From assembly GCA_903840505.1 (NCBI GenBank), contig CAIMGI010000082.1, forward strand, positions 1 to 51,565: a stretch of DNA of 51,565 bases. The letters run 5' to 3'. Below the pieces are notes generated by a model. It was not told where the DNA came from. It made no database searches and saw only the letters and a list, made by a program, of their open reading frames with translations. Shown here piece after piece: positions 1 through 51,565 of this stretch. Numbering within the stretch: position 1 is the stretch's first letter; the number at the start of each line of letters is the position of its first letter. Made by a program: the position numbers and the translations under genes. This stretch comes from an uncultured Bacteroidota bacterium. Lineage in GTDB: Bacteria > Bacteroidota > Bacteroidia > UBA4408.

Positions 1-1
1 C

Positions 2-109
2 GAACTACCAAGTAAGGGTTGGTTTTATCCAGAAGGACATCCACTTGCATCAGGTAAGATTGAGATGAAGTACATGACGGCTAAAGAGGAGGATATCCTT
101 ACATCACAA
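2..109 (+). other. Partial ORF fragment resembling the N-terminal part of T4-like phage baseplate hub (gp26-like) proteins, fused in frame to the downstream biotin carboxylase fragment
   Basis: Frame 2 reads ELPSKGWFYPEGHPLASGKIEMKYMTAKEEDILTSQ with no stop. This matches my recollection of the LPSKG..YP...PL.SG..E.KYMTAKEEDIL motif in phage baseplate proteins and does not resemble the biotin carboxylase sequence expected here. Confidence 0.6.
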
Positions 110-625
110 AGTGATTTGAAAATAAAAGGTCATTCACTGGAAGTGCGTGTATATGCTGAGGACCCATCAAATAATTTCTTGCCCGATATCGGTCGTTTAC
201 ATACCTATAAGCGACCACAAGGTTTGGGCATTCGTGTTGATGACGGTTTTGAAGAAGGGATGGATATTCCTATTTATTATGACCCGATGATTTCAAAATT
301 GGTTTCCTTTGGAAAAGACAGAGAAGAGGCGATAAACAGGATGATTCGAGCCATTGACGATTATAAAATTATTGGAGTGCAAACCACTTTGCCTTTTTGT
401 AAATTTGTTTTGCAGCATAACGCTTTTGTGAGTGGAAATTTTGATACACATTTTGTGAAAAAATATTTTACTCCCGAAGTGCTTGTGCATTCTAATGATG
501 ATGAGATGGTAGTAGCAGCAATTATAGCAGCAAAATTGCACCATCAACAAACATCAAAAAATACTGTTGACAGTAGTAAAGAGGTGGAAGTAGTATCAAA
601 ATGGAAAACGAGTCGTTTAGCATAA
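107..625 (+). CDS. accC: Acetyl/propionyl-CoA carboxylase biotin carboxylase subunit, C-terminal part only (5' portion absent)
   Basis: QSDLKIKGHSLEVRVYAEDP, GIRVDDG, IPIYYDPMISKL and F..GNFDTHF are biotin carboxylase C-terminal domain motifs. The ATP-grasp part is missing. Confidence 0.85.
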   Translation, partial: QSDLKIKGHSLEVRVYAEDPSNNFLPDIGRLHTYKRPQGLGIRVDDGFEEGMDIPIYYDPMISKLVSFGKDREEAINRMIRAIDDYKIIGVQTTLPFCKFVLQHNAFVSGNFDTHFVKKYFTPEVLVHSNDDEMVVAAIIAAKLHHQQTSKNTVDSSKEVEVVSKWKTSRLA

Positions 626-628
626 TTA

Positions 629-1177
629 ATGGGGATTATAAAAAAAATAAAGTTACGTGTTGGCGAATATATTCTCGCCAAGGAATTTTTATTTAAAAAG
701 CGCGAGAAATCGGTTGTTAATTTTGCAGATGCTAATTATGTAGGCATTGTTTTTAATGCTAGCAATCCCGAAAATTTTGAGTTGGTGAAAAAATACATTG
801 GCTATTTAAAAGAGAATAAGAAGAAGGTAAAATCGATTGGTTTTTTTGATTTAAAAGAAGTGCCACAAAATCAACTCTCAAAGTTGGAGTACGATTTTAT
901 ATCACGAAATGATTTAAACTGGTATTATTTTCCATCGGGTCCTGATGTGAGTAATTTTGTTTCGGAACCCTTTGATGTTATCATTAATTTTGATTTGGAA
1001 AATTCTATGTCTTTACTATATCTACTCGCATTTTCAAAGGCCAAATTTAAAATTGGCAAATTCACTGAAAAGTATCAGCAGTATTACGATATGATGATAG
1101 ATGTGGAAGACAATAGTACTCTCAAATATTTTATGCGCAATGTAGATGTGTATTTGAATATGGTGAATAAAAAATAG
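629..1177 (+). CDS. Conserved hypothetical protein (DUF6913-like, Bacteroidota)
   Basis: 182 aa ORF 3 bp after the accC stop, with LNW..FP, EPFDVIIN and SKAKFKIG...YDMMI motifs. Family name is from recall. Confidence 0.6.
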   Translation: MGIIKKIKLRVGEYILAKEFLFKKREKSVVNFADANYVGIVFNASNPENFELVKKYIGYLKENKKKVKSIGFFDLKEVPQNQLSKLEYDFISRNDLNWYYFPSGPDVSNFVSEPFDVIINFDLENSMSLLYLLAFSKAKFKIGKFTEKYQQYYDMMIDVEDNSTLKYFMRNVDVYLNMVNKK

Positions 1178-1191
1178 TTTGTTTTTTCAAA

Positions 1192-2385
1192 CTATTCATT
1201 CGATACCACAGTTCCTTCTTCAGGCCTAAACTTTTTGGTGCCCCTATACATTTCAAATTTTAGGAAACGGCATTCTAGAGGGCCATTGAAAATGGGTATT
1301 TTGCGGGAGGTTTTTAATCCAATATTTTTAGCCGCATCGGAATTGGAAGTAATAATCCAAACATTATAGCCTTCGTATTTTTTTTTGAGCGTATCGCCTA
1401 TACTTTTATATAATTCAAGAATATCGTCTTTATCCAATCGTTCACCGTATGGCGGATTAATGATTGCTGTACCGCCACCTTCAGGAGGTGTCATCTCACG
1501 CATATCTTCTTGTACCAATTTTACCGCATCGCGAAATCCTGCCTCTTTCAAATTTATTTTAGCAATTTTAATAGTAGAAGTAGCATTGTCATTTCCCAAA
1601 ATTATTGTGTTTGTTTCAATAATGTTTTTTTTACTTTCCTCAAGAATGTTTTCCCAACATTCTTTGTCAAAGTTTTTCCATTTTTCAAATCCAAACTCTT
1701 TTCGGTAGTATCCGGGAGGAATGTTTTTTGCAATCATTGCTGCCTCAATGAGGATTGTTCCTGAACCGCACATTGGATCAACAAAATTCGACTTTTTGTC
1801 CCAGCCACTTAATAAAACAAGTCCGGCAGCCAATACCTCATTCAAAGGTGCCTTACTTGCATCTACTCGGTAACCGCGTTTATGCAAGGATTTTCCCGAA
1901 CTATCAAGTGAAATGGTGCAAGTGCTTTTAAATATGTGTATGTTTATTCTTAGCGTTGGAAATTCTATATCAACCGATGGACGTACTCCGTGTTTTGCTC
2001 GGAATTGATCAACTATAGCATCTTTGGCCTTAAGTGAAACAAACATTGAATTGGTAAAGCCTGTGGTTTCACCTGCTACGCTGTCAATGGCAATGGTATC
2101 GGTAGCATCAATATATTGCTCCCAATTTATTTGTGAAATAGCTTTGTATAATTCTTCTTGTGTACTTACTTCGGCTGTTTTTATAGGAACCAAAATGCGT
2201 AAAGCCGTTCTGCATAAGTAATTTCCTTTATACAATGTTTCAGTAGTTCCTTTAAAACTAACCGCGCGGTTATGCACAATAACATCGGTAGCGCCAATTG
2301 CAGTAAGTTCTTCGGCAAGTATGGGCTCTAAGCCAAACAGCGTTTTCGCTGTCATTAAAAATAGTTCTTCTGTAGTGTTTTTCAC
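1192..2385 (-). CDS. THUMP-domain class I SAM-dependent RNA methyltransferase (RlmL/YpsC-like)
   Basis: AKTLFGLE start, SLDSSGKSLHKRGYR, APLNEVLAA, DPMCGSGT and NPPYGER. Start placed at GTG 2385 because GTG 2391 overlaps a promoter motif. Confidence 0.9.
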   Translation of the reverse strand: MKNTTEELFLMTAKTLFGLEPILAEELTAIGATDVIVHNRAVSFKGTTETLYKGNYLCRTALRILVPIKTAEVSTQEELYKAISQINWEQYIDATDTIAIDSVAGETTGFTNSMFVSLKAKDAIVDQFRAKHGVRPSVDIEFPTLRINIHIFKSTCTISLDSSGKSLHKRGYRVDASKAPLNEVLAAGLVLLSGWDKKSNFVDPMCGSGTILIEAAMIAKNIPPGYYRKEFGFEKWKNFDKECWENILEESKKNIIETNTIILGNDNATSTIKIAKINLKEAGFRDAVKLVQEDMREMTPPEGGGTAIINPPYGERLDKDDILELYKSIGDTLKKKYEGYNVWIITSNSDAAKNIGLKTSRKIPIFNGPLECRFLKFEMYRGTKKFRPEEGTVVSNE

Positions 2386-2390
2386 GTTCA

Positions 2391-2398
2391 CAAAGGTA
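2391..2398 (-). promoter_or_regulatory. Bacteroidota sigmaA -7 element (TACCTTTG) for the methyltransferase
   Basis: Exact TAnnTTTG on the minus strand directly upstream of the gene. Confidence 0.55.
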
Positions 2399-2517
2399 GA
2401 ATAAATGTTTTATGATTGTTACGGTAACAATTCGAAGCTCCTTTATTAACAAACGTGTGCGAATAAGTATATTTTCATAATTCATAAATAGGCGCTATGT
2501 TCGTTAAAAATTAAAAT

Positions 2518-3759
2518 ATGACAGCTAAAAACAACATTTTTCCCATCATTGTATTGGGTATCTTATTTTTTATTTTTGGATTTGTTACTTGGCTAAACGG
2601 AACACTTATTCCGTATTTGAAAATAGCCTGTGAACTCAATAATTTCCAGTCCTATTTGGTGGCTTTTGCATTCTACATCTCTTATTTTGTAATGGCATTG
2701 CCATCTTCTTGGGTATTGCAAAAAACGGGCTTTAAAAAGGGGATGATGATAGGACTCTTTGTAATGGCGCTTGGGGCTTTACTGTTTATCCCGGCTGCAA
2801 GCAGTCGTACATATTATTTATTTCTTTTGGGTTTGTTTATTATAGGGAGTGGTTTGGCTTTATTACAAACAGCATCCAATCCATACATTACCATACTCGG
2901 CCCTATTGAAAGTGCTGCAAAGCGCATAAGTATTATGGGAATATGCAATAAAATTGCAGGAACATTGGCTCCCATTATAATGGGAGCAATAATATTAAAG
3001 GATGCGGATAAATTTATTATTGAATTGGGAGCAATGGATGCTCTCCAAAAGGCTGTTAAATTAGATGAATTGGCGCAAAGGGTAATAACACCATATAGCA
3101 TTATGGCACTTGTGTTGGTTGTGTTGGGCTGTATGGTATATTTCTCAGGAATTCCAGAAATCGAAAAGGAAGAAGAGGTAAGTCAAGCAGTAAACAATAA
3201 AAAAAGTGTTTGGCAACACCCAAATTTGGTCTTGGGGGTAATGGCACTTTTTCTGTATGTAGGTGCCGAGGTAATTGCCGGTGACACAATAGGTAACTAT
3301 GGTCAATATCAAGGGATTGAGTTGTCTATTGCCAAAAATTTCACTTCCCTCACCCTCATTGCAATGATTATAGGGTATATAATAGGCATTTTTGCAATAC
3401 CTAAATACATTAAACAGCATACAGCACTTGCCCTATCGGGAGTATTGGGTATCGTATTTTCGCTATTAATCATTGTGCTTTCAGGCTATCCTTCGGTGTT
3501 ATTTATTGCATTATTGGGTTTGGCGAATTCATTGATGTGGCCGGCTATTTGGCCCTTGGCGATGGATGGTTTGGGTAAATTCACCAAAATTGGTTCGGCA
3601 TTGTTAATTATGGGTATAGCCGGTGGGGCATTATTGCCATTATTATATGGCAGATTAGCCGATGTGCTTGATCCCCAAAAAGCCTATTTTATATTAATTC
3701 CTTGTTATCTTTTCATTCTCTATTACGCTACAATGGGACACAAAAAGCGGGATTGGTAA
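2518..3759 (+). CDS. Sugar MFS transporter, glucose/galactose (GluP/FucP family)
   Basis: About 12 hydrophobic segments, with FFIFGFVTWLN, LLQTASNPY, FLYVGAEV, ANSLMWPAIW and MGIAGGALLP motifs. Confidence 0.9.
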   Translation: MTAKNNIFPIIVLGILFFIFGFVTWLNGTLIPYLKIACELNNFQSYLVAFAFYISYFVMALPSSWVLQKTGFKKGMMIGLFVMALGALLFIPAASSRTYYLFLLGLFIIGSGLALLQTASNPYITILGPIESAAKRISIMGICNKIAGTLAPIIMGAIILKDADKFIIELGAMDALQKAVKLDELAQRVITPYSIMALVLVVLGCMVYFSGIPEIEKEEEVSQAVNNKKSVWQHPNLVLGVMALFLYVGAEVIAGDTIGNYGQYQGIELSIAKNFTSLTLIAMIIGYIIGIFAIPKYIKQHTALALSGVLGIVFSLLIIVLSGYPSVLFIALLGLANSLMWPAIWPLAMDGLGKFTKIGSALLIMGIAGGALLPLLYGRLADVLDPQKAYFILIPCYLFILYYATMGHKKRDW

Positions 3760-3862
3760 AACATTGTTTTATTCCTAAAATAGTGCTTTAAAATATATTT
3801 GTATATATCGCAAAATTTTCATTACTTGCACAATAATTTCAAAACACTAACAAATTTAAATT

Positions 3863-4765
3863 ATGTTTTTAAAACGACTAAAAATCAACCAGTTAATCTT
3901 GTTTATGTCAGTTGCTTCCCTCGCATTTTATGGTTGTGGTGGCAGTGGTGAGGGCGATGAAGATAAGCCGAAAGTTGTCATAGATAGCAACAAAACCGAC
4001 ATTATCAATATTGGAGGTGCTTTGTTCAGCATACCTTCGCCTATACAAACCTCCATCTTGTTGAAGAAGACTGGAGCAAACTACAACAAGGAGATATTGA
4101 ATTCTACTAAAAGTAGTGCAAACTACTCAACCAATTTCAAAAAAGCGGTTAATTTGGGCGTATATGGAGCCGATTTAGGTTATGTAACCATTTACGAACA
4201 AACACAGGATGCTATTGGTTATCTGCAGGCTGTTAAGAAAATGGGCGATGATTTGGGTGTTTCAGGAGCTTTTGATGCTACCTTGATGAAACGATTTGAA
4301 GCGAACTTAGGAAACAAGGATTCATTGTTAGGCTTGGTGTCATCGGCATACAGAGCAAGTGATGCTTATTTGAAGAACAACGAGCGTAACGATGTAAGCG
4401 GTTTAATTATAGCTGGTGGCTGGGTTGAAAGCTTATATTTCTCAACTAAAATTGCAGAAAAAAACAAAGGCAATAAAGATGTAATTCAACGAATTGCTGA
4501 ACAAAAAAATGCCTTGGATAATTTAATAAAGTTACTTACACCTTATTACCAAGACCCTGAGTATACGGAGTTTATTGATGCTTTGATAGATTTAGCATAC
4601 GATTTTGATGGTATTGAAATGAAATACACTTTTGTTGCACCTACTACAGATGCTAAAAACAAAATAACCACTATCAACAGTAAATCAGAAATTGTGATAA
4701 CAGACGATCAGTTAAAAGCAATTACTGAGAAGGTAGATAAAATTAGAACATCAATCATTGGATAA
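3863..4765 (+). CDS. Hypothetical lipoprotein, predicted mainly alpha-helical
   Basis: 300 aa; basic N-terminus, hydrophobic stretch, lipobox-like FYGC, then a Gly/acidic linker. Blocks NLGVYGADLGY and IIAGGWVESLY look conserved. Confidence 0.8.
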   Translation: MFLKRLKINQLILFMSVASLAFYGCGGSGEGDEDKPKVVIDSNKTDIINIGGALFSIPSPIQTSILLKKTGANYNKEILNSTKSSANYSTNFKKAVNLGVYGADLGYVTIYEQTQDAIGYLQAVKKMGDDLGVSGAFDATLMKRFEANLGNKDSLLGLVSSAYRASDAYLKNNERNDVSGLIIAGGWVESLYFSTKIAEKNKGNKDVIQRIAEQKNALDNLIKLLTPYYQDPEYTEFIDALIDLAYDFDGIEMKYTFVAPTTDAKNKITTINSKSEIVITDDQLKAITEKVDKIRTSIIG

Positions 4766-4774
4766 ACAAGAATT

Positions 4775-5194
4775 ATGAAAAAGATAATTATAACATTTAC
4801 TATTGCTCTTTTTGCAATCACATTTTCAAACAATGCTTTTGCGCAATGTGATTCTATTGCTACTATGTGTGTTAAGCATATGACTGCTAAATATATTTCA
4901 GATGGACAACAGTATCGTGCTTTGTTGTTGGATCAGGAAACAGCAGAGTTTAATGCTACTTTCTATGGAAATACAACCTATCGTTTGGCTGCTTGTAGCG
5001 GAAAAAGTGATGGTAACTTGGTGTTTACTATTTTCGATAAGGAAAAAAATGTATTGTTCACGAACAAGGATTATCAAAACGCACCTTATTGGGATTTTAA
5101 AGTAACCAACACCTTGGATTGTAGTATCGAGGCACAACTTAATTCAACCCTTTCATCGGGTTGTGCGGTGTTGCTGATAAGCTTCAAGCAGTAA
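4775..5194 (+). CDS. Small secreted hypothetical protein with five Cys
   Basis: 139 aa; Sec signal peptide ending AFA-Q; Cys in QCDSIATMC, AACSG, LDCS and SGCAV; 9 bp after the lipoprotein gene. Confidence 0.8.
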   Translation: MKKIIITFTIALFAITFSNNAFAQCDSIATMCVKHMTAKYISDGQQYRALLLDQETAEFNATFYGNTTYRLAACSGKSDGNLVFTIFDKEKNVLFTNKDYQNAPYWDFKVTNTLDCSIEAQLNSTLSSGCAVLLISFKQ

Positions 5195-5214
5195 AGGAAT
5201 TTATTAATATTTAG

Positions 5215-5249
5215 AAAAGACATTATATTTTAATAATGTCTTTTTTTTT
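5215..5249 (+). terminator. AT-rich hairpin with U-tract (weak terminator or attenuator)
   Basis: AAAAGACATTAT-6 nt loop-ATAATGTCTTTT followed by more T residues. Confidence 0.55.
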
Positions 5250-5265
5250 CTAAAAAGTAACACGT

Positions 5266-8200
5266 ATGAGTGAACGTATACTCAAGGCCTTAATGCAACT
5301 CTTTGCAATTGTTGCAAAGGTGGATGGAATTACAAATACCGGTAGAGACATCGTACAAGCATTCTTGAAACAACAACTCAATCAAGAGTTGGTGGATGAG
5401 TATTTGAAATTATTCGATCAATTTCTGGAGGGCTATCATAATTTATCGGATGTTACAAAAAAGAAAAAGAGAACTTCAGTAAATTCAGTTAAGGTATTAA
5501 AGATTTGTACTGAGATAAATCAAGAGTTAACGCAAAAACAAAAGGTTGTTGTTGTTATTCGATTGATAGAGTTCATTAATTCCAGTGGCGAAATATCCGA
5601 ACAAGAGTTAGAGTTTGTTGAAACTGTATCGTCTACTTTTAATATCAGTGACGAAGAGTTTAAGGGCTATATGAGTTTCATCAATGCTGCAGAATCCAGC
5701 ATTCCTGACTCAGCTAATATTTTAGTACTCAATAACAATAAAGAAAGCTATCCCAATATTAAGCACATTTACAATGAATCACTTTCAGGTGAAATCCGTG
5801 TGTTGAGTATCAATAGCGTAAATATGTATATTTTACGGTATTTTGGAAAAACAGAATTAAACTTAAATGGATTACCTCTTAGCAATGATAAAATAGCTAT
5901 ACTAAACCCCGGAGCATCTATTAGAAGTTCTAAAGTTAGCCCTATTTATTATAGCGATATAATTGGTCGTTTCTTGTCGGATACAACACAATCAAAAATT
6001 GTTTTTCAAGCGAAAGAAGTTGAGTTCCGTTTCAAAAGCGGAAAAATTGGAATGAATGATTACAATATGATTGAGGAGAGTGGGAAGATGTTGGGTATTA
6101 TGGGTGGTAGCGGTGCAGGAAAATCTACTTTATTAAATATCTTAAACGGTAATGATGCTCCTTCAAAAGGTGGAGTATACATTAATGGAATAAACATACA
6201 CAAGGAAAAATATAAAATAGAAGGTGTTATCGGTATGGTGTCGCAGGACGACTTATTGATAGAGGAACTAACCGTTTTCCAAAACCTTTTTTATAATGCA
6301 AAATTATGCTTTGACGGATATTCTGATGAGCAGCTTACTAAAATTGTACTCGACTTATTATCCGACCTCGGTCTATATGAAACACGTGATTTAAAAGTTG
6401 GAAGTCCGCTTGAAAAAACAATTAGCGGTGGTCAGCGTAAACGATTGAACATTGGTTTGGAGCTTATCAGAGAACCTTCGGTTTTGTTTGTCGATGAACC
6501 AACATCCGGACTTTCTTCTCGTGACTCTGAGAATATAATGGACTTACTTAAGGAGTTAGCCCTAAAAGGCAAATTGGTGTTTGTAGTTATTCACCAACCT
6601 TCCTCCGAGATATTTAAAATGTTCGACAAGTTAATCATCCTCGATTTGGGTGGTTATCCGATATACAATGGTAATCCTGTTGAGGCAATAGTTTATTTTA
6701 AATCATTGGTGAATCACGTAAATGCCAATGAGAGTGAATGTCCTGCTTGTGGTAATGTTAATCCCGAACAAATTTTTAACATTATTGAATCAAAGGTAAT
6801 TGATGAATACGGTGAACAAACTACCCACCGAAAAATATCACCTAAGGAGTGGTATGAAAATTACAAACAGAAAAATGAGGTTGCCTGTGAATTGGTAACG
6901 GATTATACGGAAGTTCCTAAGAGTACCTTTAATATTCCTAACAAATTCAAGCAATTTAAGGTTTTTATTACCCGAGATGTTAGGTCAAAGCTAACCAATA
7001 CGCAATACTTAATCATTAACTTGTTTGAGGCTCCTGTACTTGGTTTCATATTGGCTTATCTGGTAAAATACTACAATACGGATGTGAATAATAAAGTAGG
7101 TTATATTTTTAGGGAGAATGAAAATATGACAGCTTATATTTTTATGAGCGTTGTTGTGGCATTGTTCATAGGTCTTACGGTTAGTGCTGAGGAGATTATA
7201 CGCGACAGAAAAATATTGAAGCGTGAATCATTTTTAAATCTCAGTAAGGGAAGCTACTTATATTCTAAAATAAGTATTATGTTTTTATTGTCTGCCATAC
7301 AATCAGCATCTTTTGTATTGGTTGGTAATAGTATTTTAGAAATAAAAGGAATGTATCTCGACTATTGGTTCGTTTTGTTTACTACATCTTGTTTTGCGAA
7401 TATGTTAGGATTGAATATTTCAGCGAGTTTTAATTCGGCTGTTACCATTTATATCTTAATTCCTTTTTTAATTATTCCGCAATTGTTGTTGAGTGGTGTA
7501 ATTGTAAAATTCGAAAAATTAAATCCTGCAATTACATCTCAAAATTCGGTTCCTTTTGCCGGTGAGGTAATGACATCAAGATGGGCTTTTGAAGCATTGG
7601 CAGTGAATCAATTCAAGAAGAATGAATACGAAAGAAACTTTTATCGATTCGATAAGGAGTTAAGTATTTGTGATTTTAAAAAGAATTTTTGGATTGGTAA
7701 TATCAGAGCAAAAATTGACAGGTGTGAGAATAATTTGGTTGACCTTACTAAAAAGAAAGAATTAGAGTACGATTTAGCATTCTTAAAAAGTGAGATAGCA
7801 AAGGAAGGAAAGTTAACAGATATCTCTTTTGCCGAAATAGAGAGTTTAACACCGGGTTCCTTTAATACTACGGTAGGTGGAAAACTTAAAGCCTATGTTG
7901 AAAATATAAATACCTACTATAAAAAGAGGTATAACAATGCAAATTCACAAAAGGATAAAAAAATTGCGGAGTTTAATAAAACTCCACAGGAGCACGATAA
8001 ATTTTTGTTGATGCAGGATCAATATCAAAACGAGGCCTTAGGTGATTTGGTGCGAAATAAGAATGAAGTAAATAATATATTGGAAATTGATGGAGCATAT
8101 ATCCAAAGGGCCGATCCTGTTTTCTTAGACCCTAAGAGGGACAGTTTTATAAATGCACATTTTTATGCACCACGTAAAATGATGTTTGGGAAATATGTAG

Positions 8201-8343
8201 ATACGTTTTGGGTAAATATGATGGTAATTTGGTTTATGTCATTAACAATGGCAATAACACTTTATTTTGATTTGCTCAAAAAGTTGTTGGATTCGTTTGA
8301 AGGAATAACTGGCAGTATCAAGAAACTACTTAAAAGGAAATAA
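5266..8343 (+). CDS. Fused ABC transporter (NBD before TMD, ABCG/Rv1747-like topology) with TerB-like N-terminal domain
   Basis: Walker A GGSGAGKS, signature ISGGQRKR, Walker B LFVDEP, H-loop VIHQPS, a CPACG motif and C-terminal ABC-2 type TM helices. The N-terminal LFAIVAKVDG...ISEQELEFV segment is TerB/DjlA-like. Confidence 0.85.
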   Translation: MSERILKALMQLFAIVAKVDGITNTGRDIVQAFLKQQLNQELVDEYLKLFDQFLEGYHNLSDVTKKKKRTSVNSVKVLKICTEINQELTQKQKVVVVIRLIEFINSSGEISEQELEFVETVSSTFNISDEEFKGYMSFINAAESSIPDSANILVLNNNKESYPNIKHIYNESLSGEIRVLSINSVNMYILRYFGKTELNLNGLPLSNDKIAILNPGASIRSSKVSPIYYSDIIGRFLSDTTQSKIVFQAKEVEFRFKSGKIGMNDYNMIEESGKMLGIMGGSGAGKSTLLNILNGNDAPSKGGVYINGINIHKEKYKIEGVIGMVSQDDLLIEELTVFQNLFYNAKLCFDGYSDEQLTKIVLDLLSDLGLYETRDLKVGSPLEKTISGGQRKRLNIGLELIREPSVLFVDEPTSGLSSRDSENIMDLLKELALKGKLVFVVIHQPSSEIFKMFDKLIILDLGGYPIYNGNPVEAIVYFKSLVNHVNANESECPACGNVNPEQIFNIIESKVIDEYGEQTTHRKISPKEWYENYKQKNEVACELVTDYTEVPKSTFNIPNKFKQFKVFITRDVRSKLTNTQYLIINLFEAPVLGFILAYLVKYYNTDVNNKVGYIFRENENMTAYIFMSVVVALFIGLTVSAEEIIRDRKILKRESFLNLSKGSYLYSKISIMFLLSAIQSASFVLVGNSILEIKGMYLDYWFVLFTTSCFANMLGLNISASFNSAVTIYILIPFLIIPQLLLSGVIVKFEKLNPAITSQNSVPFAGEVMTSRWAFEALAVNQFKKNEYERNFYRFDKELSICDFKKNFWIGNIRAKIDRCENNLVDLTKKKELEYDLAFLKSEIAKEGKLTDISFAEIESLTPGSFNTTVGGKLKAYVENINTYYKKRYNNANSQKDKKIAEFNKTPQEHDKFLLMQDQYQNEALGDLVRNKNEVNNILEIDGAYIQRADPVFLDPKRDSFINAHFYAPRKMMFGKYVDTFWVNMMVIWFMSLTMAITLYFDLLKKLLDSFEGITGSIKKLLKRK

Positions 8344-8349
8344 GACAAT

Positions 8350-8871
8350 TTAAAATACAAGTCGTATTTCCATTTTCAATAATTCTAAAGCATACTCTGT
8401 AGGCAGTTTGTCAACTTTTGTAATAAGTTCAAAAATAATTTTACTCAAGTCGGTACCGCTTGCCTCATCACTTACCTTTGAAGATGCAATATTGATTGCT
8501 TTAATTGTTTCTTCTTTTGCAGTTTTAGTAGCATTCCAAGAATCATTCGATAAATATATTTGTTGTGATAGATTGTGTTCAAATTCAGATCGTATTGCCT
8601 TTAGTAGCTCAGCTTGTAACATACGCGCACTCATACCCGGTTTATAAACACGAACAATAAGATTGTTTAAGGCTATTCGTTCTAAAAACAATGCTATCCG
8701 TTCATAAGCTTGTAATTTTATGGGGGTTATCAATTTTTGATTTCCCATTCTTAGTTCCAACATTTTATTTCTGTGGTCTTCCGTTAAAAATGTTTTTATT
8801 ATGTAAAAACAAGCTATAAATACAACTAAAGAGGGTAAAATGTATTTTGCAATATCTAATAATTCTTCCAT
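8350..8871 (-). CDS. Conserved hypothetical membrane-anchored protein
   Basis: 173 aa; one N-terminal TM helix; LQAYERIALFLERI and IRSEFEHNLSQQIY blocks. Confidence 0.75.
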   Translation of the reverse strand: MEELLDIAKYILPSLVVFIACFYIIKTFLTEDHRNKMLELRMGNQKLITPIKLQAYERIALFLERIALNNLIVRVYKPGMSARMLQAELLKAIRSEFEHNLSQQIYLSNDSWNATKTAKEETIKAINIASSKVSDEASGTDLSKIIFELITKVDKLPTEYALELLKMEIRLVF

Positions 8872-8928
8872 GGTTATGAGTTTTAATAAATGTAAATATC
8901 GGAATAAAATGATAGATTTAAAAGAGTG

Positions 8929-10053
8929 CTATAAATCGTTACTCACTAATTCAGCCACTTCTTCACCAATAAGACTGCCAATAGCAATTCCCATACCTCC
9001 CATTTTAACAGCACAATATAAATGAGGATTTAGTTTTTTTACGATAGGCGTTTTACCATTTCCTAGTCCCATAATACCGCTCCACCTATGTTCAATAGTA
9101 AATTGTTTGTTTGGTAAAATTATTTTTGAAAGGATTTCTTCAAGCTTGTTTTGAATTAGTTCTGTTAAACCAAACTCTGTTGTTGTTTCGCCCTGAAAAT
9201 CCAAATTTCTGCCACCACCAAGAAGTATTCTGTTTTCAATATTTCTAAAATAATAGTAGCCTTTTTCGAAGTGAAAGGTTCCTTTTATGGAAAGGTTTTC
9301 AATGGGTGAGGTAATTACAACTTGTGCCCTGGCAGGGGTAACTTCCAAATCATTACCCAATAGTTTTTTTGCAAAACCATTTGTAGCAACAATTATTTTT
9401 TTTGAAAAGATAGTCCATTTATTGTCAACCTGAATTTGATTGTCATTGATGGCAGTGATGTTTATTCCGTTTAGAACAATTACGCCTAATTCTTGTACTT
9501 TATTCAGCAATCGTAACATCATTTTTCCGGTATCAATTTGCCCCTCACCTTTGTTTAAAATCAGGTGTTTTATATGTTTAAATTCAAATTCTTTTATCAA
9601 GTGATCGGCAGGTATATACAATTCCTTTTCACCGGTAATTGCTGCCATCATTTTGTTTAGGTAATTTATTTTTTCCGAGCATTCGCAGTAAACTTCTTCA
9701 TCGTCAAATAATTCATATCCACCCCAATTATGGTAATCGATAAAGTCGTCACCTAAGTTTTTTCTAAGACGTTGCAAACCAAGGTATCGTTTCTCTACCA
9801 ATTTAAATAGCTCATTTTCGGAAATGCTTTTTAAATCATCCAAGAGCTCCGTTGGGCTACCAAAACAAGTAAAGCCCGCATTTTTAGTGCTTGCTCCCGA
9901 GGGTAAAAAACCTCTTTCAAGAACAACAATTTTAAGTGAAGGATTATTTTTCTTTAATGTAAAAGCAGCATTTAAACCTACTATACCACTTCCAATTATG
10001 GCAACATCAATATTGTTAAAAAATGTTGTTTTTTCCCAATAACTTAAATCCAT
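8929..10053 (-). CDS. FAD-dependent oxidoreductase (DAO/DadA family)
   Basis: IIGSGIVG Rossmann motif, GASTKNAGF, VATNGF and C-terminal GGMGIAIG. Confidence 0.85.
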   Translation of the reverse strand: MDLSYWEKTTFFNNIDVAIIGSGIVGLNAAFTLKKNNPSLKIVVLERGFLPSGASTKNAGFTCFGSPTELLDDLKSISENELFKLVEKRYLGLQRLRKNLGDDFIDYHNWGGYELFDDEEVYCECSEKINYLNKMMAAITGEKELYIPADHLIKEFEFKHIKHLILNKGEGQIDTGKMMLRLLNKVQELGVIVLNGINITAINDNQIQVDNKWTIFSKKIIVATNGFAKKLLGNDLEVTPARAQVVITSPIENLSIKGTFHFEKGYYYFRNIENRILLGGGRNLDFQGETTTEFGLTELIQNKLEEILSKIILPNKQFTIEHRWSGIMGLGNGKTPIVKKLNPHLYCAVKMGGMGIAIGSLIGEEVAELVSNDL

Positions 10054-10162
10054 TATAATTTGGCTTAAAACTTGTTAATTCTTTATAAAGATAATTCATT
10101 CCTTTTAATAAAGAAATATCGATATTTGGTGGTGATAGCGTACCTTATACAAGTTGTTGTTT

Positions 10163-12322
10163 ATGATGGTTACAAAATATAATATTTTGCGGTTTATAAA
10201 GCGTATTACTTTTTTATTGTTTGCATTTTGCTGTTTGTCAAATATTGATGTATTTGCACAGGCAACTTGGTATTTAGCTATTGATGGTAAGGTAGAAAAG
10301 GATGCCAAACGATTGGATGGCGCTGTTGTAACATTGTTGAAGAACGGTTCGGAAAAGGAGAAAGTAAATACATCGTCAACCGGAAAATTTATGTTCAAGT
10401 TGGAGCCGGATGCAGATTATACCATTAAAATTTCAAAACCCGGACACGTAAGTAAGTTGCTGAGTGTAAATACCAGAAATGTTCCACCTGAGGAAGCAGT
10501 TAAAGAAGGCTACAGTTTTCCTGTTTCAGTTTCGCTATTTGAAGAGGTTGCAAATTTGGATGTTTCAATTCTTAATCAACCCATAGGTAAAATATTTTAC
10601 AGCAAAGCCGAACAAAATTTTGATTTTGATGAAGCATATACTAAATCAATGCAAGCACAATTAGCAGAGTTGCAAAAGCAAATGGCTCAAAAGAAGAAAG
10701 AAGAGGCTGAGCGCTTGGCGGAAGAGGCGCGAAGAAAAGCAGCGGAGGAAGCTAAGAAAAGGGCAGAGGGGGAGGCTAGAAAAAAAGCCGAAGCTGATGC
10801 AGCCGCGAAAGCCGCAGCAGATGCTAAATTAAAAGCAGCGGCAGATGCCGCAGCGAAAGCCGCAGCTGATGCAAAGGCAAAAGCTGATGCCGCAGCTAAA
10901 GCAGCCGCAGATGCCAAAGCGAAAGCTGATGCCGATGCCAAAAATAAAGCCGCAGCCGATGCCGCCAAAAATAAGGCCGCAGCCGATGCCGCAGCCAAAG
11001 CAAAAGCCGAAGCCGAAGCAGCCGCCAAAGCAGCCGCAGATGCAAAAGCGAAAGCTGATGCCGATGCCAAAAATAAAGTCGCAGCCGATGCTGCCGCAAA
11101 AGCCGCAGCAGATGCGAAAGCAAAAGCGGATGCAGATGCAAAAGCGAAGGCTGATGCAGATGCTCGTAAAAAAGCTGAGGCCGATGCAGCCGCGAAAGCC
11201 GCAGCCGATGCAAAAGCCAAAGCTGATGCAGATGCGAAAAGTAAAGCTGCAGCCGAAGCAGCCGCCAAAGCAGCCGCAGATGCGAAAGCCAAAGCAGAAG
11301 CCGATGCCGCAGCAAAACTAGCAGCTGAACAGAAAGCAAAATCAGATGCCGCAGCGAAAGCCGCAGCCGATGCTAAAGCCAAAGCCGATGCCGAAGTCGC
11401 AGCAAAATTAGCAGCAGATGCGAAAGCAAAAGCTGATGCCGAAGCGAAATCAAAAGCAGAAGCCGATGCCGCTGCGAAACTAGCAGCCGAACAGAAAGCT
11501 AAATTAGCAGCCGATCAAAAGGCAGCAGCTGATGCGGCAGCAAAGTTAGCAGCTGAAGAAAAAGCAAAACTAGCGGCCGATGCAGCCGCCAAAGCCGCAG
11601 CCGATGCAAAATCAAAATCAGAAGCCGATGCCAAAGCCGCAGCAAAATTAGCCGCAGAGCAAAAGGTAGCCGCAGATGCCGCAGCAAAACTCTCTGCAGA
11701 GGCTAAAGCAAAAGCTGATGCGGAAGCAAAAGCAAAATTAGAAGCCGATGCAAAGGCTAAAGTAGAAGCAGACGCACGTAAAAAAGCAGAGTTGGAAGCC
11801 GCAGCAAAATTATCTGCAGAAGAAAAAGCTAAACGTGATGCCGAAGCAAAACTGAAGGCAGACGAAGATGCTAAAAATCGTTTATTGGCGGATCAAAAAT
11901 TAAAGGAAGAAAATGATGCTAAAAAGAAAGCGGATGCTGAAGCTGCAGCTAAAGCCGCAGCGGAAGCTAAATTAAGAGCAGAGGCTGCAGCAAAAGCCAA
12001 ATCGGACGCTGCACAGAAACAGCGCTTAGAGCAAGAAAGATTGGCTGCAGAAATGGCTGCTAAAGGAAATAAGAAAGCTCCGGAGGTTGTTTCCGAGAAA
12101 GAGAAGAAAGAAAAGGAATTATCGGAATTGGCAAAAAAATATCCTGAAGGGATTACCATTGAAAATGTGGATGGTCAAAATTGTAAAATAGAAAGAATAA
12201 TAGTGGTGAAGGATGCTACGGCCAATGAGTATAAAAAAATAACCTATAATTGGGGTGGCGTTTATTATAAAAAGAATGACGCAGACGTTTCAGAATACAC
12301 ATTTAAGAACGAAACAAAGTAA
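10163..12322 (+). CDS. Secreted protein: Ig-like (carboxypeptidase-regulatory-like) domain, long TolA-like Ala/Lys/Asp repeat, unrecognised C-terminal domain
   Basis: Signal peptide ending VFA-Q; LDGAVVTL...GKF.FKL...Y.IKISKPG pattern; about 450 aa of AKAAADAKAKAD repeats. ATG 10163 preferred to TTG 10154. Confidence 0.8.
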   Translation: MMVTKYNILRFIKRITFLLFAFCCLSNIDVFAQATWYLAIDGKVEKDAKRLDGAVVTLLKNGSEKEKVNTSSTGKFMFKLEPDADYTIKISKPGHVSKLLSVNTRNVPPEEAVKEGYSFPVSVSLFEEVANLDVSILNQPIGKIFYSKAEQNFDFDEAYTKSMQAQLAELQKQMAQKKKEEAERLAEEARRKAAEEAKKRAEGEARKKAEADAAAKAAADAKLKAAADAAAKAAADAKAKADAAAKAAADAKAKADADAKNKAAADAAKNKAAADAAAKAKAEAEAAAKAAADAKAKADADAKNKVAADAAAKAAADAKAKADADAKAKADADARKKAEADAAAKAAADAKAKADADAKSKAAAEAAAKAAADAKAKAEADAAAKLAAEQKAKSDAAAKAAADAKAKADAEVAAKLAADAKAKADAEAKSKAEADAAAKLAAEQKAKLAADQKAAADAAAKLAAEEKAKLAADAAAKAAADAKSKSEADAKAAAKLAAEQKVAADAAAKLSAEAKAKADAEAKAKLEADAKAKVEADARKKAELEAAAKLSAEEKAKRDAEAKLKADEDAKNRLLADQKLKEENDAKKKADAEAAAKAAAEAKLRAEAAAKAKSDAAQKQRLEQERLAAEMAAKGNKKAPEVVSEKEKKEKELSELAKKYPEGITIENVDGQNCKIERIIVVKDATANEYKKITYNWGGVYYKKNDADVSEYTFKNETK
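10790..12010 (+). repeat. Intragenic GC-rich degenerate tandem repeat encoding Ala/Lys/Asp/Glu helix
   Basis: Recurring GCAGCCGCAGATGC/AAAGCTGATGCC units; 10901-10962 and 11030-11091 differ at 2 of 62 nt. Confidence 0.9.
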
Positions 12323-12385
12323 TATTTTTCCATTTATTTTCTTTAGAATAATTTTTTTGAACAGTTTGTTATTCGTTATTTGCTA

Positions 12386-13357
12386 ATGAAATTTCATCTC
12401 CAATTTCCAATAAAACCATTTTTTAAAAGAATAAACTACTCTGATAAATTGTTTTTTATTGGTGGTTGCTTTGCCGATAATATAGGCAAGTTTCTTACTC
12501 ATCACAAGTATAAAACGATTATAAATCCTAATGGAATTAGTTATAATCCTATAAGTATAGCATCCTCTATAAACAGGTATATTGATAATAGTTTGGTTTC
12601 TGCGGACGAACTTTTCCTTTACAATGATTGCTGGCATAGTTGGCAACATCACAGTTGTTTTTCCGGTCAGGATAAGGTTCAAACATTAGCCATCATTAAC
12701 CACGAAATAAGTTCAGCAAATACGTTTATTAAAACAGCAGGTTATTTGTTTATTACTTTTGGTAGTGCTTATGTTTATAATCACAATGCAAGCTCCCAAA
12801 GGGTTGCTAATTGTCATAAAGTGCCCTCTACTGAATTTACGAAACAATTAATCTCTGTTGAAGAAATTGTTGCCGTTTATACAGACTTATTAAATAAAAT
12901 GAAATTGTTGAATGAGGGTTTGGTAGTCGTTTTTACAGTTAGTCCTGTTAGATACATTCGTGATGGTGTGATTGAAAACAATCTTAGCAAATCAATCCTG
13001 ATACAAGCTGTACACAAGATTATAGAAATGCATACGAATACTTGTTATTTTCCTGCTTATGAGTTGCTGATGGACGATTTGCGTGATTATCGTTTTTACA
13101 AGGAAGATATGGTTCATCCTAATGAAACAGCATTGAATTATGTTTGTGATAAATTTGTAAAGACTGCTATAGATGAAAAATCTCAAGAATTGGTTGCTGT
13201 AATTAAAGAAATTAAAGATGCTATACATCACAAACCCTTTAATTCGAATACGGCTGCTTATGAAAAATTTAAAGCGTTGAATTTAAAAAAGTGTAAAACT
13301 ATCCAAGCCGATTTCTCTGACATGGATATGAGTAGTGAAATTGCTTTTTTTAGCTGA
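12386..13357 (+). CDS. GSCFA-domain protein (SGNH-hydrolase-like)
   Basis: IGGCFADNIG, NP.GI.YNP.SI, VANCHKVP, FTVSPVR, YFPAYE...DDLRDYRFY and DMVHPN motifs. Confidence 0.85.
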   Translation: MKFHLQFPIKPFFKRINYSDKLFFIGGCFADNIGKFLTHHKYKTIINPNGISYNPISIASSINRYIDNSLVSADELFLYNDCWHSWQHHSCFSGQDKVQTLAIINHEISSANTFIKTAGYLFITFGSAYVYNHNASSQRVANCHKVPSTEFTKQLISVEEIVAVYTDLLNKMKLLNEGLVVVFTVSPVRYIRDGVIENNLSKSILIQAVHKIIEMHTNTCYFPAYELLMDDLRDYRFYKEDMVHPNETALNYVCDKFVKTAIDEKSQELVAVIKEIKDAIHHKPFNSNTAAYEKFKALNLKKCKTIQADFSDMDMSSEIAFFS

Positions 13358-13364
13358 AAGAATG

Positions 13365-16300
13365 TTATAGTCGAACTCCAATCACTAAAACATCGTCTAT
13401 TTGCTCCATCCCACCTCTCCAGTCATTGATAGTATTCTCGAGTATTTCCTCTTGTTGCTGCATATTCTTGTCTTGAATTCGTAACAATAATTCTTTAAAG
13501 CTTTTATACATAAATTTTTTATTGTTAACTCCACCGAATTGATCAGCGTATCCATCTGTAAATATGTAAAGTGTGTCTGAGTTTGAAAGTGTAAAATTAT
13601 GTGTAGTATAGTTCTTCCTATTTTCAAAAGCACCTATAGGTTGCTTATCGCCCTTTATTTCGTAAAGATTATACTTGTCGTTGCTAATATTGGGAGTATG
13701 AGTAACATTATTTAATATCAATTCCCCTTCTTCTTTTTTTCGCACAATATAAACCGGATTATTTGCACCCGAGAAGTTAACATTTTTATTCAAGATATCT
13801 ACAATCAACATAGAGATGTCCATACCATCCTTAACCGCTGTTTTATTGTTTTGCATTAATATTTTTTCAACGTTTCGGTTTAGTTTATCAAGCACTTCAC
13901 CTGAACCTAAATTTCCAAATTTATTAGCAGCGTGTTTTAATGCAGTGTGACCTACAATACTCATAAGTGCACCCGGAACACCGTGTCCGGTACAGTCAAC
14001 AGCAGTAATTAACAGTTTATTATCTAATTTATTAAAAAAGTAAAAATCACCGCTAACGATATCTTTGGGTTTGAAAAAAATAAATGAATCTTTTAAATAA
14101 TTATTTAATTGTGCAGGCGGAGGTAAAATAGCATCCTGTATTCGCTTTGCATAATTAATACTATCGGTAATGTTTTTGTTTTTATCTTCAATGATTTCAT
14201 TCTGAACCAAAATCTTTTTATTGGCTGCCTGTATTTTTACATACGAATAAATGAAACTGATAATAATAAGCGTAACGATTGAATAAAACCACCAAGTACG
14301 CCAAAAAGGTGGAAGGATTGTGAATTTAAAAGATACAGGTTGCGTATTCCAAATACCTGCACCATTATTTGCCTTCACCAAAAACTCATATGTTCCAGGA
14401 GGAATATTAGAGTATATAGCTTCCGTTTTTTGTGTAATGGCAATCCAATCTTTGTCAAATCCTTTTAAAATATATTGGTACTGTACTTTAGTTGGTGTGG
14501 TAAGACTCACACCTATAAAATTAAAGGTTAGGTAGTTTTTATTGTATTCTAATTCTAAATTGACAGGAATGTTGTTATCACCTACGGTAGTAGAATAATT
14601 ACTCCAATCAGTTGGTTGCGAAAATAATTTTATTTCTTTTAATCGGGTTATTGGTTCAAAAGTGTTTTCTTTATTGTATTGGTCACGACATATCATCAAT
14701 CCTTTAGAAGTTCCAACAAGAAGTTGTTTTTTGTTGTCTATCATTATTGCGTTCAGTATACACTCTTGTCCTACAAAACCTTCTTCAACTCCATAGTGTT
14801 TGATGTTTAAACTACCATCTTTGTTAAATTGTATTTTTTCAATTCCATTAGTTTGTCCAACCCAAACATTTTCTTTTTCATCAACAATAATGGATTGAAT
14901 GTTGTTTGAGGACAAACCATTTTTTTCATTGTAGTTAGTAAATTTTCCACCACTGTATTTATAAATTCCCGATGAAGGAGTCCCAATCCATAAATTACCC
15001 TTTTTATCTTCACAAATGGAAAAAACCTGCTTCCTTATAAATCCTTCACCTTCAGTAAAAAACTCCACCGAATTACCATCGTATTTAAAAAGACCACTTT
15101 CTGAAGCTATTAAGAAAACTCCAGTTTTATATTGATGAATTTTAAAAATACTTTTTTTTGGTAAATAATCGCCAGAAACTTCGGTAATTTCATTATTTTT
15201 TAATTTCGCAAGTCCGCCCCTTGTTCCGAGCCATATTTCATCATTTTCATCTATTAAAATATCCAAACAGAAATTAAGATTTTCGCTACCTTTTTTTTCA
15301 TTTGTAATTCTCTCGAATGATTTTCCATTGTATTTTACTATACCGTAAGTAGTTCCTATATATATTATTCCTTTACTATCTTCTGCAATGGTCTGAATAT
15401 CATCATTTAAGTTGCCGCCAAAATCCTTGGTGCCATATGAAGCATTTTTAAATCCATCCTGAATAGTAATACCTGTTTTTGTGCCTATATATAATATCCC
15501 ATTTTTACTTTGGTGAATTGCGCTAACATTGTCACTAATTAACCCTGTTTTTTTACTATCAGTGATAAATGTTTCACTTTGTAACTTCGATATCCCATTT
15601 TCTTTAGAGGCAAACCACATATTCCTTTCTCTATCTTGTAGTATCTGCCAAATAACATTATGTACCAATCCTGTTTGTTCATTATATAAATAGAATTTGC
15701 CGCTAGTATATTTAAGAAGACCTTGATCAGTACCTATCCATAGATTTCCTTTATCGTCCTTATTAAAACAATAAAACCCTATTTCCGTTTTTTTGCTTTT
15801 TAGAACCTGAAAAACATCAGGTTCAATTTCAGTAGATTTACCATTCACATAGCTCTCTAATGAAAGATCGGTAAAAAACCAAAAGTTATTTTTACTTACT
15901 TCACAAACGGAATATACAATATCTGATTTAACTCCAGAATTTCCTGTATTAATAGTGGTGAAAGTTGTACCATCATATTTTACAACCCCGTTGCCCAATG
16001 TACTGAACCAAATTGTATGATTGCTGTCTTCCATAATATTAAATACAGCCATTGAATCTAATAAACCATTTGAATTGAATTTTGTGAAGGTGTTATTGTT
16101 CATCATTGTTACACCTTGTCCGGTACCTAACCAAACTCTGTTTTTAGAGTCAATAAATATTTTAAATATTCGATCGTGGGTTAAGCCATTTTTAATTGTA
16201 TAATTTGTGTATTTTTTTCCATCATACACAGATAAGCCGTTGTTGGTTCCAATTAGTATGTGGTTGCTTTTATCTTTAGAAATGCTAAAAATAATTTTGT

Positions 16301-16541
16301 CTGGCAATCCATCCTTATCAGATATATATTCAAATGAATTCCCATCGTATTTAGTTATACCGCCATTGTTTGTTCCAAACCACATAACACCATCATCGTT
16401 TTGAAAAACAGATAATATTTGAGATTGTGATAAGCCACTTTCAATAGTAAAGTTCTCAAAACTGTATTGTTGTGCATTGCTCCAATCCGATAGAGATAAA
16501 AGTAAAATAAAGGAAATTATTATTCTATAAAAGAATCTCAT
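13365..16541 (-). CDS. Membrane sensor phosphatase: beta-propeller (Reg_prop) repeats, Y_Y_Y domain, TM helix, SpoIIE/PP2C domain
   Basis: Repeated D..G.LWIGT units; YQY.LKGFD..W...YSNIPPGTYEF; PPFWRTWWF; SINYAKRIQ, VSGDFY, DCTGHGVPGA, DGMD, TDGYADQFGG and QIDDVLV. Confidence 0.92.
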   Translation of the reverse strand: MRFFYRIIISFILLLSLSDWSNAQQYSFENFTIESGLSQSQILSVFQNDDGVMWFGTNNGGITKYDGNSFEYISDKDGLPDKIIFSISKDKSNHILIGTNNGLSVYDGKKYTNYTIKNGLTHDRIFKIFIDSKNRVWLGTGQGVTMMNNNTFTKFNSNGLLDSMAVFNIMEDSNHTIWFSTLGNGVVKYDGTTFTTINTGNSGVKSDIVYSVCEVSKNNFWFFTDLSLESYVNGKSTEIEPDVFQVLKSKKTEIGFYCFNKDDKGNLWIGTDQGLLKYTSGKFYLYNEQTGLVHNVIWQILQDRERNMWFASKENGISKLQSETFITDSKKTGLISDNVSAIHQSKNGILYIGTKTGITIQDGFKNASYGTKDFGGNLNDDIQTIAEDSKGIIYIGTTYGIVKYNGKSFERITNEKKGSENLNFCLDILIDENDEIWLGTRGGLAKLKNNEITEVSGDYLPKKSIFKIHQYKTGVFLIASESGLFKYDGNSVEFFTEGEGFIRKQVFSICEDKKGNLWIGTPSSGIYKYSGGKFTNYNEKNGLSSNNIQSIIVDEKENVWVGQTNGIEKIQFNKDGSLNIKHYGVEEGFVGQECILNAIMIDNKKQLLVGTSKGLMICRDQYNKENTFEPITRLKEIKLFSQPTDWSNYSTTVGDNNIPVNLELEYNKNYLTFNFIGVSLTTPTKVQYQYILKGFDKDWIAITQKTEAIYSNIPPGTYEFLVKANNGAGIWNTQPVSFKFTILPPFWRTWWFYSIVTLIIISFIYSYVKIQAANKKILVQNEIIEDKNKNITDSINYAKRIQDAILPPPAQLNNYLKDSFIFFKPKDIVSGDFYFFNKLDNKLLITAVDCTGHGVPGALMSIVGHTALKHAANKFGNLGSGEVLDKLNRNVEKILMQNNKTAVKDGMDISMLIVDILNKNVNFSGANNPVYIVRKKEEGELILNNVTHTPNISNDKYNLYEIKGDKQPIGAFENRKNYTTHNFTLSNSDTLYIFTDGYADQFGGVNNKKFMYKSFKELLLRIQDKNMQQQEEILENTINDWRGGMEQIDDVLVIGVRL

Positions 16542-16550
16542 AATAGTATA

Positions 16551-17444
16551 CTATAAATCTAATTTTTTGATGAGCAAATCCAATTCAGAACTAGATTTAA
16601 ACGGAATAACAATTTTTCCACTTCCTTTATCATTGCCGGTTACAATTACTTTTTTTGAAAAGTGTTTGTGTAATGCATCTTGTAATTTTTGATATTCGAT
16701 TGACAAATTCGTTGCTTTTTTTACAGAACTCCCTTTTTTATTTTTCATGGTTCTCACCAATTCCTCTGCTTCTCTTACCGATAAGTCATCGTTTATAATT
16801 GAGTTGAATACCTTTAATTGATTTTCGCTGTTTTCAATATTAATCAATGTTCTGGCTTGCCCCATTGAAATTTTCCCTTCACGAATAGATAATTGTATCG
16901 TTGTAGGAAGCTTTAAAAGGCGCAAATAGTTGGTAACAGTTGAGCGCTGTTTGCTTACCTTTTCACTTAATTGTTCTTGTGTAAGATTACATTCATCTAT
17001 TAATCTTTTATAGCTTATCGCAACTTCAATGGCGTCTAAGTTTTCACGTTGTATGTTTTCAACCAATGCCATTTCCAACATTGCTTGGTCGTTTGCAACC
17101 CTAACATAAGCCGGTACAGATGTCAGCCCAGCAATTTGTGATGCCCTAAAACGCCTTTCTCCCGAAATTAATTGGTATTTGTCGTAGCCCAGTTTACGCA
17201 CTGTAATGGGTTGTATAATGCCATGAACTTTTATGGATTCGGCTAATTCAAGTAAGGCTTCTTTTTCAAAAGTTGTACGTGGTTGAAAGGGGTTGGCTTC
17301 TATTTGTGCAATTGCAATGCTCGATACACTTCCAACTAGGTGTTTACTTCCATCAACCTCTAATTTATTACTCGTAACATCTGTTTCACCATTTTCCAAT
17401 AGTGCACTTAATCCCCTTCCTAAAGCTTTTTTCTTAATAGTCAT
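16551..17444 (-). CDS. parB: Chromosome partitioning protein ParB
   Basis: ALGRGLSALL, NPFQPR, GIIQPI, ISGERRFRA, ENIQRENL and an HTH (RSTVTNYLRLL). Confidence 0.96.
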   Translation of the reverse strand: MTIKKKALGRGLSALLENGETDVTSNKLEVDGSKHLVGSVSSIAIAQIEANPFQPRTTFEKEALLELAESIKVHGIIQPITVRKLGYDKYQLISGERRFRASQIAGLTSVPAYVRVANDQAMLEMALVENIQRENLDAIEVAISYKRLIDECNLTQEQLSEKVSKQRSTVTNYLRLLKLPTTIQLSIREGKISMGQARTLINIENSENQLKVFNSIINDDLSVREAEELVRTMKNKKGSSVKKATNLSIEYQKLQDALHKHFSKKVIVTGNDKGSGKIVIPFKSSSELDLLIKKLDL

Positions 17445-18259
17445 TAGTTTTGATTTATATCTATTATTTTTTCGGAGTCAGTCATTTTTGTAAGCTCATT
17501 TTTTTGTAATACTTCACGCGCTAAATTAAGGTAGTTAATTGCACCTTTCGATGAGGCATCGTACATAATAATGGTTTCACCAAAGCTGGGCGCTTCTCCC
17601 AATTTGGTGTTTCGTTGAATGATTGTATCGAATACCATTTGTTGGAAATGTGTTTTTACTTCTTCCACCACTTGATTGGAAAGTCGTAAACGAATATCAT
17701 ACATAGTCAATAATATTCCTTCTATTTCTAATTCAGGATTCAATCTGGTTTGAATAATTTTAATTGTTTGAAGTAATTTACCCAATCCTTCCAATGCAAA
17801 ATATTCACATTGTACTGGAATAATTACAGAATCGGAAGCAGTTAATGCATTTACAGTAACCAAGCCAAGAGAAGGGGAGCAGTCGATGATAATAAAATCA
17901 TAACTATCCTTTATTTTTGCCAATGCTAAGCGCATCATTTTTTCTCTGTTTGGTAAGTTTACAATTTCCAATTCAGCACCAACTAAATCAATATGTGCAG
18001 GAAGCAAATCCAAATTAGGTGTTGACGTATTTAGTATAATATCGTGTGGCTCAATATCGTTTACAAGGCATTCGTAAATACTTGTTTTTATATTTTTGGG
18101 ATCAAAGCCTACACCTGATGTTGAGTTTGCTTGTGGGTCAGCATCAATTAATAACGTTTTATATTCCAAAACAGCCAAACTTGCCGCTAAATTAATGGCA
18201 GTAGTTGTTTTACCTACTCCTCCTTTTTGATTTGCTACTGAAATTATTTTTCCCATCAT
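17444..18259 (-). CDS. parA: Chromosome partitioning ATPase ParA/Soj
   Basis: ANQKGGVGKTTT deviant Walker A, DADPQAN, IDCSPSLG and PVQCEYFALEG. Confidence 0.96.
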   Translation of the reverse strand: MMGKIISVANQKGGVGKTTTAINLAASLAVLEYKTLLIDADPQANSTSGVGFDPKNIKTSIYECLVNDIEPHDIILNTSTPNLDLLPAHIDLVGAELEIVNLPNREKMMRLALAKIKDSYDFIIIDCSPSLGLVTVNALTASDSVIIPVQCEYFALEGLGKLLQTIKIIQTRLNPELEIEGILLTMYDIRLRLSNQVVEEVKTHFQQMVFDTIIQRNTKLGEAPSFGETIIMYDASSKGAINYLNLAREVLQKNELTKMTDSEKIIDINQN

Positions 18260-18945
18260 TTATTTTTTAAAACTATTTCCTCTCCAATATTCATTAATAT
18301 TAGTTTTTTGCCGCTATTGTGAAATTTATCAATAGCCTCTTTTTTATCAATCACTATATAGCCAAAAGTATCGTAATGCAATCCAATAATGGTATTGCAT
18401 TTAATAAAATCAGATGCAATTATTGCATTGTCTACACCCATTGTAAAATTATCGCCAATAGGAAGAAGGGCAAAATCTAATTTTCTAAACTCCCCAATTA
18501 ATTTCATATCATAGGTTAATGCTGTATCACCTGAGTAGTAAAAACTTCCTTTGTCCGATTCAATAATAAAGCCCATAGCGGTTCCACCATATGTACCATC
18601 CGGTAAACTACTTGAATGTTCTGCTGAAACACACTTCACTTTACCAAATTCAAACATCCACTTACCTCCAACATTCATTGGGTGAGTAGAATCCACTCCT
18701 TGCTTATTGAGCCAATTATGTATTTCCCAAGCACAAACAACTTTTGCTCCTGAATGCATTGCTATTGCAACAGCATCGGCAATATGGTCCTCGTGACCAT
18801 GGGATATTAATATGTAATTTGGTTTGATACTTTTTATATCGATGTCTTTTGCTAAGGGGTTAGGGGAAATAAATGGATCGAACAATATTTTTGTTCCATT
18901 TATAGTAACCATAAAACAAGAGTGGCCGTAGTATGTTATTTGCAT
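18256..18945 (-). CDS. Metal-dependent hydrolase (metallo-beta-lactamase fold, UPF0173-like)
   Basis: YYGHSCF, DPFI, SHGHEDH, HSSS, SGDT, LPIGDNFTMG and HYDTF. Confidence 0.9.
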   Translation of the reverse strand: MQITYYGHSCFMVTINGTKILFDPFISPNPLAKDIDIKSIKPNYILISHGHEDHIADAVAIAMHSGAKVVCAWEIHNWLNKQGVDSTHPMNVGGKWMFEFGKVKCVSAEHSSSLPDGTYGGTAMGFIIESDKGSFYYSGDTALTYDMKLIGEFRKLDFALLPIGDNFTMGVDNAIIASDFIKCNTIIGLHYDTFGYIVIDKKEAIDKFHNSGKKLILMNIGEEIVLKNK

Positions 18946-19069
18946 AAATAATTGTTACTTTGTTGTGAAAAATACAATATAAGCGACTGTTAAAATTAAG
19001 GCTTATTGCCGATTTTTAGGCGTAAAATGCATTATTTATTTAAACAAATTTTTGTTGATAAAAGAGCCT

Positions 19070-19588
19070 ATGATAACTGTTATAAACGCAACCAATCGTC
19101 CCAATAATAACACGAAAATATTTTCAGCAATGTACCTTCAAATGCTTGAAAAGAAAGAAGTTAAGTCTCATTTGTTTTCTTTTGAAGACTTGCCTCAAGC
19201 AATTGATTTATTAGAACTTTATAGTCCTTCTAAAAATCTTTTTAAACAAATTGTTGACAAGTATATTATCTCTTCAGAGAAACTGGTGTTTATTATTCCT
19301 GAATATAATGGAAGTTATCCCGGAATATTAAAATTGTTTATTGATGCGTGTAACCCTGAAATATTCAAAAATAAGAAAATTGCAATGGTGGGAGTTGCTA
19401 CCGGTCGTGCAGGAAATATTAGGGGAATGGACGATTTAACAAATGTATTTCATTATTTAGGGGCACATATTTTACCTTATAAATTACCCATATCCTCTAT
19501 ACTTAAAATAATAGACAATAATACTTGCAGCGATGAGTCAACTATTGCAGCGATGAATAAACAAGTAAGTTTGCTAATTGATTTTTAA
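19070..19588 (+). CDS. NADPH-dependent FMN reductase
   Basis: TNRPNN and IIPEYNGSYPGILKLFID, G..GNIRG motifs; ATG 19070 preferred. Confidence 0.88.
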   Translation: MITVINATNRPNNNTKIFSAMYLQMLEKKEVKSHLFSFEDLPQAIDLLELYSPSKNLFKQIVDKYIISSEKLVFIIPEYNGSYPGILKLFIDACNPEIFKNKKIAMVGVATGRAGNIRGMDDLTNVFHYLGAHILPYKLPISSILKIIDNNTCSDESTIAAMNKQVSLLIDF

Positions 19589-20034
19589 TGGAAATACTGC
19601 TTTTTTATTGTTGTAATAATACTTGCCAGGCTTCTTCTATTTATTGGGGAATACTGTTTATTAAAATAATTATTTTACTGTTTTTTTCAATTTTATTCAT
19701 TCAATCGGGTTGGGATAAAGTAAAAAATCATCAAGAAAATTTGTCGTGGCTTATTTCCTTTTTTAAGCAATCAATCTTTAAAGGCAGTGAGTTGATTCTA
19801 TTGTATCTGCTCACTTTTTTTGAGTTACTTGCCGCAGTACTTTCTTTTTTTTCAATTCCGTTACTGGTATTGGGAAATAGCCTAATTGGACAAGTAGCAC
19901 TTGCTTTTGCTGCCATTAGTTTCACAAGTATATTTTTGGGTCAGCGTGTTGCCAAAGATTATGTTGGCGCTACAGGAACAACAACTTACTTACTTTTTAC
20001 CCTTGCTTCAATGCTGGTATTTATTTTACTGTAA
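19588..20034 (+). CDS. DoxX-family membrane protein
   Basis: FIQSGWDKV...N..WL...F and FLGQRVAKDYVGA motifs; four hydrophobic segments. The exact start is uncertain. Confidence 0.75.
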   Translation: MEILLFYCCNNTCQASSIYWGILFIKIIILLFFSILFIQSGWDKVKNHQENLSWLISFFKQSIFKGSELILLYLLTFFELLAAVLSFFSIPLLVLGNSLIGQVALAFAAISFTSIFLGQRVAKDYVGATGTTTYLLFTLASMLVFILL

Positions 20035-20686
20035 GGCTGTATTGTATTAAATTAGCACCCATTTTTAATGCTTTTATATGCGATTCGGGTGAATCTTTAT
20101 GCACCTCAAAGTCTTCCCAGCCATCACCTAAATCACATTCGTAGCTATAAAAGCAAACCAATCTGCCTTCATATATTAATCCAAAGCCTTGCGGTGGCTT
20201 GTCTTCGTGTTCGTGTATTTTTGGGAGGCCATTATTGAAATCATATTTTTGGTGATAAATTGGGTGGTTGAAAGGCAATTCTACAAAATCAAGTTCGGGA
20301 AATACTTTCTTGAGTTGTGGTCGCACAAATTTATCCAGTCCATAGTTATCATCAATGTGCAAAAAGCCACCGGCAATCAGGTAGTTACGAATGTTTTCCG
20401 CTTCTTGATTTGAAAAAACTATATTACCGTGCCCGGTTATATGAACAAAGGGATAATTAAATAGCTCGCTGCTACCTGCTTCTACAATTCCTTGTTCACT
20501 GTTAATATTTGTTTTTAGATTTTCGTTACAAAACTTTATAAGATTAGGTAAAGAAGTTTCAATATTCGCATACCAATCACCTCCACCATTGTATTTTAAT
20601 AATGCAATTTGATAAGAGGGAATAGAAGAAATTGTAAATGAAAACAATCCAACAAGTAAAAGAAGGAATAAAATTCTTTTTATCAT
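20021..20686 (-). CDS. DUF4159-domain secreted protein
   Basis: LKYNGGGDWY, HITGHGN, GGFLHIDDNY, LPKIHEH and DLGDGWED. ATG 20686 begins a signal peptide (MIKRILFLLLL). Confidence 0.85.
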   Translation of the reverse strand: MIKRILFLLLLVGLFSFTISSIPSYQIALLKYNGGGDWYANIETSLPNLIKFCNENLKTNINSEQGIVEAGSSELFNYPFVHITGHGNIVFSNQEAENIRNYLIAGGFLHIDDNYGLDKFVRPQLKKVFPELDFVELPFNHPIYHQKYDFNNGLPKIHEHEDKPPQGFGLIYEGRLVCFYSYECDLGDGWEDFEVHKDSPESHIKALKMGANLIQYSLTVK

Positions 20687-20690
20687 CCTA

Positions 20691-20698
20691 CAAATATA
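20691..20698 (-). promoter_or_regulatory. -7 element (TATATTTG) 4 nt before the DUF4159 ATG
   Basis: Exact TAnnTTTG on the minus strand, lying downstream of the terminator of the preceding gene. Confidence 0.6.
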
Positions 20699-20724
20699 GA
20701 GGTAAAAGGTTATTCTTGTAAAAT

Positions 20725-20755
20725 AAAAAAGCCCCACAATTTGTGGGGCTTTTTA
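20725..20755 (-). terminator. Intrinsic terminator after the Thr-rich lipoprotein gene
   Basis: AAAAAAGCCCCACAA-T-TTGTGGGGCTTTTT inverted repeat with A/T tracts. Confidence 0.88.
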
Positions 20756-20773
20756 TTTATTTAATGAGTGGGA

Positions 20774-21619
20774 TTACTGAGCCCAAGTCATTGTAGTTTC
20801 GCTAGAATCATCACCGTTTGAAGTTTGAGATACAGTAACACCACCTTGAGTTTGTGAGTTAGTTCCTGTAGAAGTTCCTTTGTCAGAACGGATAACTTTC
20901 ATTTCTTTATTATGTAAACGAACCAATTTCCAAATAGAAACCATTTCATTTACTTGAGCAGTGTTCTTGTTAGTCCAGTTGCTTGTAGTAGTTGTAGTAG
21001 TTGTAGTTCCTGAGTTACCTTGGTTGTCAGTGTTAACGCTAGAAGTAGCTACAGTCCAATCATCGCTCAAAGTAGAAACCGAAATTTCTTCTTTGTTCTT
21101 AGTATCGTCTTGGATTTTACCTAAGAAGTTCCAAACACCAGAAGTTTTTACTGTATAAGTTTTAGTAATATCATCCTTGTCAACACTTCCTGCAGGCATA
21201 CCTTGAACACCAGCTAAGTTATCAATTGTTTCTTTTGTAACGTAGTTCATTTCTGCAGTCCAAGTTCCAGCTTTATCAAATGTGATAGAGTATTTAGATA
21301 CAGTACCTGTTAAAGTTTGGTTTGTAATAACTGAAGTAGCACCACAAGTAACAGTATTTGATCCTGTATAACCATATGTAGTAGCTGAAATAGTTTCAGT
21401 TCCTGTAGATTTGTTTGTTCCAACAACGTTGTTTCCGCAGTTAAAGCTGTTGTCGTTATTAGTTGTAACCGTCTTTAAATCTACGATATTCCAAGTTCCT
21501 TCAACTCTTGCTTTACGTGAGCTAAATGGCATTCCTGGATCCTCAGCTCCTTTTTTACAAGCAGGTAATACTGCAGCAGCAGCTAATAATACCAATAAAC
21601 TTTTTTGAATTTTTTTCAT
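20774..21619 (-). CDS. Thr-rich hypothetical lipoprotein (possibly lipocalin-like beta fold)
   Basis: Lipobox LPAC-KK, a G-T-W motif near the N-terminus (RVEGTWNI), beta-strand-like alternation, run of 8 Thr. Confidence 0.8.
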   Translation of the reverse strand: MKKIQKSLLVLLAAAAVLPACKKGAEDPGMPFSSRKARVEGTWNIVDLKTVTTNNDNSFNCGNNVVGTNKSTGTETISATTYGYTGSNTVTCGATSVITNQTLTGTVSKYSITFDKAGTWTAEMNYVTKETIDNLAGVQGMPAGSVDKDDITKTYTVKTSGVWNFLGKIQDDTKNKEEISVSTLSDDWTVATSSVNTDNQGNSGTTTTTTTTSNWTNKNTAQVNEMVSIWKLVRLHNKEMKVIRSDKGTSTGTNSQTQGGVTVSQTSNGDDSSETTMTWAQ

Positions 21620-21665
21620 TTGTTGTTTTTTTTAGTTTTTGATTAGTTGTTTTAAAAATCTTGCG

Positions 21666-21673
21666 CAAAGATA
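21666..21673 (-). promoter_or_regulatory. -7 element (TATCTTTG) for the Thr-rich lipoprotein
   Basis: Exact TAnnTTTG about 46 nt upstream of the ATG. Confidence 0.65.
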
Positions 21674-21763
21674 CGATGCTTTTTTTACTTACTCCAAATA
21701 TTTTTCAGTAAATATGAAAATATTCTTACCAAATAATAGTGTATTGTCTTGATAATTAAATTA

Positions 21764-22624
21764 TTAAAAATAAAAGTTGATGCTTAGTTGGCCACCGTTG
21801 TTATCGGTATCAATTCCTAAACTGGAACCTCCTCCGTTTATTAAACGTTTTGATTTTGAGCTGCTTGACCCAATGTCCCACGATTGTTGAGCACTATATC
21901 CATCATTTGTCGTTGTATACATTAAAGTTATTCCTAGTTCAGCTGCAATTGAAAATTTTGGCAGGATAAAATACTCTGCACCAATAAATCCTCTTGCTCC
22001 AATTCCAAAACTAGTCCCCTGTTTTGTTTCGGTTATTCTCGTAAGGCTTGAAGATGAAGTATAACCTCCGGATGGTATTGGTGCCGAAAAGTCGGTACTT
22101 GTTACCGAAACGTGTGTACTCGAATAGTCGTTGCCATAATTTATTTTTGTTTTACCGGTTGAAACCAATAACACTCCTTCAGCACCATAAAGTCCTTGTA
22201 ACCTGGTTTTTCCTTTTCTTTTTTCAACACCAAAAGACAAAGTGACATTTGCTGAAGTTGTTTTTTTTGAATCTTGCGTATAAACAGTATCAGTTGTTGA
22301 ATTTAATTCATCCACAACCGAGTTTCTAACAGTATTTGAAAGTGCAGCCAATCGTACCCTACCTCTATAGCATTTCTGATCTGCCGTAAAATACTTTCCA
22401 TTAATCGCCAGAGGAAAAGCAGATGGGTTAGATACATTGGGTGAAGTAGAGCCGGCAGTAGATAATAATCTCCCTGTATAGTTTAAAAATGGAACAGCAT
22501 CAATGCCAACTGACCAATCACCCTTTTCCGGGAGGTATTTCTCACCTTTTTTGGAAAGTAGTTCTTGAGAAAATAGTTGCGTAATGCTTAAAATAAATGC
22601 AATAGTTAAGGTTATTTGTTTCAT
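21764..22624 (-). CDS. Outer-membrane beta-barrel protein
   Basis: Signal peptide from ATG 22624 (MKQITL...LFS-Q); amphipathic strands (GARGFIGAEYF..PKFSIAAELG); C-terminal aromatic motif LSINFYF. Confidence 0.78.
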   Translation of the reverse strand: MKQITLTIAFILSITQLFSQELLSKKGEKYLPEKGDWSVGIDAVPFLNYTGRLLSTAGSTSPNVSNPSAFPLAINGKYFTADQKCYRGRVRLAALSNTVRNSVVDELNSTTDTVYTQDSKKTTSANVTLSFGVEKRKGKTRLQGLYGAEGVLLVSTGKTKINYGNDYSSTHVSVTSTDFSAPIPSGGYTSSSSLTRITETKQGTSFGIGARGFIGAEYFILPKFSIAAELGITLMYTTTNDGYSAQQSWDIGSSSSKSKRLINGGGSSLGIDTDNNGGQLSINFYF

Positions 22625-22667
22625 TGATTCTGTTTTTAAAACCGTATTATAACGTATATTTTTTTGT

Positions 22668-23312
22668 TTATTGTGCTTTTTGTTCAAGTAATGGAACAAA
22701 TTTAAAGTCCCCGTGTTCTTTTGTTGCGAATGAATTCTCAGCCGTTTTTAGCAATGAAAACATTTGTTGCACTTTACCATCTCCAACAGGGATAATAAGT
22801 GTTCCTCCAATTTTAAGTTGCTCTTTCAAAGCTTCTGGAATAAAAGGCGCCCCTGCTGTAACTATTATTTTGTCGAAAGGTGCAAAAGAAGGTAAGCCCT
22901 TATAGCCATCTCCAAAAAATAATTTTGGACTGTAGCCCAAGCTGGGTAATAAGTGCTTCGTTTTGTCGTAAAGTGATTTTTGCCGTTCAACACTAAACAC
23001 TTTTGCACCTAAAAAGCACAATATGGAAGTTTGATAGCCACATCCTGTACCAATTTCCAATACTTTTTCTCCTTTTTTAATTTGGAGGAGCTGACTTTGA
23101 AATGCTACTGTGTAAGGGTGTGAAATAGTTTGACCTGCCCCAATAGGAAAGGCTTTATCCTGATACGCAAATTCTAAAAACGCATTGTCAAGAAATAAGT
23201 GCCGCGGCACCGATTCAAGTGCAGCAATAACCTCACTATCATAAATACCCTTTTCGGTTATTTCTGCTACCATCTGCTTCCGCATTCCCTTGTGCCTAAA
23301 AGTATCTATCAC
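22668..23312 (-). CDS. pcm: Protein-L-isoaspartate O-methyltransferase
   Basis: VPRHLF, GQTISHPYTVA, VLEIGTGCGYQ and APFDKIIVTAGA; GTG start. Confidence 0.95.
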   Translation of the reverse strand: MIDTFRHKGMRKQMVAEITEKGIYDSEVIAALESVPRHLFLDNAFLEFAYQDKAFPIGAGQTISHPYTVAFQSQLLQIKKGEKVLEIGTGCGYQTSILCFLGAKVFSVERQKSLYDKTKHLLPSLGYSPKLFFGDGYKGLPSFAPFDKIIVTAGAPFIPEALKEQLKIGGTLIIPVGDGKVQQMFSLLKTAENSFATKEHGDFKFVPLLEQKAQ

Positions 23313-23340
23313 GTCCTCTTTTTTAGTTTAACTCAACATA

Positions 23341-23422
23341 CAAACATATATAAACTAACAATTAGTTGCTAATAAAAAACCAGAGGTTACTAAAAACTAA
23401 TTGTTAATAGCGCATACTTTTG
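23341..23422. promoter_or_regulatory. Divergent promoter pair (TATGTTTG on minus at 23341-23348; TACTTTTG on plus at 23415-23422)
   Basis: Two exact TAnnTTTG motifs facing pcm and the Gfo/Idh/MocA gene. Confidence 0.65.
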
Positions 23423-23439
23423 TCTAAAACAGATGTAAA

Positions 23440-24426
23440 ATGAAAATAGGGGTATTGGGTGCAGGTCACTTAGGAAAAATTCACATTCGTATATTGAAAG
23501 AAATAATTGAATTTGATTTGGTTGGTTTTTATGATTCTGATGAAAAAAATGCCGCTTCTATATCAAAGGAATTTGATATAAAGGCTTTTTCTTCCATCGA
23601 TGAGTTGATTGATGCAGTTGATGCAGTTGATATTGTTACGCCAACACTTACGCATTATGATTGTGCAGTAAGGGCATTAAAAAAGAGCAAACATATATTT
23701 ATTGAGAAGCCTATAACCAATACTATAGAAGAGGCAAAACACCTTATTTCTCTTTCTCTTGAGGCCGATGTGAAAGGTCAAGTGGGTCACGTTGAGCGAT
23801 TTAACCCGGCATTTATAGCTGCAAAACCTTATTGTTCCAGTCCAATGTTTATCGAAACGCATCGATTGGCACAATTTAATCCTAGAGGAACAGATGTTTC
23901 TGTGGTGCTCGATTTGATGATTCACGATATAGACATTATCTTAAGTATTGTAAAATCGAATATTAAAAAGATTAGTGCAAGTGGTGTTGCAGTAGTAAGT
24001 GATACCCCCGATATTGCAAATGCGAGGATTGAATTTGATAATGGTTGTGTTGCAAATCTAACCGCAAGTAGGATATCGATGAAAAATATGAGAAAATCGC
24101 GCTTTTTTCAGCGGGATGCATACATTTCTGTCGATTTTTTGGAAAAGGAAGTCAGTGTTGTAAAACTCAAGTCGATTAATGGCGAGGCCGATCCTTTGGC
24201 TGTTGTGATTGATTTAGGGAAAGGGAAAGGACAAAAGCAGATATATTTTGATAAACCAAGCATTCAGCCAATTAATGCAATTAAAACAGAATTGGAGTAT
24301 TTTTATGAATCCATTAAAAATGATACCGTTCCACCTGTAAGTCTTGATGATGGTTATAAAGCCCTGGATGTTGCCTACAAAATAATTGAAAAATTAAAAT
24401 TAACTTCACAACTTTTAGATTCGTAA
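23440..24426 (+). CDS. Gfo/Idh/MocA family oxidoreductase
   Basis: GAGHLG, FIEKP, VGHVERFNPA and LDLMIHDID. Confidence 0.92.
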   Translation: MKIGVLGAGHLGKIHIRILKEIIEFDLVGFYDSDEKNAASISKEFDIKAFSSIDELIDAVDAVDIVTPTLTHYDCAVRALKKSKHIFIEKPITNTIEEAKHLISLSLEADVKGQVGHVERFNPAFIAAKPYCSSPMFIETHRLAQFNPRGTDVSVVLDLMIHDIDIILSIVKSNIKKISASGVAVVSDTPDIANARIEFDNGCVANLTASRISMKNMRKSRFFQRDAYISVDFLEKEVSVVKLKSINGEADPLAVVIDLGKGKGQKQIYFDKPSIQPINAIKTELEYFYESIKNDTVPPVSLDDGYKALDVAYKIIEKLKLTSQLLDS

Positions 24427-24488
24427 CACAATAAAATGCAATATTTGTCGTTGCAAGTGTGTTATTGGTAATTTTGTGAAGTTAATAG

Positions 24489-25370
24489 ATGAGGAAATTT
24501 TTACGTAAGAGTATTTTTTTTGTTGGTTTTTCTGTTTTTTTATTCGCCTGTGATAAAAGTGTAGATGTACCATCCTACATAGTTATTGATAAGATTGATT
24601 TAACAGTCGATTATGCAACACAAGGCAGTGATTCAAAAGATATAACAGACGCTTGGGTTTATATTGATAATAAAGCCATTGGGGTATTTCAGTTACCTGC
24701 CAAATTTCCGGTTTTAAAAGAAGGTGAACATACTATTGATGTAAGTCCCGGCATTAAGCTCAGTGGTGTTAGCGAAACGCGTGCTCCATACCCTTTTTAT
24801 ACAATTTATACTCAACAGGTTAGTCTAACAAAAGGCGAAATAACGGTTGTTAAGCCAACAGTAAGCTATACTGCCTTTGCAAAATTTGCCTGGCTGGAAG
24901 ATTTTGAAAGCCCAGGAATAACAATGACCAAAACTACACGAAGCGATACAAACCTTAATGTAATAAGCTTAGTAAGTGATGTATTTGAAGGCAATAAAAG
25001 TGGGGCTAGTTTTTTGAGTGCTTCACAAAGCAGAACAAGGTTGGAGCTAAAATCAAACGATGCTTTTGTACTTCCAACTGCAGGCTCAAATGTATTTTTG
25101 GAGTTAAACTATAAAGTAAGTGAGACAGTTGCTGTAGGGGTTTATGCGAATACTCCTTCAGAATCTATTCAGCAAACTGCCGTTTATTTGAAAACAACCG
25201 CAAATAGTTCAGGAAATTTAGAATGGAAAAAAATATACATCAATTTATCTAGTGTTGTAAGTCCCCAAACTTCTGCCAAGGATTTTAATATTTTTATTTA
25301 TGCCGAAACTTCTCCTGAAGTACCCGAACCTGCATTTTATTTTGATAATATAAAGTTGGTATATCAGTAG
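24489..25370 (+). CDS. Hypothetical lipoprotein
   Basis: Lipobox LFAC-DK; ITDAWVY, EDFE, WKKIYINL and FDNIKLV blocks; TAATTTTG motif at 24469-24476. Confidence 0.8.
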   Translation: MRKFLRKSIFFVGFSVFLFACDKSVDVPSYIVIDKIDLTVDYATQGSDSKDITDAWVYIDNKAIGVFQLPAKFPVLKEGEHTIDVSPGIKLSGVSETRAPYPFYTIYTQQVSLTKGEITVVKPTVSYTAFAKFAWLEDFESPGITMTKTTRSDTNLNVISLVSDVFEGNKSGASFLSASQSRTRLELKSNDAFVLPTAGSNVFLELNYKVSETVAVGVYANTPSESIQQTAVYLKTTANSSGNLEWKKIYINLSSVVSPQTSAKDFNIFIYAETSPEVPEPAFYFDNIKLVYQ

Positions 25371-25371
25371 T

Positions 25372-26796
25372 ATGAATAAACGTTTACAAACCATACTTTA
25401 TATTTTATCCGATTATATAACGGCATCTGCTTCGTGGGCCTGTTTTTTTGTTTTTAGGAAGTTGTATATTGAAATAGGTCAAGAAGGTGTTCACGCTCCC
25501 ATTGAGTTCAATGACACTTTTTACAAAGGCTTAATTTCAATTCCTTTTTTTTGGCTACTCCTATATGCCATAACAGGATACTATAAATCACCATTTCGAA
25601 AATCCAGATTAATTGAACTTGGTCAAACTATTTCAATTACTTTCATAGGAGTAATAATTTTGTTTTTTGCCTTATTGCTCGATGATTTTATTAATTCCTA
25701 TAAGGCTTACTACCAATCTTTTTTGTCACTTTTTTTTATTCATCTTTTTATTACTTATTTTTTTCGTTTTTGTATTACAACCAATACTGTAAGGAAAATC
25801 CAAAGCCGCAGAATAGGGTTTAATACACTTATGATTGGTAGCAATACAAATGCATTGAACTTATACAATGAGATGCAGTCACAATCAAAATCATCGGGCA
25901 ATAAATTTATTGGCTTTGTGCATATTGAAAATAAAAATGGTAAAGGACATTTATTGAAAGAACAATTGCCTCACTTGGGTGAGTTTAGTGATTTGAAAAA
26001 TATAATAACCCAGAATAATGTAGAGGAAGTTATTGTAGCAATAGAATCGTGGGAACACGAGTTTATTGGAAAAATAATAAATGAGCTGCAAGAATATTCA
26101 ACCATTATTATAAAAGTTATACCCGATATGTATGATATTTTATCGGGATCGGTAAAAATGAATTCTATTTTTGGCGCTCCGCTTATTGAAATATCTCACC
26201 ACATTATGCCAACCTGGCAACAGGTAGCAAAACGGGTTATTGATGTGAGTGTGTCACTAATTGTGTTGATTTTATTTTCTCCTTTATACATTGTAATAGC
26301 CATTTTGGTTAAAAGCGGGTCGAAGGGACCTGCCTTGTATAACCACGAAAGAATTGGAATACACGGCAAGCCATTCAATATTTATAAATTCAGATCGATG
26401 TACATTGATGCTGAAAAAAATGGTCCTGCCTTATCGAGCAAAACCGATCCAAGAATTACCCCTTTTGGGAAATTTATGCGTAAAGTCAGGCTTGACGAGA
26501 TACCACAATTTTACAATGTATTGATAGGTGATATGAGTATTGTAGGACCCCGTCCTGAAAGACAATACTATATTGATTTAATTGTAAAACAAGCACCGCA
26601 TTATAGGCATTTATTAAAAGTAAGACCGGGAATAACTTCGTGGGGCCAAGTAAAATATGGATATGCCGAAACTGTTGAAGAAATGGTTCAACGATTAAAA
26701 TACGATGTATTGTATATTGAAAATATGAGTATTTTAGTGGACTTTAAAATATTAATATACACTGTATTGATTGTGGTACAGGGAAGAGGTAAATAA
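25372..26796 (+). CDS. Polyprenyl-phosphate glycosylphosphotransferase (WcaJ/WbaP-like sugar transferase)
   Basis: N-terminal TM helices; KRVIDV, YKFRSM, DPRIT, RLDEIPQFYNVL.GDMSIVGPRPE and RPGITSWGQV. Confidence 0.93.
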   Translation: MNKRLQTILYILSDYITASASWACFFVFRKLYIEIGQEGVHAPIEFNDTFYKGLISIPFFWLLLYAITGYYKSPFRKSRLIELGQTISITFIGVIILFFALLLDDFINSYKAYYQSFLSLFFIHLFITYFFRFCITTNTVRKIQSRRIGFNTLMIGSNTNALNLYNEMQSQSKSSGNKFIGFVHIENKNGKGHLLKEQLPHLGEFSDLKNIITQNNVEEVIVAIESWEHEFIGKIINELQEYSTIIIKVIPDMYDILSGSVKMNSIFGAPLIEISHHIMPTWQQVAKRVIDVSVSLIVLILFSPLYIVIAILVKSGSKGPALYNHERIGIHGKPFNIYKFRSMYIDAEKNGPALSSKTDPRITPFGKFMRKVRLDEIPQFYNVLIGDMSIVGPRPERQYYIDLIVKQAPHYRHLLKVRPGITSWGQVKYGYAETVEEMVQRLKYDVLYIENMSILVDFKILIYTVLIVVQGRGK

Positions 26797-26810
26797 ATTC
26801 AATTAAAATT

Positions 26811-27704
26811 ATGAAAAATATTGCAGTTATAGGATCAGGAACAATGGGTAATGGAATTGCTCATACATTTGCACAATGCGGTTATCAGGTAGCATTGATA
26901 GATATTTCACAACCTGCTTTGGATAAGGCATTGGCTACCATTTCAAAAAATTTAGATAGAATAATAGCAAAAGGAGCAATCACAGAATCGGATAAAACAG
27001 CAACCTTGTCAAACATAAAAACATTTACTTCTGTAGCAGATGGTGTTAAAAGTGCCGATTTAGTGGTTGAAGCAGCAACTGAAAATGTAGAAATAAAACT
27101 TAATATTTTCAGGGAATTGGATAAACTCTGTGGTGAAAATGCAATTTTGGCAAGCAACACATCTTCCATATCAATTACAAAAATTGGTGCAGTTACTAAA
27201 CGGCCCGACAAGGTAATTGGAATGCATTTTATGAATCCCGTTCCGGTAATGAAATTGGTGGAGGTTATTCGTGGATATTCAACCAGTGATTCTGTTACCA
27301 ATACCATTATGGATTTGTCGAAAAAATTAAACAAAGTACCTGTTGAAGTAAATGATTATCCCGGATTTGTGGCTAATAAAATACTAATGCCAATGATTAA
27401 TGAGGCCATCATTACTTTATACGAAGGCGTAGCGGGTGTTGAAGAAATTGATACCGTGATGAAGCTGGGTATGGCGCATCCAATGGGTCCCTTACAATTA
27501 GCCGATTTTATTGGTTTAGATGTATGTCTTTCTATTTTGAAAGTGTTACAAGATGGTTTTGGTAATCCGAAATATGCTCCTTGTCCTTTGTTGGTGAATA
27601 TGGTTATGGCTGGGAATTTAGGTGCTAAATCAGGACAGGGTTTTTATACCCATACAGCTGGCAGTAAAGATTTGGTAGTAGCCCCAAGTTTCCGAAAAGG
27701 CTAA
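26811..27704 (+). CDS. hbd: 3-hydroxybutyryl-CoA dehydrogenase
   Basis: GSGTMGNGIA, VEAATE, ASNTSSISI, GMHFMNP and HPMGPLQLADFIGLD. Confidence 0.9.
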   Translation: MKNIAVIGSGTMGNGIAHTFAQCGYQVALIDISQPALDKALATISKNLDRIIAKGAITESDKTATLSNIKTFTSVADGVKSADLVVEAATENVEIKLNIFRELDKLCGENAILASNTSSISITKIGAVTKRPDKVIGMHFMNPVPVMKLVEVIRGYSTSDSVTNTIMDLSKKLNKVPVEVNDYPGFVANKILMPMINEAIITLYEGVAGVEEIDTVMKLGMAHPMGPLQLADFIGLDVCLSILKVLQDGFGNPKYAPCPLLVNMVMAGNLGAKSGQGFYTHTAGSKDLVVAPSFRKG

Positions 27705-27719
27705 GTTCCGATAGTGGTA

Positions 27720-28856
27720 TTATTTATATAGGTCCTCTAAAAGGTTCTCTATTCCTTCCACCATCGTGCTCCATTCAAATCGTTTTTTCTCCGTTTTTAC
27801 ATTTGCAGAAAATTCATTTTCTCTGTTGTTTGAATAAAAATCAATCAATGAGTTAGCAATTTCTGTTGGATTAATTTCAGTAACATACCCAACTTTATTG
27901 TGTGAAACAATTTCTGCCAAACCACCTGTGTTTGTTACCAACATTGGTCTTTCAAAATGATAAGCAATTTGGGTAATACCGCTTTGTGTTGCCGTTTTGT
28001 ATGGTTGAACCACCATATCAGCTGCACAAAAATAGTCTTTTACTTTATTGGAATCGATATAATGTGTGTGTAGAATGACGGAGCTTTGTAAGCTGTTTTC
28101 TTTAATTATTTTTTCGTACTCGTCCGCTTTTTCGTAAAACTCACCCGCTACAATAAGTTTTATTCCCAATGCTTTTATTCGGTTATCAGCCATTGCTTTT
28201 AATAGTAAGTCGAGACCTTTATAATTGCGAATAAAACCGAAAAACAGAATGTGTTTATCGTTTGTGTTGAGGTTTAAATTTTGTAGTGCTTGTTGCTTGT
28301 TTACCTTTTCTCCAAAAATATCATAAATAGGATGAGGAATAAGTCGGGTATTTGTATTTTCAGTAAATGTTTTTAAATCGTGTAATACTGATTTTGACAT
28401 AGCTATAAAGCCATCGCAGCCTTTCACAAAATAGCGTGTGAATAATCTATCACCTATTCTTTTTTCGTGCGGAATAACATTATCGGTTATGGCAATAACC
28501 TTAATATTGGTGTTCCATTTAATGATACGTGCAATTGTTCCTAAGCAAGGACCCATAAAGGGTAACCAATAGCGAATAATAACATAATCGGGATTTTGTT
28601 TTTTTATGTGACGCGCTACTTTTATCCAATTAAACGGATTAATGGAGTTTATCAGCGTTTCTATTTTTAAACCTTCAGGAGCATTTCCTGTATCAAATTG
28701 TGTTTTTCCCGGAAATAAAAATGAGGGATATTGTAATGAAAAGGATACAATGCTCGATTCGATTTGTTTTTTGTTATAGGCTTTACACAATGCTTCGTTA
28801 AAGTTTGCAATGCCTCCACGCAAAGGGAAAGCCGGACCAATTATAATGTTTTTCAA
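27720..28856 (-). CDS. GT4 glycosyltransferase
   Basis: GPAFPLRGGIA, FFGFIRNYKG, PYKTATQSG and TNTGGLAE; TTG start. Confidence 0.9.
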   Translation of the reverse strand: MKNIIIGPAFPLRGGIANFNEALCKAYNKKQIESSIVSFSLQYPSFLFPGKTQFDTGNAPEGLKIETLINSINPFNWIKVARHIKKQNPDYVIIRYWLPFMGPCLGTIARIIKWNTNIKVIAITDNVIPHEKRIGDRLFTRYFVKGCDGFIAMSKSVLHDLKTFTENTNTRLIPHPIYDIFGEKVNKQQALQNLNLNTNDKHILFFGFIRNYKGLDLLLKAMADNRIKALGIKLIVAGEFYEKADEYEKIIKENSLQSSVILHTHYIDSNKVKDYFCAADMVVQPYKTATQSGITQIAYHFERPMLVTNTGGLAEIVSHNKVGYVTEINPTEIANSLIDFYSNNRENEFSANVKTEKKRFEWSTMVEGIENLLEDLYK

Positions 28857-29056
28857 TGTGTAGTATTTAAGCCGCTGAAAGATTAAACGAAATAATCATC
28901 CTAAAAGTACGCAAAATGTTAAAAGCAAATGTAATTGTATTTGTCGTCTTTTTATTACTATTCATATTCTATTTATTTGTAATTGCCTATCAATAAAACT
29001 ACTTTTGATGGAAATTATTTTTGTAAAAATCAGTAAAATATTTTTAACAAAGCCCT

Positions 29057-30109
29057 ATGAAGAAAACAATTTTAATATTTGCTTCGTTATTGATTGGTGT
29101 ATGTAATTCATATGCCCAAACGGATACTGTAAAAGCAATACAGTTTTTGCCGGACAATGAAGCTGAAAAATTTTATAACAGCGGCATCGCTAACTATAAT
29201 AAAAAGGATTATCAGGCTGCAGTTGCCGATTATGATAAAGCAATTGGCTTAAAAGACAATTTTGATAAAGCCTATTACAATCGTGGTGCAGCGAAATTTG
29301 AGTTAAAAGATTATAAAGGGGCAGTTGCAGATTATAATAAGTCGATACAATTACAACCAAATAATGATAAAGCTTATTTCTCAAGGGCTCAAGCAAAAAA
29401 TGCGATAGGTGATAAAGAAGGCGCAATTGCCGATTATACCCTGGCAATTGAAAAAAATCTAAACTATTCTCAAGCATATTATTACAGAGCTTCCGTAAAG
29501 TTTGAAAACAAAGATTACAAAGCTGCTATTGAAGATTATAACAAGGCAATTATTATTAAACCCGATTACGCTTATGCCTTGAATGATAGAGGTAGTGCTA
29601 AACGCCAATTAGAAGATTATGATGGAGCAATATCCGATTATCAAAAGGCAGTAATTGCAAATCCCGAAATGGCTTTTGCTTATAACAATTTAGGAAGTGT
29701 TAAAAGAAGAAAAGGGGATTATAAAGCCGCAATAGAAGATTATGGTAAGGCTATTAAAATTAGATACGACTACCACATTGCATATAACAATCGCGGTGCC
29801 GCTCGTTACGAAAGTGGTGATTATAAAGGTGCTATTGAAGATTTTGATATGGCGATTAAATTACAACCAACATATTCATATGCATATAACAATAGAGCTT
29901 CAGCAAAATATAAAATGAAAAATTATAATGGTGCCATTGACGATTGCAGCGAAGCAATAAAATTAGATGGCAATTATGGCTTTGCATATTTGAACAGAGG
30001 GAATGCAAAAGAAATGTTGCGTGATGAAAATGGCTCCTGTTCAGATTGGAAAAAGGCCGCTGAACTTGGTGTTGCTGCAGGAAAAGGGTATGCAAGTGAA
30101 TGTAAATAA
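29057..30109 (+). CDS. Secreted tetratricopeptide-repeat protein (about 9 TPRs)
   Basis: Signal peptide ending SYA-Q; regular 34-aa AY.NRG.AK...GDYK.AI.DY.KAI units. Confidence 0.92.
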   Translation: MKKTILIFASLLIGVCNSYAQTDTVKAIQFLPDNEAEKFYNSGIANYNKKDYQAAVADYDKAIGLKDNFDKAYYNRGAAKFELKDYKGAVADYNKSIQLQPNNDKAYFSRAQAKNAIGDKEGAIADYTLAIEKNLNYSQAYYYRASVKFENKDYKAAIEDYNKAIIIKPDYAYALNDRGSAKRQLEDYDGAISDYQKAVIANPEMAFAYNNLGSVKRRKGDYKAAIEDYGKAIKIRYDYHIAYNNRGAARYESGDYKGAIEDFDMAIKLQPTYSYAYNNRASAKYKMKNYNGAIDDCSEAIKLDGNYGFAYLNRGNAKEMLRDENGSCSDWKKAAELGVAAGKGYASECK

Positions 30110-30130
30110 TTATAAGGATATACATTAGAT

Positions 30131-32185
30131 ATGAAAAAATTAATCGTACTATTTTTTGTTTCAATAGCTTGTTTGCAGTCAATGGCACAAAGCAATGTGG
30201 AGTTTACAAAAGATAATTTTAAGGACAAGAAAGATGCTCTTAAGGATGCGCTAGAAGAAATAAAATTGGGTGATGAGTTATATGAAATGGGACCTTTTTT
30301 ATATAGGTCGGCATTACCGCATTACTTAAAGGCAAACGACTTTAACCCCAATAATGCTTTGTTAAACTACAAAATTGGTACTTGTTATGTGTTTGTAAAA
30401 ACAGTAATCAAATCTAAAGCTGTTCCTTACATTGAAAAAGCATATAAATTAAATCCGACTGTTTCGCCCGATATTCATTATTTGTTAGGAAGAGGGTATC
30501 ACTTAACTATGCAATGGGATAAGGCAAAACAAGAGTATACTATGTATCGCCAAACATTGTCTTCGAAGGATATAGATAAAATGAAGGATGTAGACAAAAA
30601 GTTAAATGAATGCGGTTATGGAATTAATTATATGAAAAATCCAATCAGGGTTTTTATTGACAATGTGGGTACAACAATTAATTCGCGCTTTTCTGATTAT
30701 ACTCCGGTAATTTCTGCCGATGAAGATGTAATGATGTTTACTTCTCGTAGAGATAATTCAACTGGAGCGAAGTTAGATCAAGAAGGGGAGTATTTTGAAG
30801 ATATTTATATTTCTTACAAATTTAATAAGGAGTGGACGCAAGCAAAAAATATTGGTGCTCCAATCAATACCAATGGTCACGATGCCATTATCGGTTTGTC
30901 ACCAAGTGGACAAAAACTGTTTATGTACATCGATGATAAAGGTGATGGCAATATTTACGAATGTGATTTATTGGGCGATAAATGGTCGAAACCTGAGAAG
31001 ATGCCGAAACCAATTAACTCTTCTTCGCACGAGTCTGCGGCAACAATTTCATTTGACGGAAAAACTATTTATTGGGTGAGTGATAGAGAAGGTGGCCTAG
31101 GAGGAAAAGATATTTACACTTGTACCAAAAATGAAAAGGGCAAATGGGGTGAAGCTGTAAATATGGGTGCAGGAATTAATACTCCTTACAATGAGGAAGG
31201 TGTGTTTATGTTGCCCGATGGTAAAACACTTTATTTTAGTTCCGAAGGTCATACCTCTATGGGAGCATTGGATATTTTTAGTTCTGTATATGAAAATGGA
31301 AAATGGTCGACACCGCAGAATATAGGATACCCTGTAAATACGCCAGATAATGATATGTTCTTTGTAATGTCGGCAAGTGGTAAACACGGTTATTATTCTT
31401 CCATTCGTGAAGATGGGCAAGGGGAGGTTGATTTATACCAGATATCATTCTTAGGAGTAGAAAAACAAATGGTATTGAATACGGAAGATAATTTATTGGC
31501 AAATCAAACCGCTCCTGTTTCTGAAACAAACATTGCTGCACAGGTGGAAGTAAAGACCTCACAACTTACCTTATTAAAAGGTATTATAACGGATGCCCTT
31601 ACAAAAAATCCCTTGGAAGCTTTGATAGAAATAGTGGATAACGAAAAAAATGTGGTAATAGCCAGTTTCTCTTCTAACAGCAAAACGGGTAAATATTTGG
31701 TTACACTTCCATCAGGTAAAAACTATGGTATTGCTGTAAAAAAAGAAGGTTACTTATTCCATTCCGAGAATTTTGATATTCCTTTAGGATCAGGTTACCA
31801 GGAAATCACCAAGGATGTTGAATTGAAAAACATTGCAGTAGGTAGCAAAATTGTATTGAAAAATATTTTCTTTGATTTTGATAAAGCTACTCTTAGAAAA
31901 GAATCTTTTAACGAGTTGGAAAATTTAACAAAATTATTAAACGATGTTCCTTCTCTTAAAATAGAAATATCCGGACATACGGATGGAAAAGGTTCGGCAG
32001 CATACAACCTTACTTTGTCTGATAACAGAGCAAAAGCGGTAGTTGATTATTTGGTGGGTAAAGGAATTGCCAAAGACAGGTTGGTTGCAAAAGGTTATGG
32101 TTTAACCCGACCTATTGCCACAAATGATACCGAAGAGGGGCGTCAATTAAACCGAAGGACGGAGTTCGAAATTCTAAGCAAGTAG
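30131..32185 (+). CDS. OmpA-family peptidoglycan-binding protein with TPR, PD40 propeller and Ig-like domains (PorE-like architecture)
   Basis: Signal peptide; TPR-like N-terminus; PD40 repeats (MFTSRR, YWVSDREGG.GGKDIY, LYFSSEGH); C-terminal IFFDFDK...GHTD...LSDNRA...NRRTEF. Confidence 0.9.
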   Translation: MKKLIVLFFVSIACLQSMAQSNVEFTKDNFKDKKDALKDALEEIKLGDELYEMGPFLYRSALPHYLKANDFNPNNALLNYKIGTCYVFVKTVIKSKAVPYIEKAYKLNPTVSPDIHYLLGRGYHLTMQWDKAKQEYTMYRQTLSSKDIDKMKDVDKKLNECGYGINYMKNPIRVFIDNVGTTINSRFSDYTPVISADEDVMMFTSRRDNSTGAKLDQEGEYFEDIYISYKFNKEWTQAKNIGAPINTNGHDAIIGLSPSGQKLFMYIDDKGDGNIYECDLLGDKWSKPEKMPKPINSSSHESAATISFDGKTIYWVSDREGGLGGKDIYTCTKNEKGKWGEAVNMGAGINTPYNEEGVFMLPDGKTLYFSSEGHTSMGALDIFSSVYENGKWSTPQNIGYPVNTPDNDMFFVMSASGKHGYYSSIREDGQGEVDLYQISFLGVEKQMVLNTEDNLLANQTAPVSETNIAAQVEVKTSQLTLLKGIITDALTKNPLEALIEIVDNEKNVVIASFSSNSKTGKYLVTLPSGKNYGIAVKKEGYLFHSENFDIPLGSGYQEITKDVELKNIAVGSKIVLKNIFFDFDKATLRKESFNELENLTKLLNDVPSLKIEISGHTDGKGSAAYNLTLSDNRAKAVVDYLVGKGIAKDRLVAKGYGLTRPIATNDTEEGRQLNRRTEFEILSK

Positions 32186-32219
32186 AAATTAATAACACAA
32201 TTAAAAAGCAGGAAGGTAT

Positions 32220-32555
32220 TTATCCTCCTGCTTTTTTTGCTTTATAATTCGCTTCAGTTAATAGCTTCAATATTTTATCGCGGTGCTCACCTTGTATCAA
32301 CACTTCACCTTCTTTTACACTTCCCCCTACACCACACTTTTGTTTTAGTAGCTTTCCCAAGCTTTCCAAATCATCCTCCGCGCCTACAAAATCAGATATA
32401 CGGGTTACAACTTTTCCTCCACCTTTTCGATCAAGGTATATTTTCAGTTCTTGTTGTTGTGGGGGTAAGGTAGCTTTTTCGTTTGTTGAAGATTGGTAAT
32501 TGAAATCTTTGTTAGTAGAGTATACAATACCGCTAGCCTTGTTTTTTTTATTCAT
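32220..32555 (-). CDS. yciH: SUI1/YciH translation initiation factor
   Basis: [25 protein letters not shown] and IQGEHR. Confidence 0.88.
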
Positions 32556-32708
32556 TTGGGTGAATTTGTGCGCAAAGTTATAATTTTATTCATCTTTTTT
32601 TGTACATCAATCCACTGTTGAAATTACAGAAAATAGCCCTTTTAATTTTCCCTCTTTGTTTGGTTTTATTTAATTAATTTTGTTCTTTATTTAAATGGGT
32701 AGGCTGTT

Positions 32709-35138
32709 ATGAAAATATCATACAATTGGTTAAAACAATATGTGAATACAAATGCTGAACCGGCTGAAATTGCCGATTTGTTAACCTTTTGTGGATTGGA
32801 AGTGGAAAGTATTGAAAAGTACGAATCAATAAAAGGGGGATTAGCGGGTATGGTGGTTGGTGAAGTATTGACCAAGGAAAAGCACCCCGATGCAGATCGA
32901 CTAAGCATAACAACAGTGAACATAGGTGCAGAAAATACTCTAAATATTGTTTGTGGAGCATCAAACGTTGCAGTGGGACAAAAAGTAGTTATAGCAACTA
33001 TTGGAGCAATGTTGTATCCTACTAATGGAGAACCTTTTGAAATAAAAAAATCGAAAATAAGGGGAGCTTTATCAGAGGGAATGATTTGCGCTGAAGATGA
33101 AATTGGTTTGGGAATTTCACACGAAGGGATTATGGTGTTGGATAGCGAAGCTCAAGTAGGAATGCCTGCCAATAGCTATTTTAATATTTCGCAGGATGCT
33201 GTTTTTGAAATTGGTTTAACTCCCAATCGTGCCGATGCAACATCGCACATTGGTGTTGCTCGCGATTTGGTTGCTGTGCTAAATCATAAGGGTAGTACCA
33301 GCGAACACCGTTTGGCAATGCCCGATGTGAATACTTTTGCTGAAGACAATACAAGCGATACACTACAAGTTATTATTGAAGATGCTGCTGCTTGTCCTCG
33401 TTATTCAGGATTAAGTATAAGTGGTGTAGAGGTAAAGGAATCCCCGGAATGGTTAAAAAATGCGCTGAAAACAATTGGAATAAAACCCATCAACAATATT
33501 GTAGATGTTACCAATTATGTGCTGCACGAAACAGGTCAACCCTTGCACGCATTTGACAGAGATAAAATAAAAAGCAACATTGTTAGGGTTAAAAAAATTG
33601 ATGCGCCATTAGAATTTAAAACGCTCGATGGTATTGAACGTACTATAGGAACAAACGATTTAATGATTTGCAACGACAACGAAGCAATGTGTATTGCCGG
33701 AGTATTTGGCGGATTGAACTCGGGAATAAATCCGAAAACAAAAAACATCTTTTTAGAAAGCGCTTATTTTAATTCGGTTAGTGTTCGAAAAACATCAAAA
33801 AGCCATAACTTAAAAACCGATGCTTCTTTTCGTTTTGAAAGAGGAGCAGACCCCAACATAAATGTTTATGCACTAAAACGAGCAGCTTTGCTTATAAAGG
33901 AAATTGCCGGTGGCGAAATTTCATCTGCAATTATTGACATTTACCCTTCTCCTGTTTCTCCTGTTGAAATACCTTTTTCATATGATGATTGTGAACGAAT
34001 AATCGGAAAGAAAATACCACACGAGCAAGTAAAAAATATTCTTCGATCGTTGGATATTGAAATTGTTTCGGAAGGAAACGATGCAATGCTTCTTGCTATA
34101 CCAACCAACAAAGTAGATGTAAAAAGAGAGATTGACGTGATTGAAGAAGTGTTGAGAATATATGGTTACAATGATGTTGATATTCCCGAAACAGTAAGGT
34201 CTTCATTATCCTATGAACAAAAACCAAGCAGTACAAAATACCAGCAAGCAGTATCCAATTTTTTAAGTGCAAATGGATTTTGTGAAATAATGTGTAATTC
34301 ATTAACGGCTTCGAAGTATGGTGATAAAGAAACAAGCGTTTCTATTTTAAACCCCTTGAGTTCGGAATTGGATGTGATGAGACAAACAATGTTGTATAGC
34401 GGCTTAGAAAGTGTTTTGTACAACATTAACAGAAAAAAATCGGATCTTAAATTTTACGAATTTGGTAAAACGTATCATTATAACAAGGGTGCCGATGGAT
34501 TAAAAAAGTATACCGAAATAAATCATTTGTCTGTTTTTATTGCGGGAAATAAAAGAGATGAAAGTTGGGATACCAAAGTGGAGAAAACCGATTTTTACTT
34601 TATAAAAGGATTTGTAAATGCCATATTGGGAAAAGTGGGAATAGCTAATTTTAAAACTACCAATATTTCAAATCAATATATTGCGGAAGGTTTAAGTTAT
34701 GAAGTGAAAAAGCAAGTAATTGTTGAGCTAGGTCTGGTTTCGAACAGTGCATTAAAATTGGCTGATATTAGTATTCCAGTATACTTTGCTACATTTAATT
34801 GGGATGCAATAATGGAATTATTGAAAAATGTTTCGAGTAGTTACAAGGAGCTTACAAAGTTCCCTGAAGTTCGAAGAGACTTAGCATTATTGCTTGACCA
34901 AACCGTTCTTTTTGATGAGGTAAAAGCAGTGGCTTTTGCAACGGAAAAAAGTTTATTAAAGCAGGTAAATTTATTTGATGTTTATGAAGGAGAAAAGCTG
35001 GAACCGGGTAAAAAATCGTATGCTGTGAGTTTTATTCTGCAAGATGATCAAGCAACACTTACCGATAAGCAAATTGAAAAAACAATGGATAAGTTGATGA
35101 ACGCTTACCGAGAAAAATTGAGTGCCGTTATACGTTAA
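32709..35138 (+). CDS. pheT: Phenylalanine--tRNA ligase beta subunit
   Basis: MKISYNWLK, HPDADRL, IVCGASNV, SEGMIC, TPNRAD, RFERG, IEEVLRIYGY and C-terminal FDX-ACB domain. Confidence 0.97.
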   Translation: MKISYNWLKQYVNTNAEPAEIADLLTFCGLEVESIEKYESIKGGLAGMVVGEVLTKEKHPDADRLSITTVNIGAENTLNIVCGASNVAVGQKVVIATIGAMLYPTNGEPFEIKKSKIRGALSEGMICAEDEIGLGISHEGIMVLDSEAQVGMPANSYFNISQDAVFEIGLTPNRADATSHIGVARDLVAVLNHKGSTSEHRLAMPDVNTFAEDNTSDTLQVIIEDAAACPRYSGLSISGVEVKESPEWLKNALKTIGIKPINNIVDVTNYVLHETGQPLHAFDRDKIKSNIVRVKKIDAPLEFKTLDGIERTIGTNDLMICNDNEAMCIAGVFGGLNSGINPKTKNIFLESAYFNSVSVRKTSKSHNLKTDASFRFERGADPNINVYALKRAALLIKEIAGGEISSAIIDIYPSPVSPVEIPFSYDDCERIIGKKIPHEQVKNILRSLDIEIVSEGNDAMLLAIPTNKVDVKREIDVIEEVLRIYGYNDVDIPETVRSSLSYEQKPSSTKYQQAVSNFLSANGFCEIMCNSLTASKYGDKETSVSILNPLSSELDVMRQTMLYSGLESVLYNINRKKSDLKFYEFGKTYHYNKGADGLKKYTEINHLSVFIAGNKRDESWDTKVEKTDFYFIKGFVNAILGKVGIANFKTTNISNQYIAEGLSYEVKKQVIVELGLVSNSALKLADISIPVYFATFNWDAIMELLKNVSSSYKELTKFPEVRRDLALLLDQTVLFDEVKAVAFATEKSLLKQVNLFDVYEGEKLEPGKKSYAVSFILQDDQATLTDKQIEKTMDKLMNAYREKLSAVIR

Positions 35139-35149
35139 CACAAAACAGT

Positions 35150-36199
35150 ATGAAAACAAGCGTAAAAATTGGAAATGTATCGATAGGTGATAATCACCCT
35201 CCGTTTATCATTGCCGAAATGAGTGGTAACCATAATCAGTCGCTTGATAGGGCATTGGCCTTGGTAGATGCCGCTGCCGCTGCCGGTGCACACGCACTAA
35301 AATTGCAAACCTATACTGCCGATACCATTACAATGAAAGGCGCTCATACCATTGAGGATAAAAACTCTTTATGGAATGGACAGGAATTACACAATTTATA
35401 CAAACAAGCATATACTCCTTGGGAATGGCACAAAGCTATTTTTGATAGAGCAATTGAAAAGGGAATGCTTGCATTCAGTTCTCCTTTTGATGAATCATCG
35501 GTCGATTTTTTGGAATCACTGAATGTTCCTGCATATAAAATAGCATCGTTTGAAAATACACACCATCCATTATTACGAAAGGTTGCCGCTACAGGTAAAC
35601 CTGTAATTATGTCTACCGGTGTATCAACTATTGCTGATATTGATGAAAGTGTAAGGGTGTTGCGAGCTGCCGGTTGTACACAACTCATATTATTAAAATG
35701 TACAAGTACCTATCCTGCTACACCTGAGAATACAAATTTACTTACCATTCCGCATCTATCACAATTACACAATTGTGTGGTTGGTTTGTCCGACCATACA
35801 ATGGGAGTAGGAGCATCTGTTGCGGCAGTAGCATTGGGTGCTAGGGTTATAGAAAAGCATTTTACTTTACGCAGAGCAGACGGTGGAGTTGATTCGGCAT
35901 TTTCGTTGGAGCCTGAAGAATTAAAGAGCTTAGTTGTTGAGTCGGAAAGAGCATTTTTAGCAATTGGAACAGTGCAGTATGGTATACAAAAGGCGGAAGA
36001 GAAAAGTGTATTGTACAAACGTTCTATTTATGTAAATGCAGATATGAAAGCAGGTGATGTAATTACTGAAAATAATATCCGAATAATTCGCCCCGCTCTG
36101 GGCTTAGAACCTAAATTTTATGATATGGTTATAGGAAGAAAGGTAAAAGGCGATTTGAAACAAGGAGCACCATTGCGTTGGGAAGACTTGATTTCTTAA
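35150..36199 (+). CDS. pseI: Pseudaminic acid synthase (NeuB/PseI family)
   Basis: IIAEMSGNHNQSL, KLQTYTADTIT, AYTPWEWH, YKIASFE, GLSDHT, IEKHFTL...GGVDSAFSLEP and C-terminal SAF domain. Confidence 0.85.
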   Translation: MKTSVKIGNVSIGDNHPPFIIAEMSGNHNQSLDRALALVDAAAAAGAHALKLQTYTADTITMKGAHTIEDKNSLWNGQELHNLYKQAYTPWEWHKAIFDRAIEKGMLAFSSPFDESSVDFLESLNVPAYKIASFENTHHPLLRKVAATGKPVIMSTGVSTIADIDESVRVLRAAGCTQLILLKCTSTYPATPENTNLLTIPHLSQLHNCVVGLSDHTMGVGASVAAVALGARVIEKHFTLRRADGGVDSAFSLEPEELKSLVVESERAFLAIGTVQYGIQKAEEKSVLYKRSIYVNADMKAGDVITENNIRIIRPALGLEPKFYDMVIGRKVKGDLKQGAPLRWEDLIS

Positions 36200-36217
36200 A
36201 GCAAAATCTATTTATAC

Positions 36218-36252
36218 AAAAAAAGCCTCTAAAGATTTTTTAGAGGCTTTTT
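36218..36252. terminator. Bidirectional intrinsic terminator between pseI and the TPR gene
   Basis: AAAAAGCCTCTAAA-loop-TTTAGAGGCTTTTT between convergent genes. Confidence 0.85.
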
Positions 36253-36270
36253 ATTTTCAGAACAATATCT

Positions 36271-37485
36271 TTATTCCATTTTCTTTTTGATGGCAGCTGC
36301 CTTTTCAGGTTGCTCTGTCATTAAATATAATTTTTGTAATGTTTGTAGCAATGATTTATAGGTTGCTTTATCTGTGCTGCCAACCTGGTCTGCTTTTTCC
36401 AAATAAGGAAGCGACTGTTTAAATACATCGTCAGCCTTTTTTACTTCAGCATCATATTTCTTTTGGTCTTTGATATCCGATGCTGCGTTATTAATGTTTA
36501 CTGCCTTATTAAAATACATTGCACCAATGTTATAAAGCGCATCAAAATACGAAGGGTTTATTTCCAATGCTTTTTTATATGCAGCCTCAGCCTTTTCGGT
36601 ATATTCTTTTTTCTCAGCATCTGTTGGCTTAGGCTTGTCGGAAGTAGCTAAATTATCATAAAGTGTTCCTTTGTTATAATACAGCACTTCATTGTTTGGG
36701 TCTTTGCTAATTGCAATATCAAGGTTGTTAATTGCCTCTTTAATTTTACCTGATAGTAAATAATAATTTAACTCTTCAATAACCAACATTTTATCGTTAG
36801 GAAAAGCAGCACGTCCTTTTTGTATGGTTGCAATATAATTTGCATCGTCTTTTTCCTGTTTGTATAAACTGGCAATATAGAAGTAAACTTTTGCACCATC
36901 TTTTTCCCCTCCGTATTTAATGTCAATCAACTTTGAATAATACTCTTTAGCTTTTGCAAAATTATTTGCTTTCTCGGCAGCAACAGCAGCATTGTATATT
37001 GCTCCGGTATCAATGATATTAAAATTGGCCGATTTTATATTAATAGACGACTCAAATGCAGCAAATGCATTGGCATAATCTTTATTATTAAAATCTTTAA
37101 CCCCTTTATTGCCATAAAATAAAGCACAATTGTTCAGGAAGTTTTTTGAATCAGCGTAATTTCCTTTTACGTCTAATTTTATACACTGAGCAAATGCTTT
37201 TGCAGCTTCGTCCAATGCTGTTGGGGCTGTTTCTTTTGCTTTAGGATCCTTTGAATTATACAAATCCAAATAAATCTTCCCTCTGTAGCTCCAAGTTTTT
37301 GCATTTTCCTTGGTATCTGCATTTTCGGTAGCCAAATCGATGTATGTTTTTGCATCCAATAAATCGCTTATTGCCTTATCTTTTTGATAATAGCCTAAGT
37401 AATTAATGGCACTAACCACATTTTTATTCTGCGCAAACACCTGTGCAGAGATGGTTGCAAGGAAAATAATAAATAGTCGTTTCAT
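36271..37485 (-). CDS. Secreted TPR protein downstream of gyrA
   Basis: Signal peptide ending VFA-Q; TPR-like units (AYKKALEINPSYFDALYNIG); 3 bp after the gyrA stop. Confidence 0.85.
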   Translation of the reverse strand: MKRLFIIFLATISAQVFAQNKNVVSAINYLGYYQKDKAISDLLDAKTYIDLATENADTKENAKTWSYRGKIYLDLYNSKDPKAKETAPTALDEAAKAFAQCIKLDVKGNYADSKNFLNNCALFYGNKGVKDFNNKDYANAFAAFESSINIKSANFNIIDTGAIYNAAVAAEKANNFAKAKEYYSKLIDIKYGGEKDGAKVYFYIASLYKQEKDDANYIATIQKGRAAFPNDKMLVIEELNYYLLSGKIKEAINNLDIAISKDPNNEVLYYNKGTLYDNLATSDKPKPTDAEKKEYTEKAEAAYKKALEINPSYFDALYNIGAMYFNKAVNINNAASDIKDQKKYDAEVKKADDVFKQSLPYLEKADQVGSTDKATYKSLLQTLQKLYLMTEQPEKAAAIKKKME

Positions 37486-37488
37486 AGT

Positions 37489-40035
37489 TTATGATTCTGT
37501 TGTTTCGTTATTAGTTTCGTTAGTAGTATCAGCATCTCCTTCCGTGCCTTCAGCAATATCCGTTCCAACTTCAGGAATAATCTCTTCTTCCTTGTCAACC
37601 TTCGTTACGGCAGCAATGTCGTCCGATTCTTTCAGGTTGATAAGTCGTACACCTTGTGTTGCGCGTCCAATAACACGTAAGTCGGCAACCGACATACGTA
37701 TCATTATTCCCGATTTGTTAATAATCATCAAATCGTTTTGGTCGGTAACATCTTTAATGGCAATTAGTTCACCCGTTTTGTCGGTAATGTTTATGGTTTT
37801 AACACCTTTTCCTCCTCGTTTCGTAATTCTGTATTCTTCAATGTCCGAACGTTTACCATATCCTTTTTCAGACACCACCATTACGTTTATGTCTTTATTT
37901 TCAACGTCAATGGCAATCATTCCAATTACATCGTTTCCTTTTATACCAGATAAGTTAATACCTTTTACACCCGATGCATTTCGTCCCATTGGTCGCACTC
38001 CAGCTTCATTAAAACGAACAATCTTACCTCCACGTGAAGCCAACATTATTTCGTTTTTACCGGTTGTTAATTTTGCTTCCAATAGTGTATCGCCATCTCT
38101 CACTGTAATGGCATTGATACCATTTTGACGAGGGCGAGAATAAGCTTTTAAAGTCGTCTTTTTGATGATACCATTTTTAGTACACATAATGATGAAGTTA
38201 TTGTTTAGATAATCCTCATCCGCCAAATTTTTAACGTTAATGTATGCTTTCACTTTATCATCTTGAGGGATGTTTATTAGGTTTTGTATTGCTCTTCCTT
38301 TAGATGTTTTATTTCCTTCAGGTACTTCAAAGGCTCGCATCCAAAAACAACGACCTTGCTCGGTAAACAACAATAAATAATTGTGTGTTGATGCTACAAA
38401 TAAATGCTCAAGGAAATCTTCATCACGTGTTGCTGTACCTTTCGATCCTTTTCCTCCTCTGTTCTGTGTTCTGTATTCTGCCAATTGGGTGCGCTTAATA
38501 TAGCCCATATGTGATATAGTAATTACCACATCCTCATCAGCAATCATATCTTCAATTTTAAAATCGTTGGCAGCATAAACTATTTCAGATCTTCGTGCAT
38601 CACCATATTTTTCACGTATTTCAATAAGTTCATCTTTAATAATTTTCATTCTAAGCGACTCATCTGCCAAAATACTTTTTAAGTAATCAATTAATTTCAT
38701 CAATTCTTCGTACTCAGCTTTAATCTTATCTCTTTCCAATCCTGTTAATACGCGTAAACGCATTTCCAAAATTGCTTTGGCTTGTATTTCACTTAAACCA
38801 AAATTGCTCATTAATCCATCTTGAGCTTCACTTGGTGTTGCCGATTCACGTATCAATTTAATAACTTCATCTAAATGATCAAGTGCTATTAAATAACCTT
38901 GTAAAATATGTGCACGTTTCTCTGCTTGTACTAATTCATATTTTGTTCTTCTGATAACTACTTCGTGACGGTGAGCCACAAAATGTACTATCATATCTTT
39001 TAATGTTAACATCATTGGTCGCCCTGCAACCAATGCAATGTTATTGATACTAAAAGAAGATTGTAATTCGGTATACTTAAATAATTTATTCAGTACCACA
39101 TTTGTAATGGCATCCTTTTTTATTTCGTATACAATGCGCATTCCTTGTCTGTCACTTTCGTCACGTATGTCAGAAATTCCTTCTATTTTTTTGTCATTCA
39201 CCAATTCGGCTGTCTTTCGAATCATTTCAGCCTTATTAATCAAATAAGGAATTTCATTCACTATGATTCTTTCTTTGCCCGATGCAGTTTGCTCAATTTG
39301 TGTTTGAGCACGCATTACAATTTTACCTCTTCCGGTTTCAAAAGCATCTTTTACTCCTTCGTAACCGTAAATTATTCCGCCTGTAGGGAAATCTGGAGCT
39401 TTAATGTGTTGCATTAATCCCGCAACATCAATGTCATTATTCTCAATATAGGCTACAATACCATTTATAACTTCTGTTAAATTGTGAGGAGCCATATTGG
39501 TTGCCATACCAACTGCAATCCCCGAAGCTCCGTTTAATAATAAATTAGGGATACGACTAGGCATTACCGTAGGCTCTTCCAATGAATCATCAAAATTCAA
39601 ACGAAAATCAACGGTATCTTTTTCTAAATCCGCTACTATTTCTTCGGCAATTTTTTTCAATCGTGCTTCCGTGTAACGCATTGCAGCAGGGCTGTCTCCA
39701 TCAACCGAACCAAAGTTTCCTTGACCGTCAACCAATGGGTATCGTAAACTCCATACTTGAGCCATACGTACCATTGCATCGTATACCGAACTGTCACCGT
39801 GCGGGTGATATTTTCCCAATACCTCTCCAACAATTCTTGCTGATTTTTTATGTGCACGATTTGATAATACGCCCAACTCAAGCATACCATATAATACACG
39901 TCTGTGAACGGGTTTTAGTCCATCTCGAACATCCGGTAAAGCACGCGAAACAATAACTGACATCGAGTAATCGATGTAAGCATTTTTCATTTGCTCTTCA
40001 ATATTGATTTTGATAATTTTTTCGCCCTCTGCCAT
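37489..40035 (-). CDS. gyrA: DNA gyrase subunit A
   Basis: [43 protein letters not shown] (catalytic Tyr), GyrA-box QNRGGKG and an acidic tail. Confidence 0.98.
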
Positions 40036-40300
40036 TTTTTCTTGTTTTATGTTTTAAAATTCTGTAAAATCGATTGTATGAATCTTTTTTATTTTGACGC
40101 CCGAAGTTACTAAAATACTGTCGTTTTAAGGACTTAAAATTATTAATGAGTTATTAACATTGTTAACACTTTTCTGTTTGTAAAATAAACCTACAAAAAC
40201 TTTGGCATAGGATTCGATGGTTAATTTTGGAATAAATTATTTTGTTTATACATTGCACAATAATAAAGGATACTCACTACGCGTTAAATAGTACTAAATT

Positions 40301-42841
40301 ATGGAAGCTAAATTTTCACCCAGAGTTAAAGATGTCATTACCTATAGCCGCGAAGAGGCTTTGCGACTGGGTCACGACTATATAGGTACAGAACATTTGT
40401 TGTTAGGAATGATTAGAGATGGCGAAGGGATGGCTATAAAAATATTGAATTCCTTAGGAGTGAATTTGATTGATTTGCGCAAAAAAATGGAGCAATCGGT
40501 TAAAACCCCAGCTAAATCTACTAAGAGTTTACAGAATCTACCATTGATAAAACAAGCCGAGAAGGCATTGAAAATAACATACTTAGAGGCTAAGTTGTTT
40601 AAAAGTGAACTTATTGGCACAGAACACCTGTTATTGTCAATCTTAAAGGTAGATGATAATTTGGCAGCAAATGTGTTGGCAAAGTTCAATGTTGACTATG
40701 ATATGGTAAAAGCTCAGATAGATAACTACAATGCCAACGGTTTAACCGATACCAAAGCGGAATTCCCTTCTAATCCTTCTGATAATGATCCGGAAGAAGA
40801 CGAATCGGCTAGTTTTGGTGCTTCATCAAAAAAGACAATCGATCCGAAATCAAAAACGCCTGTGTTGGATAATTTTGGTCGCGACCTTACAAAAGCAGCC
40901 GAAGAAGATAAATTAGATCCTATCGTTGGTCGTGAAAAGGAAATTGAGCGTGTTTCTCAAATATTAAGTCGCAGGAAAAAGAATAACCCAATATTAATTG
41001 GTGAGCCCGGTGTTGGTAAATCTGCCATTGCTGAAGGTTTGGCCTTAAGGATAGTGCAGAAAAAAGTATCCCGCGTATTGTTTAACAAGCGTGTGGTTAC
41101 CTTGGATTTAGCATCATTGGTTGCAGGTACCAAGTACCGCGGACAGTTTGAAGAAAGAATGAAAGCCGTAATGAATGAACTGGAAAAATCGCCTGATGTT
41201 ATTTTGTTTATAGATGAAATACATACCATTATTGGTGCAGGCGGAGCAAGTGGCTCAATGGATGCTTCCAATATGTTTAAGCCTGCTTTAGCACGTGGCG
41301 AAATACAATGTATTGGTGCAACAACCTTGGATGAATTCCGTCAATATATTGAAAAGGATGGCGCTTTGGAAAGAAGGTTTCAAAAAGTAATTATTGAACC
41401 GGCAACTGTTGAGGAAACGATTCAAATTTTAAATAATATTAAAGGGAAATACGAAGATCATCACAACGTAACCTATACCGATGAGGCATTGAAAGCCTGT
41501 GTAAACCTTACTCAGCGTTATATTAGCGATAGGCATTTACCAGATAAGGCAATTGATGCAATGGATGAGGTAGGTTCAAGGGTTCACATCACCAACATAA
41601 ATGTTCCACAAAATATCATTGAGATAGAAAAAAAGGTGGAAGACATTAAAGTAGAAAAAAACAAGGTTGTTAGGAGTCAGAAGTATGAAGAGGCAGCAAA
41701 ATTAAGAGATACAGAGCGACAATTACTCGAGCAGCTTGAAATTGCAAAAAAGCAGTGGGAAGATGACACCAAAAATAACCGTGAATTGGTTACTGAGGAT
41801 AATGTTGCTGAGGTTGTAGCAATGATGACCGGAATACCAGTTCAGCGTGTTGCATTGAATGAAAGCAACCGCTTGATGAATATGCTCGATTCCATAAAAG
41901 GTAAAGTAATTGGTCAAGACAATGCCATCCAAAAAGTAGTAAAAGCAATTCAACGAAATAGGGCAGGCTTAAAAGATCCAAACAAACCAATCGGTTCCTT
42001 TATTTTCCTTGGCCCTACGGGGGTAGGGAAAACTCAATTGGCAAAGGTATTGGCAAGGTATTTATTTGATAGTGAAGAAGCTCTTTTGCGCATTGATATG
42101 AGTGAGTATATGGAAAAATTTGCCGTTACTCGACTTATTGGTGCACCTCCGGGATATGTAGGGTACGAGGAGGGTGGTCAGCTTACTGAAAAGGTTCGTA
42201 GAAAACCGTACTCTATTATATTGTTAGATGAAATAGAAAAGGCGCATCCCGATGTGTTTAATTTATTGTTGCAAGTATTGGACGATGGACAGTTAACTGA
42301 TAGTTTAGGCAGAAAGGTTGATTTTAAAAACACCATCATCATTATGACATCTAATATTGGCTCACGTCAATTAAAAGATTTCGGACAAGGTGTAGGTTTT
42401 ACCACTTCGGCAAAAGCAAACGATGTGGATGCACACTCAAAAGGTGTGATTGAAGGAGCCTTAAAAAAGGCCTTTGCTCCTGAGTTTTTAAACCGAATTG
42501 ACGATGTTGTAATGTTCAATTCATTAAGCAGAGAAGACATTCATATCATTATTGATATTGAACTTAAAAACTTGTACGGACGAGTTGAATCCTTGGGTTA
42601 CAAAATTAAATTAACAGAAAAAGCAAAAGATTTTATTGCCGACAAAGGATACGATGTTAATTTCGGTGCTCGACCGTTAAAACGTGCAATCCAAAAATAC
42701 CTTGAGGATCCATTGGCAGAAGAAATCTTAAAATCGAAACTTGCTGAAGGTGATTCTATAGAAGTTGATTTGGATGAAGAAAAGCAAGAAATTACAATGA
42801 AGACAATTAAAGCGAAGAAGAAAAAGACAAAGGAAGAGTAA
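40301..42841 (+). CDS. clpC: ATP-dependent Clp protease ATP-binding subunit ClpC
   Basis: Two Clp-N repeats (IGTEHLLL), GEPGVGKS, UVR-like YEEAAKLRD and GPTGVGKT. Confidence 0.93.
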   Translation: MEAKFSPRVKDVITYSREEALRLGHDYIGTEHLLLGMIRDGEGMAIKILNSLGVNLIDLRKKMEQSVKTPAKSTKSLQNLPLIKQAEKALKITYLEAKLFKSELIGTEHLLLSILKVDDNLAANVLAKFNVDYDMVKAQIDNYNANGLTDTKAEFPSNPSDNDPEEDESASFGASSKKTIDPKSKTPVLDNFGRDLTKAAEEDKLDPIVGREKEIERVSQILSRRKKNNPILIGEPGVGKSAIAEGLALRIVQKKVSRVLFNKRVVTLDLASLVAGTKYRGQFEERMKAVMNELEKSPDVILFIDEIHTIIGAGGASGSMDASNMFKPALARGEIQCIGATTLDEFRQYIEKDGALERRFQKVIIEPATVEETIQILNNIKGKYEDHHNVTYTDEALKACVNLTQRYISDRHLPDKAIDAMDEVGSRVHITNINVPQNIIEIEKKVEDIKVEKNKVVRSQKYEEAAKLRDTERQLLEQLEIAKKQWEDDTKNNRELVTEDNVAEVVAMMTGIPVQRVALNESNRLMNMLDSIKGKVIGQDNAIQKVVKAIQRNRAGLKDPNKPIGSFIFLGPTGVGKTQLAKVLARYLFDSEEALLRIDMSEYMEKFAVTRLIGAPPGYVGYEEGGQLTEKVRRKPYSIILLDEIEKAHPDVFNLLLQVLDDGQLTDSLGRKVDFKNTIIIMTSNIGSRQLKDFGQGVGFTTSAKANDVDAHSKGVIEGALKKAFAPEFLNRIDDVVMFNSLSREDIHIIIDIELKNLYGRVESLGYKIKLTEKAKDFIADKGYDVNFGARPLKRAIQKYLEDPLAEEILKSKLAEGDSIEVDLDEEKQEITMKTIKAKKKKTKEE

Positions 42842-42854
42842 TTGTGAAAAGCAT

Positions 42855-42901
42855 TAAAACAAAAAAGGGGCGAGTTTTACACTCGCCCCTTTTTTGTTTT
42901 A
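42855..42901. terminator. Bidirectional intrinsic terminator between clpC and ndk
   Basis: Perfect 21-bp inverted repeat TAAAACAAAAAAGGGGCGAGT / ACTCGCCCCTTTTTTGTTTTA with a 5-nt loop. Confidence 0.92.
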
Positions 42902-42908
42902 TTTGTAA

Positions 42909-43328
42909 TTAGTAACGCTCTAATTGAGAAAAGTAAAAATTGCCTTCTATCTCCGCATTTGCATCGCTGTCAGAACCGTGAACAGCATTTGCTGCAATTG
43001 ATTCAGCATAAATTTTACGAATAGTGCCTTCAGCTGCTTCTTTAGGATTTGTTGCACCAATCAATGTTCTGAAATCGGCTACAGCATTTTCTTTTTCCAA
43101 AATGGCTGCTACTATTGGTCCTGACGACATATATTGTACCAATTCACCATAAAAGGGACGCTCTTTGTGAACTTCATAAAATTTACCTGCAGCCTCAGCA
43201 CTTAGTTTAGTGTATTTCATTGCCACTACTCTAAAACCTGCATCGTTTATCATTTTTAAAATCCCACCTATGTAGTTTTTTGCTACAGCATCGGGCTTTA
43301 TCATAGTAAATGTTCTATTTGTTGCCAT
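42909..43328 (-). CDS. ndk: Nucleoside-diphosphate kinase
   Basis: [26 protein letters not shown] and NAVHGSDS. Confidence 0.97.
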
Positions 43329-43521
43329 TTTTGTTTATTTATTATTTTGCTGCAAAAGTATAAAATTATACTGTGTAAAAAAGCAATCTATAGCAACTAA
43401 TAGCTATATAGTTTTGAATTTCTGCTCAATATACTATGTATAATGTGTTGAAAACATGGAGAGCCGTACTTGCTTACCACATAGGTAAATTCCCTATTTT
43501 TGCTTAGTAATTTATGCCGAT

Positions 43522-44316
43522 ATGAAACAATTTCACGATTTAATGACCCACGTTTTGGAGCAAGGGGTAGTCAAAACAGACCGAACAGGTACCGGAACAA
43601 AAAGTGTTTTTGGCTATCAGATGCGGTTTAATTTGCAAGAGGGTTTCCCTTTACTTACTACTAAAAAGTTACATATCAAATCCATATTACACGAATTGCT
43701 ATGGTTTTTAACGGGCGATACAAACATTAAATATTTGAAAGATAATGGAGTAAGTATATGGGATGAATGGGCAGATGAAAATGGAAATTTAGGACCTGTA
43801 TATGGTTATCAGTGGCGCAGCTGGCCTGCCGCCAATGGAAAACATATCGATCAGATAGCGCAAGTAGTAAATCAATTGAAAAATAATCCCGATAGCAGAA
43901 GAATGATAGTGAGCGCTTGGAATGTGGCAGAAATAGAGAATATGAAGCTGCCGCCTTGTCACGCTTTTTTTCAGTTTTATGTTGCCGATGGAAAATTAAG
44001 TTGTCAATTGTATCAACGCAGTGCCGATATTTTTTTGGGAGTACCTTTTAACATTGCGTCTTATGCTATGCTTACAATGATGATGGCGCAGGTGTGTAAT
44101 TTACAGGTTGGCGATTTTATTCATACTTTAGGTGATGCACACATTTATTCAAATCACATTGAACAAGCAAAACTCCAACTGTCAAGAGACTTAAGGCCTT
44201 TGCCTACCTTGAAAATAAATCCTGCCGTTTCTAGTATTTTTGATTTTAAATTTGAGGATTTTACTATTGAAAATTATAATCCTCATCCTCACATTAAAGC
44301 TTCGGTAGCTGTCTGA
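43522..44316 (+). CDS. thyA: Thymidylate synthase
   Basis: [28 protein letters not shown] and [18 protein letters not shown]. Confidence 0.98.
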
Positions 44317-44348
44317 TTTTTTACTATTTTAGTACAAAATATAATTCT

Positions 44349-45950
44349 ATGCGCGCTACATTTTTTTATTTTTCAATAATAGTATTGCTATTAACAGCAA
44401 TCATAGGGTATTATTACCACGGATTTTTATGGTCGTTGTGTATTACCATACCACTTATTTTAGTTGGTGTCAACGATATTCTTCAACCAAGCCAAACTAT
44501 TCGCAGGAATTACCCTGTGATTGGACGAATGCGCTATTGGGCAGAGTGGATGCGTCCTAAAATTTACCAATATTTTATTGAATCAGATACAGATGGCGCA
44601 CCCTATAATAGATTAAACAGAAATGTAATTTATCAGCGTGCTAAAAAAGTAAACGACACAACCCCTTTTGGTACCCAGTTAAATGTATATGAAGTAGGTT
44701 ATGAATGGTTAAATCACAGTATATCGCCCCTTCATCACGATAAGGTAGATAATAACCCCAGAGTGATGGTGGGAGGACCTGATTGTAAACAACCTTATTC
44801 TGCGAGTATTTTTAATGTATCAGCAATGAGTTTTGGTTCATTGAGCAAAAATGCGATTATGGCTTTGAATGGCGGAGCTAAAATAGGAGGATTTGCTCAC
44901 AATACAGGTGAAGGCGGATTAAGCCCTTACCATATAGAACCCGGTGGCGATATTATTTGGCAAATAGGAACAGGCTATTTTGGTTGCCGTCACGCTGACG
45001 GAACATTTAATTATGAAGAATTTGCGAATCGTGCCGTGTTGCCCAATGTAAAAATGATTGAGATAAAACTTTCTCAAGGTGCAAAACCCGGTCACGGTGG
45101 AATATTGCCTGCAAAGAAAGTAACCGATGAAATAGCAAAAATACGTTTGGTTGAAAAAGGGAAGGATGTACTTTCTCCACCTTCTCACAATGCTTTTTCA
45201 AATCCGGTGGAAATGCTACAATTTATTGAAAAATTGCGCAACTTATCAGGTGGAAAACCGGTAGGGTTTAAATTGTGTGTAGGAAGAAAAAGTCAGTTTA
45301 TTGCCATTTGCAAAGCAATGGTAAAAACCAATATTATGCCCGACTTTATTACAGTTGATGGGGGAGAAGGTGGTACAGGTGCTGCTCCATTAGAATTTTC
45401 TAATTCAGTAGGAATGCCTTTGCGCGATGGATTGGCATTTGTATACGATACCTTGAACGGATTTGCTTTGAAGCGTCACATTAAAATAATTGCTTCCGGC
45501 AAGGTAGCAAGTGGTTTTGATTTAGTGAAGAACCTTTCTTTAGGAGCAGATATGTGTAATGCTGCTCGTGCAATGATGATTTCTTTAGGTTGTATACAAG
45601 CGCTGGAATGCAATACAAACAAATGTCCTACAGGAGTTGCTACCCAGGACAATAATTTAGCAAAAGGTTTAGATGTAAACGATAAAAAAGTAAGAGTTGC
45701 TAATTTTCACGGTGAGACTGTTAAAAGTGCTGTTGAATTATTGGCTGCAGCCGGAATAAACCATCCAAGTAAATTGCACCGTTCGTACATTTATAGAAGG
45801 GTAAGTGCTGCAACCATTCAGACTTATGCAGAAACCTATCCGTATATGTTGCGAGGAAGTTTATTGGAGCCGCCTTTTCCACCGGCATACGAATTGGATA
45901 TGGCAAACAGTAGTGCCGAAACATTTGAACATTCTATCTCATACGCATAG
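44349..45950 (+). CDS. FMN-binding glutamate synthase family protein (stand-alone, membrane-anchored)
   Basis: N-terminal TM helices; SAMSFGSLS, NTGEGG, EIKLSQGAKPGHGG, VDGGEGGTGAAP and CIQALECNTNKCPTGVATQ (Fe-S motif). Confidence 0.92.
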   Translation: MRATFFYFSIIVLLLTAIIGYYYHGFLWSLCITIPLILVGVNDILQPSQTIRRNYPVIGRMRYWAEWMRPKIYQYFIESDTDGAPYNRLNRNVIYQRAKKVNDTTPFGTQLNVYEVGYEWLNHSISPLHHDKVDNNPRVMVGGPDCKQPYSASIFNVSAMSFGSLSKNAIMALNGGAKIGGFAHNTGEGGLSPYHIEPGGDIIWQIGTGYFGCRHADGTFNYEEFANRAVLPNVKMIEIKLSQGAKPGHGGILPAKKVTDEIAKIRLVEKGKDVLSPPSHNAFSNPVEMLQFIEKLRNLSGGKPVGFKLCVGRKSQFIAICKAMVKTNIMPDFITVDGGEGGTGAAPLEFSNSVGMPLRDGLAFVYDTLNGFALKRHIKIIASGKVASGFDLVKNLSLGADMCNAARAMMISLGCIQALECNTNKCPTGVATQDNNLAKGLDVNDKKVRVANFHGETVKSAVELLAAAGINHPSKLHRSYIYRRVSAATIQTYAETYPYMLRGSLLEPPFPPAYELDMANSSAETFEHSISYA

Positions 45951-45953
45951 TTA

Positions 45954-46457
45954 ATGAAACTATCAATAATAGTGGCTGTTGCTAAAAAAAATGTGATAGG
46001 TAAAAACAATGCACTCATTTGGCATTTACCTGCTGATATGAAATTTTTTAAGGAAAAAACAAGCGGACATTGTATTATAACAGGAAGAAAGAATTACGAG
46101 TCCATTCCTGAAAAATACAGGCCACTCATCAATAGAACCAATATTGTTGTTACACATCAAAAGAATTATTCCGCACCCGGAACGATAGTAGTACATACCA
46201 TTGCAGATGCATTAAAAGAAGCAGAGTCAAGAAAAGATGACGAGGTGTTTATTATTGGTGGTGCCGAAATTTATAAGCAAACTATTGATAAGGTGAATAC
46301 AATCTACTTGACCCAAATTGATGAAAATTTTGACGGTGATGTTTTTTTTCCTGAAATTGATACCTTAAATTGGAAATTAACGGAAACAGTTCCTGGAATT
46401 GTAAACGAAAAAAATACATACTCACATTCATTTATGAAATACGAACGAATAAAATAA
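45954..46457 (+). CDS. folA: Dihydrofolate reductase
   Basis: VIGKNNALIWHLPADMKFFK, GRKNYESI, RPLINRTNIV, IIGGAEIY and GDVFFP. Confidence 0.96.
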   Translation: MKLSIIVAVAKKNVIGKNNALIWHLPADMKFFKEKTSGHCIITGRKNYESIPEKYRPLINRTNIVVTHQKNYSAPGTIVVHTIADALKEAESRKDDEVFIIGGAEIYKQTIDKVNTIYLTQIDENFDGDVFFPEIDTLNWKLTETVPGIVNEKNTYSHSFMKYERIK

Positions 46458-46461
46458 TTGT

Positions 46462-47280
46462 ATGAAAAAGATTGCTCTGTTTAGTTTAGCATTTATAGCT
46501 TGTTTGTTTTCATTGTCCTGCAGAAAATCTGACAGAAATAACGATAAAGAAGTTTTTTCGGTGATGGATAATATAATGGCAGTTAATTTTATAAATGATT
46601 TATACAATCAAGTAATGGAAGGCGCTTCATTACAAACAGAGTTAAATAAAGTACAATCAACGTGTGCTACTTACACGGTTACAGCAGCAGCTCCCGACAC
46701 TGTATTTCCCAAAACATTAACAATTGATTTTGGAATATCCAATTGTGTTGATGCAAACAATGTAAATCATCGTGGACAAATTATAGCTGTATTTTCCAAT
46801 AAATACAAAGTGTTAAATGCAACCATAGTTATTACTTTTTTGAATTATTTTTACAAGGATATGGAGATTAATGGCACTTTCACAATCACCAACAAAGGAC
46901 TAAATGCAGCCGGGAATAAAGTGTTTTATATTACCACAACAGATGCTACCATTTATACCCAGGATAAAAAATCGTATGTGTATTACAATTGTATGTTTAA
47001 AAAGGAGTGCATCGCGGGAACAGGAACTCCTGAAATTACAGATGATACCTTTATGCTTACAGGCACTGCGAGCGGCATAAATCAATTGGGGAATACATTT
47101 ACAAGTGTTATTGAAACAGCCTTATCTGTTGATAACAATTGTAAGCATATAGTAAGTGGTATACTTAAAGTAACGCCCAAAAATTTGTCGGTGCGAAAAT
47201 TAAATTATGGCGATGGAGGTTGTGATGGTGCTATGACATTTAATATAAATGGGGCAACAAACAATGTTGTAGAAGAGTAA
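46462..47280 (+). CDS. Hypothetical lipoprotein, paralog 1 of 3
   Basis: Lipobox LSC-RK; shares TIDFG..NC.....RG.I and C..IVSG...YG.G.CD motifs with the next two genes. Confidence 0.82.
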   Translation: MKKIALFSLAFIACLFSLSCRKSDRNNDKEVFSVMDNIMAVNFINDLYNQVMEGASLQTELNKVQSTCATYTVTAAAPDTVFPKTLTIDFGISNCVDANNVNHRGQIIAVFSNKYKVLNATIVITFLNYFYKDMEINGTFTITNKGLNAAGNKVFYITTTDATIYTQDKKSYVYYNCMFKKECIAGTGTPEITDDTFMLTGTASGINQLGNTFTSVIETALSVDNNCKHIVSGILKVTPKNLSVRKLNYGDGGCDGAMTFNINGATNNVVEE

Positions 47281-47340
47281 TTTATTGTCCTGTTTTTCAG
47301 ACAGTTAAAATTTTATTTTTAATTTTTTTAGGACTTGCTT

Positions 47341-47364
47341 AAACCTTACAGGTTATGTTGCGTC
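47341..47364 (+). promoter_or_regulatory. Candidate ECF-sigma promoter (AAAC-N16-CGTC)
   Basis: AAAC at 47341-47344 and CGTC at 47361-47364, about 50 nt upstream of the paralog 2 ATG. Confidence 0.4.
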
Positions 47365-47415
47365 ATAGCTACAAAACCGGTAAAAAATTAAACAAACATT
47401 ATAAAACTAAAAGCT

Positions 47416-48267
47416 ATGAAAACCAAATTTTTCTTCCTTCGAACCATCACAGCAATTGTCTTAATAGGATCCGTTATTACAAGCTGTAAAAAAGAAACTA
47501 CAACTGAAGACACTGATACACAATCTGCAAGTGATAATTCATTGGCGGAATCAAACTTCAATGACGTACAAAGTATATCCGAACAAGCGAATGATTTAGG
47601 TTCTTTGTTGAGTTATAAAATGCAAAACCCATATCAGGAATTAACTATTTTAAGTGCTTGCGCCACCGTTACAAAAGATACTGTAGCAAATCCACACACC
47701 ATTACCATTGATTTTGGTGCAACAAATTGTACTTGTACCGATGGGAAAATGAGAAGAGGTCAAATACTTGTTTCTTACACAGGACCATACCGCGCAACAG
47801 GAACGGTTATTACACATACTTTCAATAATTATTTTGTGAACGATAATCAAGTTACAGGTACAAAAACAGTTACCAACAATGGTCCGAATGGCGCAGGAAA
47901 CTTAACCTTTGCTATAAATGCAACAGGAAATGTTATACTAGCAAACAATGGGGGTACTATATCTTGGACATCAACCCGCACTAGAGAGTGGACAGCAGGT
48001 TCGGCAACACAAACAGTGCAGGATGATGTATATAGCATTACAGGCGGAGCAACCGGAACGAGTGCTGCAGGAAATACTTTTGTATCACAAATTACCACTC
48101 CATTGGTTAGAAAAATGGCAACAGGGTGCCGACAAATAGTGAGCGGTGTGATAGTATTGTCGCCTGCTAACAAGGCTATAAGAACAATTGATTACGGAAC
48201 AGGTGTTTGCGATGACCAAGCTACCGTTACCATAAATGGACATTCTCGCACCATAACATTGAGATAA
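47416..48267 (+). CDS. Hypothetical lipoprotein, paralog 2 of 3
   Basis: Lipobox ITSC-KKE; 283 aa; colinear with paralog 3. Confidence 0.85.
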   Translation: MKTKFFFLRTITAIVLIGSVITSCKKETTTEDTDTQSASDNSLAESNFNDVQSISEQANDLGSLLSYKMQNPYQELTILSACATVTKDTVANPHTITIDFGATNCTCTDGKMRRGQILVSYTGPYRATGTVITHTFNNYFVNDNQVTGTKTVTNNGPNGAGNLTFAINATGNVILANNGGTISWTSTRTREWTAGSATQTVQDDVYSITGGATGTSAAGNTFVSQITTPLVRKMATGCRQIVSGVIVLSPANKAIRTIDYGTGVCDDQATVTINGHSRTITLR

Positions 48268-48288
48268 GATAGGGGTTAATAATGATTG

Positions 48289-48323
48289 CACAAAAGCCAT
48301 TACCATTTGTAATGGCTTTTGTG
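48289..48323 (+). terminator. Intrinsic terminator-like hairpin between paralogs 2 and 3
   Basis: CACAAAAGCCATTAC-5 nt loop-GTAATGGCTTTTGTG, a 15-bp perfect stem. Confidence 0.8.
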
Positions 48324-48364
48324 TTTAAAAAAGAATCAGTACATTTAAATCGCAAAAAAATAAA

Positions 48365-49216
48365 ATGAAAAAATATACAGTTATCTTTCGAAATGCCATA
48401 GCCATAGCATTGTTCACAGTTGTTTTTTATGGCTGTAAAAAAGAAGAAAAGCTTGAGAGCAGTGATACCGAATCTTCCAGCGATCACTCTTTGGCAGAAG
48501 CTGCCTTCAATGATGTGGCGAACATTGCCGATGAAGCTGCCGACAGTGGAGTAGTGAGTAGTTATAAGCGTCAAAACTCCAACCAAGTATTAAGTGTTTT
48601 AAGTAATTGTGCTATGGTTACCAGGGATACGGTTTCAAATCCACACCTCATAACAGTTGATTTTGGTATCAATAATTGTGTTGGAGCCGATGGTAAAAAC
48701 AGAAGAGGTAAAATACTGATTAGTTATACAGGTAAGTATAAAGATGCGGGAACTGTGATACATATTTCGTTTGATAATTATTTTGTGAATGATAATCAGC
48801 TGGCAGGTACTAAAACAATTACCAACAATGGATTGAATGCTGCAGGCCATATAAGCTATTCGATTAAAGTAGACGGGAATATAATATTGGCAAATAATGG
48901 AGGTGTAATTACTTGGGTTTCCGATCGAACAAGGGAATGGTTGGAGGGTTATGCCACAGATGACAGAAAGGATGATGTGTATTCTATTACAGGCAATGGC
49001 AGTGGTGTCAGTGCGAGAGGAATAAGCTATACGGCACTCATCATTAATCCATTAATTAAGAAAATGGCATCGGGATGTAAGCATTTTGTAAGTGGAAGCA
49101 TTGAAATAACTCCAAAAGGAAAACTTACCCGCACCATCGATTTTGGTGGAGGAGGCTGTGACGATGAGGCAACGGTAACAGTTGGTAAAAGTACACGTAC
49201 CATTACATTAAAGTAA
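48365..49216 (+). CDS. Hypothetical lipoprotein, paralog 3 of 3
   Basis: Lipobox FYGC-KKEE; 283 aa; shared NPH.IT.DFG, F.NYFVNDNQ..GTKT.TNNG, ILANNGG.I.W, DDVYSITG and RTITL motifs. Confidence 0.85.
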   Translation: MKKYTVIFRNAIAIALFTVVFYGCKKEEKLESSDTESSSDHSLAEAAFNDVANIADEAADSGVVSSYKRQNSNQVLSVLSNCAMVTRDTVSNPHLITVDFGINNCVGADGKNRRGKILISYTGKYKDAGTVIHISFDNYFVNDNQLAGTKTITNNGLNAAGHISYSIKVDGNIILANNGGVITWVSDRTREWLEGYATDDRKDDVYSITGNGSGVSARGISYTALIINPLIKKMASGCKHFVSGSIEITPKGKLTRTIDFGGGGCDDEATVTVGKSTRTITLK

Positions 49217-49264
49217 GGGTAGCAAGCCTTTTAAAATAGTCATTTTGCTATAATGCATTAAAAT

Positions 49265-49294
49265 TTTGCATTTTTAAATTTTTCATTACTTTTG
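49265..49294 (+). promoter_or_regulatory. tRNA operon promoter (TTTG ... TACTTTTG)
   Basis: -33-like TTTG at 49265-49268 and exact -7 TAnnTTTG at 49287-49294, 14 nt before tRNA-Gly. Confidence 0.7.
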
Positions 49295-49308
49295 CAGTCC
49301 TTAAATAA

Positions 49309-49381
49309 GCGAAAGTAGCTCAGTTGGTAGAGCGCCACCTTGCCAAGGTGGAGGTCGCGAGTTCGAACCTCGTCTTTCGCT
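49309..49381 (+). tRNA. tRNA-Gly (GCC)
   Basis: Acceptor stem GCGAAAG/CTTTCGC, D-arm AGCTCAGTTGGTAGAGC, anticodon arm CCACC-TTGCCAA-GGTGG, T-loop GTTCGAAC. CCA not encoded. Confidence 0.97.
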
Positions 49382-49409
49382 CTTTTATAGTTCTTTTTTT
49401 AGTACGATT

Positions 49410-49494
49410 GCCCAGGTGGTGGAACTGGTAGACACGCAGGACTTAAAATCCTGTGGACATTGCGTCCGTATCGGTTCGATTCCGATCCCGGGTA
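49410..49494 (+). tRNA. tRNA-Leu (TAA)
   Basis: GCCCAGG start, D-loop GGAACTGGTAGAC, anticodon arm CAGGA-CTTAAAA-TCCTG, long variable arm, T-arm ATCGG-TTCGATT-CCGAT, discriminator A. CCA not encoded. Confidence 0.95.
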
Positions 49495-49538
49495 CTAGCC
49501 GAAAACCACTGTAAACAGGGGCGTTTTCGGCAAATATC

Positions 49539-49577
49539 ACTAAAAAAGCCTTCCGGTTTTCGGGAGGCTTTTTTAGT
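49539..49577. terminator. Bidirectional intrinsic terminator between the tRNAs and the integrase
   Basis: ACTAAAAAAGCCTTCCG-GTTTT-CGGGAGGCTTTTTTAGT. Confidence 0.88.
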
Positions 49578-49602
49578 TAAGGTGCGGAATTAAGGTGCGG
49601 AA
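49577..49602. repeat. Tandem direct repeat TTAAGGTGCGGAA x2 (candidate integrase arm-type sites)
   Basis: Two perfect adjacent 13-bp copies, 3 bp from the integrase stop codon. Confidence 0.8.
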
Positions 49603-49605
49603 TTT

Positions 49606-50916
49606 TCAACTTTTGGTCTTATCCTCCTCTCCAAATACACTAAAATCAGTGAGATTTGCAGCTATAAATTCCTCAGCTATATAGGAGTCTTTTAACACTT
49701 GGTCGTCACTATGACCTGTGAATAATTTTGTGTCTTTTCCCAGCCTCATCGAAAGTTGAGTAATGTACGTTTTCCTTAAATCCTTAAACTCGATTTTTCT
49801 GTCTGTTACGAACTTAATGAAGTGAGCAAAACCACGAGAGATATTATCGAGCATATTTTTGATGTCTCTACTTTCTTCTCGTTCCAAAAGAAAACCCGAT
49901 GTGCCTTTTTTCTTTCCATAGCCAAGTTCCATCAGCAATGCTAATAATCCTTTTGTAACAGGAACAGGTTTTACAAACTTTCCTAAATCTTTGCCAAACA
50001 TCCTCCGATTATTCTTTAAGTTGTTTACATCAATAATCAAACATACTTTTCCTTGATGGTTTATCTCTCTAATATGTTCCCATTGAAGCATTACAATTTC
50101 CTCCCTTCGTAAACCTGTTTCCAACCCAATTTTAAAAGCAGTTGTGAGCCAAGGATAATATCTGCTTCTCTTTTTGCCGGAAGAATCAATGTAAGTTCCA
50201 TTTAAAATCGTAGTGGCTTCAATCAAGTGGTCGAATTCCACTTTGGTAATTGGATTCTTTTTGCGCTTTGCAAATTGAAGTGATATGTGCATAAAAGCAT
50301 TATTGATTTTATAGTCCTTCTTTTCAATTATCCAATTGATAAAAGCTTTCATTAAAACAAAATGTTTGGAATAGGTAGTCTCTCCTACCTTTAGTGCTGT
50401 TACATAAAAATGGAAAATCTCAACTATATCGTCATTTATATCTTTTGCATCAAGTACTTCCGGCTTGTATCCCTTTTTTTTGATGGCATCGCAAAATCGT
50501 AAGAAAACCTTTTTGTATTCTCCTATATGGTCATCACTAAGTTTTTTAACCAAATGTGCGTGTGAACCATTACCCGAAATGTAGTTTAAATATTCTGCCA
50601 TAAATCCGGCAACAGAAGTGTTCATCGTTTTCATTTTGACTACAGTTTTGTGAAAGCCTTGTTGCTTCAGTTCTTCTTTAAATGCTACCATTTCAATAAG
50701 AGCATCATCAAAGCTATCCGCTTTCGCAAGTCGAAAAATTTTACCCTTACTGGTATTTGGTATATGAACGATAAACATATACTTGTGTTTCTCTTTGTGC
50801 TGACAAGTACTTATACCTTTGCCAGTCATTTTACAAACATCGTTAATCATCCAAGTACATTTTAAACACTTGATTTTTATTCCACAACGGGAATATTTTG
50901 CAGGGATTTTTTTCAC
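49606..50916 (-). CDS. Tyrosine recombinase/integrase
   Basis: Box I TGLRREEI, SAM-like core-binding region (TYSKHFVLMKAFINW), box II FKDLRKTY, TGHS and KDSY; GTG start overlapping the upstream TGA. Confidence 0.88.
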   Translation of the reverse strand: MKKIPAKYSRCGIKIKCLKCTWMINDVCKMTGKGISTCQHKEKHKYMFIVHIPNTSKGKIFRLAKADSFDDALIEMVAFKEELKQQGFHKTVVKMKTMNTSVAGFMAEYLNYISGNGSHAHLVKKLSDDHIGEYKKVFLRFCDAIKKKGYKPEVLDAKDINDDIVEIFHFYVTALKVGETTYSKHFVLMKAFINWIIEKKDYKINNAFMHISLQFAKRKKNPITKVEFDHLIEATTILNGTYIDSSGKKRSRYYPWLTTAFKIGLETGLRREEIVMLQWEHIREINHQGKVCLIIDVNNLKNNRRMFGKDLGKFVKPVPVTKGLLALLMELGYGKKKGTSGFLLEREESRDIKNMLDNISRGFAHFIKFVTDRKIEFKDLRKTYITQLSMRLGKDTKLFTGHSDDQVLKDSYIAEEFIAANLTDFSVFGEEDKTKS

Positions 50917-51314
50917 GCAGCTTTTAGTTTTTTAATAAAGTCATCGGCAGCTTTGCTGTTTTTCTTCACTTTGAATTTGATTGAGCTGTCTTTATCTAGT
51001 GGAGCATTTATTAATTTGGACAAATTCGTTTTGTCGTCATTATTTATTGCCTTCAAAATTTCATCGGGATTTTTGTAGTTTGCTTTTATGAATTGCTCTA
51101 ATTTTTGATTGATGAACATATCAATGAAACTGTTTAGGGTGTAAGTTTTCTTTCCTATATGAATTAAGGGTACTTTATTTTTTTTGCACCAAGTTTCAAT
51201 TGACCTTTCGTCCACATAACCCAAAAGGTCTATCAAGTCTTTTATCTCAATGAGCTTACTCATCATATTTTTTCGGGATTCATTACTTTCTACTACTTCT
51301 TCTTTATTTTCCAT
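50913..51314 (-). CDS. Hypothetical DNA-binding protein with excisionase-like HTH
   Basis: LIEIKDLIDLLGYVDERSIETWCKKNKVPLIHIGKKTY resembles HTH_17/Xis; ATG 51314 lies 25 nt after a TATATTTG motif (51340-51347, minus). Confidence 0.65.
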   Translation of the reverse strand: MENKEEVVESNESRKNMMSKLIEIKDLIDLLGYVDERSIETWCKKNKVPLIHIGKKTYTLNSFIDMFINQKLEQFIKANYKNPDEILKAINNDDKTNLSKLINAPLDKDSSIKFKVKKNSKAADDFIKKLKAA

Positions 51315-51565
51315 TTTTCTATTTTTCTTTTCCGTATTACAAATATAGCAATTTGTATGCCACAATATAATGATAATCAATTAATTATAAAAATATAGTT
51401 CGCTATCTCTATTTTTAATTGCTGTAAAATTCGGGACTTTATAGAACTGCCTGACCTTAGTTTTTAGTATTATGAAGAACTGTTTAGTATTGTTGAATAA
51501 TTTACAACATCATAAAAATTATCACCTTTTTTTCAGGACGAGACAGAGAACTTTTTTTACGATAC

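Follow-up and report, generated by a model that had tools for sequence, protein, structure and literature searches.

A conserved Bacteroidota gene set encoding a helical lipoprotein, a small secreted protein and an ABCG-like transporter

What is the role of an ABCG-like transporter in a bacterium when its gene follows directly behind the genes of two unnamed secreted proteins? The question is raised by a locus in a 51,565-nucleotide stretch of DNA from an uncultured Bacteroidota bacterium (contig CAIMGI010000082.1), referred to here as the window. Three co-oriented open reading frames, on the plus strand as are all features within, between and before them, encode a lipoprotein of 300 amino acids (3863..4765), a small secreted protein of 139 amino acids (4775..5194) and an ABC transporter of 1025 amino acids (5266..8343), an NBD-first type V (ABCG-like) half-transporter. 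The gaps are 9 bp between lipoprotein and small gene and 71 bp between small gene and transporter, and a DUF7935 gene (8350-8871) converges on the transporter gene; the open reading frame coordinates thus confirm the layout given in a prior, sequence-only reading of this DNA. That reading also held that no TolC/HlyD partner is adjacent. The flanking genes, checked with family profiles, are a GluP-type MFS transporter and DUF7935, and neither is TolC or HlyD (membrane-fusion protein). In the fetched loci, whose adjacent genes were read by eye, no recurrent MFP- or TolC-like neighbour cluster was recognised.

The Pfam domains of the transporter are TerB (residues 8-133), ABC_tran (265-414) and ABC2_membrane (563-783), in line with its reading as a single-chain ABC transporter with a TerB domain. 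The TerB-like cytoplasmic domain (5287..5664; PF05099, E 2e-6) is present in 21 of 21 aligned homologues. It is followed by a putative, degenerate FHA-like domain (5707..5985, residues 148-240), to which Pfam FHA gives a weak match in just 2 of the 49 members (E 0.0038 at best) and Mek1 (5yyx) a match at E 0.094; a profile of the head had no match in the PDB. Canonical FHA domains bind phosphothreonine through G-R and S-x-x-H motifs. Neither motif is in the consensus here, and with the low Pfam count and an hhalign probability of 3.7, a canonical phosphothreonine-binding FHA domain was rejected.

The nucleotide-binding domain (NBD, 6001..6705) displays Walker A, Q-loop, signature, Walker B and H-switch motifs, and K286, Q327, SGGQ, D410-E411 and H443 are found in 111 of 111 homologues; as judged from the alignment, the catalytic motifs are intact. 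Directly before the NPEQI motif is a CxxC (C492, C495; 6739..6774), also found in all 111 homologues and kept in 47 of 50 members of a divergent set. NPEQI corresponds to NPxDF, the dimer motif of ABCG proteins, with which it is in register; it aligns to NPFDF of ABCG5 and has no Asp. The ABC2-type membrane domain (6952..7614; PF01061, E 5e-18, 65.8 bits against a cut-off of 26.9) comprises TM1-TM5 and a re-entrant region by hydropathy. Between TM5 and TM6 is an insert of ∼190 amino acids (7621..8181), which displays no hydrophobic window from residue 751 to 980, is present in 850 homologues and is the least conserved region of the transporter (0.57). By analogy with type V topology, the insert would be periplasmic. 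The last transmembrane helix (8206..8262, residues 981-999) is also predicted from hydropathy. As the protein has one NBD and one membrane domain, it is presumably a homodimer. The FHA-like stretch, the CxxC (492-495), the ∼190-residue insert and a hairpin at 5210-5254 (see below) are features beyond those in the sequence-only reading. Among named species, Vicingus serpentipes carries the transporter.

With its ABC2-type membrane domain and intact NBD motifs the protein belongs to the type V ABC transporters, and its NBD-first half-transporter layout is that of the ABCG subfamily. It shares the single polypeptide and the ABC2-type domain with the eukaryotic half-transporters ABCG1, ABCG2 and ABCG5/G8 (TIGR00955), a group with exporters of cholesterol and drugs in animals, and with the PDR pumps Pdr5 and Cdr1. 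It aligns to ABCG2 over residues 271-751, and its best-scoring solved relatives are Cdr1/Pdr5, ABCA3, ABCG1 and ABCG5/G8. On the other hand, its TIGR00955 score of 253.6 bits is far below the cut-off of 736.35, and it differs from ABCG proteins in the TerB and FHA-like head, the CxxC, NPEQI in place of NPxDF, the ∼190-residue insert and the dedicated lipoprotein and secreted partner. The NBD-first order is found as well in mycobacterial Rv1747. This protein is described as FHA-FHA-NBD-TMD and as regulated by PknF (PMC3138270). The likeness lies in an N-terminal regulatory head with a link to Ser/Thr phosphorylation, but the module has one TerB and one degenerate FHA-like domain, periplasmic partners and a SiaB/SiaC partner-switch link rather than a PknF-type kinase.

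The lipoprotein consists of a lipobox with its only cysteine (Cys25), an acidic tether and a mainly helical body, and represents an unnamed Bacteroidota family. Cys25 is kept in 149 of 150 homologues and the predicted structure (pLDDT 91.5) is almost entirely helical, as had been proposed. The family has 3122 homologues and no Pfam model: there was no Pfam or NCBIfam match at E<=0.1, and a Pfam scan of 150 lipoproteins gave no convincing family. A Foldseek search found nothing at E<=0.001. Among 48,161 chains compared, the best VIA Z was 7.0, to a partial helical bundle; searches of PDB sequences gave only weak short matches (best E 0.02), and in a comparison with the imelysin/EfeO-like fold, EfeO appeared only at E 0.27 and TM 0.25. 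The lack of a clear structural match for the predicted model does not prove a new fold.

The small protein has a predicted signal peptide and, in the predicted structure, a short helix followed by a jelly-roll beta-sandwich of the PPC/GOLD/PliG type. It was expected to be a secreted protein with five cysteines, and the five are present; four of them are conserved among 81 orthologues (C25, C32 and C74 without exception, C130 in 90% or more, C116 not conserved) and may form two disulfides. There was no Pfam or NCBIfam match at E<=0.1, no convincing family in a Pfam scan of 81 small proteins, and no Pfam model covers the family of 758 homologues; in the ESM Atlas both the small protein and the lipoprotein fell into unnamed clusters only. 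Among the best structural matches, protein-binding domains prevail, namely PliG (4dzg: Z 9.2, rmsd 3.7, 94 aligned residues, TM 0.54), the p24 GOLD domain and the collagen-binding PPC domain. These have the jelly-roll fold in common with the small protein at 11-13% identity, with several families tied, but do not have its additional N-terminal helix bearing two cysteines. The predicted fold gives no function. With one model helical and the other a beta-sandwich, the two-alpha/beta-domain solute-binding fold is absent in both partners, which agrees with the view that neither is a classical solute-binding protein.

Do the three genes belong together? A survey of co-occurrence, set as a test beforehand, shows that they are found in the same genomes and remain linked in many families. 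The lipoprotein gene is upstream of the small gene at every one of 28 orthologous loci (28/28), and the transporter gene is within 1.5 kb in 23. Among 151 genomes of the phylum, the transporter head and the lipoprotein were detected in the same five and the small protein in four. A contig search with a single small protein as query gave only three true loci out of five. Within three open reading frames of 49 hand-picked, full-length transporters, the lipoprotein gene is found at 36 loci, the small gene at 27 and siaB/siaC at 20; at 10 loci there is no partner gene. The transporters form three clades with three gene orders, and the lipoprotein tree mirrors these clades (23/23, 7/8 and 6/7; FastTree), although physical linkage by itself can produce mirrored trees, and related genomes do not count as independent.

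It might be argued that the lipoprotein and small protein form an independent, possibly surface-exposed unit, that the transporter serves general efflux and that the neighbourhood, siaBC included, is inherited gene order. At 5 of the 28 loci the pair lies apart from the transporter, such pairs occur also without a neighbouring transporter, and in two of the lipoprotein clades there is next to no linked transporter. The lipoprotein tether has a net charge of -0.73 compared with a background of +0.37; such an acidic tether makes surface exposure possible, which would separate the lipoprotein from the periplasmic insert. Yet linkage persists in three gene orders, each transporter clade has its own lipoprotein clade, and all five genomes with split loci still encode the transporter elsewhere. 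The spacer before the transporter bears on this as well. It contains an RNA hairpin, terminator-like or stabilising, whose 3′ arm is U-rich (5210..5254; z -2.93), and hairpins with z<=-2 are found in 32 of 41 orthologous spacers, compared with 34 of 120 controls. A real terminator, which this hairpin could be, would favour independence. However, a promoter motif is rare in this spacer (3 of 41, as against 45 of 120 controls), and we regard the independent pair as quite improbable. The conserved hairpin suggests that the two partners are made in excess, which would follow from partial read-through into the transporter gene.

The motif in question, TAnnTTTG, is presumably the Bacteroidota -7 consensus. 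A pattern match, TATATTTG, before the lipoprotein gene (3794..3801) is a candidate -7 box, and as matches are common in the same 45 of 120 control spacers, it is weak evidence for a promoter. A scan for sigma-70 promoters and terminators gave chance-level output, in which the A/U-rich hairpin was missing. One RNA run (share 0.06) has a single identical contig of 315 nt within the transporter gene, which cannot show co-transcription.

On comparison of sequences and gene order, the three genes are a real, widely conserved and undescribed Bacteroidota gene set. No characterised system matched them in Pfam/NCBIfam, structure or fold searches, and a literature search found no description of the module; mention could be held in subscription journals and supplements, outside its scope. 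The linkage and the lack of a match support the proposal of an undescribed envelope system; the export function also proposed for it is read from the fold family.

The signalling context is the second recurrent association. In 100 genomes, transporter and SiaC are both present in 63 and both absent in 31, with transporter only in one and SiaC only in five, i.e., agreement in 94/100; an M43 peptidase control agrees in 71/100 and, being present in 91/100, is a weak control. SiaABCD is described as a partner switch of Pseudomonas aeruginosa in which SiaC acts on its neighbour as output (PMC8457831). Carriers of the module likewise have SiaC (PF09345) with its N-T-S motif, a SiaB-type DUF6272 protein and SpoIIE phosphatases, often beside the transporter, and siaC is often kept with the transporter clades in differing gene orders. 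They differ in that an ABC transporter recurs as the neighbour and that no GGDEF match was found in five of five carriers (the control matched 8/14), so the Pseudomonas output (SiaD) is missing. siaB/siaC are absent near 29 of the 49 transporter loci. The source genome encodes SiaB, SiaC and 23 SpoIIE phosphatases, with siaB-siaC on another contig, outside the window; its SiaC (contig C117) is sister to a SiaC linked to a transporter and has retained the N-T-S motif.

These data raise the possibility that the module serves signalling and not bulk export: the pairs would detect a cue in the envelope or outside the cell, and the ATP-driven transporter would relay it via insert and head to SiaB/SiaC by mechanotransmission or flux sensing. 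The 94/100 agreement is consistent with this, as are, among genomes outside the own family, a median of 16 SpoIIE matches in carriers (n=41) versus 0.5 in non-carriers (n=36), and clade-2 operons in which the transporter is found with CheB, PAS/GAF/SpoIIE, siaB and siaC (L043). At another locus (L059) a lone small gene precedes genes for a PAS/GAF/HAMP protein, hemerythrin and CheR. Several lipoprotein paralogues per transporter (four to one in the source genome) and the protein-binding character of the small-protein matches also fit. The membrane domain, however, is about as conserved as the NBD (0.82 vs 0.84), the nearest solved relatives export substrates, and SiaC of Pseudomonas works on its neighbour as the output. 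Signalling is the main rival to the best reading given below, but we consider it rather unlikely.

If there is a cargo, in which direction does it move? Type V transporters include importers (PMC8386196), and the predicted excess of partners with several paralogous pairs per transporter resembles binding-protein logic, so that the module could import or retrieve a hydrophobic compound delivered by abundant partners. But a binding-protein fold is lacking in both partners, the genome already encodes an Mla permease and the bacterial type V entries tabulated in that paper are exporters; import is very improbable. Mla itself is described as the MlaA lipoprotein, the MlaC shuttle and MlaFEDB with the STAS protein MlaB (PMC10094684). 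The module resembles it by analogy, with a lipoprotein, a soluble periplasmic protein, an inner-membrane ABC transporter and a STAS-like regulator, but has a type V transporter instead of the MlaE fold, and MlaA, MlaC, MlaD and MlaE gave no Pfam match in the three proteins. All five carriers encode their own MlaE, and the module as an Mla replacement is unsupported. An undescribed export or envelope-signalling system had been suggested, from a transporter class with many exporters of lipids or sterols. The undescribed-system part of that suggestion is supported; export of the cell's own sterols is unsupported, as no squalene/oxidosqualene (sterol/hopanoid) cyclase was matched in any of the five carriers.

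The best reading of the module, held with somewhat less than even confidence, is a Sia-gated exporter of lipid-like cargo. The half-transporter, ABCG-like and with its ATPase motifs intact, probably forms a dimer in the inner membrane and would likely pass a hydrophobic, lipid-like cargo outward via the periplasmic insert, which may contact the cognate lipoprotein. The small secreted protein likely helps the lipoprotein, and the SiaB/SiaC phosphorylation pair would probably switch the transporter. By analogy with MlaB and MlaF, the STAS-like SiaC may bind the head or the NBD. The two CxxC motifs of the dimer may lie near its axis and form a metal site.

A bolder reading, rather unlikely to be correct, sees in the ABCG-like machine the output that a large Bacteroidota Sia network without a cyclase otherwise lacks. 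Signals from ten to thirty sensor phosphatases would come together at SiaC, itself a phospho-switched, MlaB-like subunit of the pump; the two CxxC would clasp a metal between the subunits at the pivot of the ABCG fold, and lipoprotein/small-protein pairs of undescribed fold could replace one another at the insert.

If true, the module would be a new kind of route across the envelope, or of signalling relay, that works with no TolC, MFP or binding protein. It would also provide a bacterial case of an ABCG-like transporter whose periplasmic partners are dedicated to it, with a bearing on cargo delivery by ABCG-fold pumps across a two-membrane envelope. SiaB/SiaC would gain an output where a diguanylate cyclase is not found, the purpose of the SpoIIE expansion would become testable, and two families without Pfam models, of 3122 and 758 homologues, would gain a context.

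The three open reading frames on the forward strand, encoding a lipoprotein (3863-4765), a small secreted protein (4775-5194) and an ABC transporter (5266-8343), form a real and conserved feature. Open reading frame analysis confirms the sequence-only reading of their layout and lengths, of the intervals between them (9 and 71 bp) and of a convergent gene downstream. The flanking genes encode a GluP-type MFS transporter and a DUF7935 protein by Pfam/NCBIfam search. Neither database returned a match to the lipoprotein or the small protein. Sequence searches gave 3122 homologues of the former (2647 clusters at 50% identity) and 758 of the latter, mostly unnamed; those with an organism given are from named Bacteroidota. 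Elsewhere in the window, positions 10154-12322 encode a 722-amino-acid protein that combines a CarboxypepD-like domain with an extended TolA-like region of Ala/Lys/Asp repeats. An open frame at the contig start (2-625) may be a chimera introduced by assembly at the contig's edge; we take its first ∼40 residues to resemble a phage baseplate-hub protein and the remainder a biotin carboxylase C-terminus.

The proposal that these genes constitute an undescribed module is supported by a co-occurrence survey (28 loci, 151 and 100 genomes, 49 regions), in which they are linked across genomes; no description was found in the literature searched, supplements and subscription journals aside. The small protein is present in 32 of 40 related genomes. 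At the best loci in other genomes, the lipoprotein gene is upstream of the small gene in 28/28 and the transporter gene lies within 1.5 kb of it in 23/28; in three of these 23 (loci L018, L022 and L023) a cupin gene separates the small gene from the transporter. Five genomes have the pair split from the transporter, which is present elsewhere. Across 151 genomes sampled evenly from the phylum, the head of the transporter (its N-terminal TerB and FHA-like part) and the lipoprotein occur in the same five genomes and the small protein in four, the fifth carrier having a divergent copy in the locus; limited candidates were scored per genome, and distant copies may be missed. The transporter is found in 64 of 100 genomes sampled across families.

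Forty-nine transporter loci were compared, comprising 46 hand-fetched regions of high and low scorers and three loci from the small-protein search. Within three open reading frames of the transporter, the lipoprotein gene is present at 36 loci, the small gene at 27, siaB or siaC (the SiaB/SiaC phosphorylation partner switch) at 20 and none of these at 10, some regions stopping at contig edges. That the genes are only loosely associated is improbable. The transporter FastTree tree has three clades. The first (28 rows) typically has the order lipoprotein-small-ABC facing siaC-siaB, the second (13 rows) siaB-siaC-ABC-lipoprotein-small and the third (9 rows) siaC-lipoprotein-ABC. Linked lipoproteins sort with these clades (23/23, 7/8 and 6/7); two more lipoprotein clades are essentially without a linked transporter. 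The source genome carries a single transporter for four lipoproteins and two small proteins, and no transporter lies beside the three extra lipoproteins in the assembly (contig C45, 9956-11332, followed by the small-protein paralogue; C14, 52514-53389; C56, 1-528). Taken together, the lipoprotein would be the transporter's core partner, and the small protein would pair with the lipoprotein. By eye, a cupin-like gene lies ∼3.6 kb from the C45 pair. Orphan pairs at L049, L050, L052, L054 and L056 adjoin a polA-like gene, followed in L049, L050 and L054 by a convergent M43 peptidase gene with a T9SS tail.

Presence of the transporter and of SiaC agrees in 94 of the 100 genomes (63 both, 31 neither, one transporter only, five SiaC only) versus 71 for a weak control family, related genomes among the 100 not being independent. 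The siaC gene is tail-to-tail with the module at 8/27 clade-1 loci, directly upstream of the transporter at 5/13 clade-2 loci and within two open reading frames at 4/9 clade-3 loci. Such adjacency, seen in each of the three clades but with varying arrangement, argues against pure inheritance of gene order, although neither siaB nor siaC is near 29/49 loci or in the window. In the source genome, siaB-siaC are on contig C117, whose SiaC keeps YFNTSS and is sister to the SiaC beside the closest transporter (L104) in a 21-row tree of low support that leaves out one 365-amino-acid SiaC-containing protein. SpoIIE matches number 23 in the source genome; outside its family, hand-counted medians are 16 in carriers of the transporter (n=41) versus 0.5 in non-carriers (n=36), with up to 29 matches scored per genome. 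GGDEF was found in none of five carriers examined. SiaC, a STAS-like protein, activates its neighbour when in the unphosphorylated form (PMC8457831), and MlaB, a STAS protein, regulates an ABC nucleotide-binding domain (NBD) to which it binds (PMC10094684); SiaC is therefore a plausible switchable accessory subunit of the transporter. Clade-2 operons contain CheB and PAS/GAF/SpoIIE genes, as would suit a signalling relay feeding the Sia network, the leading alternative and only somewhat less likely than the exporter reading given below.

Several related arrangements were seen. A β-propeller/Y_Y_Y sensor with a SpoIIE phosphatase domain (13365-16541), one of the 23, is 5 kb from the module. In another genome (G030, contig C50; L059 and L070), a lone small gene heads a cluster of a PAS/GAF/HAMP protein, hemerythrin, CheR, a CheB-like gene, a 380-amino-acid SiaB-type protein, siaC, the transporter and lipoprotein. 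A 392-amino-acid frame in the source genome (C179, 6027-7007) has two DUF6272 matches, and at L071 a 365-amino-acid SiaC-containing protein directly precedes a transporter.

The transporter is an NBD-first half-transporter with Pfam matches to TerB (residues 8-133), ABC_tran (265-414) and ABC2_membrane (563-783). No catalytic motif varies among 111 homologues, and the protein is therefore most likely an active ATPase. The closest solved structures are Cdr1/Pdr5, ABCA3, ABCG1, ABCG5/G8 and ABCG2, and the protein may act like an ABCG-type pump; its score, however, is far under the ABCG subfamily (TIGR00955) cut-off. The type V fold includes importers (PMC8386196), and import by this module is a slim prospect, a shade below loose association. 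Residues 148-240 bear a weak resemblance to an FHA domain's end (Pfam FHA in 2/49 family members; Mek1 at E 0.094; hhalign probability 3.7 in comparison with three FHA domains). Their consensus has none of what we take to be the FHA phosphothreonine-binding motifs. A CxxC motif (C492, C495) is invariant in 111/111 homologues, is kept in 47/50 divergent sequences and immediately precedes NPEQI, the counterpart of ABCG5 NPFDF in the alignment. As NPFDF builds the symmetric NBD dimer interface of ABCG5/G8 (PMC8100176), the CxxC motifs of two subunits could meet and bind metal. By hydropathy, residues 751 to 980 contain no hydrophobic window, which places ∼190 residues between TM5 and TM6 that are predicted to be periplasmic by type V topology. 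At L010 (G027, contig C139, 6585-7297) the transporter gene is split in two near its start.

The small protein is modelled as a jelly roll (pLDDT 90), its fold tied among PliG, GOLD and PPC domains (Z 8-9). Of its five reported cysteines, the fifth is incidental, as just four are conserved in the family. The lipoprotein model is almost all helical (pLDDT 91.5) and has no Foldseek match at E≤0.001; its best structural match (Z 7.0) covers a partial bundle, leaving no clear relative. The family's tether is acidic (net −0.73 at +2 to +6 versus +0.37 in a background of 84 crudely predicted lipoproteins). The optimal export signal is C-X-K-(D/E)2 (PMC5080379), which CGGSGE of the window lipoprotein does not match; a pattern modelled on the signal occurs in 15/149 lipoproteins versus 5/84 in the background.

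The spacer that separates the small gene from the transporter contains a hairpin with a U-rich arm (5210-5254, z −2.93). Of 41 distinct spacers at this site, counting that of the window, 32 reach z≤−2 on folding, 27 of them with a U-rich tail as well; the corresponding numbers are 34 and 21 for 120 controls drawn from 343 co-oriented spacers of the source genome; shuffles were approximate and length ranges differ slightly. TAnnTTTG, which we take to be a promoter motif, is rarer before the transporter (3/41 versus 45/120). The simplest reading would be one transcript whose partial termination or upstream stabilization raises lipoprotein and small protein above the transporter, and this predicted excess is more in keeping with shuttles or receptors than with a fixed adaptor.

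Judged on the features tested, the module falls outside the ABCG subfamily, the Rv1747 type, tripartite efflux, Mla and SiaABCD. Mla is already present in carriers (MlaE), and a sterol cyclase was not found in five of five carriers examined. From the fold family, the cargo may be lipid-like. The best reading, held tentatively, is a Sia-gated type V exporter: SiaC would gate the transporter as a phospho-switched subunit, and the transporter would export lipid-like cargo and hand it to its lipoprotein.
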